The position numbers and the translations under genes are program-made. DNA of 64,000 nt, taken from positions 274,902-338,901 of the forward strand of contig CACMVA010000001.1 in the NCBI GenBank assembly GCA_902617045.1. Direction: 5' to 3'. Shown here in pieces: positions 1 through 64,000 of the stretch. The DNA is from an uncultured SAR86 cluster bacterium (GTDB lineage Bacteria > Pseudomonadota > Gammaproteobacteria > Magnimaribacterales > D2472). Below the pieces are notes generated by a model. The model was not told where the DNA came from, did not search any database, and saw only the letters and a program-made list of their open reading frames with translations. How positions within the stretch are numbered: position 1 is the first letter of the stretch; each line of letters starts with the position of its first letter.

Positions 1-144
1 GTAAAAACTACAAGATTTAACAACAAAATTAGCTTAATTCTTTTACTAATATTAATATTTTTCAAACTCAGGCTTTGGGATATATATATTTTTTCTGGCG
101 GGAATTATAGAAACATAATCATTGATTAACAAGCTGTTTGTCAG

Positions 145-984
145 TTATTTTTTTATCTTTGCAATAATATTATCAAGCTCATCAAGGCTTTTATAAAAAA
201 TAGATACTTTTCCAGATTTTTTATTCTTGGTTTCTATTTCAACCTTATGTCCAAATGATTCTGACATCTCTTGTTCTACATTCAACATATCGGTATCTTT
301 TTGTTTGGATTTTGGTGAATTTTTAGATTTGTTTTTTAAAGAAACATTGCTGAGATCCTTTACGGTCAATCTTTCTTTAATTATTTTTCTTGCCATTTTT
401 TCCGCATCAGAGGGTGGCATTGATGCTAAAAGTTTTGCATGTCCCTTTTCAATTTTTCCTTCTGAAAGCAAATCAAGAACCGTTGTTGGCAAAGATAATA
501 TTCTAAGTGAGTTGGCTATTGTGCTTCTTGCCTTGCCTGTTGAGGTCGCCACTTCGTCTTGAGTAAGTCCAAACTCTCTTTTTAGTCTATCAAGACCTCT
601 TGCCTCTTCAACAGGATTAAGATCTTCTCTTTGAAGATTCTCTATAAGGGCGGACACAAGAGCGTCTTGGTCTTTTTTTTGATCTACTAAACAAGGTATC
701 GTTTCTAGTCCCGCCATTTTTGATGATCTTAACCTTCTCTCACCAGCAATAACCTCATACTCATTAAGACCAAGCTCTCTTACTAAAATGGGAGAAAGAA
801 CTCCTTGTTTTTTTATCGATTCAGTTAATTCCTGAAGCTTTTCATTATCAAAGTTTGATCTTGGTTGAAACCTACCCGGCTTAATTTTTGATATTTCTAT
901 TTCTTTTACAGATCTTTGATTGGTATTAGATTGTCCCAAAAGCGCATCTAGTCCCTTGTTGAGTGTTTTATTTTCTTCAGACAT
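145..984 (-). CDS. parB: Chromosome partitioning protein ParB (Spo0J family)
   Basis: 279-aa ORF with ParB-box motif VIAGERRLRS and an HTH region. Its start overlaps the parA stop by 8 nt (ATGTCTGA). Confidence 0.9.
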   Translation of the reverse strand: MSEENKTLNKGLDALLGQSNTNQRSVKEIEISKIKPGRFQPRSNFDNEKLQELTESIKKQGVLSPILVRELGLNEYEVIAGERRLRSSKMAGLETIPCLVDQKKDQDALVSALIENLQREDLNPVEEARGLDRLKREFGLTQDEVATSTGKARSTIANSLRILSLPTTVLDLLSEGKIEKGHAKLLASMPPSDAEKMARKIIKERLTVKDLSNVSLKNKSKNSPKSKQKDTDMLNVEQEMSESFGHKVEIETKNKKSGKVSIFYKSLDELDNIIAKIKK

Positions 985-1738
985 ACTCCACCTTTCTAAT
1001 AAGCTCTCCTGCTAGCGCCAAATATGCTCTTGCTCCATAAGAATCTGGTTTATATTTTATACCAGATATTCCATGGCTTGGAGCCTCGGCCAGTTTTACA
1101 TTTCTGGGAATAAGGGTATTAAATACCAAACTTTCAAAGTGTTTTTCAAGCTCATCAGAAACCTCTTTTGCAAGGTTATTTCTCATATCAACCATTGTTC
1201 TTACTATCCCAAGGATCCTGTTTGATGACATGTTTTTGTTTGATATTGTTTCAATCGTATTCATGAGTCCTGTCACTCCCTCGAGTGAATAATATTCGCA
1301 CTGAAGTGGGATAAGTGTTCCAGAGGCACAAAACAAACCCTCGATGGTGAGTTGGTTTAGGGTCGGAGGTGTATCAATAATTGTATAGTCATAGTTTTGA
1401 GAAATTGGTTCTAGGCTTTTAGACATGAAGCCCTGCTTGTTATCATTTCTTATTGCTATTTCAAGGGCAATGAGCTCCTCTCCTCCGGGTATAATTTTAT
1501 AACCGTCGCTACTTTCATAAACACAGTCTTCTATTGAAGTGTTTTCAAAGTAGTGGTCGTAAAGGTTTGTGGTTGCGTTTTCCTTAATACCTGCAGCGGT
1601 TGTGGCATTCCCTTGTGGGTCTAGGTCTATTAATAATACTTTTCTTTTGGTTGCGGCCAGGCTTGCGGCGAGGTTAACTGCTGTTGTTGTTTTGCCAACC
1701 CCTCCTTTTTGGTTCGCAATTGCAATTACTTTATTCAT
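977..1738 (-). CDS. parA: Chromosome partitioning ATPase ParA/Soj
   Basis: 253-aa ORF with deviant Walker A NQKGGVGKTTT. Sits in the canonical rsmG-parA-parB order. Confidence 0.9.
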   Translation of the reverse strand: MNKVIAIANQKGGVGKTTTAVNLAASLAATKRKVLLIDLDPQGNATTAAGIKENATTNLYDHYFENTSIEDCVYESSDGYKIIPGGEELIALEIAIRNDNKQGFMSKSLEPISQNYDYTIIDTPPTLNQLTIEGLFCASGTLIPLQCEYYSLEGVTGLMNTIETISNKNMSSNRILGIVRTMVDMRNNLAKEVSDELEKHFESLVFNTLIPRNVKLAEAPSHGISGIKYKPDSYGARAYLALAGELIRKVEYV

Positions 1739-2318
1739 CTTTGCATAATAAAACTATGTTTCTTTCTTTTGTTGTGTCTTGATTGATTATTTCATATCTG
1801 AACATATTTTTGTCGATATCTTTTAACTCCTTTTTTATGTTTGATGCTTTTCCTTTAAGTAAAAGGTATTTTGTGTTTTTGTGGACGTTTGTTTCTGTGA
1901 GGTTTATTGTTTTTTCAATAGTGGCAAAAGCTCTTGAGGTAATGATGTCAAACTTGCCTAGCTCATTTTTTTTGATGATTGTTTTGTTAATTATTTTTGT
2001 GTTCTTTAGGTTCAGCTCGTGGGATACTTTTTTTAGAAAATAGCACTTCTTGTTGTTGCTCTCTAAAAGGTTTATTTTGTTTTCTGGTTTTGTTATTGAT
2101 AATAGTATTCCTGGAAAGCCCCCTCCCGAACCAAGGTCTAATACGCTTTCATTTTTTTTTATATGGTTGATTAGTGGCTTGCAGTCTAAAATATCGTTCT
2201 CATATACCTCGTTATAGGATTCTCTTGAAAAAATGTTGTGGGTTTTGTTGAAGTCTAGAGCAAGGTTTATAAATGTTTTTATTTTGTTTTCTTGTTCGTC
2301 TGTAAAGACTTTAGGCAT
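1731..2318 (-). CDS. rsmG: 16S rRNA (guanine527-N7)-methyltransferase RsmG (GidB)
   Basis: 195-aa ORF with SAM-binding motif [11 protein letters not shown]. Immediately downstream of mnmG. Confidence 0.85.
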
Positions 2319-4155
2319 GTTGTTTTAAAATTTCTTTTTTCTTTATTTGAATCAATATAAGGTTTACTGCTGCTGGTGTTACGCCTTCAATTTTTGATGC
2401 GCTCCCTATTGTTTCCGGTTTGTGTTTAATAAGTTTTTCTTTAACCTCGTTGGAGAGTCCGGGTATGTTGTTGTATTTAAGGTCTTGTGGGATTTTTTTG
2501 TTGTTTTGTTTTTGTGTTTTTTTAATTTCTCTTTTTTGTTTTTCAACATAGCCCATGTATTTTGATTCGGTTGCGGCTCTTTTATAAAGGTTTCTGTGTT
2601 TCTTTTTTGGTTTAAAAATTTTTGTTATATCAATATCTGTTCTCTTTAAAAGCTCAAAGACATTTTTGCTTTCGTTTAGTTTTAGTGTTTTGTTTTTTCT
2701 GTCTATGATTTTTGTTGTTTTGATTTTTTTTATTGTTTCTAGGAATTCTTTATATTCCATTTCTTTGGTTGTGAAACTGTTTTCTCTTTTAGCATCTACA
2801 AGCCCAGCATCAAACGCTTTAATTAAAAGTCTTTGTTCTGCGTTGTTTTGAGAAAGCATAAGCCTGTGTTCTGCTCTGCTTGTAAACATTCTGTAAGGCT
2901 CTGTAATTCCGTGTGTTGTTAGATCATCTATTAAAACTCCTATATATGCTTCGCTTCTTTTTAAAACCATGGGTTGTTTTTTTTGAATTGATCTCACGGC
3001 ATTGAGGCCGGCTATTAACCCCTGGGCGGCTGCTTCTTCGTATCCCGTTGTTCCGTTTATTTGTCCCGCTAAATAAAAGTTGTTAAGGAACTTTGTTTCT
3101 AGTGATGTTTTTAGGTTTCTTGGATCTACAAAATCATACTCTACAGCATAACCAAACTCAGTTATGATCGCCTCTTCGAGACCTTTAATTGAGCGTATAA
3201 AATCTTCTTGTGCTCTTCTGGGCAGGCTTGTTGATATTCCATTGGGATATATTAGATCTTTGTTTATGCCTTCGGGTTCAATAAATATTTGGTGGCTTTC
3301 TTTGTCACTAAACCTATTTACCTTGTCCTCGATTGATGGACAATACCTGGGCCCTATTCCCACAATATCTCCTGAATACATGGCTGACAAATGGGTGTTT
3401 TCTTTTATTATTTCATGGGTTTTTTTGTTGGTTCTTGTTATAAAGCATGAGAGTTGTTTTTGATGTTTTTTTGGTCTGTTGTATAGGGACATCCATGGTG
3501 TAGGTTTTTCACCGGGCTGCTCTTCCATACAGGATGTTGAAATACTTGAAAGCTTTATCCTAGCAGGGGTTCCTGTTTTCAATCTTCCCATGGGTAGTTT
3601 TAGTGAATAAAGTCTTTCAGATAGCGGTATCGCCGTTCCATCACCCATTCTTCCACCTTTGGTTACTTCATTTCCTACATACATCTTTCCGTTTAAAAAT
3701 GTGCCTGTGGTTAAGATGATTCTCTTTGCTAATATGTTTTGGTTGCTTGTTATTACCCCGGTTGCTTTATTGTTTTTAATTAAAATGTCTTCAACTTCAT
3801 CTTCGTATACATCAATATTTGTTTTTTTTAGTATTTTTTGAACTGCTTTTTTGTAAAGATCTCTATCACACTGAACCCTTAAAGCCTGAACCGCATCTCC
3901 TTTTCTTGTGTTAAGTGTTCTATATTGGATACCTGACATATCAGTGGCTGTTGGCATCAAGCCACCCATAGCATCAATCTCTCTGACTATATGTGATTTA
4001 CCTAAACCTCCGATTGCGGGATTACAAGACATCTGACCTATAGCTTTTTTATTAAAGGTGACAAGTGCGCATGACATACCTAATCTGTGGACAGCATATG
4101 CTGCCTCAACCCCGGCATGACCACCTCCAACAACTATAACATCGTATTTATTCAT
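2311..4155 (-). CDS. mnmG: tRNA uridine 5-carboxymethylaminomethyl modification enzyme MnmG (GidA)
   Basis: 614-aa ORF with N-terminal FAD fold [14 protein letters not shown]. Family-typical length and C-terminal domain. Confidence 0.95.
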
Positions 4156-4371
4156 TTCATTAATAATTAAACTTTAATATCTATATTATATACTTTTTGT
4201 TATTTCTATTATGTTGCTTGTTTTCTGTTAAAAACTCCTACAAACCCTTTCTTTATATAAGGCTGTTTAATTTATAAAAACGGTTAAGCTTTGTTTAGAA
4301 ACAGGTAAAAAATACTGAACAAGTTGTTAACAAAAAAAACAATACAAAATTATTAACAAATAAATAACAAC

Positions 4372-5685
4372 CTATTTACCAATACAATAACTACTAAATA
4401 TATCTCCCAATAATGAATCTGAAAATTTTTCACCAACAAGCTCATCAAGACATGACCTTGCTAACCTAAGGTCCTCAGCTACCAAATCCAAAGATAAATT
4501 CTCTTTTAAACCTTTTTGAGCAGAGATTAAGTTTTTAATAACATCCTGAAACAACTTATTATGCCTATCTCTTACCATAAATTTATAATCATCTTTTTTA
4601 ACACCCTTATTAAAAGAAGATAAAATTAATTTTTTTAGATCATCAAAACCATCACCGGTTTTAGCCGAAACACAACAATCAAAATATTTATAGTTCTTTT
4701 TATTAACATCAGTTTTATTTTGAACAGATATGAATGATGTATTCTTTGCTAAATCCTTAAAATTTTTGATTAAAGTTTTATCAAATAAATCAAAAATCCC
4801 TATTACTAAATCCGCACTTTTGATTTGTGACAAAGACAAATCAATACCCGCACCCTCAATCTTGTTATCAGTTTCTCTTATACCAGCAGAGTCTTGTATG
4901 GAAAATACACTAGACTCGTAAAAAAGCTCACTGCTGATAATATCTCTAGTTGTTCCAGGAGTGTTTGAGACAATAGCCCTTTCAAAACCCAGAAGCCTAT
5001 TAAACACAGAAGACTTGCCTGAGTTAACAGGACCAATCAAAAGAACATTATTTTTTTGAGAAAACATATTTTTATTAACACAACCAGATATAAAAGAGTT
5101 AAACCTATTTACAAGGTTGACCAAAGCATCAACCAACCCCTCATCCATATACTCATTACCCTCATCAGAAAAATCAATTTCAGCCTCTACCCGTACCCTA
5201 ATTTGATCAATTTCATCCGCAAAAGAAGAAATATTTGAAGACAAACCACCAAACAAAGAACTACCAGACAACACAGCCTCTTTATCATCTGTAGCATCAA
5301 TAAAATCAACCAAAGCCTCGGCCTCATTCAAACTCATTTTATTATTCAAAAAAGCACGTTTGGTAAACTCACCCCCAGCAGCCTCATCAAAACCAACACC
5401 CTTAAACAAAGCAACAAAAGAAGACATTACAGCAAGGCTTCCGTGTGCATAAACCTCAAAAGAATCCTCACCCGTATAACTATTTGGACCTTTAAAAACC
5501 AACAAACCAGCCTTATCAACCAACCGATCACCGTTATAAAAACCCCTGACATGAAAGCGGCCCGGCTCAAAACCTTTGTTTTTAATAATTTTTGATAGTC
5601 CCACAAGACACCCTTCACCCGAAACCCTAAATATACAAATTGCTGACTTGGCAGGCGGCGTTGCTAGCGCAAAAACAGGATGCAT
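4372..5685 (-). CDS. mnmE: tRNA modification GTPase MnmE (TrmE)
   Basis: 437-aa ORF with G1 motif GPVNSGKSS and the characteristic C-terminal CIGK. Confidence 0.95.
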   Translation of the reverse strand: MHPVFALATPPAKSAICIFRVSGEGCLVGLSKIIKNKGFEPGRFHVRGFYNGDRLVDKAGLLVFKGPNSYTGEDSFEVYAHGSLAVMSSFVALFKGVGFDEAAGGEFTKRAFLNNKMSLNEAEALVDFIDATDDKEAVLSGSSLFGGLSSNISSFADEIDQIRVRVEAEIDFSDEGNEYMDEGLVDALVNLVNRFNSFISGCVNKNMFSQKNNVLLIGPVNSGKSSVFNRLLGFERAIVSNTPGTTRDIISSELFYESSVFSIQDSAGIRETDNKIEGAGIDLSLSQIKSADLVIGIFDLFDKTLIKNFKDLAKNTSFISVQNKTDVNKKNYKYFDCCVSAKTGDGFDDLKKLILSSFNKGVKKDDYKFMVRDRHNKLFQDVIKNLISAQKGLKENLSLDLVAEDLRLARSCLDELVGEKFSDSLLGDIFSSYCIGK

Positions 5686-5687
5686 AG

Positions 5688-7214
5688 TTAGTCTGTATTA
5701 AGGGCGCCTTGCTGTTTGTAAAGATAGCTTTGTTGCCCAAGCTGAACACCAGTATTTACAACAGTATATAAACAAAGAGCAGCAGGGAAAAACAAAAAGA
5801 ACACCGAAAACATTACAGGCATATACTTCATAACCTGTGCTTGGGTTGGGTCCATACCAGCGGGTTGAGGATTAAGCCTTTGTGTCAATATCATAAGCAA
5901 ACCAAAAGCTGCAGGTAAAACAAAATATGGATCTGGAGCAGAGAGGTCTGTCCAAAAACCCAACGAACTATACCTTAGCTCAACCATCTCTCTTAGAGCA
6001 AAAAAGAAGCCAATAAAAAACGGCATCTGAATAAACAACGGCAAACAGCCCCCAAGAGGATTTGCCCCATGTTTTTTCATAAGTTTCATTGTTTCAGTTC
6101 CAGCTGTCTGGCGATCGTTCTTGTACCTTTCTTTTATCTCATTAAGCTCCGGGGTGATTTTTCTCAGTGCAGCCATCGACTTAAAGCTTTTGGCTGTTAC
6201 AGGCCAAAACAATAATTTAATTAATATAGTAAATATAATTATTGTTAAACCCCAGCTATTAACATAACCATTGATAAAATCCATTACAAACACCATGGGT
6301 TGTGCTAAAAACCAAAACCAGCCCATATCAATTGCTAGCTCTAAATTATTAGCTCTTTCCATGAGATCTTTTCTAATTTTTGGCCCAATAAACAACCTAT
6401 GCTCATGACCATAAACCAGGTTGCTTGTTGAGGATCCCTCTACCGTATAACCCATTCTGTATAACCCAGACTCCTTTGGTAGAACGTAATAATTATAAAT
6501 ATATTCATCTGACCCAATAATGGCCGCAAAAAAATATTTTTGAACAAAAGCAACCCAACCAGACTTTGACAAAACCTCAAGGGGCTCATCAACCGACCTT
6601 AATCTCGATGTAGAATAAGGGTCAAGTTCTGTGCTTATCGCAACGCCCTCATAAGAGCTGTTGTTCATCATTCCACCCTCAAGAGCGCCTCTTTTTAAAT
6701 CAAGGGCCCTTCCTTCAGAACGATACAAACCCGCAAACGACTTTCCATTAACCCCATTAGCCGATGAATCATAAACACTTACTTCGTAACTAGCATTAGA
6801 AAAAGATATTTTCTTAGATACACCAAGCTCTGGATCTAACAAAACCACATAATCATCACCTCTCTCTGAAACCTCATAAACCGGGGTGACTCCGGTAAAC
6901 CCACTCTTAAAATAATATTGAAACGCAGAAGACTTGGAAGACCCAAAAACCCTAAACCCACTAGAACCACTCACATTTTCAACGGGATATTTTTTTAACC
7001 TCGCCTCAACAATAGAACCATTAGATATTGAAATAACCAACGAAAGCTCATCGTTTTCAATTGAAACAAACCTACCATCACCCCCATAAGATGACGACCC
7101 AACCATATCAAGGTGCTGTTTAATTGATTTAGTTTTTTGTTCTGAGTTCCATTCATACAACAATGCTAAAGAAAGAAAAACAATCAGAGCCAAATACAAA
7201 CTTCTTATATTCAT
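5688..7214 (-). CDS. yidC: Membrane protein insertase YidC
   Basis: 508-aa ORF with an N-terminal TM, a large periplasmic domain and a conserved C-terminal 5-TM core. Sits in the rnpA-yidC-mnmE order. Confidence 0.9.
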   Translation of the reverse strand: MNIRSLYLALIVFLSLALLYEWNSEQKTKSIKQHLDMVGSSSYGGDGRFVSIENDELSLVISISNGSIVEARLKKYPVENVSGSSGFRVFGSSKSSAFQYYFKSGFTGVTPVYEVSERGDDYVVLLDPELGVSKKISFSNASYEVSVYDSSANGVNGKSFAGLYRSEGRALDLKRGALEGGMMNNSSYEGVAISTELDPYSTSRLRSVDEPLEVLSKSGWVAFVQKYFFAAIIGSDEYIYNYYVLPKESGLYRMGYTVEGSSTSNLVYGHEHRLFIGPKIRKDLMERANNLELAIDMGWFWFLAQPMVFVMDFINGYVNSWGLTIIIFTILIKLLFWPVTAKSFKSMAALRKITPELNEIKERYKNDRQTAGTETMKLMKKHGANPLGGCLPLFIQMPFFIGFFFALREMVELRYSSLGFWTDLSAPDPYFVLPAAFGLLMILTQRLNPQPAGMDPTQAQVMKYMPVMFSVFFLFFPAALCLYTVVNTGVQLGQQSYLYKQQGALNTD

Positions 7215-7525
7215 TTTTTATCCATACTATCAGCAATAGATCTCGCAGCTGAAGAGATCTCTATCATCGCCTCTTTATATGATAACTCTCCAAAAGGCCT
7301 AAATACAGAAAAAACCAAAATTCCGTCTGGCATATCTATTGATAATTTTCTAAAAATTTCTTTTATCCTTCTTTTTATTTTATTCCTTTCGACCGCAAGC
7401 CTAAAAAACTTTTTCGAGATTGATATTTCAAGCCCATTATTTTTTGATTGCTTATAAAATATTCTAAAAAACTTACAGGAATATAAACACTCAAGCGAGG
7501 CAAACTGTTGATTGGAATTGGACAA
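7211..7525 (-). CDS. rnpA: RNase P protein component RnpA (start uncertain; longest ORF extends to 7615)
   Basis: Carries the RNR motif AVERNKIKRRIKE. The longest ORF overlaps rpmH by 89 nt. A TTG at 7525, 1 nt after the rpmH stop, gives a 104-aa product that aligns with the conserved part of RnpA. Confidence 0.75.
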   Translation of the reverse strand: MSNSNQQFASLECLYSCKFFRIFYKQSKNNGLEISISKKFFRLAVERNKIKRRIKEIFRKLSIDMPDGILVFSVFRPFGELSYKEAMIEISSAARSIADSMDKK

Positions 7526-7526
7526 A

Positions 7527-7661
7527 TTAAGCGCTAAGAACCTTTCTACCCTTTTTTCTTCTGTTGGATAAAACAGCTCTTCCAGCCTTGGTTGACATTC
7601 TCGCTCGAAAACCATGGGTTCTTTTTCTTTTTAAGTTACTTGGTTGAAAAGTTCTCTTCAT
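7527..7661 (-). CDS. rpmH: 50S ribosomal protein L34
   Basis: Not in the ORF track (44 aa). Hand translation gives [44 protein letters not shown], a textbook L34 sequence, upstream of rnpA. Confidence 0.92.
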
Positions 7662-7754
7662 AATATCTAATGCTAAAAGTGTTGAGGATTATAGCGCAAT
7701 AAGTTTTTAAAACCACAAAAATTGCTGCAAAACATAATTTTTTTTATATACAAG

Positions 7755-7763
7755 TTATCCACA
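7755..7763 (+). promoter_or_regulatory. DnaA box, perfect consensus TTATCCACA
   Basis: Exact 9-mer TTATCCACA, 75 nt upstream of the dnaA start. Confidence 0.65.
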
Positions 7764-7783
7764 ACAAATTCCTATATTTATTC

Positions 7784-7803
7784 TGTAGATATCTTGTGGA
7801 TTT
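7784..7803 (-). promoter_or_regulatory. Two degenerate DnaA-box-like 9-mers (TGTAGATAT, TGTGGATTT), 11 bp apart
   Basis: TGTGGATTT is the reverse complement of AAATCCACA (2 mismatches). TGTAGATAT has 2 mismatches to TGTGNATAA. The two are spaced one helical turn apart. Confidence 0.35.
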
Positions 7804-7837
7804 TTTAATAGACTATGAATCAAATAGGAGATAATAA

Positions 7838-9130
7838 TTGGAACTTTGGAATAAGTGTTCTGAAAAGCTTGAAAATACCCTTTCTCAAGAAGATTTCAAC
7901 ACCTGGATCAGGCCTCTAAAGGCAAAAATAGATAAAAATACCCTGGAGCTTGTCGCACCTAACGACTTTATTTTAGATTACATAGAAAAAAACTATTCCA
8001 AAGAGATCAAAAAAATTGTCAAAGCACAGTCAAAGTCAAACATAAATCTTGTATTTAAAACCCTCACAAAAGAAACTTTTATTGATAAATATAAAAACAA
8101 CCAAAACTCAGAAATAAAACTAGTTGACGGATATACTTTTGATAGCTTTGTTGAGGGAAAGTCAAATCACCTTGCTTTAGCTGCAGCCAAACAAGTCGCA
8201 GCTAACCCAAAAGGTGACTATAACCCGCTTTTTATTTATGGTGGGGTTGGTTTGGGTAAAACACACCTAATGCATGCTGTTGGTAATGAGATTTTAAAAA
8301 ACGAACCAAAAAAAAGGATTGTTTATGTTCATTCAGAGAAATTTGTGTCTGATATGGTGAAGGCGCTTCAATTGGGCGCAATGAATGAGTTTAAATCATT
8401 TTATAGAAACGCCGACGCTCTTTTGATTGACGACATTCAGTTTTTTGCTGGTAAGGAGCAGTCTCAAGAGGAGTTTTTTCATACTTTTAATGCTTTGTTG
8501 GATAGAAACAATCAAATGATATTAACATGTGATAAATATCCAAAAGAGATTGATGGCTTGGAAGAAAGGCTAAAATCAAGACTTGGCTGGGGCCTGCCTG
8601 TTGTTATCGACCCACCTGAACTCGAAACAAGAGCAGCGGTTTTACTTAGCAAGGCAAACTCAATGGGTATTTCTCTTCCTAACGATTGTGCAATATACAT
8701 CGCCCAAAGAATAAGATCTAACATCAGGGAGCTTGAGGGAGCATTAAAGAGAGTTGTTGCAAACGCTAGATTTACAAATCAAGAAGTTGACCTTGCTCTT
8801 GTGAAAGATGCGCTAAAAGATCTTTTTGTAATCTCCGCAAAAATGATAAGCGTAGAGAACATACAAAAAACAGTTGCAGAATACTACAACATTAAACTTT
8901 CAGACCTTCTTTCAAAAAGAAGAAGCAGATCGATAACAAGACCAAGACAAATGGCAATGGCATTAACAAAAGAACTAACAAACCACAGCCTTCCAGAAAT
9001 TGGAGAAGCATATAATGGAAGAGATCATACAACCGTTCTCCATGCTTGTAAAAAAATCAAAGAATTAAGAAAGGAAAGTCCCTCACACGAAGAGGACTAC
9101 AGAAATTTAAATAGGGCCCTTACCAACTAA
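7838..9130 (+). CDS. dnaA: Chromosomal replication initiator DnaA
   Basis: 430-aa ORF with a TTG start preceded by AGGAG. Walker [11 protein letters not shown] and a C-terminal DnaA-box-binding domain. Confidence 0.95.
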
Positions 9131-10233
9131 TGGATTTCTATATAACCAAAGAAGAGGTTGTTAAATCACTAAATCTAACACTTGGAGTTGTTGAAAAGAG
9201 ACAAACGTTGCCTATTTTATCAAATGTTTTGTTTGAGGTTGATGAATCATCATTAAAACTTACTGCTACCGACTTAGAGAGTGAAATATCAACAACTTCA
9301 ACAATATCGAATTTCAAGAGCGGTGGAAAAACCACTGCTCCGGCAAGAAAATTAAGTGACCTGTGCAGGCTTATGCCAGACCTGGCTGAAATTCATTTTT
9401 TTCTTGATGGGGATAATTTAAAAATAGAGACCGAGTCTGGTAAGTATAATCTCTCAACTCTTCCAAGCGAAGATTTTCCTGTTTTTGAAACAGAGGACGC
9501 TCAATCCCAAATTAATATTTCATCTCAAAATCTAAAAAATTTAATTACTAAAACATCTTTTGCGATGGGTAATCAGGATTGGCGTCATTACTTAAACGGT
9601 CTTTATATGATGATAGATGATAAAGTTATTACCACCGTTGCAACTGATGCTCATAGACTTGCCATGGCAACTTCATCACTCAACGAAGCTTCGTCTGAAT
9701 CAACAAGTGGAATTGTTCCAAGAAAATCTATTAATGAAATTGGTAAGCTTGTTGGTGACGAATCTGAAAATGTTGTGATTCAACTTGGGCAAACCTCAAT
9801 TGCAGCAAATGTTTCAGGTACTACTTTTGTTAGTAAATTAATTGAAGGTAAATTTCCAGACTATGAACAAGTAATTCCATCTGGTGAAAGTTCACTTTTA
9901 GTTGTTGATAGAAAAAATTTTTCAGAAAGCCTAAGCAGAGTTAGTGTTTTATCTAGTGAAAAATATAAGGGAGTAAGAATAATCACTAAAAAAGATTCTT
10001 TAAATATATCTGCCAATAATCCTGAGAAGGAACAGGGTGAAGAAAACCTTTCATGTGAATATCAAGGTGAAGAAATTGATATAGCTTTTAATGTAAATTA
10101 TTTACAAGAAATATTATCTACTATTGATTCTGAAAAAATAGAAATCAATTTTTTTGGTTCAGAAAAAAGCTGCTTAATAACAGATCCAAATTCTGAAAAT
10201 CTTAAATATGTCGTAATGCCACTTCTTATCTAA
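9130..10233 (+). CDS. dnaN: DNA polymerase III beta sliding clamp
   Basis: 367-aa ORF with a TAATG junction to dnaA. Family-typical three-domain length. Confidence 0.95.
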   Translation: MDFYITKEEVVKSLNLTLGVVEKRQTLPILSNVLFEVDESSLKLTATDLESEISTTSTISNFKSGGKTTAPARKLSDLCRLMPDLAEIHFFLDGDNLKIETESGKYNLSTLPSEDFPVFETEDAQSQINISSQNLKNLITKTSFAMGNQDWRHYLNGLYMMIDDKVITTVATDAHRLAMATSSLNEASSESTSGIVPRKSINEIGKLVGDESENVVIQLGQTSIAANVSGTTFVSKLIEGKFPDYEQVIPSGESSLLVVDRKNFSESLSRVSVLSSEKYKGVRIITKKDSLNISANNPEKEQGEENLSCEYQGEEIDIAFNVNYLQEILSTIDSEKIEINFFGSEKSCLITDPNSENLKYVVMPLLI

Positions 10234-10235
10234 AA

Positions 10236-13937
<3,702 letters not shown>

Positions 13938-13939
13938 TA

Positions 13940-15286
13940 TCAGTGATTTATTAAGTTAATTAAATAATTGTTAAGATTATCAATATTTAATCTTTTTTGC
14001 TCCATTGAGTCTCTGTCTCTTATGGTAACTGAGTCATCTTCAAGTGTTTGAAAGTCAACTGTGATACATACTGGTGTTCCAATTTCATCATGTTTTCGGT
14101 AGCTTTTACCAATATTTCCAGTATTTTCAAATATAATCCTTCCTAAACCAATTTTTTGAAGCTTATTTTTTATATTTTTTGCAGCTTCAACTAGTTCTGT
14201 ATTATTTTTCTTTAAAGGTATAACAGCTGCCTTTATAGGTGATAAATGCGGTTTTAGTCTTAAGACAACCCTAGTTTTATCATTTTCTAGTTCCTCAACA
14301 AAATAAGCTTCATTTAATATTGCTAGAAAGCCTCTTTCTACACCTGCTGATGGCTCGATTACAAATGGCACAACCCATTTACCAGAGTCATCTTGTACTG
14401 CCATTTTACTATTTGAGTGTTTATTTTCTTTTACAGATGATCCAATATTTAATTCATTTTGTTTCTTAGAGTGTGAACCTAAATCAAAATCAGTTCTGTT
14501 TGCAATACCTTCAAGCTCTTCAAGACCATGAGGAAATTTATACATTAAATCAATAGTTTTTTTAGAATAATGAGCTAGTTCTTCTGTGGGTACATCGTAA
14601 AGCTCAATACTTTCTGTGGGTACACCTTGGCTTTTCCACCATTTTAGTCTTTTTTGTACCCATATATCATGAGATTTTTCGTCTTCACCCGGCATAACAA
14701 AATATTCTAATTCCATTTGTTCAAATTCCCTGACTCTAAAAATAAAATTTCTCGGTGTTATTTCATTTCTAAACGCTTTACCAATTTGTGCAATTCCAAA
14801 TGGAACTGGTTTGGATGTTGAATCTATGACGTTTTTAAAGTTTGTGAATATCTGTTGAGCTGTTTCAGGCCTTAGATATGCAAAACTCGAACCATCTTCT
14901 ACTGGACCAACATTAGTTTTGAACATTAAGTTAAATTGTCTTGGTTCAGTTAGATCCTCTGGTTTGCACTCTTTTGGTACTTGATCAGCTCTAAATCTAA
15001 GACCACATGACTTACAATCGACCATTGGATCTGAAAAGGTGTCTTCATGGCCTGAATATCCCAGAACAAGTGGATTTGTAAGAATAGATGAGTCAAGTCC
15101 TTCAATATCATCATTTTCATACACCATTGCGTCCCACCAGGCATTCTTAATATTATTTTTTAGCTCAACACCCAGTGGTCCAAAATCGTATGTTCCTTGA
15201 AGACCACCGTAAATTTCACTAGATTGGAATATAAATCCTCTTCTTTTGCATAAAGCAACTAGCTCTTCCATATTTTTAGCTGGCAA
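13940..15286 (-). CDS. glyQS: Glycine--tRNA ligase, single-chain alpha2 (GlyQS) type
   Basis: 448-aa ORF with class II motifs YLRPETAQ and EPSAGVERG, plus a C-terminal anticodon-binding domain. Confidence 0.9.
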
Positions 15287-15399
15287 TTTAAATCTCCTTA
15301 AAATTTAACATTTGTCCCTTTTATTTAGAGGCTTATTTTAAATTATCTGTGTATAATTAATTCTTTTGTGATTATATATCAAGCTTTTAAATTATTATC

Positions 15400-16266
15400 A
15401 TGATATTTATACTATTTTATATTCTTTCTTACATTCCTAGGTTTATCTTAGTTTTTTTTATCGATTTATTCATTTACTTGCGACTTTATAAGATTACTAA
15501 GTCTTATAAGATAACAAAAATTAATCTTAAAATAGCTTATCCTGAACTAACTCTCCCAAATATTGAATTGTTATCAAGAAGAAGTATAAGAGAGTCCATT
15601 ATGTCAGGATTTGAGACAATATATTCATGGGGGAGATCATTTTCAGATTCAAACAATTTAATTTTTAAAATAGAAAATAATTTTTTACTAAAAAGAAATA
15701 TTTTAAGCGAACAAGGATTAATTTGTGTCGCAATACATAACAGAAGTGTTGATATGCTACTAACCTGGATTAACTCGCAAACGCCAACAGTAAGTCTTTA
15801 TAAAGAGATTAAAAATAAATACATGGAAAAATTTGTTAAAAATAACAGGGAAATAAATAACTCAGTGAGTGTTAAAACCTCAATATCTGGTGTTAGAAGG
15901 ATTTACAAGGCTTTAAAGGATAAAAAAGTAATATGTTTTGCTGCAGATCAAGTTCCCAAAAGGGGCCTAGGACAACACATAAAGTTATACAATAAAATGG
16001 CATATACAACCACACTTGTTCAAAATTTGGCTTCTAAAACGAATTGCCCAGTGATATATCTCTGTATGAATTCAAATATTAATGGTTATCTTTCTGTATC
16101 AATAAAGCCTTGTAGTGATGATATTTATGATAATAGTAAGCACTTACAATTAGTAAATAAAGATATAGAAAAATTAATTAATAGAAGGCCAATAGATTAT
16201 TCATGGGAATATAAAAGGTTTAAGAGAAGCTTGCCTGAAGAAGAAAATTTATACAGTGGTATATAG
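15400..16266 (+). CDS. Lipid A biosynthesis (LpxL/HtrB/MsbB family) acyltransferase
   Basis: 288-aa ORF with an N-terminal TM, an H(X)4D motif (HNRSVD), and family-like length and layout. Confidence 0.6.
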   Translation: MIFILFYILSYIPRFILVFFIDLFIYLRLYKITKSYKITKINLKIAYPELTLPNIELLSRRSIRESIMSGFETIYSWGRSFSDSNNLIFKIENNFLLKRNILSEQGLICVAIHNRSVDMLLTWINSQTPTVSLYKEIKNKYMEKFVKNNREINNSVSVKTSISGVRRIYKALKDKKVICFAADQVPKRGLGQHIKLYNKMAYTTTLVQNLASKTNCPVIYLCMNSNINGYLSVSIKPCSDDIYDNSKHLQLVNKDIEKLINRRPIDYSWEYKRFKRSLPEEENLYSGI

Positions 16267-17703
16267 TTATTTAGCCCAAAACATTGGAGTTAAGATTACC
16301 AAAAGCGTGAATATCTCTAATCTACCCAAAAGCATTGCAAAGGCTAATGTGCTCTTAGTAAAAGCACCTAGATTAGAATAATTTTCTGATACCACTCCTA
16401 ATCCAGGACCGAGATTGTTAAGGCATGCACCCACTGCTGAAAATGCAGATTCTAAATCAAGACCCGAGGTTAAAACAGCAAGTAAAAGTATCATAAAAGA
16501 AATAACATAAATAGAAAAAAAGCCCCATACAGATGTGGCAACTTCATCATCTACACTTCTTGAGCCTATCTTTAAAGATATTACTGAATTTGGATGAATT
16601 ATCTTCATGATATTAGAGTAAGCATGATTTAACATTATCATGACTCTCCATGACTTTACTCCACCTCCAACTGAGCCTGAACAAGCTCCAATAAAAGCCC
16701 CTATAAGTAAAAGAAAAGATATTGATAATGGCCAGTTTGAAGTATCAGAAATTGAGAAACCTGTCGTCGTTATCATTGAAACTGAATGAAAAACAATTTC
16801 TTTATAGCTAGGACCATTTTCGTAATTAGAAATTAAATTTATAAGAAACGAGACAATCAAAACTAATAATAGTATTGAAAAGAAAAATCTAAACTCTGGA
16901 TCATAAAAGTACTTCAACGGCTTTCTTCTGTAAATTGCAAAATAATGAAGCGTAAAACTAAATGCAGATAAAAGCATAAATACAATGCATATAATCTCAA
17001 TCGTTGTGCTATTAAAATATCCAATGCTTTCGTTGTGAGTAGAAAATCCTCCAATTGCAACTGTTGACATTGCGTGTGACACTGCATCAAATGGAGACAT
17101 TCCACCCAAGTAATATAAAAGTGCACATACAATGGTAAGTCCAAGATATATAGACCATAACGCTTGTGCTGTTTCCTTTATTCTTGGTGTAAGTCTTTGT
17201 TCGCCCATAGCTCCAGGTATCTCAGTTTTATATATTTGACCACCCCCAATGCCTAATAATGGCATCACGGCGATTGCTAGAACTATAAGACCCATTCCAC
17301 CCATCCATTGGAGCATTTGTCTATAGAATAGAATAGATTCAGGTAGGGTATCTATATTTGAAATAACAGTTGCTCCAGTAGTAGTAATTCCTGACATTGA
17401 CTCAAAGAAAGAGTCAATTATGCTCATTCCACTTAAGTAGAATGGTATTGAGCCTGCAAAGGACAGGACAACCCAGAACATAACTATAATTACAAAACCA
17501 TCCTTCTGAGATAATTCATTATTTATATTTCTGGTTATTATTAATCCAACAACACCCACCAAGCTTATTGATATAAATGTTTTTAAAAAAATATAAAAGG
17601 CATCGTCATTAAAAATAATTGATATAAAAATTGGAAAAACAAACGAAAAGCTGAAAAATAAAATCAACACACTAAAAAGGTTTAATATTGACTTAGGATT
17701 CAT
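16267..17703 (-). CDS. trkH: Trk system potassium uptake protein TrkH
   Basis: 478-aa polytopic membrane ORF. TAATG-type 1-nt junction with upstream trkA. Confidence 0.85.
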   Translation of the reverse strand: MNPKSILNLFSVLILFFSFSFVFPIFISIIFNDDAFYIFLKTFISISLVGVVGLIITRNINNELSQKDGFVIIVMFWVVLSFAGSIPFYLSGMSIIDSFFESMSGITTTGATVISNIDTLPESILFYRQMLQWMGGMGLIVLAIAVMPLLGIGGGQIYKTEIPGAMGEQRLTPRIKETAQALWSIYLGLTIVCALLYYLGGMSPFDAVSHAMSTVAIGGFSTHNESIGYFNSTTIEIICIVFMLLSAFSFTLHYFAIYRRKPLKYFYDPEFRFFFSILLLVLIVSFLINLISNYENGPSYKEIVFHSVSMITTTGFSISDTSNWPLSISFLLLIGAFIGACSGSVGGGVKSWRVMIMLNHAYSNIMKIIHPNSVISLKIGSRSVDDEVATSVWGFFSIYVISFMILLLAVLTSGLDLESAFSAVGACLNNLGPGLGVVSENYSNLGAFTKSTLAFAMLLGRLEIFTLLVILTPMFWAK

Positions 17704-19058
17704 TATTGCGTTTTAAAAAGAATCTCGACCTCAGAAACCATGTCTTTATTTGCTAAAAATATAATTAAATGATCATTTAAACAAAGCTCAACATTAGAAT
17801 CGGGCATTATCAAATCACCATGTCTAACAACTGCGCCAATTGAAGCTCCCTCAGGTAAAGGTATTTCTTTAACCGATTTTCCGAATAGATTTGAAGTAAA
17901 CTCATTTGCATGAACAACACCTTCAATGGCTTCGGCCCCAGTATCCATTTTTAATAATACATCTTGAGTAACATCACTTTCTCTAAGATCCTGAAGTACT
18001 GAAGAAACTGTTAGCCTGTAGGGTGCTATATATATATCAATAAAGCCTGGAACCAGACCAAGATATGATGGATTATTTAAAATAATCATTGTTTTTTTTG
18101 CACCCATTTTCTTTGCAATGAGTGAAGACATTAAGTTTGTCTCATCATCGTCAGTAAGAGCACAAAAAATGTCAATATTTGATATATTCTCGCTTTTAAG
18201 AAGGTCCTCATCAGTGGCAGATCCACTTAGGACGATAGTTTTATCAAGTTTCTTAGATAATTCTTTACATTTTTGTTTATTTGAATCAACTAGTTTTATT
18301 TTGTAATCATTTTCTAGCTCTTTTGCTAATGAGTAGCCTATTTTTCCGCCTCCAATAATCATTACCCTTGAATAAATATCAATCTTATCTCTAAATTCAT
18401 TAACAATTAGATCAATGTTAGAAACAGAAGATACAAAATAGACCTCATCACCTTCTTTTATAATAGTTTCACCTGAGGGAATAAAGGGCTTTCCTTTTCT
18501 ATAAATGGATGCAACAAAGGCATTTGTATCTGGCATGTCATCTTTAATGCCTTTTAGTTCTCTTCCAACAAGTTTACCTTTCTTTTTTGCTTTTACACTA
18601 ACGAGATTTACTTTTCCGTCAGCAAATTTTTCTATTTGCTCTGTCCCAGGGTGTTTAATAAGCTCTTTAAGATGATTCATAACCTCTTTTTCAGGGCTAA
18701 TAACAATGTCAACAATGTCAGCACCAAATATATCTAAGTTTTCTGAATAAGTTTCTTCTGACAATCTACATATTGTTTTCTTAACATTGAAACTATTTTT
18801 TGCTATCTGACAAGCAATTAAATTAACTTCATCATTTGAGGTAACCGCAATTACAGTTGTAGATTCATCAGCACCAGCTTTTTTAATTGAAAGAGGGTGC
18901 GAAGCATGTCCTTCTACTGTCAAAATATCAAGCTTATCCTCTAAGGCAGCAAGAGAAGATTTATCAAAATCAACAATCGAAACATCATAGTTATTATTTA
19001 CTAATGCAGTGGCAAGACTTCCACCAACTCGACCAGCACCTAAAATTAGTACTTTCAT
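17703..19058 (-). CDS. trkA: Trk system potassium uptake protein TrkA
   Basis: 451-aa ORF with two Rossmann folds (GAGRVGGSLA, GGGKIGYSLA) and RCK_C domains. Confidence 0.9.
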   Translation of the reverse strand: MKVLILGAGRVGGSLATALVNNNYDVSIVDFDKSSLAALEDKLDILTVEGHASHPLSIKKAGADESTTVIAVTSNDEVNLIACQIAKNSFNVKKTICRLSEETYSENLDIFGADIVDIVISPEKEVMNHLKELIKHPGTEQIEKFADGKVNLVSVKAKKKGKLVGRELKGIKDDMPDTNAFVASIYRKGKPFIPSGETIIKEGDEVYFVSSVSNIDLIVNEFRDKIDIYSRVMIIGGGKIGYSLAKELENDYKIKLVDSNKQKCKELSKKLDKTIVLSGSATDEDLLKSENISNIDIFCALTDDDETNLMSSLIAKKMGAKKTMIILNNPSYLGLVPGFIDIYIAPYRLTVSSVLQDLRESDVTQDVLLKMDTGAEAIEGVVHANEFTSNLFGKSVKEIPLPEGASIGAVVRHGDLIMPDSNVELCLNDHLIIFLANKDMVSEVEILFKTQ

Positions 19059-19116
19059 AGTGTGTAAATTAAACCTCTTTTTAAATAAAGCAAGACTTAT
19101 CGTATAAATTTATTTT

Positions 19117-20037
19117 TTATGAAAAAAAATCTCTATGTGAATTATAAAGATCAGTTGATGAAATAATGTTCTTGTTTTGAAATTGTAAGTAAGTAATCAC
19201 TACCACTTTATCACCTGTATTTATAAACAATCCTGTCTTATCAATTTTGTGGACTGTTCCAGGAATATCACTGCTGTTTTCGTTAGTTTTTTCAATTTTA
19301 TGAATTTTAATAACTTTATTTTTATAGTTGAAATATATGCCTGGCCATTCAATATACGCCCTATATTTATTAATAATATTAGTGCTGCCATCATTAAAAT
19401 TTATTTCTGATTCTTGTTTTAAAACCTTATTACAATAAGTTGCTTTTGAATGATCCTGAGGTGTAGCATTTAATTCATTTGAATTAATTTTATCTAGAAT
19501 ACTAAATAGGTTTGTATTACATAATTCAGTTAATTTTCTTTCAAGTGAAATCTTATCATCATCATCTTCAATATTTTTTTCAAAGACTGAATAGATGTCA
19601 CCAGAGTCGAGCTTATTATTTATTTTAATTATTGATATCCCAGTAGATGTGTCGCCGTTTAAAATTGCCGATTGAATTGGTGATGCCCCTCTATATTTTG
19701 GAAGAATAGAAAAATGGATATTAATTGGTGAAACTGTTGGTAAATTTAATAACCAACTGGGGATAATTTTTCCATAAGCTACTACAATTAGAAATTCAAC
19801 CTCTATCGATGATAGTTCAGCTTTCAAGTTATCATTATCCAGATGCTCGGGTTTAAAGGTTTTAATATCTAAAGATCTTGCTTTATTCGCAACAGCAGAC
19901 TCTATTAATTTACTGCCTCTTTTGCCCCTTTTGTCAGGCTGAGTAATAACTGCTTTAATATTTATATTTGATTCATTTGACAAAGAATCTAGAACTTTAG
20001 CAGCGCTATGAGGACTACCAGCAAATAAAATATTCAT
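19117..20037 (-). CDS. fmt: Methionyl-tRNA formyltransferase
   Basis: 306-aa ORF with motif HFSILPKYRGASPIQ. Downstream of def. Confidence 0.9.
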   Translation of the reverse strand: MNILFAGSPHSAAKVLDSLSNESNINIKAVITQPDKRGKRGSKLIESAVANKARSLDIKTFKPEHLDNDNLKAELSSIEVEFLIVVAYGKIIPSWLLNLPTVSPINIHFSILPKYRGASPIQSAILNGDTSTGISIIKINNKLDSGDIYSVFEKNIEDDDDKISLERKLTELCNTNLFSILDKINSNELNATPQDHSKATYCNKVLKQESEINFNDGSTNIINKYRAYIEWPGIYFNYKNKVIKIHKIEKTNENSSDIPGTVHKIDKTGLFINTGDKVVVITYLQFQNKNIISSTDLYNSHRDFFS

Positions 20038-20061
20038 AAATTCATTTAATATCTGTTAAAT

Positions 20062-20565
20062 TCACCTAAAATCTTTTAAAAGCTTATTTCTTATGCGATC
20101 TCTCTTTAAAGCACTTACATAATCAACCATTAATTTGCCGTCTAAGTGATCTATTTCATGTTGAATACATACTGTCAGAATGCCTTCTGGGGTATCCTCC
20201 ATAGTTTCTCCACTCAAATTTTGCCAAATAAGTTTGATTTTATCTGGCCTGGCTATTGTTTCATTAAATCCGGGTATTGATAAGCATCCTTCTTCAAATT
20301 CAAACATTTCATATCCTTCAAGAATTTCATACTCTGGGTTTACAAATATTCTTGGATCATTTCTTTCCTCAGAAAGATCCATAACTACAAGCCTTATATG
20401 TTTGTCTACTTGTGTTGCTGCTAAACCTATTCCATTAGCTTCATACATAGTTTCGAGCATATCTTGGGCTAATTTTTCTAGACATTTGTCGAATTTAGTA
20501 ACTTTTTCAGCTACTTTTCTTAATCTAGGGTCTGGAAATATTAAAATATCTAATTTTTTAGCCAT
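20062..20565 (-). CDS. def: Peptide deformylase
   Basis: 167-aa ORF with motifs GIGLAATQ, EGCLSIPG and QHEIDHLDG. Confidence 0.95.
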   Translation of the reverse strand: MAKKLDILIFPDPRLRKVAEKVTKFDKCLEKLAQDMLETMYEANGIGLAATQVDKHIRLVVMDLSEERNDPRIFVNPEYEILEGYEMFEFEEGCLSIPGFNETIARPDKIKLIWQNLSGETMEDTPEGILTVCIQHEIDHLDGKLMVDYVSALKRDRIRNKLLKDFR

Positions 20566-20579
20566 TTTTAAAGTTTTTC

Positions 20580-20601
20580 ATTATAATTTCGAGATTATAA
20601 T
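20580..20601. promoter_or_regulatory. Two copies of the palindromic octamer ATTATAAT (possible bidirectional -10 elements) in the def/purE divergent spacer
   Basis: ATTATAAT occurs at 20580-20587 and 20594-20601. It is its own reverse complement and contains TATAAT on both strands. Confidence 0.3.
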
Positions 20602-20628
20602 CCACTTAACAATTTAAGAGTACATAAA

Positions 20629-21129
20629 ATGACAAATGAAACAGTACAAGTAGCCATTATAATGGGTTCTGACTCAGATCTTCCCGTTGTAGAAGCAAGT
20701 TTTTCAATATTAGATGATTTTGGTGTCAAATACACTAAGAACGTAATGTCAGCGCATAGAACGCCTCATGATGTTATGGAGCTAATAAAAACCTCTGAGG
20801 AAAACGGATGTAAAGTTTTTATAGCAGCTGCTGGCATGGCAGCTCATCTTGCCGGAGCGGTAGCGGCTCACTCAACAAAACCAGTAATAGGTATTCCTAT
20901 AGAATCAGGCGGCATGGGTGGAATTGATTCCTTGTTGTCCACTGCAATGATGCCACCGGGAGTTCCTGTTGCAACAGTAGCCGTTGGCAAAAGTGGGGCA
21001 AAAAATAGTGCAATACTTGCAGTTCAGATTCTTGCAACTAGTGATGAAGATCTTGCACAAAAGTTGGTTGAGTATAAACAAAATATGAGATCTGAAGTTT
21101 TAGAAAAAGATAAAAAACTTAATTCATAA
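20629..21129 (+). CDS. purE: N5-carboxyaminoimidazole ribonucleotide mutase (class I PurE)
   Basis: 166-aa ORF with motifs GSDSD, SAHRTP and AAHLAG. Confidence 0.9.
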   Translation: MTNETVQVAIIMGSDSDLPVVEASFSILDDFGVKYTKNVMSAHRTPHDVMELIKTSEENGCKVFIAAAGMAAHLAGAVAAHSTKPVIGIPIESGGMGGIDSLLSTAMMPPGVPVATVAVGKSGAKNSAILAVQILATSDEDLAQKLVEYKQNMRSEVLEKDKKLNS

Positions 21130-21690
21130 TTGAAAAACAATGCTCTAAATATCAACTCATCCGTTGAGTGGTTAAATGCTGGAAAAATTCTAGCTCATCC
21201 TACTGAATCAATTTGGGGCTTGGGTTGCGATGCGCTGAATGAAGAAGCGGTGAAACTTATTTTTAAGATAAAAAAAAGAGATAAAAAAAAGAACTTTATT
21301 TTGCTTGTAAAATCACTCGAATCATTTGAAAAATATTTAGAAGAAATAAATACGGAAGATAAAATTTTTTTAAATAAACATTGGCCTGGACCATATACTT
21401 TCTTAATTAAATACAATGAAAAACTTCCAACTCATTTAAAAAATGCATCTGGCAAAATAGCAATAAGAGTGAGTAATCACTTACCTATTAGACACCTATT
21501 TGAAAGTTTTTCTGGCTTTATGGTATCAACATCTGCAAATATCTCTGGTGAAGAAAATATTAATAATCCTAACCATATTATGAATTATTTTGAATACGAA
21601 GAGATGGCATATTATGATGAAATATTAGGTGACAATAAAAGCCCTTCAACTATTATTGATTTAGAATCTAGAGCAATTATTAGAGAATAA
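21130..21690 (+). CDS. tsaC: Threonylcarbamoyl-AMP synthase (TsaC/YrdC)
   Basis: 186-aa ORF with a TTG start. YrdC-domain features include STSANISG. Confidence 0.8.
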   Translation: MKNNALNINSSVEWLNAGKILAHPTESIWGLGCDALNEEAVKLIFKIKKRDKKKNFILLVKSLESFEKYLEEINTEDKIFLNKHWPGPYTFLIKYNEKLPTHLKNASGKIAIRVSNHLPIRHLFESFSGFMVSTSANISGEENINNPNHIMNYFEYEEMAYYDEILGDNKSPSTIIDLESRAIIRE

Positions 21691-21691
21691 T

Positions 21692-22597
21692 ATGTTAATA
21701 AATTTAGAAAAATCTTTTAAAAAAATTCAATCATTAATCATTAAAAATTTTAAACTTCTAGAGGGTTCATCTTCTGCAGAAATTTCATCTGATGTATGGA
21801 AAAGGCCTGAAGGTGGCGGAGGAAAAACCTTTGTAATATCTAACGGTAATTTCTTTGATAATTGTGCTGTAAATTTCTCGTCAATATATGGTAAAAATAT
21901 GCCTACAAGTGCACTTGGAAAAAAATTAGCAAAAAAAATTGATCATGGCTATCAAGCCATGGGTGTTTCTGTGATCTCTCACCCAAAAAATCCATATGTT
22001 CCAACTAGTCATATGAATGTTCGTCTATTTGGAATATTAGACAAGAATAAAAACATAAAAGATTGGTGGATTGGAGGTGGCTATGATTTAACACCTTATA
22101 TATCTTTTTCAGAAGATAATATTAGTTGGCACAACTCAGCAAAAGAAACTCTTGATAAATATAACAAAAATTTTCATAAGTCATTTTCTGAGAATTGTAA
22201 TAAATATTTTTATATACCTCATAGAAAAGAAAGAAGGGGTATTGGAGGTATCTTTTTTGATAATCTATCTAGCTTAAGCCTCGACGATAGCTTAAAAATG
22301 CTAAATTCTGTTGCAAGCACCTATTTAAATTCATATTTAGATATTGTTTCTAAAAGAAAGAAAATAAAGTATTCCTCAGATGAGAAAGATTTTCAGCTAA
22401 TTAGGAGAGGAAGATATGCTGAATTTAATCTAATATATGACAGAGGAACGTCATTTGGGCTTCAATCAAACGGAAGAATTGAATCAATCTTAGCTTCACT
22501 TCCAACAGAAGTTAAATGGAAGTATAAAAAAAATAAAAAATACAAAATAATGGAAAGAGCCCTACTTAAAAATCTTAATAGAGATTGGAATGAATAA
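21692..22597 (+). CDS. hemF: Oxygen-dependent coproporphyrinogen-III oxidase
   Basis: 301-aa ORF with typical HemF segments (WKRPEGGGGKT, RRGIGGIFFD). Confidence 0.9.
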   Translation: MLINLEKSFKKIQSLIIKNFKLLEGSSSAEISSDVWKRPEGGGGKTFVISNGNFFDNCAVNFSSIYGKNMPTSALGKKLAKKIDHGYQAMGVSVISHPKNPYVPTSHMNVRLFGILDKNKNIKDWWIGGGYDLTPYISFSEDNISWHNSAKETLDKYNKNFHKSFSENCNKYFYIPHRKERRGIGGIFFDNLSSLSLDDSLKMLNSVASTYLNSYLDIVSKRKKIKYSSDEKDFQLIRRGRYAEFNLIYDRGTSFGLQSNGRIESILASLPTEVKWKYKKNKKYKIMERALLKNLNRDWNE

Positions 22598-23408
22598 AAA
22601 ATACAAACTTGGTGTTGTTGGGCGACCTATTGAGCATTCATTATCTCCGTTTATACACTCAAGATTTTCAAGGAATGAAAACATTAATATTGAGTATTTG
22701 CCTTATAAAGTAGATGAGTCTGATTTTGAAATCTTCATAAAAGAATTTTTCTCTGATAAAGATTCAAAAGGATTAAATGTAACTCTTCCATATAAAAAAA
22801 ATGCTGCCAATCTTAATGGAAATATTTCATCAGAAGCAAAATATATAAATGCAGTAAATACTCTGGTTAAATCAAATGGAGAACTTTCACTATATTCAAC
22901 TGACGGAAAAGGCTTTATTAACGATATTGATTCAAAGGGCCTTGATTTAAAAAATAAGAAAGTTCTGATGATTGGAGCGGGAGCAGCCATAGAAAGTGTA
23001 TTGTATAGAGTCGCAAAAAGCAGCACTAAAAGTATTACTTTATTTAACAGGACTGAAGAAAAAGCAAATAGGCTGATTAGAAAGTTTTCTAATATGGGAA
23101 AAATAGACTTATTTCATGAAGAACAAAATTCTGTTTTCGATGTTGTTATAAATGGATCATCAGCAGGATTAACAGGCGAATTTGAGCCAATAGAAGAAGT
23201 CTTTACAAATTCTAATACTTACTTTTACGATTTGAATTATTCTTTAACTGAAACGCCTTTTTGTAAATGGGCTAGTGAAAATTCTAAACATGTATTTGAT
23301 GGCATAGGCATGCTCGTGTATCAAGCAGCATTCTCTTTTGAAAAATGGTTTGATGTATTTCCAGAAACAGATAGTGTTATTAGTGATCTTGAGGGAATGA
23401 GAGAATGA
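22590..23408 (+). CDS. aroE: Shikimate dehydrogenase
   Basis: 272-aa ORF with motifs SLSPFIHS and NVTLPYK and a glycine-rich NADP site GAGAA. Confidence 0.85.
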   Translation: MNKKYKLGVVGRPIEHSLSPFIHSRFSRNENINIEYLPYKVDESDFEIFIKEFFSDKDSKGLNVTLPYKKNAANLNGNISSEAKYINAVNTLVKSNGELSLYSTDGKGFINDIDSKGLDLKNKKVLMIGAGAAIESVLYRVAKSSTKSITLFNRTEEKANRLIRKFSNMGKIDLFHEEQNSVFDVVINGSSAGLTGEFEPIEEVFTNSNTYFYDLNYSLTETPFCKWASENSKHVFDGIGMLVYQAAFSFEKWFDVFPETDSVISDLEGMRE

Positions 23409-23617
23409 AACGATTTGTACAATTCATAGCTGGAGCAATCTGTCCTGAATGTAAATCACAAGACACTATCGCTCTTAATCCTACAGATGATGAAATTTAT
23501 TGTGTTAATTGTGATTTTGTTGAAAAAAGACCTAAAGAAAAATCTAATGATAATATCAATGAAATTAAGGTGGTCAATTTAGAAGATTTTAAAAAAAATA
23601 GGGAAGAAAATCGATAG
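23405..23617 (+). CDS. YheV-family zinc-ribbon protein
   Basis: 70-aa ORF with two CxxC pairs (CPEC, CVNC) and an N-terminus similar to E. coli YheV. ATGA overlap with aroE. Confidence 0.55.
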   Translation: MKRFVQFIAGAICPECKSQDTIALNPTDDEIYCVNCDFVEKRPKEKSNDNINEIKVVNLEDFKKNREENR

Positions 23618-23647
23618 AAATTAAACCTTCAAACATATATCATACGT

Positions 23648-23668
23648 AGCACAAAAAAGTGCTTTTTT
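23648..23668 (+). terminator. Weak intrinsic terminator candidate after aroE-yheV
   Basis: AGCAC-aaaaaa-GTGCT hairpin (5-bp stem) followed by a T6 run. Confidence 0.35.
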
Positions 23669-23750
23669 ACTTGGTTGTATATATATAAATAGCTTATAAT
23701 ATACTATAACTAAATTTTATTATTATAAGACACACTTATTTGGGCGGATA

Positions 23751-24902
23751 ATGTTATTTAATCTTCTTAGCTTTACAAAGAGAAATACCTTTCTTATAGC
23801 TTTACTTTTGCTAGTTTCACCATTTATGCAAGCTGATTGGTTTGCATTAAATATGACTAGAGGTAGTACCGATATAAGTAACGAAGTTTTTGAGCTACAC
23901 ATGTTAATTTTTTGGATATGTGTTGCAATTGGAGTCATAGTTTTCAGCGTTATGTTCTACTCGATGTGGGCTCATACAAAGAAAAAAAATCCAGTACCCG
24001 CTAAGTTTCATGAAAATCATAAGCTTGAAATAGCTTGGACCATTATTCCATTTTTGATCCTGATAGCTATGGCTGTTCCAGCATCAAAAACACTTGTAAA
24101 AATTTATGATGATGAGGCGGGCGATATTAATATTCAAGTAACTGGATATCAGTGGAAATGGCAATACAGATATCTTGAGGACGATGTAAGCTTCTTTTCG
24201 AACCTATCAACCGATTTGGATGAGATATATAACCTAGTTCCTAAGGGAGAGAATTACTTACAAGAAGTTGATGAGATGGTTGTAATTCCTGCTGGCAAGA
24301 AAGTAAGATTTTTAATAACAGCCAATGATGTAATTCATTCATGGTGGTTGCCTGCGTTTGCAATTAAACAAGATGCAATACCTGGATTTGTAAACACAGC
24401 TTGGACTATTGTCGACGAACCTGGAATCTACAGAGGCAAGTGCACCGAGTTGTGTGGAAAAAATCATGGCTTCATGCCAATAGTTGTAAAAGTTGTTGAA
24501 CAAGCTGAATATGACGAATGGGTTTTTGCTAAAAAACAAGAAGCAATCAAATTAGCTGAGTTAACAACAAAAGAGTGGACGGCTGCTGAGTTGGTTGAAA
24601 GAGGTGAAAGCATTTATGAAGTAAATTGTGTTGCTTGTCATCAAACGTCTGGTCAAGGCATATCTGGAATATTTCCGGCGCTTGCAGGAAGTGACATCGT
24701 TATGAATAACAAAGATAGAAATATTGAAATTCTCATGGAAGGTGTTCAAGGAGCAGCCATGAATTCATTTAGCTATCTTTCAGAGGTTGAACTTGCGGCA
24801 GTAATTACGTACACAAGACAATCATGGGGTAACGCTGAGAAGGGAGATGGAGAAATCGTAATACCCAAAGATATCGTGGATTATAAGGAACCAAAGATTT
24901 AA
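23751..24902 (+). CDS. coxB: Cytochrome c oxidase subunit II with C-terminal cytochrome c domain
   Basis: 383-aa ORF with CuA site HSWW...CTELCGKNHGFM and a C-terminal CVACH heme-c motif. Confidence 0.9.
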   Translation: MLFNLLSFTKRNTFLIALLLLVSPFMQADWFALNMTRGSTDISNEVFELHMLIFWICVAIGVIVFSVMFYSMWAHTKKKNPVPAKFHENHKLEIAWTIIPFLILIAMAVPASKTLVKIYDDEAGDINIQVTGYQWKWQYRYLEDDVSFFSNLSTDLDEIYNLVPKGENYLQEVDEMVVIPAGKKVRFLITANDVIHSWWLPAFAIKQDAIPGFVNTAWTIVDEPGIYRGKCTELCGKNHGFMPIVVKVVEQAEYDEWVFAKKQEAIKLAELTTKEWTAAELVERGESIYEVNCVACHQTSGQGISGIFPALAGSDIVMNNKDRNIEILMEGVQGAAMNSFSYLSEVELAAVITYTRQSWGNAEKGDGEIVIPKDIVDYKEPKI

Positions 24903-24916
24903 TATAGGAAAATATT

Positions 24917-26500
24917 ATGAGTGCAGTAATAGAGAATCACCATGACGATCACGATCATGGCCCAGCAAAAGGAATCACTAGATGGTTATACACAACTAAT
25001 CATAAAGATATAGGAACACTATATTTATGGTTTAGTTTTGCAATGTTCCTTATAGGCGGAGCAATGGCGATGATAATTAGAGCTGAGCTTTTCCAGCCTG
25101 GTATGCAAATAGTTGAGCCTGAATTTTATAACCAAATGATAACGCTTCATGGTTTGATCATGATATTTGGTGGTGTTATGCCGGCGTTTGTTGGACTCGC
25201 TAATTGGTTGGTTCCAATGATGATTGGGGCACCAGACATGGCATTACCGAGAATGAACAATTTGAGTTTCTGGATATTGCCTTTTGCTTTCTTTATTCTT
25301 TTATCATCCCTTTTCATGGAGGGCGGAGCTCCTAACTTTGGATGGACATTTTATGCACCACTTTCAACAACATATGCACCGCCAAGCGTAACGTTTTTTA
25401 TATTTTCTGTTCACATAATGGGAGCTTCTTCAATTATGGGTGCAATTAATGTGGTTGTAACAATCATGAATATGAGAGCACCAGGTGTAACCTTAATGAA
25501 AATGCCATTATTTGTATGGTCATGGCTAATAACTGCATATTTGTTAATAGCTGTAATGCCTGTTTTGGCCGGAGCAGTAACAATGATGTTAATGGACATC
25601 CACTTTGGAACAAGTTTCTTTAATGCAGCTGGTGGCGGAGACCCTGTTCTCTTTCAACATATTTTTTGGTTCTTTGGCCATCCTGAGGTTTACATAATGA
25701 TTTTGCCAGCCTTTGGTATCGTTTCACACATTATCGAGACTTTTTCAAGGAAACAACTATTTGGTTATTCTTCAATGGTTTGGGCTATGCTTTCAATTGC
25801 AATTCTTTCTTTTGTAGTATGGGCTCACCATATGTTTACAGTTGGCTTGCCATTAGCAGCTGAAATATTTTTTATGTGGGCAACTATGTTGATAGCCGTG
25901 CCTACTGGTGTAAAAGTATTTAATTGGGTAGCGACTATGTTTAGAGGATCTCTAACATTTGAAACGCCTATGCTTTTTGCAGTTGCATTTGTTGTTTTAT
26001 TTACTATCGGAGGATTGTCAGGATTGATGCTCGCTATTGTTCCTGCTGATTTCCAATATCATGATACATATTTTGTTGTTGCTCATTTTCATTACGTTTT
26101 GGTTCCTGGAGCAATATTCTCTATCATGGCCGCTGTTTATTATTGGATTCCAAAATGGTCTGGAAATATGTATGACGAAAGACTCGGCAAACTTCATTTT
26201 TGGCTTTCATTTATAGGCGTAAACGTTACATTCTTTCCACAACATTTTATTGGTTTGGCTGGAATGCCAAGAAGATACCCTGATTATGCTCTAATATTTG
26301 CTGACTGGAACATGGTTTCTAGTATTGGAGCTTTTCTATTTGGGTTCTCTCAATTACTGTTTTTATTTATTGTTATCAAGACTGTGATGGGTGGCAAAAA
26401 GGCAACAGATCAAGTTTGGGAAGGCGCCAAAGGGCTTGAGTGGACAGTTGCTTCACCAGCTCCGTACCATACATTTTCAACACCACCAAAGGTTGATTAA
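24917..26500 (+). CDS. coxA: Cytochrome c oxidase subunit I (aa3 type)
   Basis: 527-aa 12-TM ORF with WFFGHPEVYI and the conserved His ligands. Confidence 0.95.
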   Translation: MSAVIENHHDDHDHGPAKGITRWLYTTNHKDIGTLYLWFSFAMFLIGGAMAMIIRAELFQPGMQIVEPEFYNQMITLHGLIMIFGGVMPAFVGLANWLVPMMIGAPDMALPRMNNLSFWILPFAFFILLSSLFMEGGAPNFGWTFYAPLSTTYAPPSVTFFIFSVHIMGASSIMGAINVVVTIMNMRAPGVTLMKMPLFVWSWLITAYLLIAVMPVLAGAVTMMLMDIHFGTSFFNAAGGGDPVLFQHIFWFFGHPEVYIMILPAFGIVSHIIETFSRKQLFGYSSMVWAMLSIAILSFVVWAHHMFTVGLPLAAEIFFMWATMLIAVPTGVKVFNWVATMFRGSLTFETPMLFAVAFVVLFTIGGLSGLMLAIVPADFQYHDTYFVVAHFHYVLVPGAIFSIMAAVYYWIPKWSGNMYDERLGKLHFWLSFIGVNVTFFPQHFIGLAGMPRRYPDYALIFADWNMVSSIGAFLFGFSQLLFLFIVIKTVMGGKKATDQVWEGAKGLEWTVASPAPYHTFSTPPKVD

Positions 26501-27057
26501 TGAAGAAAGAAGCTAAGAAAACATTAATTAAACTAGTTGTGGCTGTTCCTTTGATGTTTGCTTTTGGCTTCGCACTTGTTCCTCTTTATGATGTTTTCTG
26601 TGAGGTTACAGGGATCAATGGAAAGGTTTTTCAATCCGAATATTCTGAAGAGCTAGTTACTGATGATGGTAGAACTATAGCAATTCAATTTATATCTACA
26701 AATAATGAGAATATGCCGTGGACATTTAAACCATCCGAACAAGTTATGAAGATTGAAACGGGCAAGTACCATGGCGTGACTTTTTACGTTAAAAATACAA
26801 CTGATAAAAAAATGACTGCTCAGGCAGTTCCAAGTGTTGCTCCATCAAATGCAGCTGCACATCTAAAAAAACTAGAATGTTTTTGCTTTGAGCAGCAAGA
26901 ACTTATGCCAGGTGAAGAAGCATTGCTTCCAGTCAAACTATTGGTTTCAAATGAACTACCTTCAAATATTAAAAACATAATTTTATCTTATACAATTTTT
27001 GATATAACTGATTATGATGATGAGGTTTTAGCTCATAATCAAATGGCGATGGAGTAA
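26500..27057 (+). CDS. ctaG: Cytochrome c oxidase assembly protein CtaG/Cox11
   Basis: 185-aa ORF with an N-terminal TM and the copper-binding CFCF motif. Confidence 0.85.
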   Translation: MKKEAKKTLIKLVVAVPLMFAFGFALVPLYDVFCEVTGINGKVFQSEYSEELVTDDGRTIAIQFISTNNENMPWTFKPSEQVMKIETGKYHGVTFYVKNTTDKKMTAQAVPSVAPSNAAAHLKKLECFCFEQQELMPGEEALLPVKLLVSNELPSNIKNIILSYTIFDITDYDDEVLAHNQMAME

Positions 27058-27064
27058 AGCAGAT

Positions 27065-27979
27065 ATGAGTGGGGGAAGTTATTATGTTCCAGATCAAAGC
27101 AGATTTCCAATTTTTATGGCGGTTTCTTTGTTTCTATTGGTTATGGGAGCTTCAAGTACGATAAATAACTTAGATGACCCAACCAGCAACTCTGTATATA
27201 TATTATATTCAGGATTTGCATGTTTATTTTTGACCATGTTTTTTTGGTTCAGACAAGTAATAAAAGAACATCTTGCTGGATTAGATTCTAATCAATTAAA
27301 ACAATCTTATGTATACGGAATGGCATGGTTCATTTTTTCTGAAGTCATGTTTTTTGCTGCATTTTTTGGTGCTTTATTTTATGTTAGAACTCTAGCAGTT
27401 CCTTGGTTAGCTGGCGAAGGATCAAAAGGAGCAGCAATTACAGCCATTGAACTATGGCCAGCCTTTGAGTCTTCATGGCCGGTTATGACCACACCGGATC
27501 AAGGCAATGAGTATGATTTAGCTGACAAGAGCATGGCATGGCCAGGATGGAGTAAGGCTCTTTTATGGCTGCCTTTGTGGAACACAATTGTTCTTTTGAG
27601 TTCATCATGGACTGTTCACTTAGCCCACCTTGGTTTAAAAAAAGGAAATAGAAAAAAGTTTAATGTATATCTTGGAGTTACAGTTCTTTTGGCTTTAATT
27701 TTTGTTGGACTGCAGGCTCTTGAATATTATGAAGCTTACGCACATTATGGCCTTAAATTAAATTCTGGAATATATGGATCAACGTTTTTTATGCTTACTG
27801 GTTTTCATGGCTTCCATGTGATGATGGGCGGTTTTATGTTAGCTATTATGCTTGCAAGATCAGTTTTTGCAGGTCACTTTGAGCAACACGATCACTTTGG
27901 CTTTGAAGCTGCATCATGGTATTGGCATTTTGTAGATGTTGTCTGGCTAATGCTATTTATATTTGTTTATATTTTATAA
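27065..27979 (+). CDS. coxC: Cytochrome c oxidase subunit III
   Basis: 304-aa 7-TM ORF in the coxB-coxA-ctaG-coxC order. Confidence 0.9.
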   Translation: MSGGSYYVPDQSRFPIFMAVSLFLLVMGASSTINNLDDPTSNSVYILYSGFACLFLTMFFWFRQVIKEHLAGLDSNQLKQSYVYGMAWFIFSEVMFFAAFFGALFYVRTLAVPWLAGEGSKGAAITAIELWPAFESSWPVMTTPDQGNEYDLADKSMAWPGWSKALLWLPLWNTIVLLSSSWTVHLAHLGLKKGNRKKFNVYLGVTVLLALIFVGLQALEYYEAYAHYGLKLNSGIYGSTFFMLTGFHGFHVMMGGFMLAIMLARSVFAGHFEQHDHFGFEAASWYWHFVDVVWLMLFIFVYIL

Positions 27980-28198
27980 TTAGGAATCTTCCCAAGGAAC
28001 GCTGTTACCAAGTTCGCCAGTATATAAACCAATTGCAATTAAAATGATTAAAACTGTAGCAAAGAAAACTCTAAGACCAAGCAAGTAAACTGTTCTTTTT
28101 CTTCCTGTCTCGCCCTTATCTACAAGTAGAAAAAAAAGACCGCCAGCAAGTGAAAGAAGTAACAGAGGTATTACGATATAAATTAAGGTAGTAATCAT
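27980..28198 (-). CDS. Small two-TM membrane protein (DUF2909-like, cox-cluster associated)
   Basis: 72-aa ORF with two TM helices and the segment GLFFLLVDKG...RVFFA...GLYTGEL. This resembles the small protein conserved in proteobacterial cox clusters (from memory). It lies antisense to the surrounding operon. Confidence 0.5.
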   Translation of the reverse strand: MITTLIYIVIPLLLLSLAGGLFFLLVDKGETGRKRTVYLLGLRVFFATVLIILIAIGLYTGELGNSVPWEDS

Positions 28199-28232
28199 AA
28201 TAAAATTTTAATGCATATATACTTTTATAGAT

Positions 28233-28934
28233 ATGAAAAAAAATAAATTTAATCCAGGAGCAAGAATTACAATTTTTTTTGTTACGTTTGCAATTATTTT
28301 TTTTTCATTAGGATTGTGGCAAATCGAAAGAGGACAAGCAAAAACAGTATTGCTTGATGAATTCGATAAAAACTCAGTCATAGAACCCCAAGAGATCAAA
28401 CAGGATTCAAAAAAATGGGAAAGAGTATATGTGGAAGGAACTTGGTATGGAGCCAATCAAATATTAATTGATAATGTAATAAATGGAGGTATTGCTGGAT
28501 ATAAAGTGCTTACACCTTTCAGGCTAAACGAAACAGGTGATCTAATCCTGATAGATAGAGGATGGATAAAAAGAAATAGAAATATGTCAGACTTACCAAA
28601 TATAAGTATTAAGGATATTAAAGAAAGAGTAAGCGGGATATTAGAATCACCTGAACTTGGGCTTGTTCTCTCAGACGAGCTAGTATCTAGTGAATGGCCA
28701 AAAATATCGCAAACTAAGAATATTGATGTAATATCAAAAGAGTACAATGAATCAATATATCCATTAATTCTTTTAGCAGACCCAATAAGCAGATATAGCT
28801 TAGAATATATTAAAATTAATCCAACAAACATGACGCCAGTAAAACATTATGGTTATTCAGCTCAATGGTTTTTAATGTTTATAGTTTTATGCGGCATGTA
28901 TGTCTGGTACGGATACAAAAAAAATGAGAAGTAA
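28233..28934 (+). CDS. SURF1 family cytochrome oxidase biogenesis protein
   Basis: 233-aa ORF with N- and C-terminal TMs and the LGLWQIERGQAK motif typical of SURF1/Shy1. Confidence 0.8.
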   Translation: MKKNKFNPGARITIFFVTFAIIFFSLGLWQIERGQAKTVLLDEFDKNSVIEPQEIKQDSKKWERVYVEGTWYGANQILIDNVINGGIAGYKVLTPFRLNETGDLILIDRGWIKRNRNMSDLPNISIKDIKERVSGILESPELGLVLSDELVSSEWPKISQTKNIDVISKEYNESIYPLILLADPISRYSLEYIKINPTNMTPVKHYGYSAQWFLMFIVLCGMYVWYGYKKNEK

Positions 28935-29475
28935 AATTTTTCTTGCAGTTTTGTTGCTTACACCAATACTGGTTGTTACTTTCTCGACCTTATATTTTTT
29001 ATCAGGCATGTCTCCAGAAGGCACTAAAAACAATGGCGTATTTTTTAAAAGCTATTTTGATTTAAATGACTTTAAAAATATAGAAGGTAAACAAGACCTT
29101 ATTAAGTTTGAAGATGGTAAATGGATATTATCTGTATATGTTACAAATATAGATAGCAGCGAGGAATCCATATACCTTGCAAGACAACTAAATGTCGCAC
29201 TTAATAGAGATATCAATAAGCTTAAAAGAGTAATTTTTTATTCAAATAAATTACTTGAACCCAATCTTAAAGATATTAAATTACAATATCCACGAGTTGA
29301 AATTATCGAGGATAAAAACGGGGTATTGTTAAACGTTTTACAAAGAAATTCATCGCTTGATTTTAATATTGAAAATCCAATATTTGTAATCGATCCATAT
29401 GGAAGGGCAGTTATGTATTTTTTACCAGATACTGACCCAAAATTAATTTTAAAAGACTTGAAGGTGTTAATTTAA
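28924..29475 (+). CDS. Conserved hypothetical membrane-anchored protein, cysteine-less SCO1/thioredoxin-like
   Basis: ORF track gives 28900..29475; a start at M9 (28924) is more likely. It has one N-terminal TM and local similarity to the SCO1 encoded at 31312 (GKWILSVYV vs GKWTLMYFG; IFVIDPYGRAV vs IILLNPNGEFA). Confidence 0.5.
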   Translation: MRSKIFLAVLLLTPILVVTFSTLYFLSGMSPEGTKNNGVFFKSYFDLNDFKNIEGKQDLIKFEDGKWILSVYVTNIDSSEESIYLARQLNVALNRDINKLKRVIFYSNKLLEPNLKDIKLQYPRVEIIEDKNGVLLNVLQRNSSLDFNIENPIFVIDPYGRAVMYFLPDTDPKLILKDLKVLI

Positions 29476-30449
29476 TGAATCAAATTAAAAATTTGTCTCT
29501 TTTTGGTATTTGCTTTGCATTTGTAGTTATTGCATTGGGGGCATGGACGCGTCTTGTAGATGCTGGTCTTGGATGTCCAGATTGGCCAGGATGCTATGGT
29601 TTTGTTGTTTTTCCTATTAACGAGGCAGACATTGCTATAGCAGAAAGTAGATATCCGTTATTTCCATATGATATTAATAAAGCAATTCCTGAGGTTGTGC
29701 ATAGATATTTTGCAGCAGGACTTGGTCTTATAGCAATCTTTCTCGTTTATCTGTCTTTTAGAAAGACAAATGATAGATCAATACAAGGTTGGTCGTCATT
29801 TTTATTATTTTTTATATGTTGCCAAGGCATTTTTGGATATTTAACAGTAAGCTTAAAACTTTTACCCATAATAGTTACATTGCATTTATTTGGAGGATTC
29901 ACCACGTTAACTCTGTTTTATTTTATTTATTTAAAATCTCGAAATTTTGAAATATTTAACCAGATAAATATTTCAAATTTAAAAACTATTGCTGGCGTAG
30001 CATTTTTAGCTTTAATATTTCAGATATTTCTTGGAGTTTGGACTAGTACTAATTACGCCTCTCTAGCATGTGCAGATTTTCCAACATGCCAAGGAACTTA
30101 TTTGCCAGAGATGGACTTTAAGAGTGGATTTAATTTAAACCAAGAAGTTGGCCCAAACTATTTGTATGGATTATTAGACAATCCTGCGCGAGTAGCCATA
30201 CATTATTCTCACAGAGTTTCAGCAATATTAGTTACGTTTATATTTCTTATACTTATGTCTAGACTATGGTTTTCCGAAGCAGCTCCGCTTGCCTCAACTC
30301 TCGGAATTCTTCTTCTAACTCAAATAGCACTAGGAATTACTAATGTTGTATATGTTTTACCTCTATACGTGGCGATTGCTCATAATTTATTTGCAGCCTG
30401 TCTGCTTTTAGCAACATTTACTGTAAATTACTTAGCCTGGAAGAAATGA
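29475..30449 (+). CDS. ctaA: Heme A synthase (COX15/CtaA)
   Basis: 324-aa polytopic ORF with conserved His residues and a CPDWPGC segment. Sits next to the heme O synthase gene. Confidence 0.85.
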   Translation: MNQIKNLSLFGICFAFVVIALGAWTRLVDAGLGCPDWPGCYGFVVFPINEADIAIAESRYPLFPYDINKAIPEVVHRYFAAGLGLIAIFLVYLSFRKTNDRSIQGWSSFLLFFICCQGIFGYLTVSLKLLPIIVTLHLFGGFTTLTLFYFIYLKSRNFEIFNQINISNLKTIAGVAFLALIFQIFLGVWTSTNYASLACADFPTCQGTYLPEMDFKSGFNLNQEVGPNYLYGLLDNPARVAIHYSHRVSAILVTFIFLILMSRLWFSEAAPLASTLGILLLTQIALGITNVVYVLPLYVAIAHNLFAACLLLATFTVNYLAWKK

Positions 30450-31312
30450 CCCTTCTTAAAAGCTATTATCAACTTTGTAAACCAAATGTAGTTTACATGA
30501 TGTTGATATGCGCTTTTGTAGGAATGTTGTTAGCAGAAAAATCTGTAAGTTCTTTCAGTTATCTGATCGTGTCTTTAGTTGGTATTGCATTTTGTGCAGC
30601 TTCTGCAGCTGCAATTAATCAGGTAATTGATCGTGAGTCTGATGCCTCTATGACAAGAACCGATCAAAGACCATTGCCTCAGGGTGATCTGTCACCAATG
30701 CATGCATCAATGTTTGCTTTGTTTATAGGAGGCTTGGGCGCAACAATTTTATATGTATATGTAAATACATTAACAATGGTTCTAACAATTGCATCTCTAA
30801 TAGGCTATGCTTTTATTTATACCGTTTATTTGAAGAGAGCAACCCCACAAAATATTGTGATTGGAGGTCTTGCTGGTGCAGCTCCACCATTATTGGGCTG
30901 GTCATCTGTAACAAATACAATAGATCCTTACGCCTTATTGTTAGTTCTAATAATATTTGTATGGACTCCTCCGCATTTTTGGGCGCTTGCAATTTATAGA
31001 AAGGATGAATACGCCAAGGAATCAATTCCAATGTTGCCTGTCACACATGGAGTAATATTTACTAAACTTCAAATAGTTTTATATACGATTATTTTGTTCA
31101 TAGTCTCATTGTTGCCATATGTGGTTCTGATGTCTGGAATAATTTATTTAGTTTCTGCTCTAATATTAAGTTCAGTCTTTTTATATTACTCAATAAATCT
31201 TTATTACAGTGACGATGATGAAGATGCAATGAGCACTTTTCAATTTTCAATTTATTACATTTTTTTAATTTTTTTAGCTTTATTGGTAGATCATTTTATA
31301 ATTGTGGCCTAA
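30446..31312 (+). CDS. cyoE: Protoheme IX farnesyltransferase (heme O synthase)
   Basis: 288-aa UbiA-family ORF with DRESDASMTRTDQRPLP. Confidence 0.9.
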   Translation: MTLLKSYYQLCKPNVVYMMLICAFVGMLLAEKSVSSFSYLIVSLVGIAFCAASAAAINQVIDRESDASMTRTDQRPLPQGDLSPMHASMFALFIGGLGATILYVYVNTLTMVLTIASLIGYAFIYTVYLKRATPQNIVIGGLAGAAPPLLGWSSVTNTIDPYALLLVLIIFVWTPPHFWALAIYRKDEYAKESIPMLPVTHGVIFTKLQIVLYTIILFIVSLLPYVVLMSGIIYLVSALILSSVFLYYSINLYYSDDDEDAMSTFQFSIYYIFLIFLALLVDHFIIVA

Positions 31313-31944
31313 TGACGATTAAGAAAAATATACTAATTATTCTTGTTTTTATACTCACGGTTCTAGCCCTTTTCATCAACAAGTTAACATCGCCAAGAGT
31401 TTTGAGTGAAAATGAACTTTTAATCAATGGTCTTTTTCTTTTTGAAACTCCAAAGCAAATATCAGATTTTACTTTTTTGTCAGAAGATAATATTGAATTT
31501 AAAAAAGATGACTTAATTGGAAAATGGACTTTAATGTATTTTGGATTTACAAGATGTCCTGACGAGTGCCCAACCTCAATGTATCAAATGTCAAAACTTG
31601 TCAAAGTTTTAAGAGAAAAAAACTTTCCATTAGAAGACAAACAATTTGTTCTGGTTTCCATTGATCCTGAAAGAGATACACCAGAACAAATTAATAAGTA
31701 TGCAAAGGGCTTTGATGAAGCATTTATTGGCGTATCAAATGTCAGGCCGATGTTGATAAATCTTGCAACACAGCTATCTGTGAATAATGTAATGCCAAGT
31801 GGAGGAGAGACTGATCATTCTCACTTGGACAATCATGTAAATAATATAATACTGCTAAATCCAAATGGGGAATTTGCAGGAGTATTTAGACCTCCATTCG
31901 ACTTATCAAGACTATCTTTGACTTATCAATCGGTAACTCAGTAA
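31312..31944 (+). CDS. SCO1/SenC copper chaperone
   Basis: 210-aa ORF with an N-terminal TM, the CPDEC (CxxxC) copper site and a downstream His. Confidence 0.85.
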   Translation: MTIKKNILIILVFILTVLALFINKLTSPRVLSENELLINGLFLFETPKQISDFTFLSEDNIEFKKDDLIGKWTLMYFGFTRCPDECPTSMYQMSKLVKVLREKNFPLEDKQFVLVSIDPERDTPEQINKYAKGFDEAFIGVSNVRPMLINLATQLSVNNVMPSGGETDHSHLDNHVNNIILLNPNGEFAGVFRPPFDLSRLSLTYQSVTQ

Positions 31945-31947
31945 TCT

Positions 31948-32946
31948 TTATATTTTAATAATTACTTTGCCTTTAGCCTTTCTGTCTTTAAGATGAGCAA
32001 TTGCTTGTGCACCATCATCTAAACTAAATGAATCAGAGACTTCTGGATTAATTTTTCCATCCGAGTGAAGTTTAAACAGCTCTTCAAAATTCTTTTTATT
32101 TTCTTCAGGAAACATTCCAACCCATGCTCCCCAGAAAACTCCAACAATTTTCATACCCTTTAGTAGAGCAAGATTAATTGGAATTTTTGGAATCTCACCT
32201 GCTGCAAATCCAATTACTAAATATCTGCCATCCCATGCAGTAGCTCTGATACAAGGCTCTGAATATGAATCACCAATAGGATCATAAACAACGTTAGCAC
32301 CAATGCCTCCTGTTAATTCTTTTATTTTAGATGAGAGTTCCTTTTGCTGATCTCTATCAAGCTTTCCTGATGGATAAATAAAAGCTTCATCAGCGCCATG
32401 TTTTTTACAAAGATTAATTTTTTCTTCAGTTGATGCTGCAGCTATGACTTTAGCTCCCATAGCTTTTCCAAGCTCTACAGTAGCAAGACCAACACCTCCT
32501 GCCGCTCCAAGAACTAATAAAGTTTCTCCCTCTTTCAAATCCGCCCTTTGTTTGAGAGCATATAGGGATGTGCCATACGTCATTGGTAAAGCAGCAGCAG
32601 TTTCGAAGCTCATAGAGTCTGGTATTTTCACAGCAGCTGTTTCTGGAACCACAATCTTTTCAGCAAAAGCCCCCAAACCAGTCATTGCAAATACTCTGTC
32701 ACCCACTTTTAAAGTTTTTACATCTTCAGCGACTGCTTCAACTATACCTGATGATTCACCTCCGGGAGTAAAAGGTAGTTCTGGTTGAAATTGATAAAGC
32801 CCTTGTATCATCAAAACATCAGGAAAGTTAACACTACCAGCTTTATTATTAATTAGCACATGTCCAGGTAGAATTTCAGGATCAGGCACCTCATTAATTT
32901 GTAATTTATCTGGCATGCCCAGCTCGACACATTGTAAAGCTTTCAT
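31948..32946 (-). CDS. NADPH:quinone oxidoreductase (zeta-crystallin-like MDR family)
   Basis: 332-aa ORF with the MDR fold and cofactor motif GAAGGVG. Confidence 0.8.
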   Translation of the reverse strand: MKALQCVELGMPDKLQINEVPDPEILPGHVLINNKAGSVNFPDVLMIQGLYQFQPELPFTPGGESSGIVEAVAEDVKTLKVGDRVFAMTGLGAFAEKIVVPETAAVKIPDSMSFETAAALPMTYGTSLYALKQRADLKEGETLLVLGAAGGVGLATVELGKAMGAKVIAAASTEEKINLCKKHGADEAFIYPSGKLDRDQQKELSSKIKELTGGIGANVVYDPIGDSYSEPCIRATAWDGRYLVIGFAAGEIPKIPINLALLKGMKIVGVFWGAWVGMFPEENKKNFEELFKLHSDGKINPEVSDSFSLDDGAQAIAHLKDRKAKGKVIIKI

Positions 32947-32955
32947 AATTTCCCC

Positions 32956-34461
32956 CTATAACCTTAAGTTGTAGTTTTTAACGAATTCATTCATTTCTTC
33001 CTTTGTATTTTCTGGAATTTCTTTTAATTTATTTAATGATAACTCTGCTTCTTTTTTTATACCATCTAAATTTAATGAACCATCAGATCTTAAAATTTTA
33101 ATATTTTCTTTAGCTTTTTTAACACCATCTGAATGAAAGCTATTATCAGGTATTTTTCCTTTTACTGAGCCAATAACATACTCAATAGATTCTATGAATG
33201 ATTCACTATTCTCAAAAAAAGATGCAACTAGCTTAAGATCATCAATTATTTCATTTCTTGCCTCATTGATATTTACCACCCGATTGTTTTTATTTATATT
33301 TGTATCTTTATCTCTTCCTCTATAAATAACTTTAGAATCGTTTAAATCAATTTTTTCTTTCTCATCATCTGATATCTTAGGACTTTGATCGATTAAACAA
33401 TAAATAAGAATAATATCTAAAAATTGCATTTGATGAACTGATGTACCAGTTATGTCATCAGGCAATAGATCAACACCTCTGACTTCAAGATACTCAATTC
33501 CGTATTCTTTTAAAAGATTGTATGGTCTTAAGCCATTTAAAGATGATCTTTTAGGCCTTATAGCATCATAATATTCGTTTTCTATTTGAATAATTCCATT
33601 TGAAATCTGATGGTATTCATCATTAGAATCTAACAAACCAAGTGCTTCAAAGTCCTTGTAAGGAACAGTAATTGCATCCCTTATCTTTTTTAGAAAACCT
33701 GACAGCGAGTTATATTTAATATTCAAATTTTTCTGAGCCTTACTTTGATATCCTATATCACTCATTCTTAAAGACGTTGCATCTAAAAGATACATATCTT
33801 TAGAGTTAAGTTTTTCTAGTTTATGTTCTCTATTATTAATAAAAGACTTATCAACTACATTCGTTTGACCAAATTCTAGAAGGACAAACCAAAACAATCT
33901 TTTAAAGTTTCTTATTAATCCAAGATAGGCTTCATCAATATCAACTTGGTGATTTGAATTAGTCAAAAAAGCAAGAGAATCAGGATTTATAGAAAAGTTA
34001 TAGTGCATACCAGAAACGCATTGCATGGTTGGTCCATATCTTACTTTTAGTCCTTTTCTATATACATGCTTAAGCAGGCCTATGTTGCTTTGGTGATAAA
34101 AGCCCAAATTTATATCTGATTCATCTTCAATTTGTGGAGGCATTGAAAAAGGCCATAACATCTCATTATCATCAATATTTTGTCCTACAAATACGTGAAG
34201 AGAATATAAAAAATCATAAAGATCATTAACATCTTCAAATGTGGGCGTAACTAGCTCGACCTGTGCCTCTGCGAAATCTGTAGTTATAAATTTATTTGTA
34301 AGAGCAGACCCCAAAGCTTCTGGATGAGGTTTTTTAGATATACCACCCTCTTTATCTACTCTAAAAAATTCTTTCTCTATACCTCTTTTAATAATTAGAT
34401 TTTTAAAGAAGCCTGAGTCTTTTAAATTCTCTAATCTACTTTTTAGTAATGCATTAGTCAT
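32956..34461 (-). CDS. gshA: Glutamate--cysteine ligase (E. coli GshA type)
   Basis: 501-aa ORF. The N-terminal segment [10 protein letters not shown]...[28 protein letters not shown] matches the GshA family. Confidence 0.85.
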
Positions 34462-36004
34462 TAAACCCTGGACCAGCTTTTACTATTTCGGGTTTTGCAT
34501 TAAATTTTTTGAAGTTTTCTTGAAATTTTGTAATTAATTCTGAAAGATATTTTTCGTACTCATCTTTATTTTTCCATGTATTAATTGGATTTAGTAATTC
34601 ACTATCTACTCCATCAACTTTTATGGGTACAGATAGATTTAATCCAGGAACAGTTGTTGTTTCAACATTATCAAGCTCACCATCCTGAATTGCGTTAACA
34701 ATTCTTCTAGTTGTGGGTATCTTAAATCTAGACCCTACTCCATAAGGCCCTCCAGTCCAACCGGTGTTTACAAGAAAAACCTTAGAATTAAAACTCTCAA
34801 TGCGTTCCATTAAAAGGTCTGCATATTCATTTGCAGGCCTCGGAAAAAACGGTGCCCCAAAACACGTTGAAAAAGTCGATTCTATATCAGATCCTGATCC
34901 CATTTCAGTTGAACCAACTTTAGCTGTATATCCACTCAAAAAATGATAGGCAGCTGCTTCTTTAGATAATAATGAGACAGGAGGGATAAGACCTGTAAGA
35001 TCACAAGTTAAAAAAATAACTGTTTTAGGCTCGCCAGCTGCATTGCTTTCAACAGCATCCTGAATGTGAGACCTTGGATAACAACATCTTCCATTTTCAG
35101 AAAGCGAAGTATTACTATAGTCAGGCGTACCATCTTCATTTATAAAAACATTCTCTATAACACTTCCATGTTTGATAGCTTTATAAATTACAGGTTCATT
35201 TTCTTCAGTTAAATTAATTGTTTTTGCATAACACCCGCCTTCAAAGTTAAAAACTGAGCCTTTGCTCCATCCATGCTCATCATCTCCTATGAGTGAACAT
35301 TTAGGATCAGCTGATAGCGTAGTTTTTCCTGTACCAGATAAACCAAAAAATAAAGCTACGTTTCCATTAGAATTTACATTTGCAGAGCAATGCATTGGCA
35401 GAACACCTTTTTCTGGAAGTAGAAAATTTTGGACGGAAAACATAGATTTTTTCATTTCACCTGCATATTTCATACCAGCAAGAATAACTTTTCTTTTTGC
35501 AAAATTTATAATCACACAACCATCAGAATTTGTTCCGTCTTCAGAGGGGTCGCAAACAAAATTAGCAGCACTTATTATCTGCCACTCTTGCTTATTGGCC
35601 GGATTATAATCATCGGTAGCTACAAAAATAAGTCTAGAAAATAAAGAATGCCACGCAGTTTCTGTTGTAACTTTAACTGGCAAATAATGCTCATCATGAG
35701 AGCCCACATGAACGTTAGAAATATATCTATTTTTTTCAGCTAGATATGTTTCAACTTTATTCCACAATGCATCAAATTTTTCTTCTTCAAAAGGCTTGTT
35801 AATTTCACCCCAATCAATAAGATTTTTTGTTCCTGCTTCTTTAACAATAAATCTGTCATTAGGGCTTCTTCCAGTTCTTTCTCCAGTAGATGTTGAAAAT
35901 GCACCATTAGAAGCAATAACACCCTCATCGTTATTTACAGCTTCTTGTATAAGCTCTTCATTGCTTAAGCTTAGAGCTTCCGAGGTATTTGGTTGGGCGT
36001 TCAT
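34454..36004 (-). CDS. pckA: Phosphoenolpyruvate carboxykinase (ATP)
   Basis: 516-aa ORF with kinase-1a motif [11 protein letters not shown] and GDDEHGW. Confidence 0.95.
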
Positions 36005-36013
36005 ATTACTAAC

Positions 36014-36081
36014 AAATATTATAGGTACTTGGGGGGAATAATTATATATGTTGAGGTGATAATTATGTACCTATAATATTT
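36014..36081. repeat. Perfect 15-bp inverted repeat (AAATATTATAGGTAC / GTACCTATAATATTT) with a 38-nt spacer
   Basis: Arms are at 36014-36028 and 36067-36081. The spacer contains G6, two copies of the palindrome ATAATTAT, and GAGGTGAT. The proximal arm ends 9 nt upstream of the pckA ATG. Confidence 0.85.
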
Positions 36082-36183
36082 TATTCGTTAGCAATATTTC
36101 GAATTATTATGTAGTGTATTAAAAAATTAAAGCATTATTAAGTCAATAATCTATAAATTTGTTATATTAAAGGGGTTTAGAAA

Positions 36184-36208
36184 GATAAAAAGATGTAGTT
36201 ATGCTACA
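36184..36208 (-). terminator. Weak intrinsic terminator candidate after dsbB
   Basis: On the minus strand: TGTAG-cataa-CTACA hairpin followed by TCTTTTTAT. Confidence 0.3.
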
Positions 36209-36211
36209 AAG

Positions 36212-36730
36212 TTAGGCTAATTTAATCAAACCTCTATACTTAAAAATTGTAGCAATTAGGTAAGTCGCAAAAAATATAAAGCCATACTCTGCAAAGTTAA
36301 AAATAAATCTCCACCCATCCTCAGCACAACTTGGACCGCCGGCAAGCGTTCTATTTATAGCTTCAATAAGTCCAAAATAATCTACTTGAGCATGAAAAGG
36401 CATTCCACAACCTGATAGGTTGACCAATTCATCCAAAGACATGCTTTGAATATATATCTGTCTTGAGGTTACGAATAATCCAATCAAAGAAGAAATTGTA
36501 ATTAATATAGCACTTATAAACTGCTTATTAATTAAATATCCTAGCAACCCAGAAATTGACACTAATCCAAAAACATATCTAGTAAGTATACATAAGGGAC
36601 AGGCCTGTAAATACATAACCTGATCCATTATTATCGCTGCAAAAATTATTGCTAAAGCAGAAAACATAACCGACAGTTCAAAATAGTTTTGGAAAATATT
36701 TTTAACAATTGCTGATATTTTGTTGTACAT
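36212..36730 (-). CDS. dsbB: Disulfide bond formation protein DsbB
   Basis: 172-aa 4-TM ORF with a CPLC pair in loop 1 and a second Cys pair in loop 2. Confidence 0.8.
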   Translation of the reverse strand: MYNKISAIVKNIFQNYFELSVMFSALAIIFAAIIMDQVMYLQACPLCILTRYVFGLVSISGLLGYLINKQFISAILITISSLIGLFVTSRQIYIQSMSLDELVNLSGCGMPFHAQVDYFGLIEAINRTLAGGPSCAEDGWRFIFNFAEYGFIFFATYLIATIFKYRGLIKLA

Positions 36731-36793
36731 TTTTCTTTAATTTTTTCCATTATAGAAAAACAAGAGTCATAATACATTATATAAAAGCTAAAC

Positions 36794-39466
36794 ATGAAAA
36801 ATAGAATTTTTATCATAGATGGATCGTCTTATTTATATAGAGCTTTTCATGCTATGCCACCACTTAGCACTTCAAAAGGACAGCCAACTGGGGCAGTAAA
36901 AGGCGTTACAAATATGCTTCTGAATTTAAAAAAAGACAGTGAGGGTTCACCTATCATTGTTGTATTTGATGCAAAAGGAAAAACTTTTAGAAACGAAATT
37001 TATTCGGAGTACAAAGCAAACAGACCCCCTATGCCTGATGAACTTAGATTGCAATTAGATCCAGTCAAATCAATTTGTAGAGCTATAGGATTCCCACTTA
37101 TAGAAATCGAAGGCGTTGAAGCGGATGATGTTATAGCAACAATAACCAGAATGGCGAAAGATGCTAAATATAAATGTGTTGTTTCATCCTTAGATAAAGA
37201 TTTAATGCAACTTGTTGAAGACCCAGATACAACTTTAATGAATACTATGAAGCATGAAATTTTCAATGAGGAAAAGGTATTTGAAAAGTTTGGTGTAAAA
37301 CCTAATCAAATAAGAGACATGCTAGCTCTTGTTGGTGATTCATCAGATAACATCCCAGGTGTTCCAAAAGTAGGTCAAAAAACTGCTGCAAAGTGGCTTA
37401 ACGAATATAGCAACTTGGATGGAGTTATAAAAAATGCTGACTTGATAAAAGGAGTTGTTGGAGATAATTTAAGAAATAGCTTAAGTGAACTTCAAAGAAA
37501 TGTTGAACTCGTTTCCTTAAAGGAAGATGTTGATTTAAATGTAAAGTTTGAAGATCTTTTAAAACTAAATCCAAACCAAGAGGAGCTAGATAAAATTTTT
37601 AAAGATTTAGAATTTGCACCAATAAACAAAGATAAAGATGAACAGACTCCTAAAAAAAATGGAAAATATCAAACAGTCCTTAGCAAAAAAGATCTAAATT
37701 CCTGGATTAACAAAATAAAGAAATCAAAAACCTTTGCAATAGATACTGAAACAGATTCTGTCCAAACTGTTTCTGCTAACATGATAGGGATATCTCTCTC
37801 AGTAGCAGAAAACGAAGGTTGTTATATTCCAATTGGACATGATTATGAAGGTTGCCCAGAACAATTATCTATGGATGAGGTGATTACAGCCCTTGGCCCT
37901 GTTATAGAAGAAAATCAAGATAAGATTGTTGGACAGAATCTAAAATTTGATATCCCAATATTATCAAGACACGGTATTAACATAACAAAGTTTTTGGCAG
38001 ACACAATGTTAATGTCATATGTATTAAATAGCACAGCCACAAGACATGGTATGGATAGACTCGCTGATTATTATTTAAACTATACAACTACAAAATACAC
38101 CGATGTAACTGGAACTGCCTCCAAACAAATAAGTTTTGCCCAAGTTAAATTAGATGTAGCCACTGATTATGCTGCTGAGGATGCAGATATTACATTAAGA
38201 CTATATAACGTGTTATCTCCATTGCTAAAAGAAAAGCCCATTCAGGAAAAGTTACTCGAGGATCTTGAATATCCCCTTGTTCATGTTTTATCAAGAGTTG
38301 AACAAAATGGTGCAAAGATTGATAAGAAAAAATTAGCTAACCACTCTAAGGAGTTGAGTGAAAAGATTGACGAATTATCTTCTGCAGCCTTTAAGATTGC
38401 TGGTGAAGAATTTAATTTAGATTCTCCAAAGCAACTTCTAGAAATACTATATGAAAAATTAGGATTACCTGTGCTAAAAAAAACACCCAAAGGTCAACCA
38501 TCTACAAATGAGGACACACTTCAAAGATTATCTGAAGAATATGAATTGCCAAAAATTATTCTGCAATATAGGACGCTAGCAAAATTAAAGTCTACTTATA
38601 CAGATAGTTTAATAAATATTGAAAATCCTAAGACAAAAAGAATTCATACATCATATCAACAAGCCGTAACTTCAACTGGCAGGCTGTCATCTACTGAACC
38701 AAATTTACAAAATATACCTATAAAAACTGCTGAAGGCAGAAGAATTAGAGAGGCTTTTGTTCCTGAGAAAGGCAATATATTAATATCTGCAGATTACTCT
38801 CAAATAGAACTTAGGATAATGGCTCACCTATCAGATGATAAAAATTTAACTAATGCATTTAATAATGATATTGACGTTCACTCTTCAACAGCGGCTGAGG
38901 TTTTTGGAGTTTCAATTGAAGATGTTTCTCAAGATCAAAGAAGAAGCGCTAAAGCAATTAATTTTGGGTTAATGTATGGAATGTCTGCTTTTGGATTAAC
39001 AAGACAACTTGGAATTCCAAGAGGCGAAGCACAAGAATATTTAGATACATACTTTGCGAGATATACAGGTGTTCGGGATTATATGGACAATATAAAAGCA
39101 AAAGCAAAGGAAGATAAGTTTGTTGAAACGATTATGGGTAGACGACTTTATTTAAATGAAATCAACGCAGCAAATGGTTTAAGAAGACAAGCAGCGGAAA
39201 GGGCTGCCATCAACGCTCCACTTCAAGGATCAGCAGCAGATATTATTAAGAAGGCTATGCTCGACATCGATCTGCTTTTACTAAATGAAATGCAAGAAGT
39301 AAAAATGATTATGCAGGTTCACGATGAATTAGTTTTTGAGTGTCCAAAAGATAACGCTGATATGGTCATGCAAAAAATGAAAGATACTATGGAGAAAACT
39401 GTTAAATTAAATATTCCTCTAATAGCTGAAGCTGCTATCGGCTATAACTGGAATGAAGCTCATTAA
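36794..39466 (+). CDS. polA: DNA polymerase I
   Basis: 890-aa ORF with 5'-nuclease, 3'-5' exonuclease and polymerase domains. Motifs DYSQIELRIMAH and QVHDELVFE. Confidence 0.95.
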   Translation: MKNRIFIIDGSSYLYRAFHAMPPLSTSKGQPTGAVKGVTNMLLNLKKDSEGSPIIVVFDAKGKTFRNEIYSEYKANRPPMPDELRLQLDPVKSICRAIGFPLIEIEGVEADDVIATITRMAKDAKYKCVVSSLDKDLMQLVEDPDTTLMNTMKHEIFNEEKVFEKFGVKPNQIRDMLALVGDSSDNIPGVPKVGQKTAAKWLNEYSNLDGVIKNADLIKGVVGDNLRNSLSELQRNVELVSLKEDVDLNVKFEDLLKLNPNQEELDKIFKDLEFAPINKDKDEQTPKKNGKYQTVLSKKDLNSWINKIKKSKTFAIDTETDSVQTVSANMIGISLSVAENEGCYIPIGHDYEGCPEQLSMDEVITALGPVIEENQDKIVGQNLKFDIPILSRHGINITKFLADTMLMSYVLNSTATRHGMDRLADYYLNYTTTKYTDVTGTASKQISFAQVKLDVATDYAAEDADITLRLYNVLSPLLKEKPIQEKLLEDLEYPLVHVLSRVEQNGAKIDKKKLANHSKELSEKIDELSSAAFKIAGEEFNLDSPKQLLEILYEKLGLPVLKKTPKGQPSTNEDTLQRLSEEYELPKIILQYRTLAKLKSTYTDSLINIENPKTKRIHTSYQQAVTSTGRLSSTEPNLQNIPIKTAEGRRIREAFVPEKGNILISADYSQIELRIMAHLSDDKNLTNAFNNDIDVHSSTAAEVFGVSIEDVSQDQRRSAKAINFGLMYGMSAFGLTRQLGIPRGEAQEYLDTYFARYTGVRDYMDNIKAKAKEDKFVETIMGRRLYLNEINAANGLRRQAAERAAINAPLQGSAADIIKKAMLDIDLLLLNEMQEVKMIMQVHDELVFECPKDNADMVMQKMKDTMEKTVKLNIPLIAEAAIGYNWNEAH

Positions 39467-39475
39467 CCTGATATA

Positions 39476-40381
39476 TCACTTAATACTATCAATGAATTCC
39501 TGAGCAACCTCTCTTTCTATACCAGATGCAAAAAAATGACCACCAGAATATTTCTTAACTATTGGACTTTGATATTTTTTAATTGTTTCTTCAACCAGCT
39601 TAGAATCTATTTCAGTATCATCTTCTGCATATGCAAAATAACTTGGTATAGACTTATTTCCGATAATACTATGATCTTCAAGCCTATTTCCTGTGGCATT
39701 GCCTAAAAAGAATTTTTTAAAAAATTTTTCAGTTCCTTTCACATTAAATTGTCCAATGTAATGATCTAGGAGTTTTTTACTCATTAAATCTTCATATTCT
39801 TCTATTCTTTTTAAAACACCAGGAACTAAAAATCCTCTTATTAATAAGTCACCATATAAAGGAATCTTTACTATTGATAGTAGTGGTATATTTGCAGAAT
39901 TAATAAGTGGAACTTGGTAACCAACGAAACTAATGTTTTCTGGATTATTTGCAGAATATTTAGCTACAACTGCAGCACCAAAAGAGACACCATATAATAT
40001 TACATCTTCAACTTTACAATGCTCAATTAGCTCTTTGAGTTGTCTTTCCATAAGCTCAATGCTTACGTTACTATTTATTCTATCTGAATAACCTCTACCA
40101 TATTGATCATAGGTTATTACTCTATAATTATTTTTAATAAAGACATTTACATATTCCTCATATGCCAGTGATCCAAAAGTGGCACCATGAACCAAAACAA
40201 TAACTTTGTTATTTTTATCTCCAATGTCTTTATAAGAGGTTATACCATCACTTAACCTAACTTCTTCATATCCAGAGTTTAATCTAAATTCATTTATATC
40301 AATGTTTTCTCTATCAAGAGCGAGATACAAGCAAACTGGAATAAGAATAAATATTGATAAAAGAAAAAAAATTCGTTTCAA
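39476..40381 (-). CDS. Secreted or membrane-anchored alpha/beta-fold hydrolase
   Basis: 301-aa ORF with an N-terminal hydrophobic signal or anchor, oxyanion LVHGAT, nucleophile elbow GVSFG and a C-terminal GGHF. Confidence 0.75.
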   Translation of the reverse strand: MKRIFFLLSIFILIPVCLYLALDRENIDINEFRLNSGYEEVRLSDGITSYKDIGDKNNKVIVLVHGATFGSLAYEEYVNVFIKNNYRVITYDQYGRGYSDRINSNVSIELMERQLKELIEHCKVEDVILYGVSFGAAVVAKYSANNPENISFVGYQVPLINSANIPLLSIVKIPLYGDLLIRGFLVPGVLKRIEEYEDLMSKKLLDHYIGQFNVKGTEKFFKKFFLGNATGNRLEDHSIIGNKSIPSYFAYAEDDTEIDSKLVEETIKKYQSPIVKKYSGGHFFASGIEREVAQEFIDSIK

Positions 40382-40885
40382 TTAATTAGCTCTTTCTAAT
40401 GGAATGTAATTCATTTCTTCAGGAAGAAGAACTTTGATACCATGCATTTCTCTTAGATCTGAAACTTTCATTGAAAGATACTCCTCGGGCATTTTAAATG
40501 GCCATTTTTTTTTCATCTTAAAGGCTCTAAACATCACCTTTCTTTTAATCCCACCGAGCTTCCAAATAATTTTAATTATTCCAAAATATCCTATTTCTTT
40601 TATTAAGTCTTTATATAGTTGCTTTATCTGTGGGAGCTTTTGATAGCCTAATATATATTTCAGTTCCCATTTACTGCCCCATAATACCCAGGTATCAAGA
40701 ATAGACTCTTGCTCTAGAGATATATCCAGCCCAAAAATTACATGAGTACAGTCATGATCTCTTAGAAGAGTTCCAGAATCCTTATTATCTTCAAATATTT
40801 CTTTAGTATCAGGGAAAGAATTGTAGTAACACTCTAGAGCTTCTTGCAAAGTAAGGTCACAGTTTTGATTTTGATAATCTAACAT
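40382..40885 (-). CDS. Hypothetical protein with Coq4-like HDxxH-(x11)-E motif
   Basis: 167-aa ORF. HDCTHVIFGLDISLEQE has the same spacing as the Coq4 family HDxxHxxxG-x7-E zinc motif, but the protein is only about two-thirds of Coq4 length. Confidence 0.4.
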   Translation of the reverse strand: MLDYQNQNCDLTLQEALECYYNSFPDTKEIFEDNKDSGTLLRDHDCTHVIFGLDISLEQESILDTWVLWGSKWELKYILGYQKLPQIKQLYKDLIKEIGYFGIIKIIWKLGGIKRKVMFRAFKMKKKWPFKMPEEYLSMKVSDLREMHGIKVLLPEEMNYIPLERAN

Positions 40886-41466
40886 TATGGAATAAATTTT
40901 AATATTTCAGCAGAAAATTTGTCAAAACCTGTTCCATTTTGAGACGAAATAGCCAAAGCATCTACTTCGTGGATTTTAGTTTTAACATTTTTAATAGTAG
41001 TTGCAATTTTATTGTTTGATAATTTATCGCTTTTTGTAAGAACTGGTAGAAAAGGAACGTTGAAATCTCTGCAAAGCTGAATCATGTCCCAGTCGCTTTC
41101 TTTCAGAGGATGACGAATGTCCATAAATATAATGACTGCGGTGAGAGCTTGTCGTTTTTGAAAGTATTGTCCCAACAATGGTCCCCAGTCTTGTTTTTTT
41201 GCTTTACTAGACTTTGCAAATCCATATCCAGGTAAATCCAAAAGCTTCAAATTTTCATTTACTTTAAAGAAATTAATTTCTGTTGTTCTACCGGGAGTCT
41301 TACTAATTCTTGCTAGTTTTTTATTATCAGTTAGAACATTCAATGCACTAGATTTTCCAGCATTCGATCTTCCTGCTAGCAAAATTTCATACCCAATATC
41401 TTCAGGTAGATTTTTATAGCTTGTTACACCAAAAACAAACTCTGTTTTTTTAAAAAGGTTTTTCAT
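40885..41466 (-). CDS. engB: Ribosome biogenesis GTP-binding protein EngB (YihA)
   Basis: 193-aa ORF with G1 GRSNAGKSS, G3 DLPGYG and G4 TKSD. Confidence 0.9.
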   Translation of the reverse strand: MKNLFKKTEFVFGVTSYKNLPEDIGYEILLAGRSNAGKSSALNVLTDNKKLARISKTPGRTTEINFFKVNENLKLLDLPGYGFAKSSKAKKQDWGPLLGQYFQKRQALTAVIIFMDIRHPLKESDWDMIQLCRDFNVPFLPVLTKSDKLSNNKIATTIKNVKTKIHEVDALAISSQNGTGFDKFSAEILKFIP

Positions 41467-41534
41467 TTAATCGTTTATATCATATCAACCTATGTTTATA
41501 ATACACATCAACAAGACACACATTTATATATTCA

Positions 41535-42200
41535 ATGAAGTATTCATTACTATATTTTATTTTTTTTGTCCTCTCAGTTGATGTAAATGCTGCTGATGAT
41601 AAATCTAAAGAAATGGAATTGCCAGAAACTTTTATTTCTGGAGACGCAAGCGTGGGAGCTCAATTAGTAGACTCATGTGCTGCATGTCATGGCGTTGATG
41701 GAAATAGTATTAGTACCGATTGGCCCAAGCTTTCAGGACAGAATCAAAGATATCTTTATGAGCAACTTAAATACTTTAGAGACGGAGCAAGAATGAATGC
41801 TTTAATGATGTCAGTTACACCATACCTGCAAACATTAAGCGATGATGATTTAAAACATATCGCTGCTTTTTATTCTCAATATAACAGCACAACTGGACAG
41901 GCCAAAAATGATGAAGAGCTTTTGGCATTAGGAACGCAATTATATAGGTTTGGAAATATTAAAAAACAAATCCCAGCATGCACATCATGTCATGCAGTAT
42001 ATGGTCAGGGTAATAGTTTGGCAGGCTACCCTTCAGTAGCTGGGCAACAGGTCGGTTATTTAACTTCTACACTTAAGGCATATCGATCAAAAGAAAGAAA
42101 TAGCGGAGAATCCTCATTAGTGATGCAATCTATTGCAGCAAATCTTACAGATTACGAAATAGATGCGTTAGCAAATTATATGCATGGACTTTATCAATGA
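41535..42200 (+). CDS. Diheme cytochrome c4
   Basis: 221-aa ORF with a signal peptide and two CxxCH motifs (CAACH, CTSCH). Sits in the engB / c4 / dsbA arrangement seen in Pseudomonas. Confidence 0.85.
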   Translation: MKYSLLYFIFFVLSVDVNAADDKSKEMELPETFISGDASVGAQLVDSCAACHGVDGNSISTDWPKLSGQNQRYLYEQLKYFRDGARMNALMMSVTPYLQTLSDDDLKHIAAFYSQYNSTTGQAKNDEELLALGTQLYRFGNIKKQIPACTSCHAVYGQGNSLAGYPSVAGQQVGYLTSTLKAYRSKERNSGESSLVMQSIAANLTDYEIDALANYMHGLYQ

Positions 42201-42817
42201 AAGAAAAATTAATAAAAATATTTACAATTTTAGTTTTTACAATTTCAACACTTGCAGAAGCTGAATATAGGTTAGGAGTTGATTATAGGATTGCTGATAA
42301 TCCACTTCCTGTAAAAAAAGATGGAGTGGTCGAGGTTATGGAAACCTTTTGGTATGGATGCAATGCTTGTTATCAGTTTGATCCAGTTATAAACAAGTGG
42401 GCTGCAAGTCAAGGAGAAGATATAAAGTTTACAAAAGTACCTGTTACATGGAGCAAAATTCATCAAGAACACGCCAAGTTGTATTACGCCGTTGAGGCGC
42501 TTAAGTTGGATCCTTCAACGCATTCAGCAGTTTTTGTAACAATGCACAAAGAAGGTAATTTCTTGCCAAATACGAAGGCTATTCAAGAGTTTTTAGAAAA
42601 ATTTGGAGTAGCACCAGAGGTTTCAATTAAATATCTAAATTCTTTCACTGTAAAACAGCAGGTAAGCAGAGCATCCAAACAAGCCAGACAGTTAAGAGTA
42701 TCCTCAACACCTATGATGATAGTTGATGGTAAATATATTATTGAATCTAGAGGTTCATATGAGAAGATAATGAAAGTCGTTGATCATGTTGTAGAACTTC
42801 AAAGGCCTAATTCTTAA
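42197..42817 (+). CDS. dsbA: Thiol:disulfide interchange protein DsbA
   Basis: 206-aa ORF with a signal peptide and active site WYGCNACYQF. Confidence 0.85.
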   Translation: MKEKLIKIFTILVFTISTLAEAEYRLGVDYRIADNPLPVKKDGVVEVMETFWYGCNACYQFDPVINKWAASQGEDIKFTKVPVTWSKIHQEHAKLYYAVEALKLDPSTHSAVFVTMHKEGNFLPNTKAIQEFLEKFGVAPEVSIKYLNSFTVKQQVSRASKQARQLRVSSTPMMIVDGKYIIESRGSYEKIMKVVDHVVELQRPNS

Positions 42818-42824
42818 AAATGAC

Positions 42825-43412
42825 ATGAAATATAGTAAATTATTATTAGTTACATTATGTTTTTTCTTTCTATTTAATGGAAAGAAATATGAGCAAGCTG
42901 TTATTGATAGATTATCTGTACCGGTGAAAGTTTGTCTAGAGGGGCAAGATTGTGGAAGTGCAGCACAAGCATCTCAGTCAGTTGCAGCTGTCGCCTCTGC
43001 GGAAGTTAAGAAAGTAGAGTTATCAGAAGGATCAGAACATACAGTAAAAATGTTAAATTCTGGTGAAGGTGGACAAATGATTTTTGAACCAGCTGTTTTA
43101 AAAGTGTCTGTAGGTGACACAATTCATTTCAAAGCATCGGACATGTCTCATAATTCTGCAAGCATAGATGGAATGTTGCCAGATGGAGCAGAGTCTTGGT
43201 CTGGTCAAATGAATATGGATATAAGTGTTACTCTAGATACTGAAGGTGTATATGTCTATCAATGTGATCCACACGTAATGATGGCAATGATTGGTGTTAT
43301 CCAAGTTGGTGAGGCAGTAAATATGAGTGAAATTAAAACTGCATCAAATAGCCTTAAAACATCCTTTGTTATGAATGCTGAAAGAATTGATACATATTTA
43401 AATCAGCTTTAA
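42825..43412 (+). CDS. Pseudoazurin-type blue copper protein with N-terminal extension
   Basis: The C-terminal ~120 aa align with pseudoazurins (MLNSGEGGQMIFEPA..GDTIHF..SHN..PDGAE..GVYVYQCDPHVMMAM). The Cu ligands His, Cys, His and Met are present. Confidence 0.8.
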   Translation: MKYSKLLLVTLCFFFLFNGKKYEQAVIDRLSVPVKVCLEGQDCGSAAQASQSVAAVASAEVKKVELSEGSEHTVKMLNSGEGGQMIFEPAVLKVSVGDTIHFKASDMSHNSASIDGMLPDGAESWSGQMNMDISVTLDTEGVYVYQCDPHVMMAMIGVIQVGEAVNMSEIKTASNSLKTSFVMNAERIDTYLNQL

Positions 43413-43639
43413 TTCTTCTCTAAATCAGAGATCCTTTCCTCAAGGTTATCAATAATTCTTTTGAGATTTTCATATTTTGTTTTTTTGACATAGCCACTTT
43501 GTTCTACAATTTTTTCAATTTGAGGAAAAATACTGTCCTCAATATTTTTAACTGCATCTTTTGGAATTAGCTTGCTAAAAATTTTAAGCTCTTTCTCAAT
43601 AATACTTTTAAGCGCTTCTGTTAGATCTTTATCTTTCAT
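43409..43639 (-). CDS. Small coiled-coil protein, UbiK/YqiC (BMFP)-like
   Basis: 76-aa ORF. The C-terminal YVKKTKYENLKRIIDNLEERISDLE resembles the UbiK-family signature. Assigned from memory of the family. Confidence 0.45.
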   Translation of the reverse strand: MKDKDLTEALKSIIEKELKIFSKLIPKDAVKNIEDSIFPQIEKIVEQSGYVKKTKYENLKRIIDNLEERISDLEKN

Positions 43640-44336
43640 ATTTATCTTTTATTATATTTGTTAAATTTTGCCAAGATGAGAATTCATCTGGTTTTTCAAA
43701 ATTTTGCTCCCATTCATCATGATTATTATTAAACCATAAGCAATCTATACCAAGATTATCGGCAGCATACATGTCATTTATTTGATGATCACCAATATGA
43801 AGCATATTTTCAAAAGTAACATCATTTACTTGGGCTAAGGCCATATCAAAATGAGATCTGTTTGGCTTGCTGTCTCTGGCCTCAAGAGAGCTGATAGAAA
43901 ACTTAAAATATTTTCCAATCTTAAATTTATAAATATCTGCATTTCCATTGGTTAATATCCCTAGTAAGTATTTTTTTGATAAGTTTGAAATACATTCTTC
44001 CACTCCATCAAAAAACACAATTTCATGCCTTTTAGATATAAAAATATCAAATGCACTTTCTACAATCTCATTCCTTAACTTTATTGGATTTACATGAGAT
44101 AGTTTTTTTCTAAAGATTTCCTTTCTGAGCTTGCTTATGTCCCATGCAATGCTTTTATCTTCTTTTATTAATTCTTCTCTAAGTTCTAAAAAATCATTAA
44201 AATCACCCCACTCAACTTTGCCAACTTTATCTTCTATCCATTTTCTTGTGTCTATTTCTGCCTTAATTATTGTTGGACGGTTATCCCACAAGGTGTCATC
44301 CAGATCAAAAGTTATCATTTTTATTTTCTTATTCAC
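43629..44336 (-). CDS. HAD-superfamily hydrolase (YigB-like)
   Basis: 235-aa ORF with HAD motif [10 protein letters not shown] and motif [10 protein letters not shown]. Downstream of xerC, as in E. coli. Confidence 0.7.
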
Positions 44337-45229
44337 TTTTTTGCTCGTGGGTGTGATTTGTCATAAATTTTTGCCAAATGCTGATAATCTAATTTTGTAT
44401 ATATCTGAGTAGTTGATAATGAGCTATGACCAAGAAGTTCTTGTATAGTTCTAAGATCGCCACTGGATTCAAGCATATGAGTAGCGAAACTATGTCTTAG
44501 CATATGAGGATGAACTGGTGGCAGGCCTTGCTTTATTGCCATTTTTTTTAACCTCAGTTGAATGCTTCTAACCGATAGTCTTGAACCTTTCGAATTTAAA
44601 AAAAGCGCATCGGTATTATTTGAAATTTTCATCCGCTCATTCAACCAATTATTAATTGCGTTAATAGCGAATCTACCCATTGGCACCAATCTTGTTTTAG
44701 AACCCTTTCCTATTACTCGCAGAAAAGACATATTTTCTTCAAAATCACTAATATTTATGTTTACAGTCTCTGAAACTCGTAATCCTGATGAATACATTAG
44801 TTCAACTATAGCCATGTCTCTAATCTCTATTGTATTAGAGGGCTTAAAGTTCAAAAGTTGTTCAACATCCTCTGGAGAAAGAACGTCAGGTAAAGTATTT
44901 GATGATTTTGGCGCAGTAACCAGTTCAAAAGGTGACGAGCTTATAAGATTGTTTTTTTTTAAAAATCTAAAAAATCCTTTTGCAGATGATAAGTGCCTCT
45001 GAATACTTTTAGGCTTATTATTTTGTGAATACAGGTCTCCTATCCATGCAGAACAGATTTCCTCTTTAATGTCTGAATAATTTGTTACATTTAATTTCTC
45101 TAGAAATAGATAAAGTTTTTTAAGATCTCTTTCATATGATTTTGTTGTATTTTCTGAGAGATTTTTTACTTGTGAGACAAAAACGAGGTATTCATTAATG
45201 TCATTAAGAATAGGCGAGGTATTCTTCAT
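44333..45229 (-). CDS. xerC: Tyrosine recombinase XerC
   Basis: 298-aa ORF with catalytic RHSFATH...[13 protein letters not shown]. Sits in the dapF-yigA-xerC-yigB synteny. Confidence 0.9.
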
Positions 45230-45232
45230 ATA

Positions 45233-45853
45233 TTATTTTGATAATTTTTTCTCTAAAACATCCCTTATATATTCTATAAAAGTAGTATCTTCGTCACCAA
45301 GATATTTAGACCTATCATAGCTTCCTAACATCAAAAGACCAATTTGACTTTCAACAAGCACTACTGAAATTACCATAGATTCAACTTTTTTATCTTTAAA
45401 TAAAACTGACATTTTTTCTGAAGAGAATGATCCGCAATGAATAGCCCCTTTATGAAATGAAAGATCAGTTTCTTTTTCAAGTTCATCAATCTTCCCATTT
45501 TTATAAAATTTAAGTATTGGCTTGTCCACTTTAAAGTCTTTTTTAAAGGCATCTTCGACTACTTTTATAATCTCTTTTTTAGAATTAGATTCAAGAATTT
45601 TTAATGTGAGACTCTTTGATTTATTGAATAAATCTTCGTTTATGTTGGCTGTTTCAACGAAAGATGATAATAAATTTATAAGATTCTTATGTTCTTCTCT
45701 AAGTTTTAATATTTGTCTTTCAAGAATCGATGAGGCAGAACTAGAAGAATGTTTAAATTTCATCTCTCCAACAAGTGACTCTCTACTTTCAAAGAAATCT
45801 AAATTATCAAGTAAGAACAGCTCAACATCTTTGGGATTTAATTCTTTAGTCAC
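45233..45853 (-). CDS. DUF484 family protein (YigA-like)
   Basis: 206-aa ORF between dapF and xerC, the conserved position of yigA. Confidence 0.65.
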   Translation of the reverse strand: MTKELNPKDVELFLLDNLDFFESRESLVGEMKFKHSSSSASSILERQILKLREEHKNLINLLSSFVETANINEDLFNKSKSLTLKILESNSKKEIIKVVEDAFKKDFKVDKPILKFYKNGKIDELEKETDLSFHKGAIHCGSFSSEKMSVLFKDKKVESMVISVVLVESQIGLLMLGSYDRSKYLGDEDTTFIEYIRDVLEKKLSK

Positions 45854-46625
45854 TTATATTTCCTCGATATATAAAACTTGCAGGACCTGCCATTAATATA
45901 CCATTTTTATTTTTTTCAAAGTCCAATTCACCACCAATTGACCTTACTTTTAGAAGTTTATCCTTAATATAATATGAAGCAACACATAATGCAGCTGACC
46001 CACATGACAGGGTTTCACCAACGCCATTTTCATAAGTTCTTATATCAATATTGTTTCCATTTTTTTTAAATATTGACAAATTAATATCGAGTTCTTTAAT
46101 AACACCCTCAAGATTTTTATATTTTTCGTTGAGATTAACTTTTTTAATAGATTTCATTTTTATGCAAAGATGATTATTGCCGATATTCGAGATAAAGAAA
46201 TCATTTACGGATTTATTTTTTAATTTGCTATGTAAACTTTTGTGCATAATTTTTTCTGGTGAATCTACATAAACCTGAATCATTTTTTTCGTTTTAGGCT
46301 CACAAATAATGTTTTTTGTTTTGGTTTGGAAATTTACTGTTCCTACAGGAGCAAAACTATTGTTCCAAATATATTTTGCAGCACACCTTATGCCATTGAG
46401 GCACATTCCAGCTTCTGACCCATCAGCATTAAAAAATCTTATAAAAAAGTCCTGATTAGGCTTCGTTGGAAGATCAATTTTTATTAGCTGATCAAACCCT
46501 ATTCCAATATTTCTATCAGATATATTTATTATTTTATTCTTGTTAATTTTTAATTCATTCTCAATTGAATTTACAATGATGAAATCATTGCCGTTACCAT
46601 GCCATTTTTCAAAATTAAGATACAA
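45846..46625 (-). CDS. dapF: Diaminopimelate epimerase
   Basis: 259-aa ORF with a TTG start, the GNGNDF motif and two catalytic Cys regions. Confidence 0.9.
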   Translation of the reverse strand: MYLNFEKWHGNGNDFIIVNSIENELKINKNKIINISDRNIGIGFDQLIKIDLPTKPNQDFFIRFFNADGSEAGMCLNGIRCAAKYIWNNSFAPVGTVNFQTKTKNIICEPKTKKMIQVYVDSPEKIMHKSLHSKLKNKSVNDFFISNIGNNHLCIKMKSIKKVNLNEKYKNLEGVIKELDINLSIFKKNGNNIDIRTYENGVGETLSCGSAALCVASYYIKDKLLKVRSIGGELDFEKNKNGILMAGPASFIYRGNISD

Positions 46626-46654
46626 GACTTACCTCATTTAATAAAAATATGACT

Positions 46655-46735
46655 TTAGAAAATTAGAGGACCCTTTACACCGCATCCAGATAAAAGTAAG
46701 AAGATAATTAAACTAAAAATTTTAGTGAAACTCAT
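46655..46735 (-). CDS. lptM: Minimal LptM/YifL-like lipoprotein (26 aa)
   Basis: Not in the ORF track. Hand translation gives MSFTKIFSLIIFLLLSGCGVKGPLIF. The lipobox LSGC plus CGVKGPL matches the E. coli YifL N-terminus (..LTGCGLKGPLYF). It lies directly upstream of dapF, as in E. coli. Confidence 0.55.
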   Translation of the reverse strand: MSFTKIFSLIIFLLLSGCGVKGPLIF

Positions 46736-46780
46736 AAATAGTATTATGAGTTTAAATTATCTAAATTGATATAAAAGCTT

Positions 46781-48175
46781 TTAGTATTTATATGTTTCCT
46801 CTTTAAAAGGCCCCTCTTGTGGAACATTAATATAATCAGCTTGTTCTTTCGTAAGCTGGGTTACTGTTCCTCCAAAACCTTCAACCATAAGGCTAGCAAC
46901 TTCTTCATCAAGTTTCTTCGGCAAAACTTCAACAGTTAGCATTTCTGCTTTTTTGTCAGCATCGTTTATATTTGCAAAACCTTGTTTATATAAATGAATT
47001 TGTGCAAGAACTTGGTTGGCAAAAGATCCGTCCATAATTCTACTAGGATGCCCTGTTGCATTTCCAAGATTTACTAATCTTCCTTCAGCTAGCAAAATAA
47101 TATAGTTTTTGCTAGACAAATCAGGAGTTCCGTCTGGAGCTGTATCTCTAAAAACTCTATGAACCTGAGGCTTAATCTCATCCCAGTAGTAATTTTCTCT
47201 CATATAAGCAGTATCAATCTCATTATCAAAATGACCAATATTACATACAACTGCAGTATTTTTTAAAGTGCTTATCATTGCAGAATCACAAACATTTACA
47301 TTACCAGTGGTAGTTACTATTAGATCCGTATCACCCATGACATCCATATTAATATCCTTGGGATCTCTTGTAACTACACCATTTTTGTAACATGAAACAA
47401 CTGCAAATCCATCCATGCAAGCCTGCATCGCACAAATTGGATCTGATTCAACAACACTTACTATCATGCCTTCTTGAGCCAAACTTGCAGCCGACCCTTT
47501 ACCAACATCTCCATAACCAATTACTAACCCTTTCTTACCAGAAAGCAACATATCGGTTCCTCTTTTTAGAGCATCATTAAGACTATGTCTGCATCCATAT
47601 TTATTATCATTTTTTGCTTTTGTAACTGAGTCATTTACATTAATAGCAGGAATTTTTAGCTCGCCTTTTTCTAGCATCTCTTTTAACCTATGCACCCCAG
47701 TAGTTGTTTCTTCAGACACACCATGAATAGTCTCTAACATGTCAGGAAATTTAGCATGCACCATAGCTGTAAGATCACTTCCATCATCAAGAATCATGTT
47801 TGCATCCCATGGCTTTCCATCTTTACAAATAGTTTGTTCAATACACCACTCGTACTCCTCTTCAGTTTCACCTTTCCAAGCAAATACAGGAACTCCTTTT
47901 GCAGCCATTGCTGCTGCCGCATGATCCTGTGTTGAAAATATGTTACAGGATGACCATCTTAATTCTGCTCCTAGATCGAGTAATGTTTCCATCAAAACAG
48001 CAGTTTGAATAGTCATGTGAATGCATCCCATTATTTTCGCACCAGCCAAAGGCTGCTCATCTCTATATTTATCCCTTAATGCCATTAAGGCTGGCATTTC
48101 ATTTTCTGCAAGAGATATTTCTCTCCTTCCAAATTCAGCAAGTTTTATATCAGCAACTTTATAATCGTTTTCCAT
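46781..48175 (-). CDS. ahcY: Adenosylhomocysteinase
   Basis: 464-aa ORF with NAD site GYGDVGKG and typical length including the bacterial insertion. Confidence 0.95.
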
Positions 48176-48195
48176 ATTAATTTCCTTATATTTAT

Positions 48196-49350
48196 TTATT
48201 GTGAAATTTCTGATGCTTTGTCAGTCTTTTCCCATGAAAGATCAATATCAGTCCTTCCAAAATGACCATAAGCCGCTGTTGGAAGATAGATTGGTCTTTT
48301 GAGATCAAGCATATTTATAAGACTTTTAGGCCTAAGATCAAATTTTTCCTCAACTATTTTTTCAATAGCCTCTTTTGACACTTTTTCGCTATTAAATGTA
48401 TTTACATTAATTGATGTAGGCTTAGCTACTCCAATTGCATATGAAACTTGAATTTCACAATAATCTGCAAGCCCGGCTGCAACAATATTTTTAGCTACAT
48501 ATCTTGCTGCATAGGCTGCTGATCTATCAACTTTTGATGGATCTTTTCCTGAAAATGCACCACCACCATGTCTTGCCATACCGCCATAGGTATCTACAAT
48601 AATTTTTCTTCCAGTAAGACCGCAATCACCAACTGGACCACCAATTACAAATTTACCTGTTGGATTGATATATATCTTTGTTGAATCTAGTATCCATTCT
48701 TGAGGAACAATTGGCTTAATGATATTTTCCATTACTCCTTCTTTAATTTCATCTTGTGTAACATCTTCATCGTGTTGGGTTGAAAGTACAATTGCTGAAA
48801 GACCCTCAATTGTCTTTCCGTCATCTGAGTAAATTGCACTTACCTGGCTTTTTGCATCAGGTCTTAGCCATGAAAGCCCATTGCTTTTCATAACTACTGA
48901 TTGTTGTCGTACTAGTCTATGAGAAAGATCAATTGGAAGAGGCATAAGTGCTTCAGTTTCAGTACAGGCATAACCAAACATCAGTCCTTGGTCTCCAGCA
49001 CCTTGTTCTAGATTTTCGCCTTCTCCTTCGGTAACTCCTTGAGAAATGTCTGGAGATTGTTCAAAAACTAAGTTTGTAAATTCACATGTGTCGCCATTAA
49101 AGCCATATTCATCATTATCGTATCCGATATCCTTAATGGTCTGTCTAACTACAGGCTCCAAATCAGGGCTTCCAGTTGAAGTTATTTCACCAGCAATAAA
49201 TACCATATTATTTTTAATCATAGTCTCGCATGCAACTCTACTATTAGGATCTTCTGCTAAATATGCGTCCAAAACAGCATCTGAAATTTGATCACAGACC
49301 TTATCTGGATGTCCTGCCGAAACAGATTCTGAAGTAAATATATAACTCAT
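48196..49350 (-). CDS. metK: S-adenosylmethionine synthase
   Basis: 384-aa ORF with motifs GHPDK, GAGDQG and GGGAFSGKD. Confidence 0.95.
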
Positions 49351-49521
49351 TTTTTTCTCCCTGAATTTAAACTGTGAAGAATTATTTTATAGAGTGCTTA
49401 CTAAAAAAGAATTGAGATCACAATATGGCTATTTTATATCAAAAAACATGAAATATTTAAATTATGTCGTTGCTTTTTATTGCAAAAATATTATTATCTT
49501 TTTATCTAACGGGGAAAAAAT

Positions 49522-51510
49522 TTGCAGCATACAGTTCCTACTAACGCATTAAGATTTCTATCCATCGATGCTGTTCAAAAAGCTAATTCTGGTCATCCTG
49601 GCATGCCTATGGGGATGGCAGAAATAGCAACCTCTTTATGGGGCAAACACTTAAATCATAACCCACTGAATCCTCATTGGTTTGATAGAGATAGATTTGT
49701 TCTTTCAAATGGGCACGGTTCGATGCTTTTGTATAGCTTACTTCATCTAACCGGATACGATATATCAATAGATGATCTTAAAGATTTTAGGAAGTTACAT
49801 TCAAAAACTCCTGGACATCCCGAATATGATATAGATATTGGAATTGAAACAACCACAGGTCCATTAGGCCAAGGTATTGCAAACGCTATTGGCATGGCGG
49901 TATCAGAAAAAATAATGGCAGCCGAATTTAATGAAGATGATATTAAACCAATTAATCACTATACATATGCTTTTTTAGGTGATGGTTGTCTTATGGAAGG
50001 AATCTCGCATGAGGTATGTTCATTTGCTGGAACACACAAACTAGGAAAACTAATTTGTTTTTACGACCAAAATGGAATTTCAATTGATGGAGAAATTGAA
50101 AATTGGTTTACAGATGACTCTATAAAAAGGTTTGATAGCTATGGTTGGCAAACTATATGTGTAGATGGCCATAATATTGAAGAAATCGATAAAGCTATAG
50201 TCGATGCAAAAAATGAGACAAATAAACCAACAATGATTTTTTGCAAGACAATAATTGGTTTTGGATCTCCAAATAAGTCAGGAACTGCTGATGTTCATGG
50301 AGCAGCATTGGGAGAGGAAGAAGTAATAAAAACCCGAGAAGCTCTTAATTGGGATCATGATGCATTTAAAGTTCCTCAAGAGGCATATGATTTTTGGGAT
50401 TCAACCAAAAAAGGCTCTGCATTAAATTTGGATTGGGATAATTTGATTAAAACCTACGACGAAAAATATCCTGATAAATCAGCAGAACTTAGAAGAAGAA
50501 TTAAGGGCGACTTACCTGATGATTTTGAGAATAGTTTTAAAACCTTTTTGTCAGAATGTGATAAAAATAATACGCCAATGGCAACAAGAAAGTGCTCAAA
50601 AGCATGCCTTGATTTTTTTGTAAAAGAATTACCAGAATTAATTGGTGGATCTGCTGATTTAACTCCATCAAATAATACTTTTTCATCGTCAAGTTCTACT
50701 TTCTCAAATGAAAATCCCTCAGGTAATCATATTAACTACGGAGTAAGAGAGTTTGGAATGTCTGCAATTATGAATGGCATGGTTCTTCATGGTGGCATAA
50801 AACCATATGGTGCAACTTTCTTGGTATTTACTGACTATGCTAGAAACGCAGTAAGATTATCAGCCCTAATGGAGATACCAAGTATTTTCGTATATACACA
50901 TGATTCAGTAGCTCTAGGTGAAGATGGTCCAACACATCAGCCTGTAGAACATATGGTAACTCTGAGATCTACTCCAAATTTAAATAGCTGGAGGCCGGCA
51001 GATCTTGTAGAAACTGCGGTAGCTTGGAACGAGGCAGTTAAATCAAAAAAAACACCAACTTGTTTAATCTTTAGCAGACAAGGAACTTCAGCAATATCAC
51101 GGACCGAAGATCAATTGTCTTTAATTAACAAGGGTGGTTACCTTATCGATGAAAGTGACAACTCTGATATTACTCTCATTGCATCAGGAAGCGAAGTTCA
51201 ATTGATCATAGATGCAGCAAAAGAACTAAAAAATCACTCTATCTCTGCTAATGTTGTATCAATGCCGTCTTTAGATTTATTTTTACAGCAATCTGAGGAA
51301 TTCCAGAGTTCAATAATTAATCCTGATAAACCAATACTCGTTGTTGAGTGTAGTCATCCTAATTCTTGGTACAGGATTTTAAATAGAAAAGATAAAGTAA
51401 TTGGAATAGAAAGTTTTGGAGAATCTGCTCCAGGCAGTGAATTACTTGAGCATTTTGGGTTTAATACTGAAAATGTTGTTAATTCAGCTAAATCATTACT
51501 AAATGATTAA
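49522..51510 (+). CDS. tkt: Transketolase
   Basis: 662-aa ORF with a TTG start and TPP motifs SGHPG and GDGCLMEG. Confidence 0.95.
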   Translation: MQHTVPTNALRFLSIDAVQKANSGHPGMPMGMAEIATSLWGKHLNHNPLNPHWFDRDRFVLSNGHGSMLLYSLLHLTGYDISIDDLKDFRKLHSKTPGHPEYDIDIGIETTTGPLGQGIANAIGMAVSEKIMAAEFNEDDIKPINHYTYAFLGDGCLMEGISHEVCSFAGTHKLGKLICFYDQNGISIDGEIENWFTDDSIKRFDSYGWQTICVDGHNIEEIDKAIVDAKNETNKPTMIFCKTIIGFGSPNKSGTADVHGAALGEEEVIKTREALNWDHDAFKVPQEAYDFWDSTKKGSALNLDWDNLIKTYDEKYPDKSAELRRRIKGDLPDDFENSFKTFLSECDKNNTPMATRKCSKACLDFFVKELPELIGGSADLTPSNNTFSSSSSTFSNENPSGNHINYGVREFGMSAIMNGMVLHGGIKPYGATFLVFTDYARNAVRLSALMEIPSIFVYTHDSVALGEDGPTHQPVEHMVTLRSTPNLNSWRPADLVETAVAWNEAVKSKKTPTCLIFSRQGTSAISRTEDQLSLINKGGYLIDESDNSDITLIASGSEVQLIIDAAKELKNHSISANVVSMPSLDLFLQQSEEFQSSIINPDKPILVVECSHPNSWYRILNRKDKVIGIESFGESAPGSELLEHFGFNTENVVNSAKSLLND

Positions 51511-52648
51511 CCTATCATCATTAGATCTTAATAATAAAAACTTAGTCATAAGAGTGGATATGAATGTCCCAATTAAAGACGGGGATGTTCTTGATTCAAC
51601 AAGAATTAAGGCATGCTTGTCAACTATTGAATACGCACTTGAAAATAATGCAAAAGTTCTTTTGATAAGTCACTTGGGTAGACCTATTGAAGGAAATTTT
51701 GAGGAAGAGTTTTCACTAAAACCTGTTGCAAATGAACTAAGTAAAATCATAAACATGGATGTTGAACTTATTGATACATTAGAATCTAATAAAATTTTTA
51801 AGTCATCATCAAATATTCAAGTTTTAGAAAATATAAGATTTTTTGAAGGAGAAAAAGAGAATTCTCAAGAGTTAGGCTATAAATTAGGATCTCTTGGAGA
51901 TATATATGTTTTTGATGCTTTTGGGACTGCGCACCGAGAACAGGCATCGACTCATGCTGCAATAATGAATGCTCCAATAGCTTGCTCTGGACTATTGCTA
52001 GAAAAAGAAGAAAATTTCTTATCGCAGGCGCTTAAAAAATATGAAAGACCTTATGTTGCTATCATAGGTGGCGCAAAAGTTTCTACAAAACTTGATCTTA
52101 TAAAGCATATTAATGAAGTCGCAGACCATATTATCGTAGGTGGAGGTATTGCAAATACTTTTATAAAGTCTTCAGGCCTTAATGTTGGAAACTCACTAAC
52201 TGAAGAATCAATGTTAGAAACAGCAAAGAGCATCTTGGATAAAGGTAAAATCATACTACCTTATAGAGTATTAACATCTAAAACATTTGAAGGAGAGGAT
52301 ATAAAAGAAACCTCAATAAGCAATATTGGTAATGATGAAATGATTTTAGATTTATACCTTGAGCAGGAGACAAAGACTTTGATTAATAATGCTAAGACTA
52401 TTCTTTGGAATGGACCCATGGGAGTATTTGAAAATTCTTTATTTGAAAATGGCACAAAGGAACTTTCTAAAGAAATTGCTAAGTCTAATGCTTTTTCTCT
52501 TGCTGGAGGAGGCGAAACATTGTCAGCAATAAATAAATATATTAAATCAGATGATGTATCATATTGTTCAACAGGCGGGGGCGCCTTTTTAGAATTTATG
52601 GAGGGTAAAGTTTTACCTTCTATTAAAGCTCTAAATTCAAAAAAATAG
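51503..52648 (+). CDS. pgk: Phosphoglycerate kinase
   Basis: 381-aa ORF with N-terminal RVDMNVP and C-terminal STGGGA. 8-nt overlap with tkt. Confidence 0.95.
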   Translation: MINLSSLDLNNKNLVIRVDMNVPIKDGDVLDSTRIKACLSTIEYALENNAKVLLISHLGRPIEGNFEEEFSLKPVANELSKIINMDVELIDTLESNKIFKSSSNIQVLENIRFFEGEKENSQELGYKLGSLGDIYVFDAFGTAHREQASTHAAIMNAPIACSGLLLEKEENFLSQALKKYERPYVAIIGGAKVSTKLDLIKHINEVADHIIVGGGIANTFIKSSGLNVGNSLTEESMLETAKSILDKGKIILPYRVLTSKTFEGEDIKETSISNIGNDEMILDLYLEQETKTLINNAKTILWNGPMGVFENSLFENGTKELSKEIAKSNAFSLAGGGETLSAINKYIKSDDVSYCSTGGGAFLEFMEGKVLPSIKALNSKK

Positions 52649-52659
52649 GGAGTTAATTT

Positions 52660-53676
52660 ATGTCACTAAATAATATTGAAGATATAGCAGCCTATATTGT
52701 CGCAGATGGCAAAGGTATCTTAGCTGCTGATGAAAGTAATCCAACTTGTGGAAAAAGATTTGATTCTATTGGTGTTGAGTCCACCGAAGAGAATAGAAGA
52801 GATTACAGAGAAATGCTTTTTAGGTCTAAAGGAATGAAAGGCAACATTGGTGGAGTAATATTATTTGATGAGACTATAAGACAATCAGCTGCTGACGGAA
52901 CATTACTTAGAGATTTAATAACTAGTCAAGATGCCCTTCCTGGAATAAAGGTTGATAAGGGTCTTCAACCTATTGATGATTGTCCTGGAGAAACCGTGAC
53001 AGTTGGATTGGATGGATTAGATGAGAGATTAAAAGAATATTCATCTATGGGAGCTAAATTCACTAAATGGAGGGCTGTTATAAATATAGGTGGAGGAATT
53101 CCAACTGATAAATGTATTGACGCGAATATGCAGGCATTAGCGGATTATGCAAAATGTGCTCAAGATAATGGAATGGTTCCTATAGTTGAGCCAGAAGTAT
53201 TAATGGATGGAGTTCACTCTATTGATGATTGCTATGACGCATCTGCTCGTTCTTTAAAATCGCTGTTTGATCATCTTGATAATAAGGGGGTAAATATAAA
53301 GGGCACTATCCTAAAACCTAATATGGTTACTTCTGGAAAAGACTCAGAAATTCAAGCTAGCATTGGCGAGGTCGCTAAGAGAACTTTAGAATGTTTAACT
53401 GAGAATGTTCCATCTGATCTTCCTGGCATAGCGTTTTTATCTGGAGGTCAGTCAGATATCTTGGCTACTGCTCATTTAGATGCGATGAACAAGATTGGTG
53501 GCTTTTCTTGGAAATTAAGTTTCTCTTATGGACGGGCTCTTCAAGCTGCAGCATTGCAAGCATGGGGTGGAAAGCCAGAAAATGTTTTCATTTCTCAAGA
53601 TGAATTATCTCACAGGGCAGAAATGAATAAACTCGCTTCCCTTGGCAAATGGGAAGAAGAACTCGAAGACAGATAA
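52660..53676 (+). CDS. fba: Fructose-bisphosphate aldolase, class I (eukaryote-like Glycolytic family)
   Basis: 338-aa ORF with AADES and the Schiff-base lysine context ILKPNMV. Confidence 0.9.
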   Translation: MSLNNIEDIAAYIVADGKGILAADESNPTCGKRFDSIGVESTEENRRDYREMLFRSKGMKGNIGGVILFDETIRQSAADGTLLRDLITSQDALPGIKVDKGLQPIDDCPGETVTVGLDGLDERLKEYSSMGAKFTKWRAVINIGGGIPTDKCIDANMQALADYAKCAQDNGMVPIVEPEVLMDGVHSIDDCYDASARSLKSLFDHLDNKGVNIKGTILKPNMVTSGKDSEIQASIGEVAKRTLECLTENVPSDLPGIAFLSGGQSDILATAHLDAMNKIGGFSWKLSFSYGRALQAAALQAWGGKPENVFISQDELSHRAEMNKLASLGKWEEELEDR

Positions 53677-53679
53677 GAC

Positions 53680-54117
53680 TTGTTAGCAACTGTTCAAAGA
53701 GTCTCTAGCGCAGAAATAGTTATTGACGGCGAAATTTTTACTTCTATTGGTGATGGATGCTTAATGTTTGTGTGCGTTGAGAAAGATGATGTGTCTCAAA
53801 ACATAAATAATATGGTCAATAAGCTTTTAAATTTTAGGATGTTAGATGGCCCAAAGGGAATAACCTCATCATCCTTAAATGATTCAGGAAAAGAAGTCTT
53901 AATAGTGAGTCAATTTACCTTGGCTGCAATTACAAATAAAGGCAATAAGCCAAGCTTTCATAAGGCAGCTGAACCAGATAATGCCAAATTAATGTATGAT
54001 GAATTTGTATGTGAATTTAAAAAATCATTTCCTAATGTTAAAGAAGGTAAATTTGGAGCTTTTATGGAAATATCTTTGACAAACATAGGACCAGTAACTT
54101 TTAATTTTAAAACTTAA
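53680..54117 (+). CDS. dtd: D-aminoacyl-tRNA deacylase
   Basis: 145-aa ORF with a TTG start, SQFTL and a C-terminal GPVT motif. Confidence 0.9.
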   Translation: MLATVQRVSSAEIVIDGEIFTSIGDGCLMFVCVEKDDVSQNINNMVNKLLNFRMLDGPKGITSSSLNDSGKEVLIVSQFTLAAITNKGNKPSFHKAAEPDNAKLMYDEFVCEFKKSFPNVKEGKFGAFMEISLTNIGPVTFNFKT

Positions 54118-54122
54118 ATAAT

Positions 54123-54704
54123 ATGAAGAATATTTCAATTTTCTGCGGTGCTCATGAAGGCAAAAATCCTAAATATGCTCAATCAGCAAAGATTATTTCA
54201 GAAGCAATAGCAAAGAAAGGTATCAATGTTGTTTTTGGAGGAGGAAATGTTGGTTTGATGAAGATAATTTCAGATACTGCTCTTGATAATGGTGTTGAGG
54301 TTCTTGGTATATCATTAAAATCTCTTCATGCATTAGAGTTAGCAAATCCAAGACTTAATGAAATTGTAGTTACAGATACACTTCTTGATCGTAAAGATGA
54401 ATTTATGTCTAGATCAGATGCGTTTATAGTACTTCCTGGAGGAGTAGGATCACTTGATGAGTTAGCCGAAATTATGGCGAGCAATCAATTAGGAATAATC
54501 AATAAACCCGTGGGCATTTTAAATACTGAAGGTTACTACGATCATTTACTAAAATGGTTTGATAAGGCTGTTGAAGAAGGATTTATTTCTTCAGCAAACC
54601 TTAAAGAACTATTAGTTTCTGATAATCCTGAGGAATTAGTGGACTTGGTTGTTAATCACGAGAGACCATCTGACGATAATTGGACTAAAAGACTAGGACT
54701 CTAA
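54123..54704 (+). CDS. LOG family protein (cytokinin riboside 5'-monophosphate phosphoribohydrolase-like)
   Basis: 193-aa ORF with motifs GGGNVGLMK and PGGVGSLDE. Confidence 0.85.
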   Translation: MKNISIFCGAHEGKNPKYAQSAKIISEAIAKKGINVVFGGGNVGLMKIISDTALDNGVEVLGISLKSLHALELANPRLNEIVVTDTLLDRKDEFMSRSDAFIVLPGGVGSLDELAEIMASNQLGIINKPVGILNTEGYYDHLLKWFDKAVEEGFISSANLKELLVSDNPEELVDLVVNHERPSDDNWTKRLGL

Positions 54705-54707
54705 TAA

Positions 54708-55298
54708 ATGTCTTTTGAGGAGGCAAGAGTAATAACAATAGTCTATTTGGCAGTATTCTTACCTTTTTTAATTTATTTCAAAAACAAATCAAATTTACCT
54801 AAGTGGATTCCAACATTTTATTTAATTGCCATTGTGATTTGCTCGTTAGGATGGGAGCTTTGGTTTACCTTTGGATGGCTAGATGGAGATCCTGTTGATA
54901 TAAGAAGATCTGAAAATCTTAATAAGTGGTTACCAAAGGATATTAATTGGTTAATAAATTCAATGGGCGATGCTGGAGCAGTGCTTTTGGGTGGCGTATG
55001 GTTAATGTGGATTTCTCATGGAAAAGATAAAAGCATATTTATGAAATGGAAATGGAGTGCTTTTGCCGTCTTATTATTATGGTGTATCGGTCAAAATATT
55101 TTAGTAGAAATGTTTCTATATCATGATCAACTGGCAGAAGGAAAGGCTTTATCTTGGGCTCCCCTATCACCGCTTGGCCCATACATTAATCCAATTCTTT
55201 TTGAATTTAATGAAAGAACAATAATGCTGCAGTCTCAAATGCCTTGGCTATTACTCCCATGGTTTTTCTACAGAACGCTTATAAATTTAAATAAGTAA
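54708..55298 (+). CDS. Hypothetical Trp-rich integral membrane protein
   Basis: 196-aa ORF with about five predicted TM segments and many Trp residues. I recognise no family. Confidence 0.5.
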   Translation: MSFEEARVITIVYLAVFLPFLIYFKNKSNLPKWIPTFYLIAIVICSLGWELWFTFGWLDGDPVDIRRSENLNKWLPKDINWLINSMGDAGAVLLGGVWLMWISHGKDKSIFMKWKWSAFAVLLLWCIGQNILVEMFLYHDQLAEGKALSWAPLSPLGPYINPILFEFNERTIMLQSQMPWLLLPWFFYRTLINLNK

Positions 55299-56024
55299 TT
55301 ATTTATTTCTAGAAAATAATATTCCCACTTCAAATAAAATCCACATTGGAATTGCTAAAAACAATTGTGAAAAAATATCAGGTGGAGTAAGTAACATGCC
55401 TACAACAAGAAATAGTATTATTAAATACGGTCTTGCCGCAATTAATGATGCCTTGGTAACAATTTCGTTATTAATTAAGAGAACTGTTGCAATGGGTATC
55501 TCAAATGTAATGCCAAAAGCAAAAACAAGTTTAAATACAAAACTAAGATACTGATTTATATCTGTCATGACTTGAATTGAGTCTGGAGCCATTCCAACAA
55601 AAAACTTGAATATAATTGGACATACTACAAAGAATGCAAAGCTTGCTCCGCAAAAAAATAAAAGGATTGTTGAGATCATCAAAGGAGCAGTAAACCTCCT
55701 TTCGCTTTCATATAATCCTGGCGCAATAAACATCCATATTTGAAAAAAAAGCCAAGGCATAGAAAATAATAAAGCTACATAAAAAACTAGTTTAATTGGC
55801 GCCATAAATGGTGATGCAACCTCTGTAGCTATCATTGAGCTACTCTCAGGCAATGAAGCTAATAGAGGAGCTGCAATAAAGGAATAAATATCAGCGGCAA
55901 ATGGAATTCCTAATATCGAAAGGGCAACAAAAAGAACAATTACTTTTAATAATCTTGATCTTAATTCAAGGAGATGATTTGAAATAGAATCCTTAGTCAT
56001 TATCAGGCTCTTTGTTTTTTTCAA
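55299..56024 (-). CDS. tatC: Sec-independent protein translocase TatC
   Basis: 241-aa 6-TM ORF with N-terminal HLLELRSRL. The start may be the internal M9 at 56000. Confidence 0.9.
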   Translation of the reverse strand: MKKTKSLIMTKDSISNHLLELRSRLLKVIVLFVALSILGIPFAADIYSFIAAPLLASLPESSSMIATEVASPFMAPIKLVFYVALLFSMPWLFFQIWMFIAPGLYESERRFTAPLMISTILLFFCGASFAFFVVCPIIFKFFVGMAPDSIQVMTDINQYLSFVFKLVFAFGITFEIPIATVLLINNEIVTKASLIAARPYLIILFLVVGMLLTPPDIFSQLFLAIPMWILFEVGILFSRNK

Positions 56025-56238
56025 ACTCTTCCATTTTTAACTCGTTAAAAACATCTTTCTTAAGTTCATCTACACCAATGTCTGCCTCAATGTCTTTTTT
56101 AAAAAGATTAAATTTATTTTCAATTTTTTTAAAGAATTTTAATGTGGCTTTAACCACAACTGGAAGCCTATTAGGACCAATGATTATTAAACCTAATATT
56201 AGAATAATTAGAATTTCTAGAAAGCCAATCTGAAACAA
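55993..56238 (-). CDS. tatB: Sec-independent protein translocase TatB
   Basis: 81-aa ORF. MFQIGFLEILIILILGLIIIGPNRLP is a typical TatA/B N-terminus; this is the second tat gene. Confidence 0.8.
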   Translation of the reverse strand: MFQIGFLEILIILILGLIIIGPNRLPVVVKATLKFFKKIENKFNLFKKDIEADIGVDELKKDVFNELKMEEFEKNKEPDND

Positions 56239-56240
56239 TT

Positions 56241-56408
56241 TTAGTCTTCTTTTTCTTTGGAGTCTTCGTCTTTAACTGCTTTCTTAAAACCTTTTATGCT
56301 GGAGCCCAAATCTGAACCAAGTGATTTAAGTTTTCCACTACCAAATATAAGAAGCACAACAACTAAAATAATTAATAACTGCCATATACTTATTCCGCCA
56401 AAACCCAT
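56241..56408 (-). CDS. tatA: Sec-independent protein translocase TatA
   Basis: Not in the ORF track (55 aa). Hand translation gives [60 protein letters not shown] lies upstream. Confidence 0.88.
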
Positions 56409-56416
56409 AAATACTC

Positions 56417-57898
56417 CTAATTAACTATCAACATGATAGCTATAATTACAATTATACCAATACCGAATACCCTATTAATGTTTTTTTGTTTTGATAATTG
56501 AATTTCTAATTCATTTGCTTTTAAAGCATCTGCATTTTTATTACTAGAAAAACTTCTTATTTCATCGAGCGTTTCAAAAATTATAGCTGGAATCTCTGAT
56601 GCTTTAAGCAAAATATCTTCTTTATTTTCAATAATGTAATCTTTCAACTTTAATGGACTAAATTGCTCATTTAACCAATTATCTAAGTAAGGTTCCGCAA
56701 TACCCCAGAAATCAAGTTCTGGATATATTTGTCTTCCCATACCTTCGATATGAATTAATGTTTTTTGAAGCAAAACTAAGGAGGTTTGAAGAGATAAACC
56801 ATATTGTCTAGTGCTTTGGAAAAGATATAGAAGTAACTTACCAAACTCTATCTCTGACAAAGGCTTCTCAAATATGGGTTCACAACAAGCTCTTAGGGTA
56901 TTTTCAAGTTCAATATTATTTGTATCCGCCTTAACCCAACCAGAGCTAATAAATAAATTAGCAAGAGCTTTATAGTTTTGTTTAAGAACAGATTGCAGCA
57001 TTCTAGCCAATATATATCGCTCCTCATTCGACAATGAGCCAGTTATCGCACAATCAACTGCAATATATCCAGGATTTTCAACATTCTTTTTTGAAACAAA
57101 TATATTTCCTGGATGCATATCGGCATGAAAAAAGTTATCTCTAAAAACTTGATTAAGAAATATCATGACTCCATTTTCGGCAAGAATTTTTTTATTTATT
57201 CCATATTTTTCAATTTGTTCGATGTCAGTGCATGGGATGCCATTAATTTTTTCTAAGACCATAACATTTGAAGTTGTAAGGTCCCAATAAACTTCCGGTA
57301 TGTATAATTCATTTGAGTTTAAAAAATTTTTTCTAGTTAAATTTGTATTGGAGGCTTCAAGTTTTAAATCCAACTCTTTTAATATTGTGGATTCATAATC
57401 TCGCACGACCTCATTTGGCTTTAATCTATAACTTTCACTGTAAATATAAGAAAATATTTTTGCTGCCGATTTAAGTAATCTTAGATTTCTTTTTACTTTC
57501 TTATGTATGTTTGGCCTAAGGACTTTCACTACAACATGATCACCATTACTTAGTGTTGCTGAGTGAACTTGCGCTAGAGATGCTGCTGCTAACGGCTTTT
57601 CATCAAATGATTCAAAAATATTTTTTATTGAATCTCCTAACTCAGATTCAACTATTTTCTTAAGTGTCTCAACATTAAATGGCTTACAACTATCAGTAAG
57701 ACTTTCTAAATCTTTTGCAGTTTCAACATCAAGAATATCTGTTCTTGTAGATAAAAGTTGACCAAATTTTGTAAATATTGGCCCCAATGATTCTAAGTAG
57801 CTAGCTAGTTTTACTCCATTAGGTTTATAGAATATTCCTTTTTGAATACCAAAAAATAACATTCTAAATAACTCATATATTACGATAATAAAATTCAT
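56417..57898 (-). CDS. ubiB: Ubiquinone biosynthesis regulatory kinase-like protein UbiB
   Basis: 493-aa ORF with ABC1/ADCK motifs ([20 protein letters not shown]) and a C-terminal TM. Confidence 0.9.
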
Positions 57899-58392
57899 AT
57901 ACCTTTAATGGCTTCTAACCTATCAAGTTTAATAGAAATTTCTCTAAGTCGCTTGCGAATATTTTCATATTCAATATCTGAGTCATTATCAGAGGACTTA
58001 AAAAGTTTCAAAACAGAGTATGCAAAAACAGCTGACGTGTTTCCAAAGTATTTATCAATTAAATAAATAATATCAATATTTGATTTAAGAATAATATTTA
58101 CAAAAACAATAGCTAGTTCAGAGTTTCCAAAAATGAGATTTTTATTTAATTTCTTAGAAACTAGTGAATTTAATAATTCAATTAAAGATCCTCTAATTTC
58201 AAATTGAGGATTATTTTTTCTAAAAGATATTTCAGAATCTTTATCATCAATTTTAATGTAGATATTCTTATGCCCTTTTATGTTTATACAAAATTCTAGT
58301 GGCGAAATTTCTTTAAAAGATTTTCTAAGATTAGGAGATGACTCCTCAAGATCTTCTAGAAGTCTAATAAATAATCTATTTATATCAATCAT
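57895..58392 (-). CDS. ubiJ: Ubiquinone biosynthesis accessory factor UbiJ (SCP2-like)
   Basis: Sits between ubiE and ubiB as in E. coli. SCP2-like N-terminal part plus a C-terminal helix. The start is taken at M11 (58392), an 8-nt overlap with ubiE. Confidence 0.6.
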   Translation of the reverse strand: MIDINRLFIRLLEDLEESSPNLRKSFKEISPLEFCINIKGHKNIYIKIDDKDSEISFRKNNPQFEIRGSLIELLNSLVSKKLNKNLIFGNSELAIVFVNIILKSNIDIIYLIDKYFGNTSAVFAYSVLKLFKSSDNDSDIEYENIRKRLREISIKLDRLEAIKGI

Positions 58393-59134
58393 TGTAAGCA
58401 ATATGTATAGCCACAACTCCATTTAAAATATTAAAGAATCTACATTCCTTAAAACCGCTTTGTAAGATCATATTTTTAAGAGATTCCTGATCTGGATGCA
58501 TTCTTATTGATTCAGCAAGGTATTTATAGCTTTCAGAATCATTTGCAAGAATAGATCCAAGCTTAGGAAGTATGTTAAAAGAATACCAGTCATATAACCT
58601 TGAAAACATTGGATTAATTGGCTTTGAGAATTCTAAAACCAGAAGCCTCGCATTTTTTGACAAACATCTCTTCATTTCAGAAAGACCTTTTTGTTTATCT
58701 GTGAAGTTTCTTAGACCAAAACCAACCGTTATTAGGTCAAATGAAGAATCTTTGAAGGGCAAGCTTTCACCACTAAGCTGACAAAAAGAACAATTTGAGT
58801 TGAAGCTTTCATCAATTGCTCTATTTCTTCCCTCATCAAGCATTTCATAATTTATGTCACTCATAAAAATTTTTGTATTTGGATATTCTTTTGATATTAA
58901 CTTAGCAATATCTCCTGTCCCGCTTGCTATATCCAAAATGACATCTTTTTCACTAACAGCGGCTAGCTCAACTAATATTTTCTTCCATAGTCTATGCATG
59001 CCAAAAGACATTGCATCATTCATAACGTCGTAGTTTTTTGCTACTGAGGTAAAAACCTCTCCAACGTACTTACTCTTGTCAGCTTCGTTAACTTCCTTAT
59101 AGCCAAAATGTGTCTTTTTGTTTTTGTTATCCAT
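58385..59134 (-). CDS. ubiE: Demethylmenaquinone/ubiquinone C-methyltransferase UbiE
   Basis: 249-aa ORF with N-terminal THFGYKEV and SAM motif LDIASGTGD. Confidence 0.95.
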   Translation of the reverse strand: MDNKNKKTHFGYKEVNEADKSKYVGEVFTSVAKNYDVMNDAMSFGMHRLWKKILVELAAVSEKDVILDIASGTGDIAKLISKEYPNTKIFMSDINYEMLDEGRNRAIDESFNSNCSFCQLSGESLPFKDSSFDLITVGFGLRNFTDKQKGLSEMKRCLSKNARLLVLEFSKPINPMFSRLYDWYSFNILPKLGSILANDSESYKYLAESIRMHPDQESLKNMILQSGFKECRFFNILNGVVAIHIAYND

Positions 59135-59987
59135 TATCTCTAAATTTTATGAAGTTATTGTATCTACTTTGATTAATTTGACCATTCGCCAGACCTTCAA
59201 TGACAAAGCAGCCTTTGTTATTAATATGATTACAATTTGTAAATTTGCAACCTTTAGATGCTTCAAGAATTTCCTCAAAACCATTAATAATATGATCTTT
59301 ACTATAATTTTTTATTTCAATATCTCGCATTCCAGGTGAATCTATTATTTTTGTATTATTTTGCAATTCATATAATGATGATATTGAAGTTGTATGAACT
59401 CCTTGCTCTTTAGACAAAGAATTTGTTTTAAGTTTTTTTCCAATAAGCTTAGATGATAGTGTTGATTTGCCTGCACCAGAATTACCAACAAAAAGAACAG
59501 ATTTGCGTTTTAAAAAATCTATAAGCTCTTTAAGATTATCACCATGCTTTGCAGAGCAATCAATTGTACTTATGCCTAAGCTTTTATAGATATCAAGCTT
59601 AATTTTATATTCATTATCAGATTCAATATCGATTTTATTATTAATAATGAAAGGCTCTATATTTGATAGTTTTGATTTTAATATCCATTTATCTATAAAT
59701 TCTGAAGAAGTTTTTGGTTTTGGCGTAACTATTATTCCTACATGACTTATGTTTGCTGCAAATAGCTTTGTCCTGCTACCATCTGATTTAGAAAGTTTAG
59801 TTTTTCTTTCTTGAATGCTAAGAATTTTTCCATTTAGCTTCTTGCTGTCTTGAATAATTTCTAGCTCAACAAAGTCACCAACAACAACGTTTTTTATTGC
59901 TAAGCATGAGAATTCACCAAATTTTGTTTTAACCAAACAGCTATTTGAATAAAATTCTACAATCTGTCCAGTTTGAACTTTTTTCAT
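59127..59987 (-). CDS. rsgA: Ribosome small subunit-dependent GTPase A
   Basis: Motifs GNSGAGKSTL and DSPGMR, and zinc knuckle CKFTNCNHINNKGC. The start is taken at M21 (59987) rather than the ORF-track 60047, which would overlap orn. Confidence 0.85.
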   Translation of the reverse strand: MKKVQTGQIVEFYSNSCLVKTKFGEFSCLAIKNVVVGDFVELEIIQDSKKLNGKILSIQERKTKLSKSDGSRTKLFAANISHVGIIVTPKPKTSSEFIDKWILKSKLSNIEPFIINNKIDIESDNEYKIKLDIYKSLGISTIDCSAKHGDNLKELIDFLKRKSVLFVGNSGAGKSTLSSKLIGKKLKTNSLSKEQGVHTTSISSLYELQNNTKIIDSPGMRDIEIKNYSKDHIINGFEEILEASKGCKFTNCNHINNKGCFVIEGLANGQINQSRYNNFIKFRDNG

Positions 59988-60028
59988 AATAGGAACAAAA
60001 TACACTAAAGAGGCGATTATAAAAAGAT

Positions 60029-60577
60029 ATGAAAACTTTACAATCAAGAGATAATTTAGTCTGGATTGATCTAGAAATGACTGGTTTAGATCCAGATAAA
60101 GAAAAAATTATCGAAATAGCTACTCTAATAACTGATTCTAGTCTAAATATTATTGCAGAGGGCCCTAATTTAATAATTTCGCAACCTAAAGAAGTTCTTA
60201 AATCTATGGATGAATGGAATCAAAATCAGCACGGATCGTCTGGTTTAACAGATGAGGTCTTAAAAAGTAACGTAACAGAACAAATCGCAGAAATTGAAAC
60301 CTTAGATTTTATTTCAAAATATGTAGGAGAAAATATGTCACCTATGTGTGGAAATACTGTTTCTCATGACAGACGCTTTTTATCAAAGTACATGCCAAGA
60401 TTAGAAGCGTATTTTAATTATAGACATATTGATGTCTCGTCTTTCAAGGAAGTTGCTGTTCGCTGGATGAATGAAGCCCAAATTTATGAAAAAAAAGGAT
60501 CTCATAGAGCTCTTGGAGATATTAAAGAGTCTGTGGAAGAACTTAGATTTTATAAAAAACTATTTATGCCAGAATAA
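60029..60577 (+). CDS. orn: Oligoribonuclease
   Basis: 182-aa ORF with DEDDh motifs WIDLEMTGL and HRALGDI. Confidence 0.95.
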   Translation: MKTLQSRDNLVWIDLEMTGLDPDKEKIIEIATLITDSSLNIIAEGPNLIISQPKEVLKSMDEWNQNQHGSSGLTDEVLKSNVTEQIAEIETLDFISKYVGENMSPMCGNTVSHDRRFLSKYMPRLEAYFNYRHIDVSSFKEVAVRWMNEAQIYEKKGSHRALGDIKESVEELRFYKKLFMPE

Positions 60578-60578
60578 T

Positions 60579-60905
60579 TTATTCTTTTTTGTTAGAAGGT
60601 TGAATGTTTAAAGGAAAAGGACTTACTTGACCCTTATTTTCTTTTATTTTTGCCTCGCCAGTTTCGTTAACTTCATCAATTCTCACAATAGAATTTATAG
60701 GTATATAACTTCTCTCAACCATTGAAAATTCATTTTTTAATTTTTCTGAACTTGGGTCAACTACTAGCTGTTTATCTTTATTGAAGATATACTCTTCTAC
60801 CTCGATAAAACCGTACATATCACTTTGGTAAATTTGTTTAGCAAAAACTTCATAAATTTCACCGAGCTGAATGAAAATTATCTTGTAAACATTTTTTGTT
60901 TTCAT
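60579..60905 (-). CDS. DUF1820-like conserved hypothetical protein
   Basis: 108-aa ORF. YKIIFIQLGEIYEVFAK...MYGFIEVEE...VVDPSSEKLKNEF...YIPINSIVRIDEV resembles the gammaproteobacterial DUF1820 family (from memory). Confidence 0.6.
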   Translation of the reverse strand: MKTKNVYKIIFIQLGEIYEVFAKQIYQSDMYGFIEVEEYIFNKDKQLVVDPSSEKLKNEFSMVERSYIPINSIVRIDEVNETGEAKIKENKGQVSPFPLNIQPSNKKE

Positions 60906-60964
60906 AATACTTAATTATATGGGAATAATGTTTGATAATTAAAGTTATAAAAAGTTAATTAAAT

Positions 60965-62290
60965 ATGACAAAAAAATTATTTATAAAAACACATGGTTGT
61001 CAGATGAATGAATATGATTCTGCAAAAATGTTTGATCTTTTAGAAGAAAAAGAAAGCTTTGAATTAGCAGAAAATGAAGAGGAAGCAGATCTTTTAATAC
61101 TTAACACCTGTTCGATAAGAGAAAAAGCACAAGAAAAGGTATTTCATCAAATTGGAAGATGGCGAAAAATAAAAGACAAAAATCCTGATTTGAAAATTGC
61201 TATAGGAGGATGTGTTGCATCACAAGAAGGTGAAAATATAATCAAAAGAGCTCCTGCAGTAGATATCGTATTTGGACCTCAGACACTCCACAAATTACCA
61301 GAGCTATATGAAAATAAAAATAAAACAAACATTAATCAAGTTGATATTTCATTTCCAAAATTAGAAAAATTTAATCATATTCCTGTGCATGGAACTGGCG
61401 AACCCTCAGCGTTTGTTTCAATTATTGAGGGCTGCAATAAATATTGTTCTTTTTGTGTTGTTCCAAAAACAAGAGGTCATGAGGTATCAAGAACAATTGA
61501 AGATATTTTGAATGAGATATCTGCACTTGCAGAAAATGGAACTAGAGAGATTCATTTATTGGGCCAAAATGTAAACAATTTCAAAGGCACCTATAAAGGT
61601 GAAAAATCTTCTTTAGCTAAATTGATTGAGTTAACAGCAAAAATAGAAAATATTGAAAGGATTAGGTATACAACAAGCCATCCACATGAATTTAAAGACG
61701 ATCTTGTTGAAGTTTACGATAAGGTACCTGAGCTTGTAAGTCACGTCCATCTTCCTGTACAAAGTGGTTCAGATAGAATATTAAAATTAATGAGAAGACG
61801 TTATAACGTAGAAAAATACCTAAATCTTATTGAAAAAATTCGTAAAGTACGACCTGACATGAGTTTTTCTTCAGATTTTATTGTTGGCTTTCCTGGTGAG
61901 ACAAATGACGATTTCATGGGGACCATGAATGTAATTAATGAAGTAAGGTTTGATGAGTCATTTAGTTTTATATATAGTCCCAGACCAAATACAACTGCAT
62001 CAGATATGGAAGATGATGTAACTCAAGAAGAAAAAAAAGAAAGATTAAATATTCTTCAAGAGAGACTAAACCAACTTTCATTTGGATTTAGCAGAAAGAA
62101 GGTTGGTACATTGCAAAACTGCTTAGTCTATGGACAGTCAAAAAGAGATCCAGGACAATTACAAGGAAGAACTATATGTAATCGAGTTGTTAATTTTCCA
62201 TCAAATGATATTGATTTAGTTGGGCAAATCATTAATATTCAAATTAATGAAGCACTGCCAAATTGTTTAAGAGGTAATTTACAAAATTAA
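60965..62290 (+). CDS. miaB: tRNA-2-methylthio-N6-dimethylallyladenosine synthase
   Basis: 441-aa ORF with a UPF0004 domain, radical-SAM [11 protein letters not shown] and a TRAM domain. Confidence 0.95.
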
Positions 62291-63246
62291 TGTCAACTGA
62301 TTCATCTTTAACTAGTCTAGAATTACAACCCTCAGATGCAAATGTTATGGTTAGGTTCGTTGGCGAACTTAATGAAAATCTTAAATTTGTTGAAAAGACA
62401 TTTGATGTAAAGATTTTTCAAAATGGTAATAATCTTAAAATTAAAGGAAACAAAAAAGATGTTGATCTATCCGTAGATGCTTTAAGAAAGTTATACGAAG
62501 CAGCAGGCCAAGGAATTGAGATTAATAGCGAAACACTAAATTTGTGCATACAAGAGTCAGATAAAAATATGACTAATGTTATTAAAATCAAAACACCTAA
62601 AAAAAGTGTCATTCCAAGAGGAAAAAATCAAAAAACTTATATTGAAAATATTTCAAATAATGAAATTAACTTTGGAATTGGTCCTGCTGGAACTGGAAAA
62701 ACATACCTGGCTGTTGCACTAGCAGTTGATCATCTTTTAAATGAAAAAGTAGATAGAATTATTTTAATAAGACCTGCGGTAGAAGCTGGTGAAAAACTTG
62801 GATTTTTACCAGGAGATTTATCTCAAAAAGTTGATCCATATCTTCGCCCTCTTTACGATGCTTTATATGAGATGCTCGGAGTTGAAAAAACTGAAAAACT
62901 TCTTGAAAGAGGTATCGTTGAAATAGCTCCTTTAGCATATATGAGAGGAAGGACACTAAATAACTCTTTTATAATTGTCGATGAAAGTCAAAATACAACG
63001 AAAGAACAAATGAAGATGGTTTTAACTAGAATGGGCTTTGGTTCTTATCTTGTAATTAATGGAGATTTAACTCAAATAGATCTTCCAAAAAATATTAAAT
63101 CAGGTTTGTCAGACGCTATAGAAGTTCTTAAAGATACTGATGGCATAGGCTTTACTAACTTTTCGTCATCAGATGTTGTGAGGCATCCTCTAGTTAAAAA
63201 AATTATTGATGCTTATAAATATTTTGAGGACAAGTTAGGTTTATAG
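62290..63246 (+). CDS. ybeZ: PhoH-like ATPase (YbeZ)
   Basis: 318-aa ORF with Walker A GPAGTGKTYLA. Sits in the miaB-ybeZ-ybeY-corC order. Confidence 0.9.
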   Translation: MSTDSSLTSLELQPSDANVMVRFVGELNENLKFVEKTFDVKIFQNGNNLKIKGNKKDVDLSVDALRKLYEAAGQGIEINSETLNLCIQESDKNMTNVIKIKTPKKSVIPRGKNQKTYIENISNNEINFGIGPAGTGKTYLAVALAVDHLLNEKVDRIILIRPAVEAGEKLGFLPGDLSQKVDPYLRPLYDALYEMLGVEKTEKLLERGIVEIAPLAYMRGRTLNNSFIIVDESQNTTKEQMKMVLTRMGFGSYLVINGDLTQIDLPKNIKSGLSDAIEVLKDTDGIGFTNFSSSDVVRHPLVKKIIDAYKYFEDKLGL

Positions 63247-63693
63247 GTGAGTCTCAATATTTTAACATCAGGAAATTTTTCAATTTCAACTCAACTTGAG
63301 AATAAACTTAATATGGCCTTTTCATTAATTTGTGAGGAAGAAAAGCTCTCCAACTGTTCTGTGAATTTAAAAATTTTAAACAATAATGAAATACAAGAAC
63401 TAAACAACAAGTACAGAAAGAAAAACTCACCTACAAATGTACTATCTTTTACAAATGAAGATATTTCAAAGTCAATCACAGGGGATTTGGGTGATATTGC
63501 AATAAGTTATCAATATTTAGAAGAGGAATCCCGTCAACAAAATAAAAAATTTGATGATCATTTAATTCACATGTTAATTCATGGCGTATATCATATATTA
63601 GGGTTTGACCATGAAAATAATGAAATGGCAGCTCAAATGGAAAATAAAGAGATCAAATTACTTAAAAAAATAAATATCGACAATCCATATTAA
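63247..63693 (+). CDS. ybeY: rRNA maturation endoribonuclease YbeY
   Basis: 148-aa ORF with a GTG start and metal motif HGVYHILGFDH. Confidence 0.9.
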   Translation: MSLNILTSGNFSISTQLENKLNMAFSLICEEEKLSNCSVNLKILNNNEIQELNNKYRKKNSPTNVLSFTNEDISKSITGDLGDIAISYQYLEEESRQQNKKFDDHLIHMLIHGVYHILGFDHENNEMAAQMENKEIKLLKKINIDNPY

Positions 63694-64000
63694 TGAACGA
63701 AAAACAAAATCAAGAAGATAATAAGCCTCCGTCGGGGATTATTAATAAATTAAAAAAATATTTCAGAAATCCATTTTTCATAAAAACTCAAAGCGTATCT
63801 GAAGTAACTGAGTTTCTAAAAGACGCTGTTGATCAAAAAATAATTGATAAAGAGGCAGAATCAATTGCTAGTAAAGCAATTCGTTTAGGAGATATCACTG
63901 TAAAAGAGATAATGATTCCAAAAGTTGATATGGTAACAATACAAGTTAAAGATGATACTAACGAAATTATCAAAAGAATAATTGAATCAGGCCATTCTAG
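63693..64000 (+). CDS. corC: Magnesium/cobalt efflux protein CorC (CBS-domain), 5' partial at window end
   Basis: Starts at a TAATG junction with ybeY. The N-terminal 102 aa include the start of the CBS pair (ITVKEIMIPKVDM). Truncated by the window edge. Confidence 0.8.
   Translation, partial: MNEKQNQEDNKPPSGIINKLKKYFRNPFFIKTQSVSEVTEFLKDAVDQKIIDKEAESIASKAIRLGDITVKEIMIPKVDMVTIQVKDDTNEIIKRIIESGHS

Follow-up and report, generated by a model that had tools for sequence, protein, structure and literature searches.

Mirror-image blocks of strand-asymmetric substitution meet inside mnmG in the origin-region gene cluster of SAR86 bacteria

Introduction

Strand skew is normally a chromosome-scale property whose sign switches at oriC and at the terminus, and it is used for origin finding. 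In the strongly skewed genome of Borrelia, the amino-acid composition of the proteins is biased as well. In E. coli the plus-strand skew is negative to the left of oriC and positive to its right, and the origin lies next to mnmG (gidA), which oriC likewise adjoins in Vibrio. Strand asymmetries also arise in other ways. Mutation clusters flanking double-strand breaks switch polarity according to which strand is single-stranded, A>G changes of the purine-deamination type track single-strand exposure in vertebrate mitochondrial DNA, and in mammals the signature of transcription-coupled processes consists of A>G and A>T on the strand that is not transcribed. Finally, in mismatch-repair-defective E. 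coli and P. aeruginosa, A:T>G:C changes are 2.4 times commoner when the A is on the lagging-strand template (bioRxiv 10.1101/346874).

Here we analyze a 64,000-nt stretch of DNA, hereafter the window, from SAR86, a marine lineage that is abundant worldwide and difficult to grow in culture. A preliminary description had noted adjacent blocks of opposite synonymous-site bias on one and the same coding strand, and our recount and windowed third-position statistics confirm them.

Results

The window carries the SAR86 origin-region cluster in the order parB-parA-rsmG-mnmG, mnmE-yidC-rnpA-rpmH and dnaA-dnaN-recF-gyrB, and the atp operon adjoins its left end. This gene order is the canonical one, and the E. 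coli order (atp operon-rsmG-mnmG-oriC) matches it as far as the spacer between mnmG and mnmE. Gene mnmG (2311-4155, minus strand) encodes a protein of 614 aa whose SAR86 orthologues are 97-70% identical, while the best matches outside SAR86 are only 47-50% identical and are scattered over assorted phyla; mnmE (4372-5685, minus strand) encodes 437 aa. From parA to dnaA (977-9130), third-position G+C is 0.26-0.36 per gene, versus 0.15-0.25 in most other genes of the window.

The codon tallies of the preliminary description were reproduced with small differences in the counts. Asn is mostly AAC in rsmG, mnmG and parA (AAC:AAT of 19:4, 25:10 and 12:7, respectively), and mostly AAT in parB, mnmE, recF, gyrB and polA (4:12, 9:19, 8:24, 9:18 and 18:36). 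The GAG:GAA ratio is 18:6 in mnmE, where TTG makes up 19 of the 43 Leu codons, and 13:37 in gyrB, which has four TTG codons. One detail did not stand: the first 110 codons of mnmG hold three of its ten AAT codons, and a fourth is reached by codon 113, not the five that had been reported. Another needs qualification: TTG was said to be absent from both ends of dnaA and frequent in its middle, and it is indeed scarce at the ends (none of 14 Leu codons in the last 120 codons, against 6 of 21 in the middle), but the first 120 codons contain one among 13, which is the start codon. The bulk plus-strand counts, given before as G~238:C~187 for 1741-3060 and G~104:C~228 for 4381-5400, came out at 237:188 and 104:228.

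The skew was expressed as plus-strand third-position (G+T)-(A+C) per 100 codons in sliding windows. It ranges from +30 to +58 between ~1340 and ~3880, and from -22 to -66 between ~4400 and ~7250, with a single window of -12 in yidC. The 345 windows beyond 9.3 kb (~55 kb), which served as reference, have a mean of -0.4, a standard deviation of 11.2 (binomial expectation 10) and a range of -34 to +28. When keto and amino counts were compared with those of the other minus-strand genes, the chi-square p values were 2e-35 for the left block and 4e-20 for the right one.

The left wing (block A, 1300-3850) comprises the 5' half of parA, rsmG, and mnmG past codon 100. Here the plus strand is A-poor and G/T-rich, the coding (minus) strand having lost T to C and A, and the third-position keto skew pooled over four lineages is about +0.2 to +0.5. 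The right wing (block B, 4100-7250) comprises the first codons of mnmG, the spacer, mnmE and yidC; here it is the minus (coding) strand that is A-poor and G/T-rich, the plus strand is A+C-rich, and the pooled keto skew is about -0.3 to -0.55. Between the wings lies the flip zone (3850-4100), within the first ~100 codons of mnmG, where the plus-strand cumulative keto skew has its maximum and the sign change is complete within ~450 nt. The skew is thus positive to the left of the flip and negative to its right, whereas around the E. coli oriC it is the other way round. The wings are equal in strength, at ~0.35 third-position keto skew each. The profile is plateau-like, with no decay away from the centre and with fairly sharp limits at ~1300 (mid parA), ~3850-3900 (mnmG codon 100) and ~7250 (the yidC/rnpA junction), and the flip is near the midpoint of 1300-7250. 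These limits revise the earlier picture, in which the asymmetry was centred on the mnmG-mnmE spacer and extended outwards to ~1.0 kb, and in which the plus strand was A/C-enriched continuously from ~3.85 to ~8.2 kb: the flip is inside mnmG, the outer limits are ~1300 and ~7250, and the bias is interrupted at 7300-7900.

Smaller blocks lie on either side of the pair. The 3' end of parB carries a minor positive block (200-650; skew of +0.46, +0.19 and +0.21), which is separated from the left wing by a neutral gap at 700-1250 and is also present in the SAR86 relatives L001, L003, L007, L009 and L010. In dnaA the skew forms a mosaic (7900-9100) that is negative at 7900-8140, positive at 8140-8620 and negative again at 8700-9100; the nearer lineages have kept it, L010 and L011 show it weakly, and L009 lacks it.

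Both blocks, with the same boundaries, were found in all 11 SAR86 relatives analyzed, which are independent assemblies of five deep lineages and include single-cell genomes and one long-read complete chromosome. Six independent single-cell assemblies are colinear with the region at 92-98% identity, and the long-read chromosome shares its gene order. In every SAR86 lineage the flip is located 70-300 nt inside mnmG, with the cumulative-skew peak at codon 100 in the window and in L001, codon 95 in L007, codon 76 in L010 and codon 23 in L009. The blocks are kept between lineages whose mnmG genes are only 70-73% identical, and the identity at four-fold sites between lineages (0.37-0.42, versus 0.31-0.33 expected from composition) is near saturation. 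The left flanks of the SAR86 relatives are near neutral in skew. No such blocks were present in 54 loci from outside SAR86, including E. coli and the nearest relatives with the same gene order. The paired blocks are specific to the SAR86 lineage, and they coincide with an A+T-rich mnmE-mnmG spacer of 211-224 nt that is itself specific to SAR86. As a separate observation, L004 and L005 contain a divergent import at ~5200-6200, which indicates that recombination is active in the region.

At four-fold sites, the coding-strand composition is A.51, C.21, G.08 and T.20 in block A, and A.22, C.09, G.15 and T.54 in block B (A.20 and T.61 in mnmE), versus A.41, C.10, G.07 and T.42 in the rest of the window. 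One rule describes both wings: the strand whose 3' end points toward the flip loses A, mainly to G and T. The dominant change is thus the loss of A from one strand, rather than the general A/C versus G/T codon style proposed at first. A in an AA context is spared from this loss, the context dependence is complementary between the wings, and the strand that is short of A shows no shortage of C. The shift extends to codon positions 1 and 2, changing the amino-acid composition, and the skew carries on through the non-coding spacer. No conserved synonymous-site element or polar oligomer was found in the region.

Substitution rates were obtained from private changes within the window's own clade of ~95% identity. 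Compared with the left flank, plus-strand A>G is raised from 0.040 to 0.075 in block A and plus-strand T>C from 0.030 to 0.066 in block B, and the ratio of the per-site rates of plus-strand A>G and T>C is 5.1 in block A and 0.53 in block B. In block A the rates move jointly, with plus-strand A>G and C>T higher and G>A and T>C lower; in block B one of these four rates, plus-strand C>T, shifts in the wrong direction for a pure fixation bias. At third positions the blocks have diverged ~1.2-1.5 times as much as the flanks. The equilibrium composition predicted from the current rates approximates the observed one region by region, and the process is therefore ongoing. Over 9.3-64 kb, by contrast, the replication-linked component of skew is only +0.008 for GC3 and +0.017 for AT3, alongside a mild general G excess on coding strands (GC3 component +0.113).

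The mnmG-mnmE spacer (4156-4371; 216 nt, 79% A+T) is conserved in SAR86, contains the probable mnmG promoter and repeated TGTT/AACA motifs, and shares with the start of mnmG the 60-mers that are highest in A+T within the first 9.4 kb. The nearest relatives outside SAR86 have a gap of only 12 nt between the two genes, and their spacers flanking dnaA are larger and contain two perfect DnaA boxes; the spacer between dnaA and dnaN has been lost in SAR86. No DnaA-box cluster (TTATNCACA) was found in the mnmG-mnmE spacer: the window's copy has no site with one mismatch or fewer, and each SAR86 lineage has only one or two weak TTATTAACA/TTATCAACA sites. The only perfect conserved DnaA box (7755-7763) is located 3.6 kb away in the 176-nt rpmH-dnaA spacer (7662-7837), together with a box-like site on the minus strand (7795-7803) and the rpmH and dnaA promoters. 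We take this spacer to be the conventional origin candidate, as it corresponds to the position of the origin in Pseudomonas, which has the same gene order.

Discussion

The two blocks arise from a strand-asymmetric substitution bias that acts on the DNA itself, is still under way and is tied to position rather than to genes, and the pattern looks like the footprint of a local DNA process not described before. Since the wings are equal, although one would be co-directional and the other head-on with transcription, the process appears to be symmetric about a point.

We tentatively favour the view that the blocks are the local footprint of replication initiation at the SAR86-specific AT-rich spacer upstream of mnmG. 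The flip would then be the recurrent starting site of a single-strand DNA transaction, the likeliest being the initiation of chromosome replication beside mnmG, where E. coli has oriC. Within a few kb of the start in either direction, the two templates may be treated unequally, either because leading-strand synthesis is delayed and its template remains single-stranded in the meantime, or because the first lagging-strand DNA is synthesised without the normal error correction. The outcome would be a local butterfly with a polarity reverse to that of ordinary leading-strand skew; farther out than this, replication by the normal replisome would leave the two strands of SAR86 DNA symmetric. A local replication-linked mutational asymmetry had been among the first candidate explanations, and the single strand-symmetric rule, the fixed flip and the shift at all codon positions support its local, strand-asymmetric side. 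A link to replication is suggested by the spacer, which is rich in A+T, lacking in the nearest relatives outside SAR86 and placed like the E. coli oriC. Several observations speak against such a link: a DnaA-box cluster is missing from the spacer and the only perfect conserved box lies 3.6 kb away, where Pseudomonas has its origin; no replication skew is seen elsewhere in the window; and diverging forks would give a polarity opposite to that at the E. coli oriC and to the error bias of mismatch-repair-defective strains (bioRxiv 10.1101/346874), according to which forks would have to converge on the flip. Furthermore, the profile is a plateau instead of a decay from the centre, the A-depleted strand keeps its C, which simple single-strand deamination would not lead one to expect, and the small parB and dnaA blocks fall outside this account. 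It is still more doubtful, but conceivable, that a SAR86 single-strand transaction, perhaps replication, starts at this lineage-specific A+T-rich spacer without canonical DnaA boxes and leaves the template strands unequal for ~3 kb on each side, the inverted skew butterfly being its initiation footprint.

Of the other explanations, a process centred on recombination fares best, although we regard it as unlikely. If double-strand breaks recurred, or recombination repeatedly began, in or close to the spacer and the 5' end of mnmG, 5'-to-3' resection would leave 3' tails of the plus strand on the left and of the minus strand on the right. On these tails either A would be damaged, or heteroduplex with a polymorphic donor would form in which A-C mismatches are tolerated and G-T ones rejected; both would enrich G+T on the strand with its 3' end toward the break. 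This geometry fits the observed polarity exactly, the wings are equal, the joint shifts of the block A rates fit a fixation or conversion bias (or exposure moved between strands), and GC3 is raised across the region, in which the import seen in L004 and L005 attests to active recombination. In addition, G+T-rich single strands are favoured by RecA, and SGI1-type islands of other Gammaproteobacteria are known to integrate at the 3' end of trmE/mnmE. On the other hand, there is no independent reason for a break at this site; no Chi-like octamers, conserved boundary motif or island or phage attachment signal were found; C is not depleted on the putative single strand; and plus-strand C>T in block B goes against a pure fixation bias.

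An explanation linked to transcription is improbable. In this case the non-template strand would gain A>G and A>T changes, block B reflecting sense transcription of yidC-mnmE and block A a rightward antisense transcript through parA-rsmG-mnmG; the process could reinforce itself, as G+U-rich, C-poor RNA evades Rho termination, and the small parB and dnaA blocks would be further antisense units. The square-wave-like domains with several small blocks and the mild coding-strand G excess are in line with this, as is the mammalian signature. There is also a sub-threshold Rfam match to AsdA, the antisense RNA of dnaA mRNA, at 8237-8315 on the minus strand, which may merely reflect the conservation of the dnaA coding sequence. 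However, the presumably highly expressed cox operon, AdoHcy hydrolase gene and atp genes of relatives are near the four-fold baseline, and the level of transcription alone would hardly generate the composition of mnmE. Moreover, strong SAR86-wide antisense RNA would be needed over three or four housekeeping genes without a conserved promoter, sites resembling promoters or terminators are no more frequent in the region than chance predicts, and two independent units would have to yield equal and opposite strengths.

Converging synthesis seems more improbable still. Block B would be made by a leftward fork from an rpmH-dnaA origin and block A by rightward synthesis from a second start near parA/parB, the two meeting at ~3900 with their errors uncorrected. 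The polarity then agrees both with the canonical skew and with the A-on-lagging-template bias of uncorrected replication errors, whose spectrum, like the local excess here, consists mainly of A:T>G:C; the flip is near the midpoint, the profile is square-wave-like, and the DnaA box at 7755 is conserved. Yet no second origin-like sequence or DnaA box was found near 100-1300, outward forks from these starts leave no skew over 55 kb, and the scheme offers no reason why correction should fail solely between two starts.

Selection for particular codons or for a given composition of the RNA or DNA, for instance to tune the translation of mnmE and mnmG to their own U34 modification or to tune mRNA stability, is disfavoured, and we consider it very improbable. 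The population size of SAR86 is very large, which would allow weak selection to act, and mnmE is rich in the NNG codons that depend on MnmEG modification. Nevertheless, the boundaries lie within parA and mnmG, the pattern runs through the non-coding spacer, yidC and parA carry the bias too, and substitution rates and divergence are raised, not lowered. The shift affects pyrimidine-ending codons in block A and purine-ending codons in block B, which is the same change on opposite DNA strands. Selection at the level of individual genes was rejected on the internal borders, the opposite preferred codons of the two blocks and the shift at positions 1 and 2.

Finally, a relic of transfer or recombination from a strongly skewed donor, or an assembly chimera, as first suggested, is refuted: although the local composition is atypical and mnmG has only distant matches outside SAR86, the blocks occur in 11 independent assemblies (with a colinear region in six single-cell ones) and in all SAR86 lineages, with canonical gene order, saturated synonymous sites and current rates that match the composition.

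If the pattern is the footprint of initiation or of a break, it offers a handle, from sequence only, on where and how a DNA transaction starts, and it predicts a new site; if initiation is the true cause, its chemistry would be readable in the same way. Codon-usage outliers in core genes need not signal horizontal transfer or misassembly during annotation, and cumulative-skew methods of origin finding can be steered by such local blocks. Deep lineages have kept the pair at equilibrium, and its strength suffices to alter the amino-acid composition of MnmE, YidC, MnmG and RsmG, in which it resembles the situation in Borrelia.

How does this pair compare with the known systems? Its polarity switches about a point as in clusters flanking breaks, and its A>G component recalls mitochondrial DNA; unlike these somatic clusters and genome-wide mitochondrial gradients, it represents an evolutionary equilibrium along 6 kb and shows neither a gradient nor a loss of C. 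It shares with transcription-associated asymmetry a G+T-enriched coding strand in block B and plateau-like domains, but in block A, where the coding strand is the same, the sign is reversed, and presumably highly expressed genes are nearly free of bias. As in the error spectrum of mismatch-repair-defective E. coli and P. aeruginosa, the local excess is mainly A:T>G:C and strongly strand-biased, although it is local, occurs in a natural lineage and includes a contribution of A>T, and the E. coli rule implies forks converging on the flip. As in replication-associated skew, silent-site G+T versus A+C flips at a point in the origin gene cluster. Whereas such skew extends over whole replichores, the SAR86 bias spans ~3 kb on each side and does not persist over 9.3-64 kb, so that a strong kb-scale mirror pair stands beside 55 kb of DNA that has no detectable replication skew. 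Furthermore, its driver is the loss of A and not C>T, its sharp sign change is at ~3850-3900 whereas the DnaA boxes are at 7755, and its polarity is opposite to that of the E. coli oriC if the flip is the origin. Unlike that oriC, the SAR86 spacer has no DnaA-box cluster, no mioC and, by eye, no GATC sites, and the flip is ~250 nt inside mnmG. Like the E. coli and Vibrio oriC upstream of mnmG, however, it is A+T-rich, conserved and non-coding, and it occupies the same place relative to atp-rsmG-mnmG.

Results

The window comes from a marine gammaproteobacterium of the SAR86 cluster (about 32% G+C). Eleven SAR86 assemblies (single-cell genomes and MAGs, including a complete chromosome of 1.30 Mb) carry mnmG orthologues that are 97-70% identical. 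According to Pfam matches and ORF calls, the minus strand carries parB (145-984), parA (977-1738), rsmG (1731-2318), mnmG (2311-4155), mnmE (4372-5685), yidC (5688-7214), rnpA (7211-7615) and then rpmH, followed on the plus strand by dnaA (7838-9130) and by dnaN, recF and gyrB in that order. A spacer of 216 nt (4156-4371) separates mnmG from mnmE, and in relatives the atp operon lies directly left of parB. The gene order is that of Escherichia coli as far as mnmG, the point at which E. coli has oriC, and presumably that of Pseudomonas throughout. The start codon of dnaA is apparently the TTG at 7838 (TTGGAACTTTGG...), and TTGGA is kept there in all aligned SAR86 lineages.

The plus-strand third-position keto skew, (G+T)-(A+C) per 100 codons, ranges from +30 to +58 over about 1340-3880 and from -22 to -66 over about 4400-7250, save for one window of -12 in yidC; the 345 background windows past 9.3 kb have a mean of -0.4 and an sd of 11.2 and span -34 to +28. 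When each block is set against the remaining genes of the minus strand in a contingency test, p = 2e-35 for block A (1300-3850, plus strand rich in G+T) and p = 4e-20 for block B (4100-7250, plus strand rich in A+C); we refer to this mirror-image pair as the butterfly. The hand codon tallies of the preliminary description agreed with our recount to within one or two counts, with two exceptions: AAC:AAT in polA is 18:36 and not about 14:26, and the first 110 codons of mnmG hold three AAT codons where five had been claimed. Third-position G+C is also higher from parA to dnaA (0.26-0.36 versus 0.15-0.25). The remaining 55 kb (9300-64000, right of dnaA) show no replication-linked skew at third positions (GC3 +0.008, AT3 +0.017); all that is left there is a mild G excess on the coding strand (GC3 +0.113). 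The lack of such skew over 55 kb is unusual for a gammaproteobacterium.

At four-fold sites, the coding strand has A.41, C.10, G.07 and T.42 in the rest of the window, A.51, C.21, G.08 and T.20 in block A, and A.22, C.09, G.15 and T.54 in block B. The main shift concerns pyrimidine-ending two-fold codons in block A, where the T fraction falls from.79 to.44, and purine-ending codons in block B, where the G fraction rises from.23 to.50. Viewed as DNA, these shifts are one change, made on the plus strand in block A and on the minus strand in block B. In each case it is the strand running 5' to 3' toward the flip (the sign change inside mnmG at about 3850-3900) that has lost A, about half of it to G and half to T, and its C is unchanged; A adjoining A is mostly spared in both wings, in mirror-image contexts. 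Codon positions 1 and 2 move the same way when compared with the orthologues of L014 and L067, which are the closest loci outside SAR86 to share the gene order (position 1: +0.24 versus -0.02 in mnmE, and -0.23 versus -0.08 in rsmG). In a profile pooled from four lineages, the skew climbs over 1200-1750, forms plateaus at about +0.35 and -0.35, and completes its change of sign within about 450 nt around 3900; its A/T component stops sharply at about 7250 and its G/C component runs on to about 8100. Minor blocks are positive at the 3' end of parB, and negative, positive and negative along dnaA. Gradient models, in which exposure declines either outward from the centre or inward from the ends, were rejected, as neither fits this plateau-like profile.

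Both blocks are present in every SAR86 locus. Between neighbouring 500-codon segments of a single coding strand, the third-position skew jumps by 0.58-0.87 in ten SAR86 sequences including the window, a scoring that left out L003 (broken mnmE frame) and L011 (contig ending inside mnmG), and by at most 0.30 in 54 other loci, E. coli among them. Neither L014 nor L067 has the two-block pattern. In five lineages the cumulative skew peaks inside mnmG, at codons 100, 100, 95, 76 and 23. Four-fold-site identity between the window and either of the deep SAR86 lineages L009 and L010 is 37-42% for most genes, near the 31-33% expected from composition, so that an inherited pattern would have decayed. The butterfly is a solidly established, conserved anomaly. 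Two loci deserve separate mention. In the single-cell assembly L003, the mnmE frame is broken in the equivalent of 4372-5685 and no full-length ORF was called, probably owing to a sequencing or assembly error. L004 and L005 share a divergent import that takes in the 5' part of mnmE together with the 3' part of yidC (equivalent of about 5200-6200). There they show 28-55 differences from the window per 200 nt, where the other close genomes show 5-18; the tract is evidence that homologous recombination has occurred inside block B.

Substitution rates were estimated by majority rule within the window's own clade, as private third-position changes per site on the plus strand. A>G and T>C rates are 0.075 and 0.015 in block A, 0.035 and 0.066 in block B, 0.040 and 0.030 in the left flank, and 0.020 and 0.033 in the right flank. 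The equilibrium compositions that these rates imply lie close to what is observed, region by region, and thus the process acts at present. Singleton polarisation among seven close genomes had suggested that recent changes are eroding the skew, a reading rejected because the majority-rule equilibrium matches the composition. A singleton count that accepts a change only if every other genome is unchanged misses some of the changes at rare, fast-mutating bases, and we treat the erosion signal as an ascertainment artefact. Strict singletons in these genomes (the window and L001-L006) show an excess of about 2:1 of AT>GC over GC>AT at third positions even in the flanks, which we likewise attribute to ascertainment, since such counting loses the sites where a rare base mutates fast; similar analyses call for the same caution.

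The mnmG-mnmE spacer is kept across SAR86 (211-224 nt, 73-81% A+T) and, together with the start of mnmG, is the most A+T-rich DNA in the first 9.4 kb. Its conserved mnmG-proximal block reads as a putative promoter, with TATAAT on the minus strand. On visual reading, the left half of the spacer has several TGTT motifs and the right half AACA motifs; a 10-bp palindrome, TTGTTAACAA, is among these motifs, and four blocks bearing them are kept across SAR86. Scans of the window, the spacer and the relatives for DnaA boxes found no cluster at the flip: the window's spacer has no box at one mismatch or fewer, and the spacers of each lineage hold only weak DnaA-type sites (TTATTAACA/TTATCAACA). The sole perfect conserved DnaA box is that at 7755, within the rpmH-dnaA spacer (176 nt), where the rpmH and dnaA promoters also lie. 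In L014 and L067 the mnmG-mnmE gap is just 12 nt; the spacer found at the flip is thus new in SAR86, and it occurs together with the butterfly. Their rpmH-dnaA spacer has 283 nt and two perfect DnaA boxes, and a 184-nt dnaA-dnaN spacer (17051-17234 in L014, 17011-17195 in L067) carries a DnaA-box-like site; in SAR86 this spacer is lost and dnaA and dnaN abut (9130 in the window). In SAR86, the intergenic DNA of the origin region has been remodelled. A palindrome resembling parS, AGTTCCACGTGGAACA, lies at the recF/gyrB junction (11287-11302) and differs by one mismatch from the Pseudomonas parS consensus, TGTTCCACGTGGAACA. Eight of the 11 SAR86 loci, as well as L014, keep its 14-nt core at the same place; no other such site occurs in the 64 kb, and this one is unrelated to the blocks.

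Searches for a mark at the block borders were negative. Synonymous-site conservation revealed no embedded conserved element there, no oligomer was polar beyond what mononucleotide composition gives, Chi-like octamers occurred at chance level, and promoter and terminator counts equalled the shuffled expectation with the borders unmarked. When the 3' end of mnmE was examined as a candidate phage attachment site, viral contigs gave no match to it. A repeat of 14 nt (TGGGATAAGTGTTC family), found at 1307, 3907 and 7847, had looked like a boundary mark but was rejected as chance: similar peptides are encoded there, and it is not conserved in L009 or L010. The sole Rfam match, to AsdA (antisense RNA of dnaA mRNA) inside dnaA at 8237-8315 on the minus strand, is sub-threshold (32.8 bits, gathering score 52, E = 0.0017); a conserved dnaA coding sequence is a likelier source of it than a genuine antisense RNA.

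Discussion

These results show a single strand-symmetric process at the level of DNA that has a fixed anchor point, is ongoing and is independent of gene borders. We tentatively rank first, though at less than even probability, the possibility that the asymmetry would arise from initiation at a replication start adjoining mnmG. Such a start would be at the position homologous to the enterobacterial oriC, the spacer is both new and A+T-rich, and the wings are equal in strength whatever the direction of transcription. On the other hand, there are no DnaA boxes at the flip, the profile is a plateau, C is not lost, and the polarity is the reverse of the E. coli skew and also of the bias of uncorrected replication errors toward A on the lagging-strand template.

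A process centred on breaks or recombination, which we rank second, is rather doubtful. The 3' tails it would produce have exactly the polarity seen, several rates shift jointly, GC3 is raised and recombination is evident locally, in the import of L004 and L005; the hot spot itself, however, has no independent sign. The third reading, that transcription converges and block A is covered by a dominant antisense RNA, would account for the plateaus and the small blocks, but the near-baseline composition of presumably highly expressed genes contradicts it and a conserved promoter is absent; it is unlikely. Converging synthesis from two starts comes fourth and is quite improbable: its polarity would be canonical, yet it leaves the lack of skew from outward forks unexplained. 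Selection on codons or RNA, in fifth place, is hard to reconcile with borders that fall inside genes, with the strand symmetry of the bias and with raised substitution rates, and we give it very little weight. The assembly chimera and recombination tracts entertained in the preliminary description fail on the sharing of the same blocks by all SAR86 loci, including L009 and L010 with their nearly saturated four-fold sites; since current rates also match composition, we consider a relic or chimera refuted.

Strand compositional asymmetry is of an already known kind, and our literature search on SAR86 skew, the SAR86 origin and local skew inversions found no description of the pattern reported here. 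The SAR86 case differs from the known asymmetry in scale and polarity, and in its base specificity, which is for A rather than C. Furthermore, the bias is confined within an otherwise skew-free genome segment and is tied to a lineage-specific spacer.
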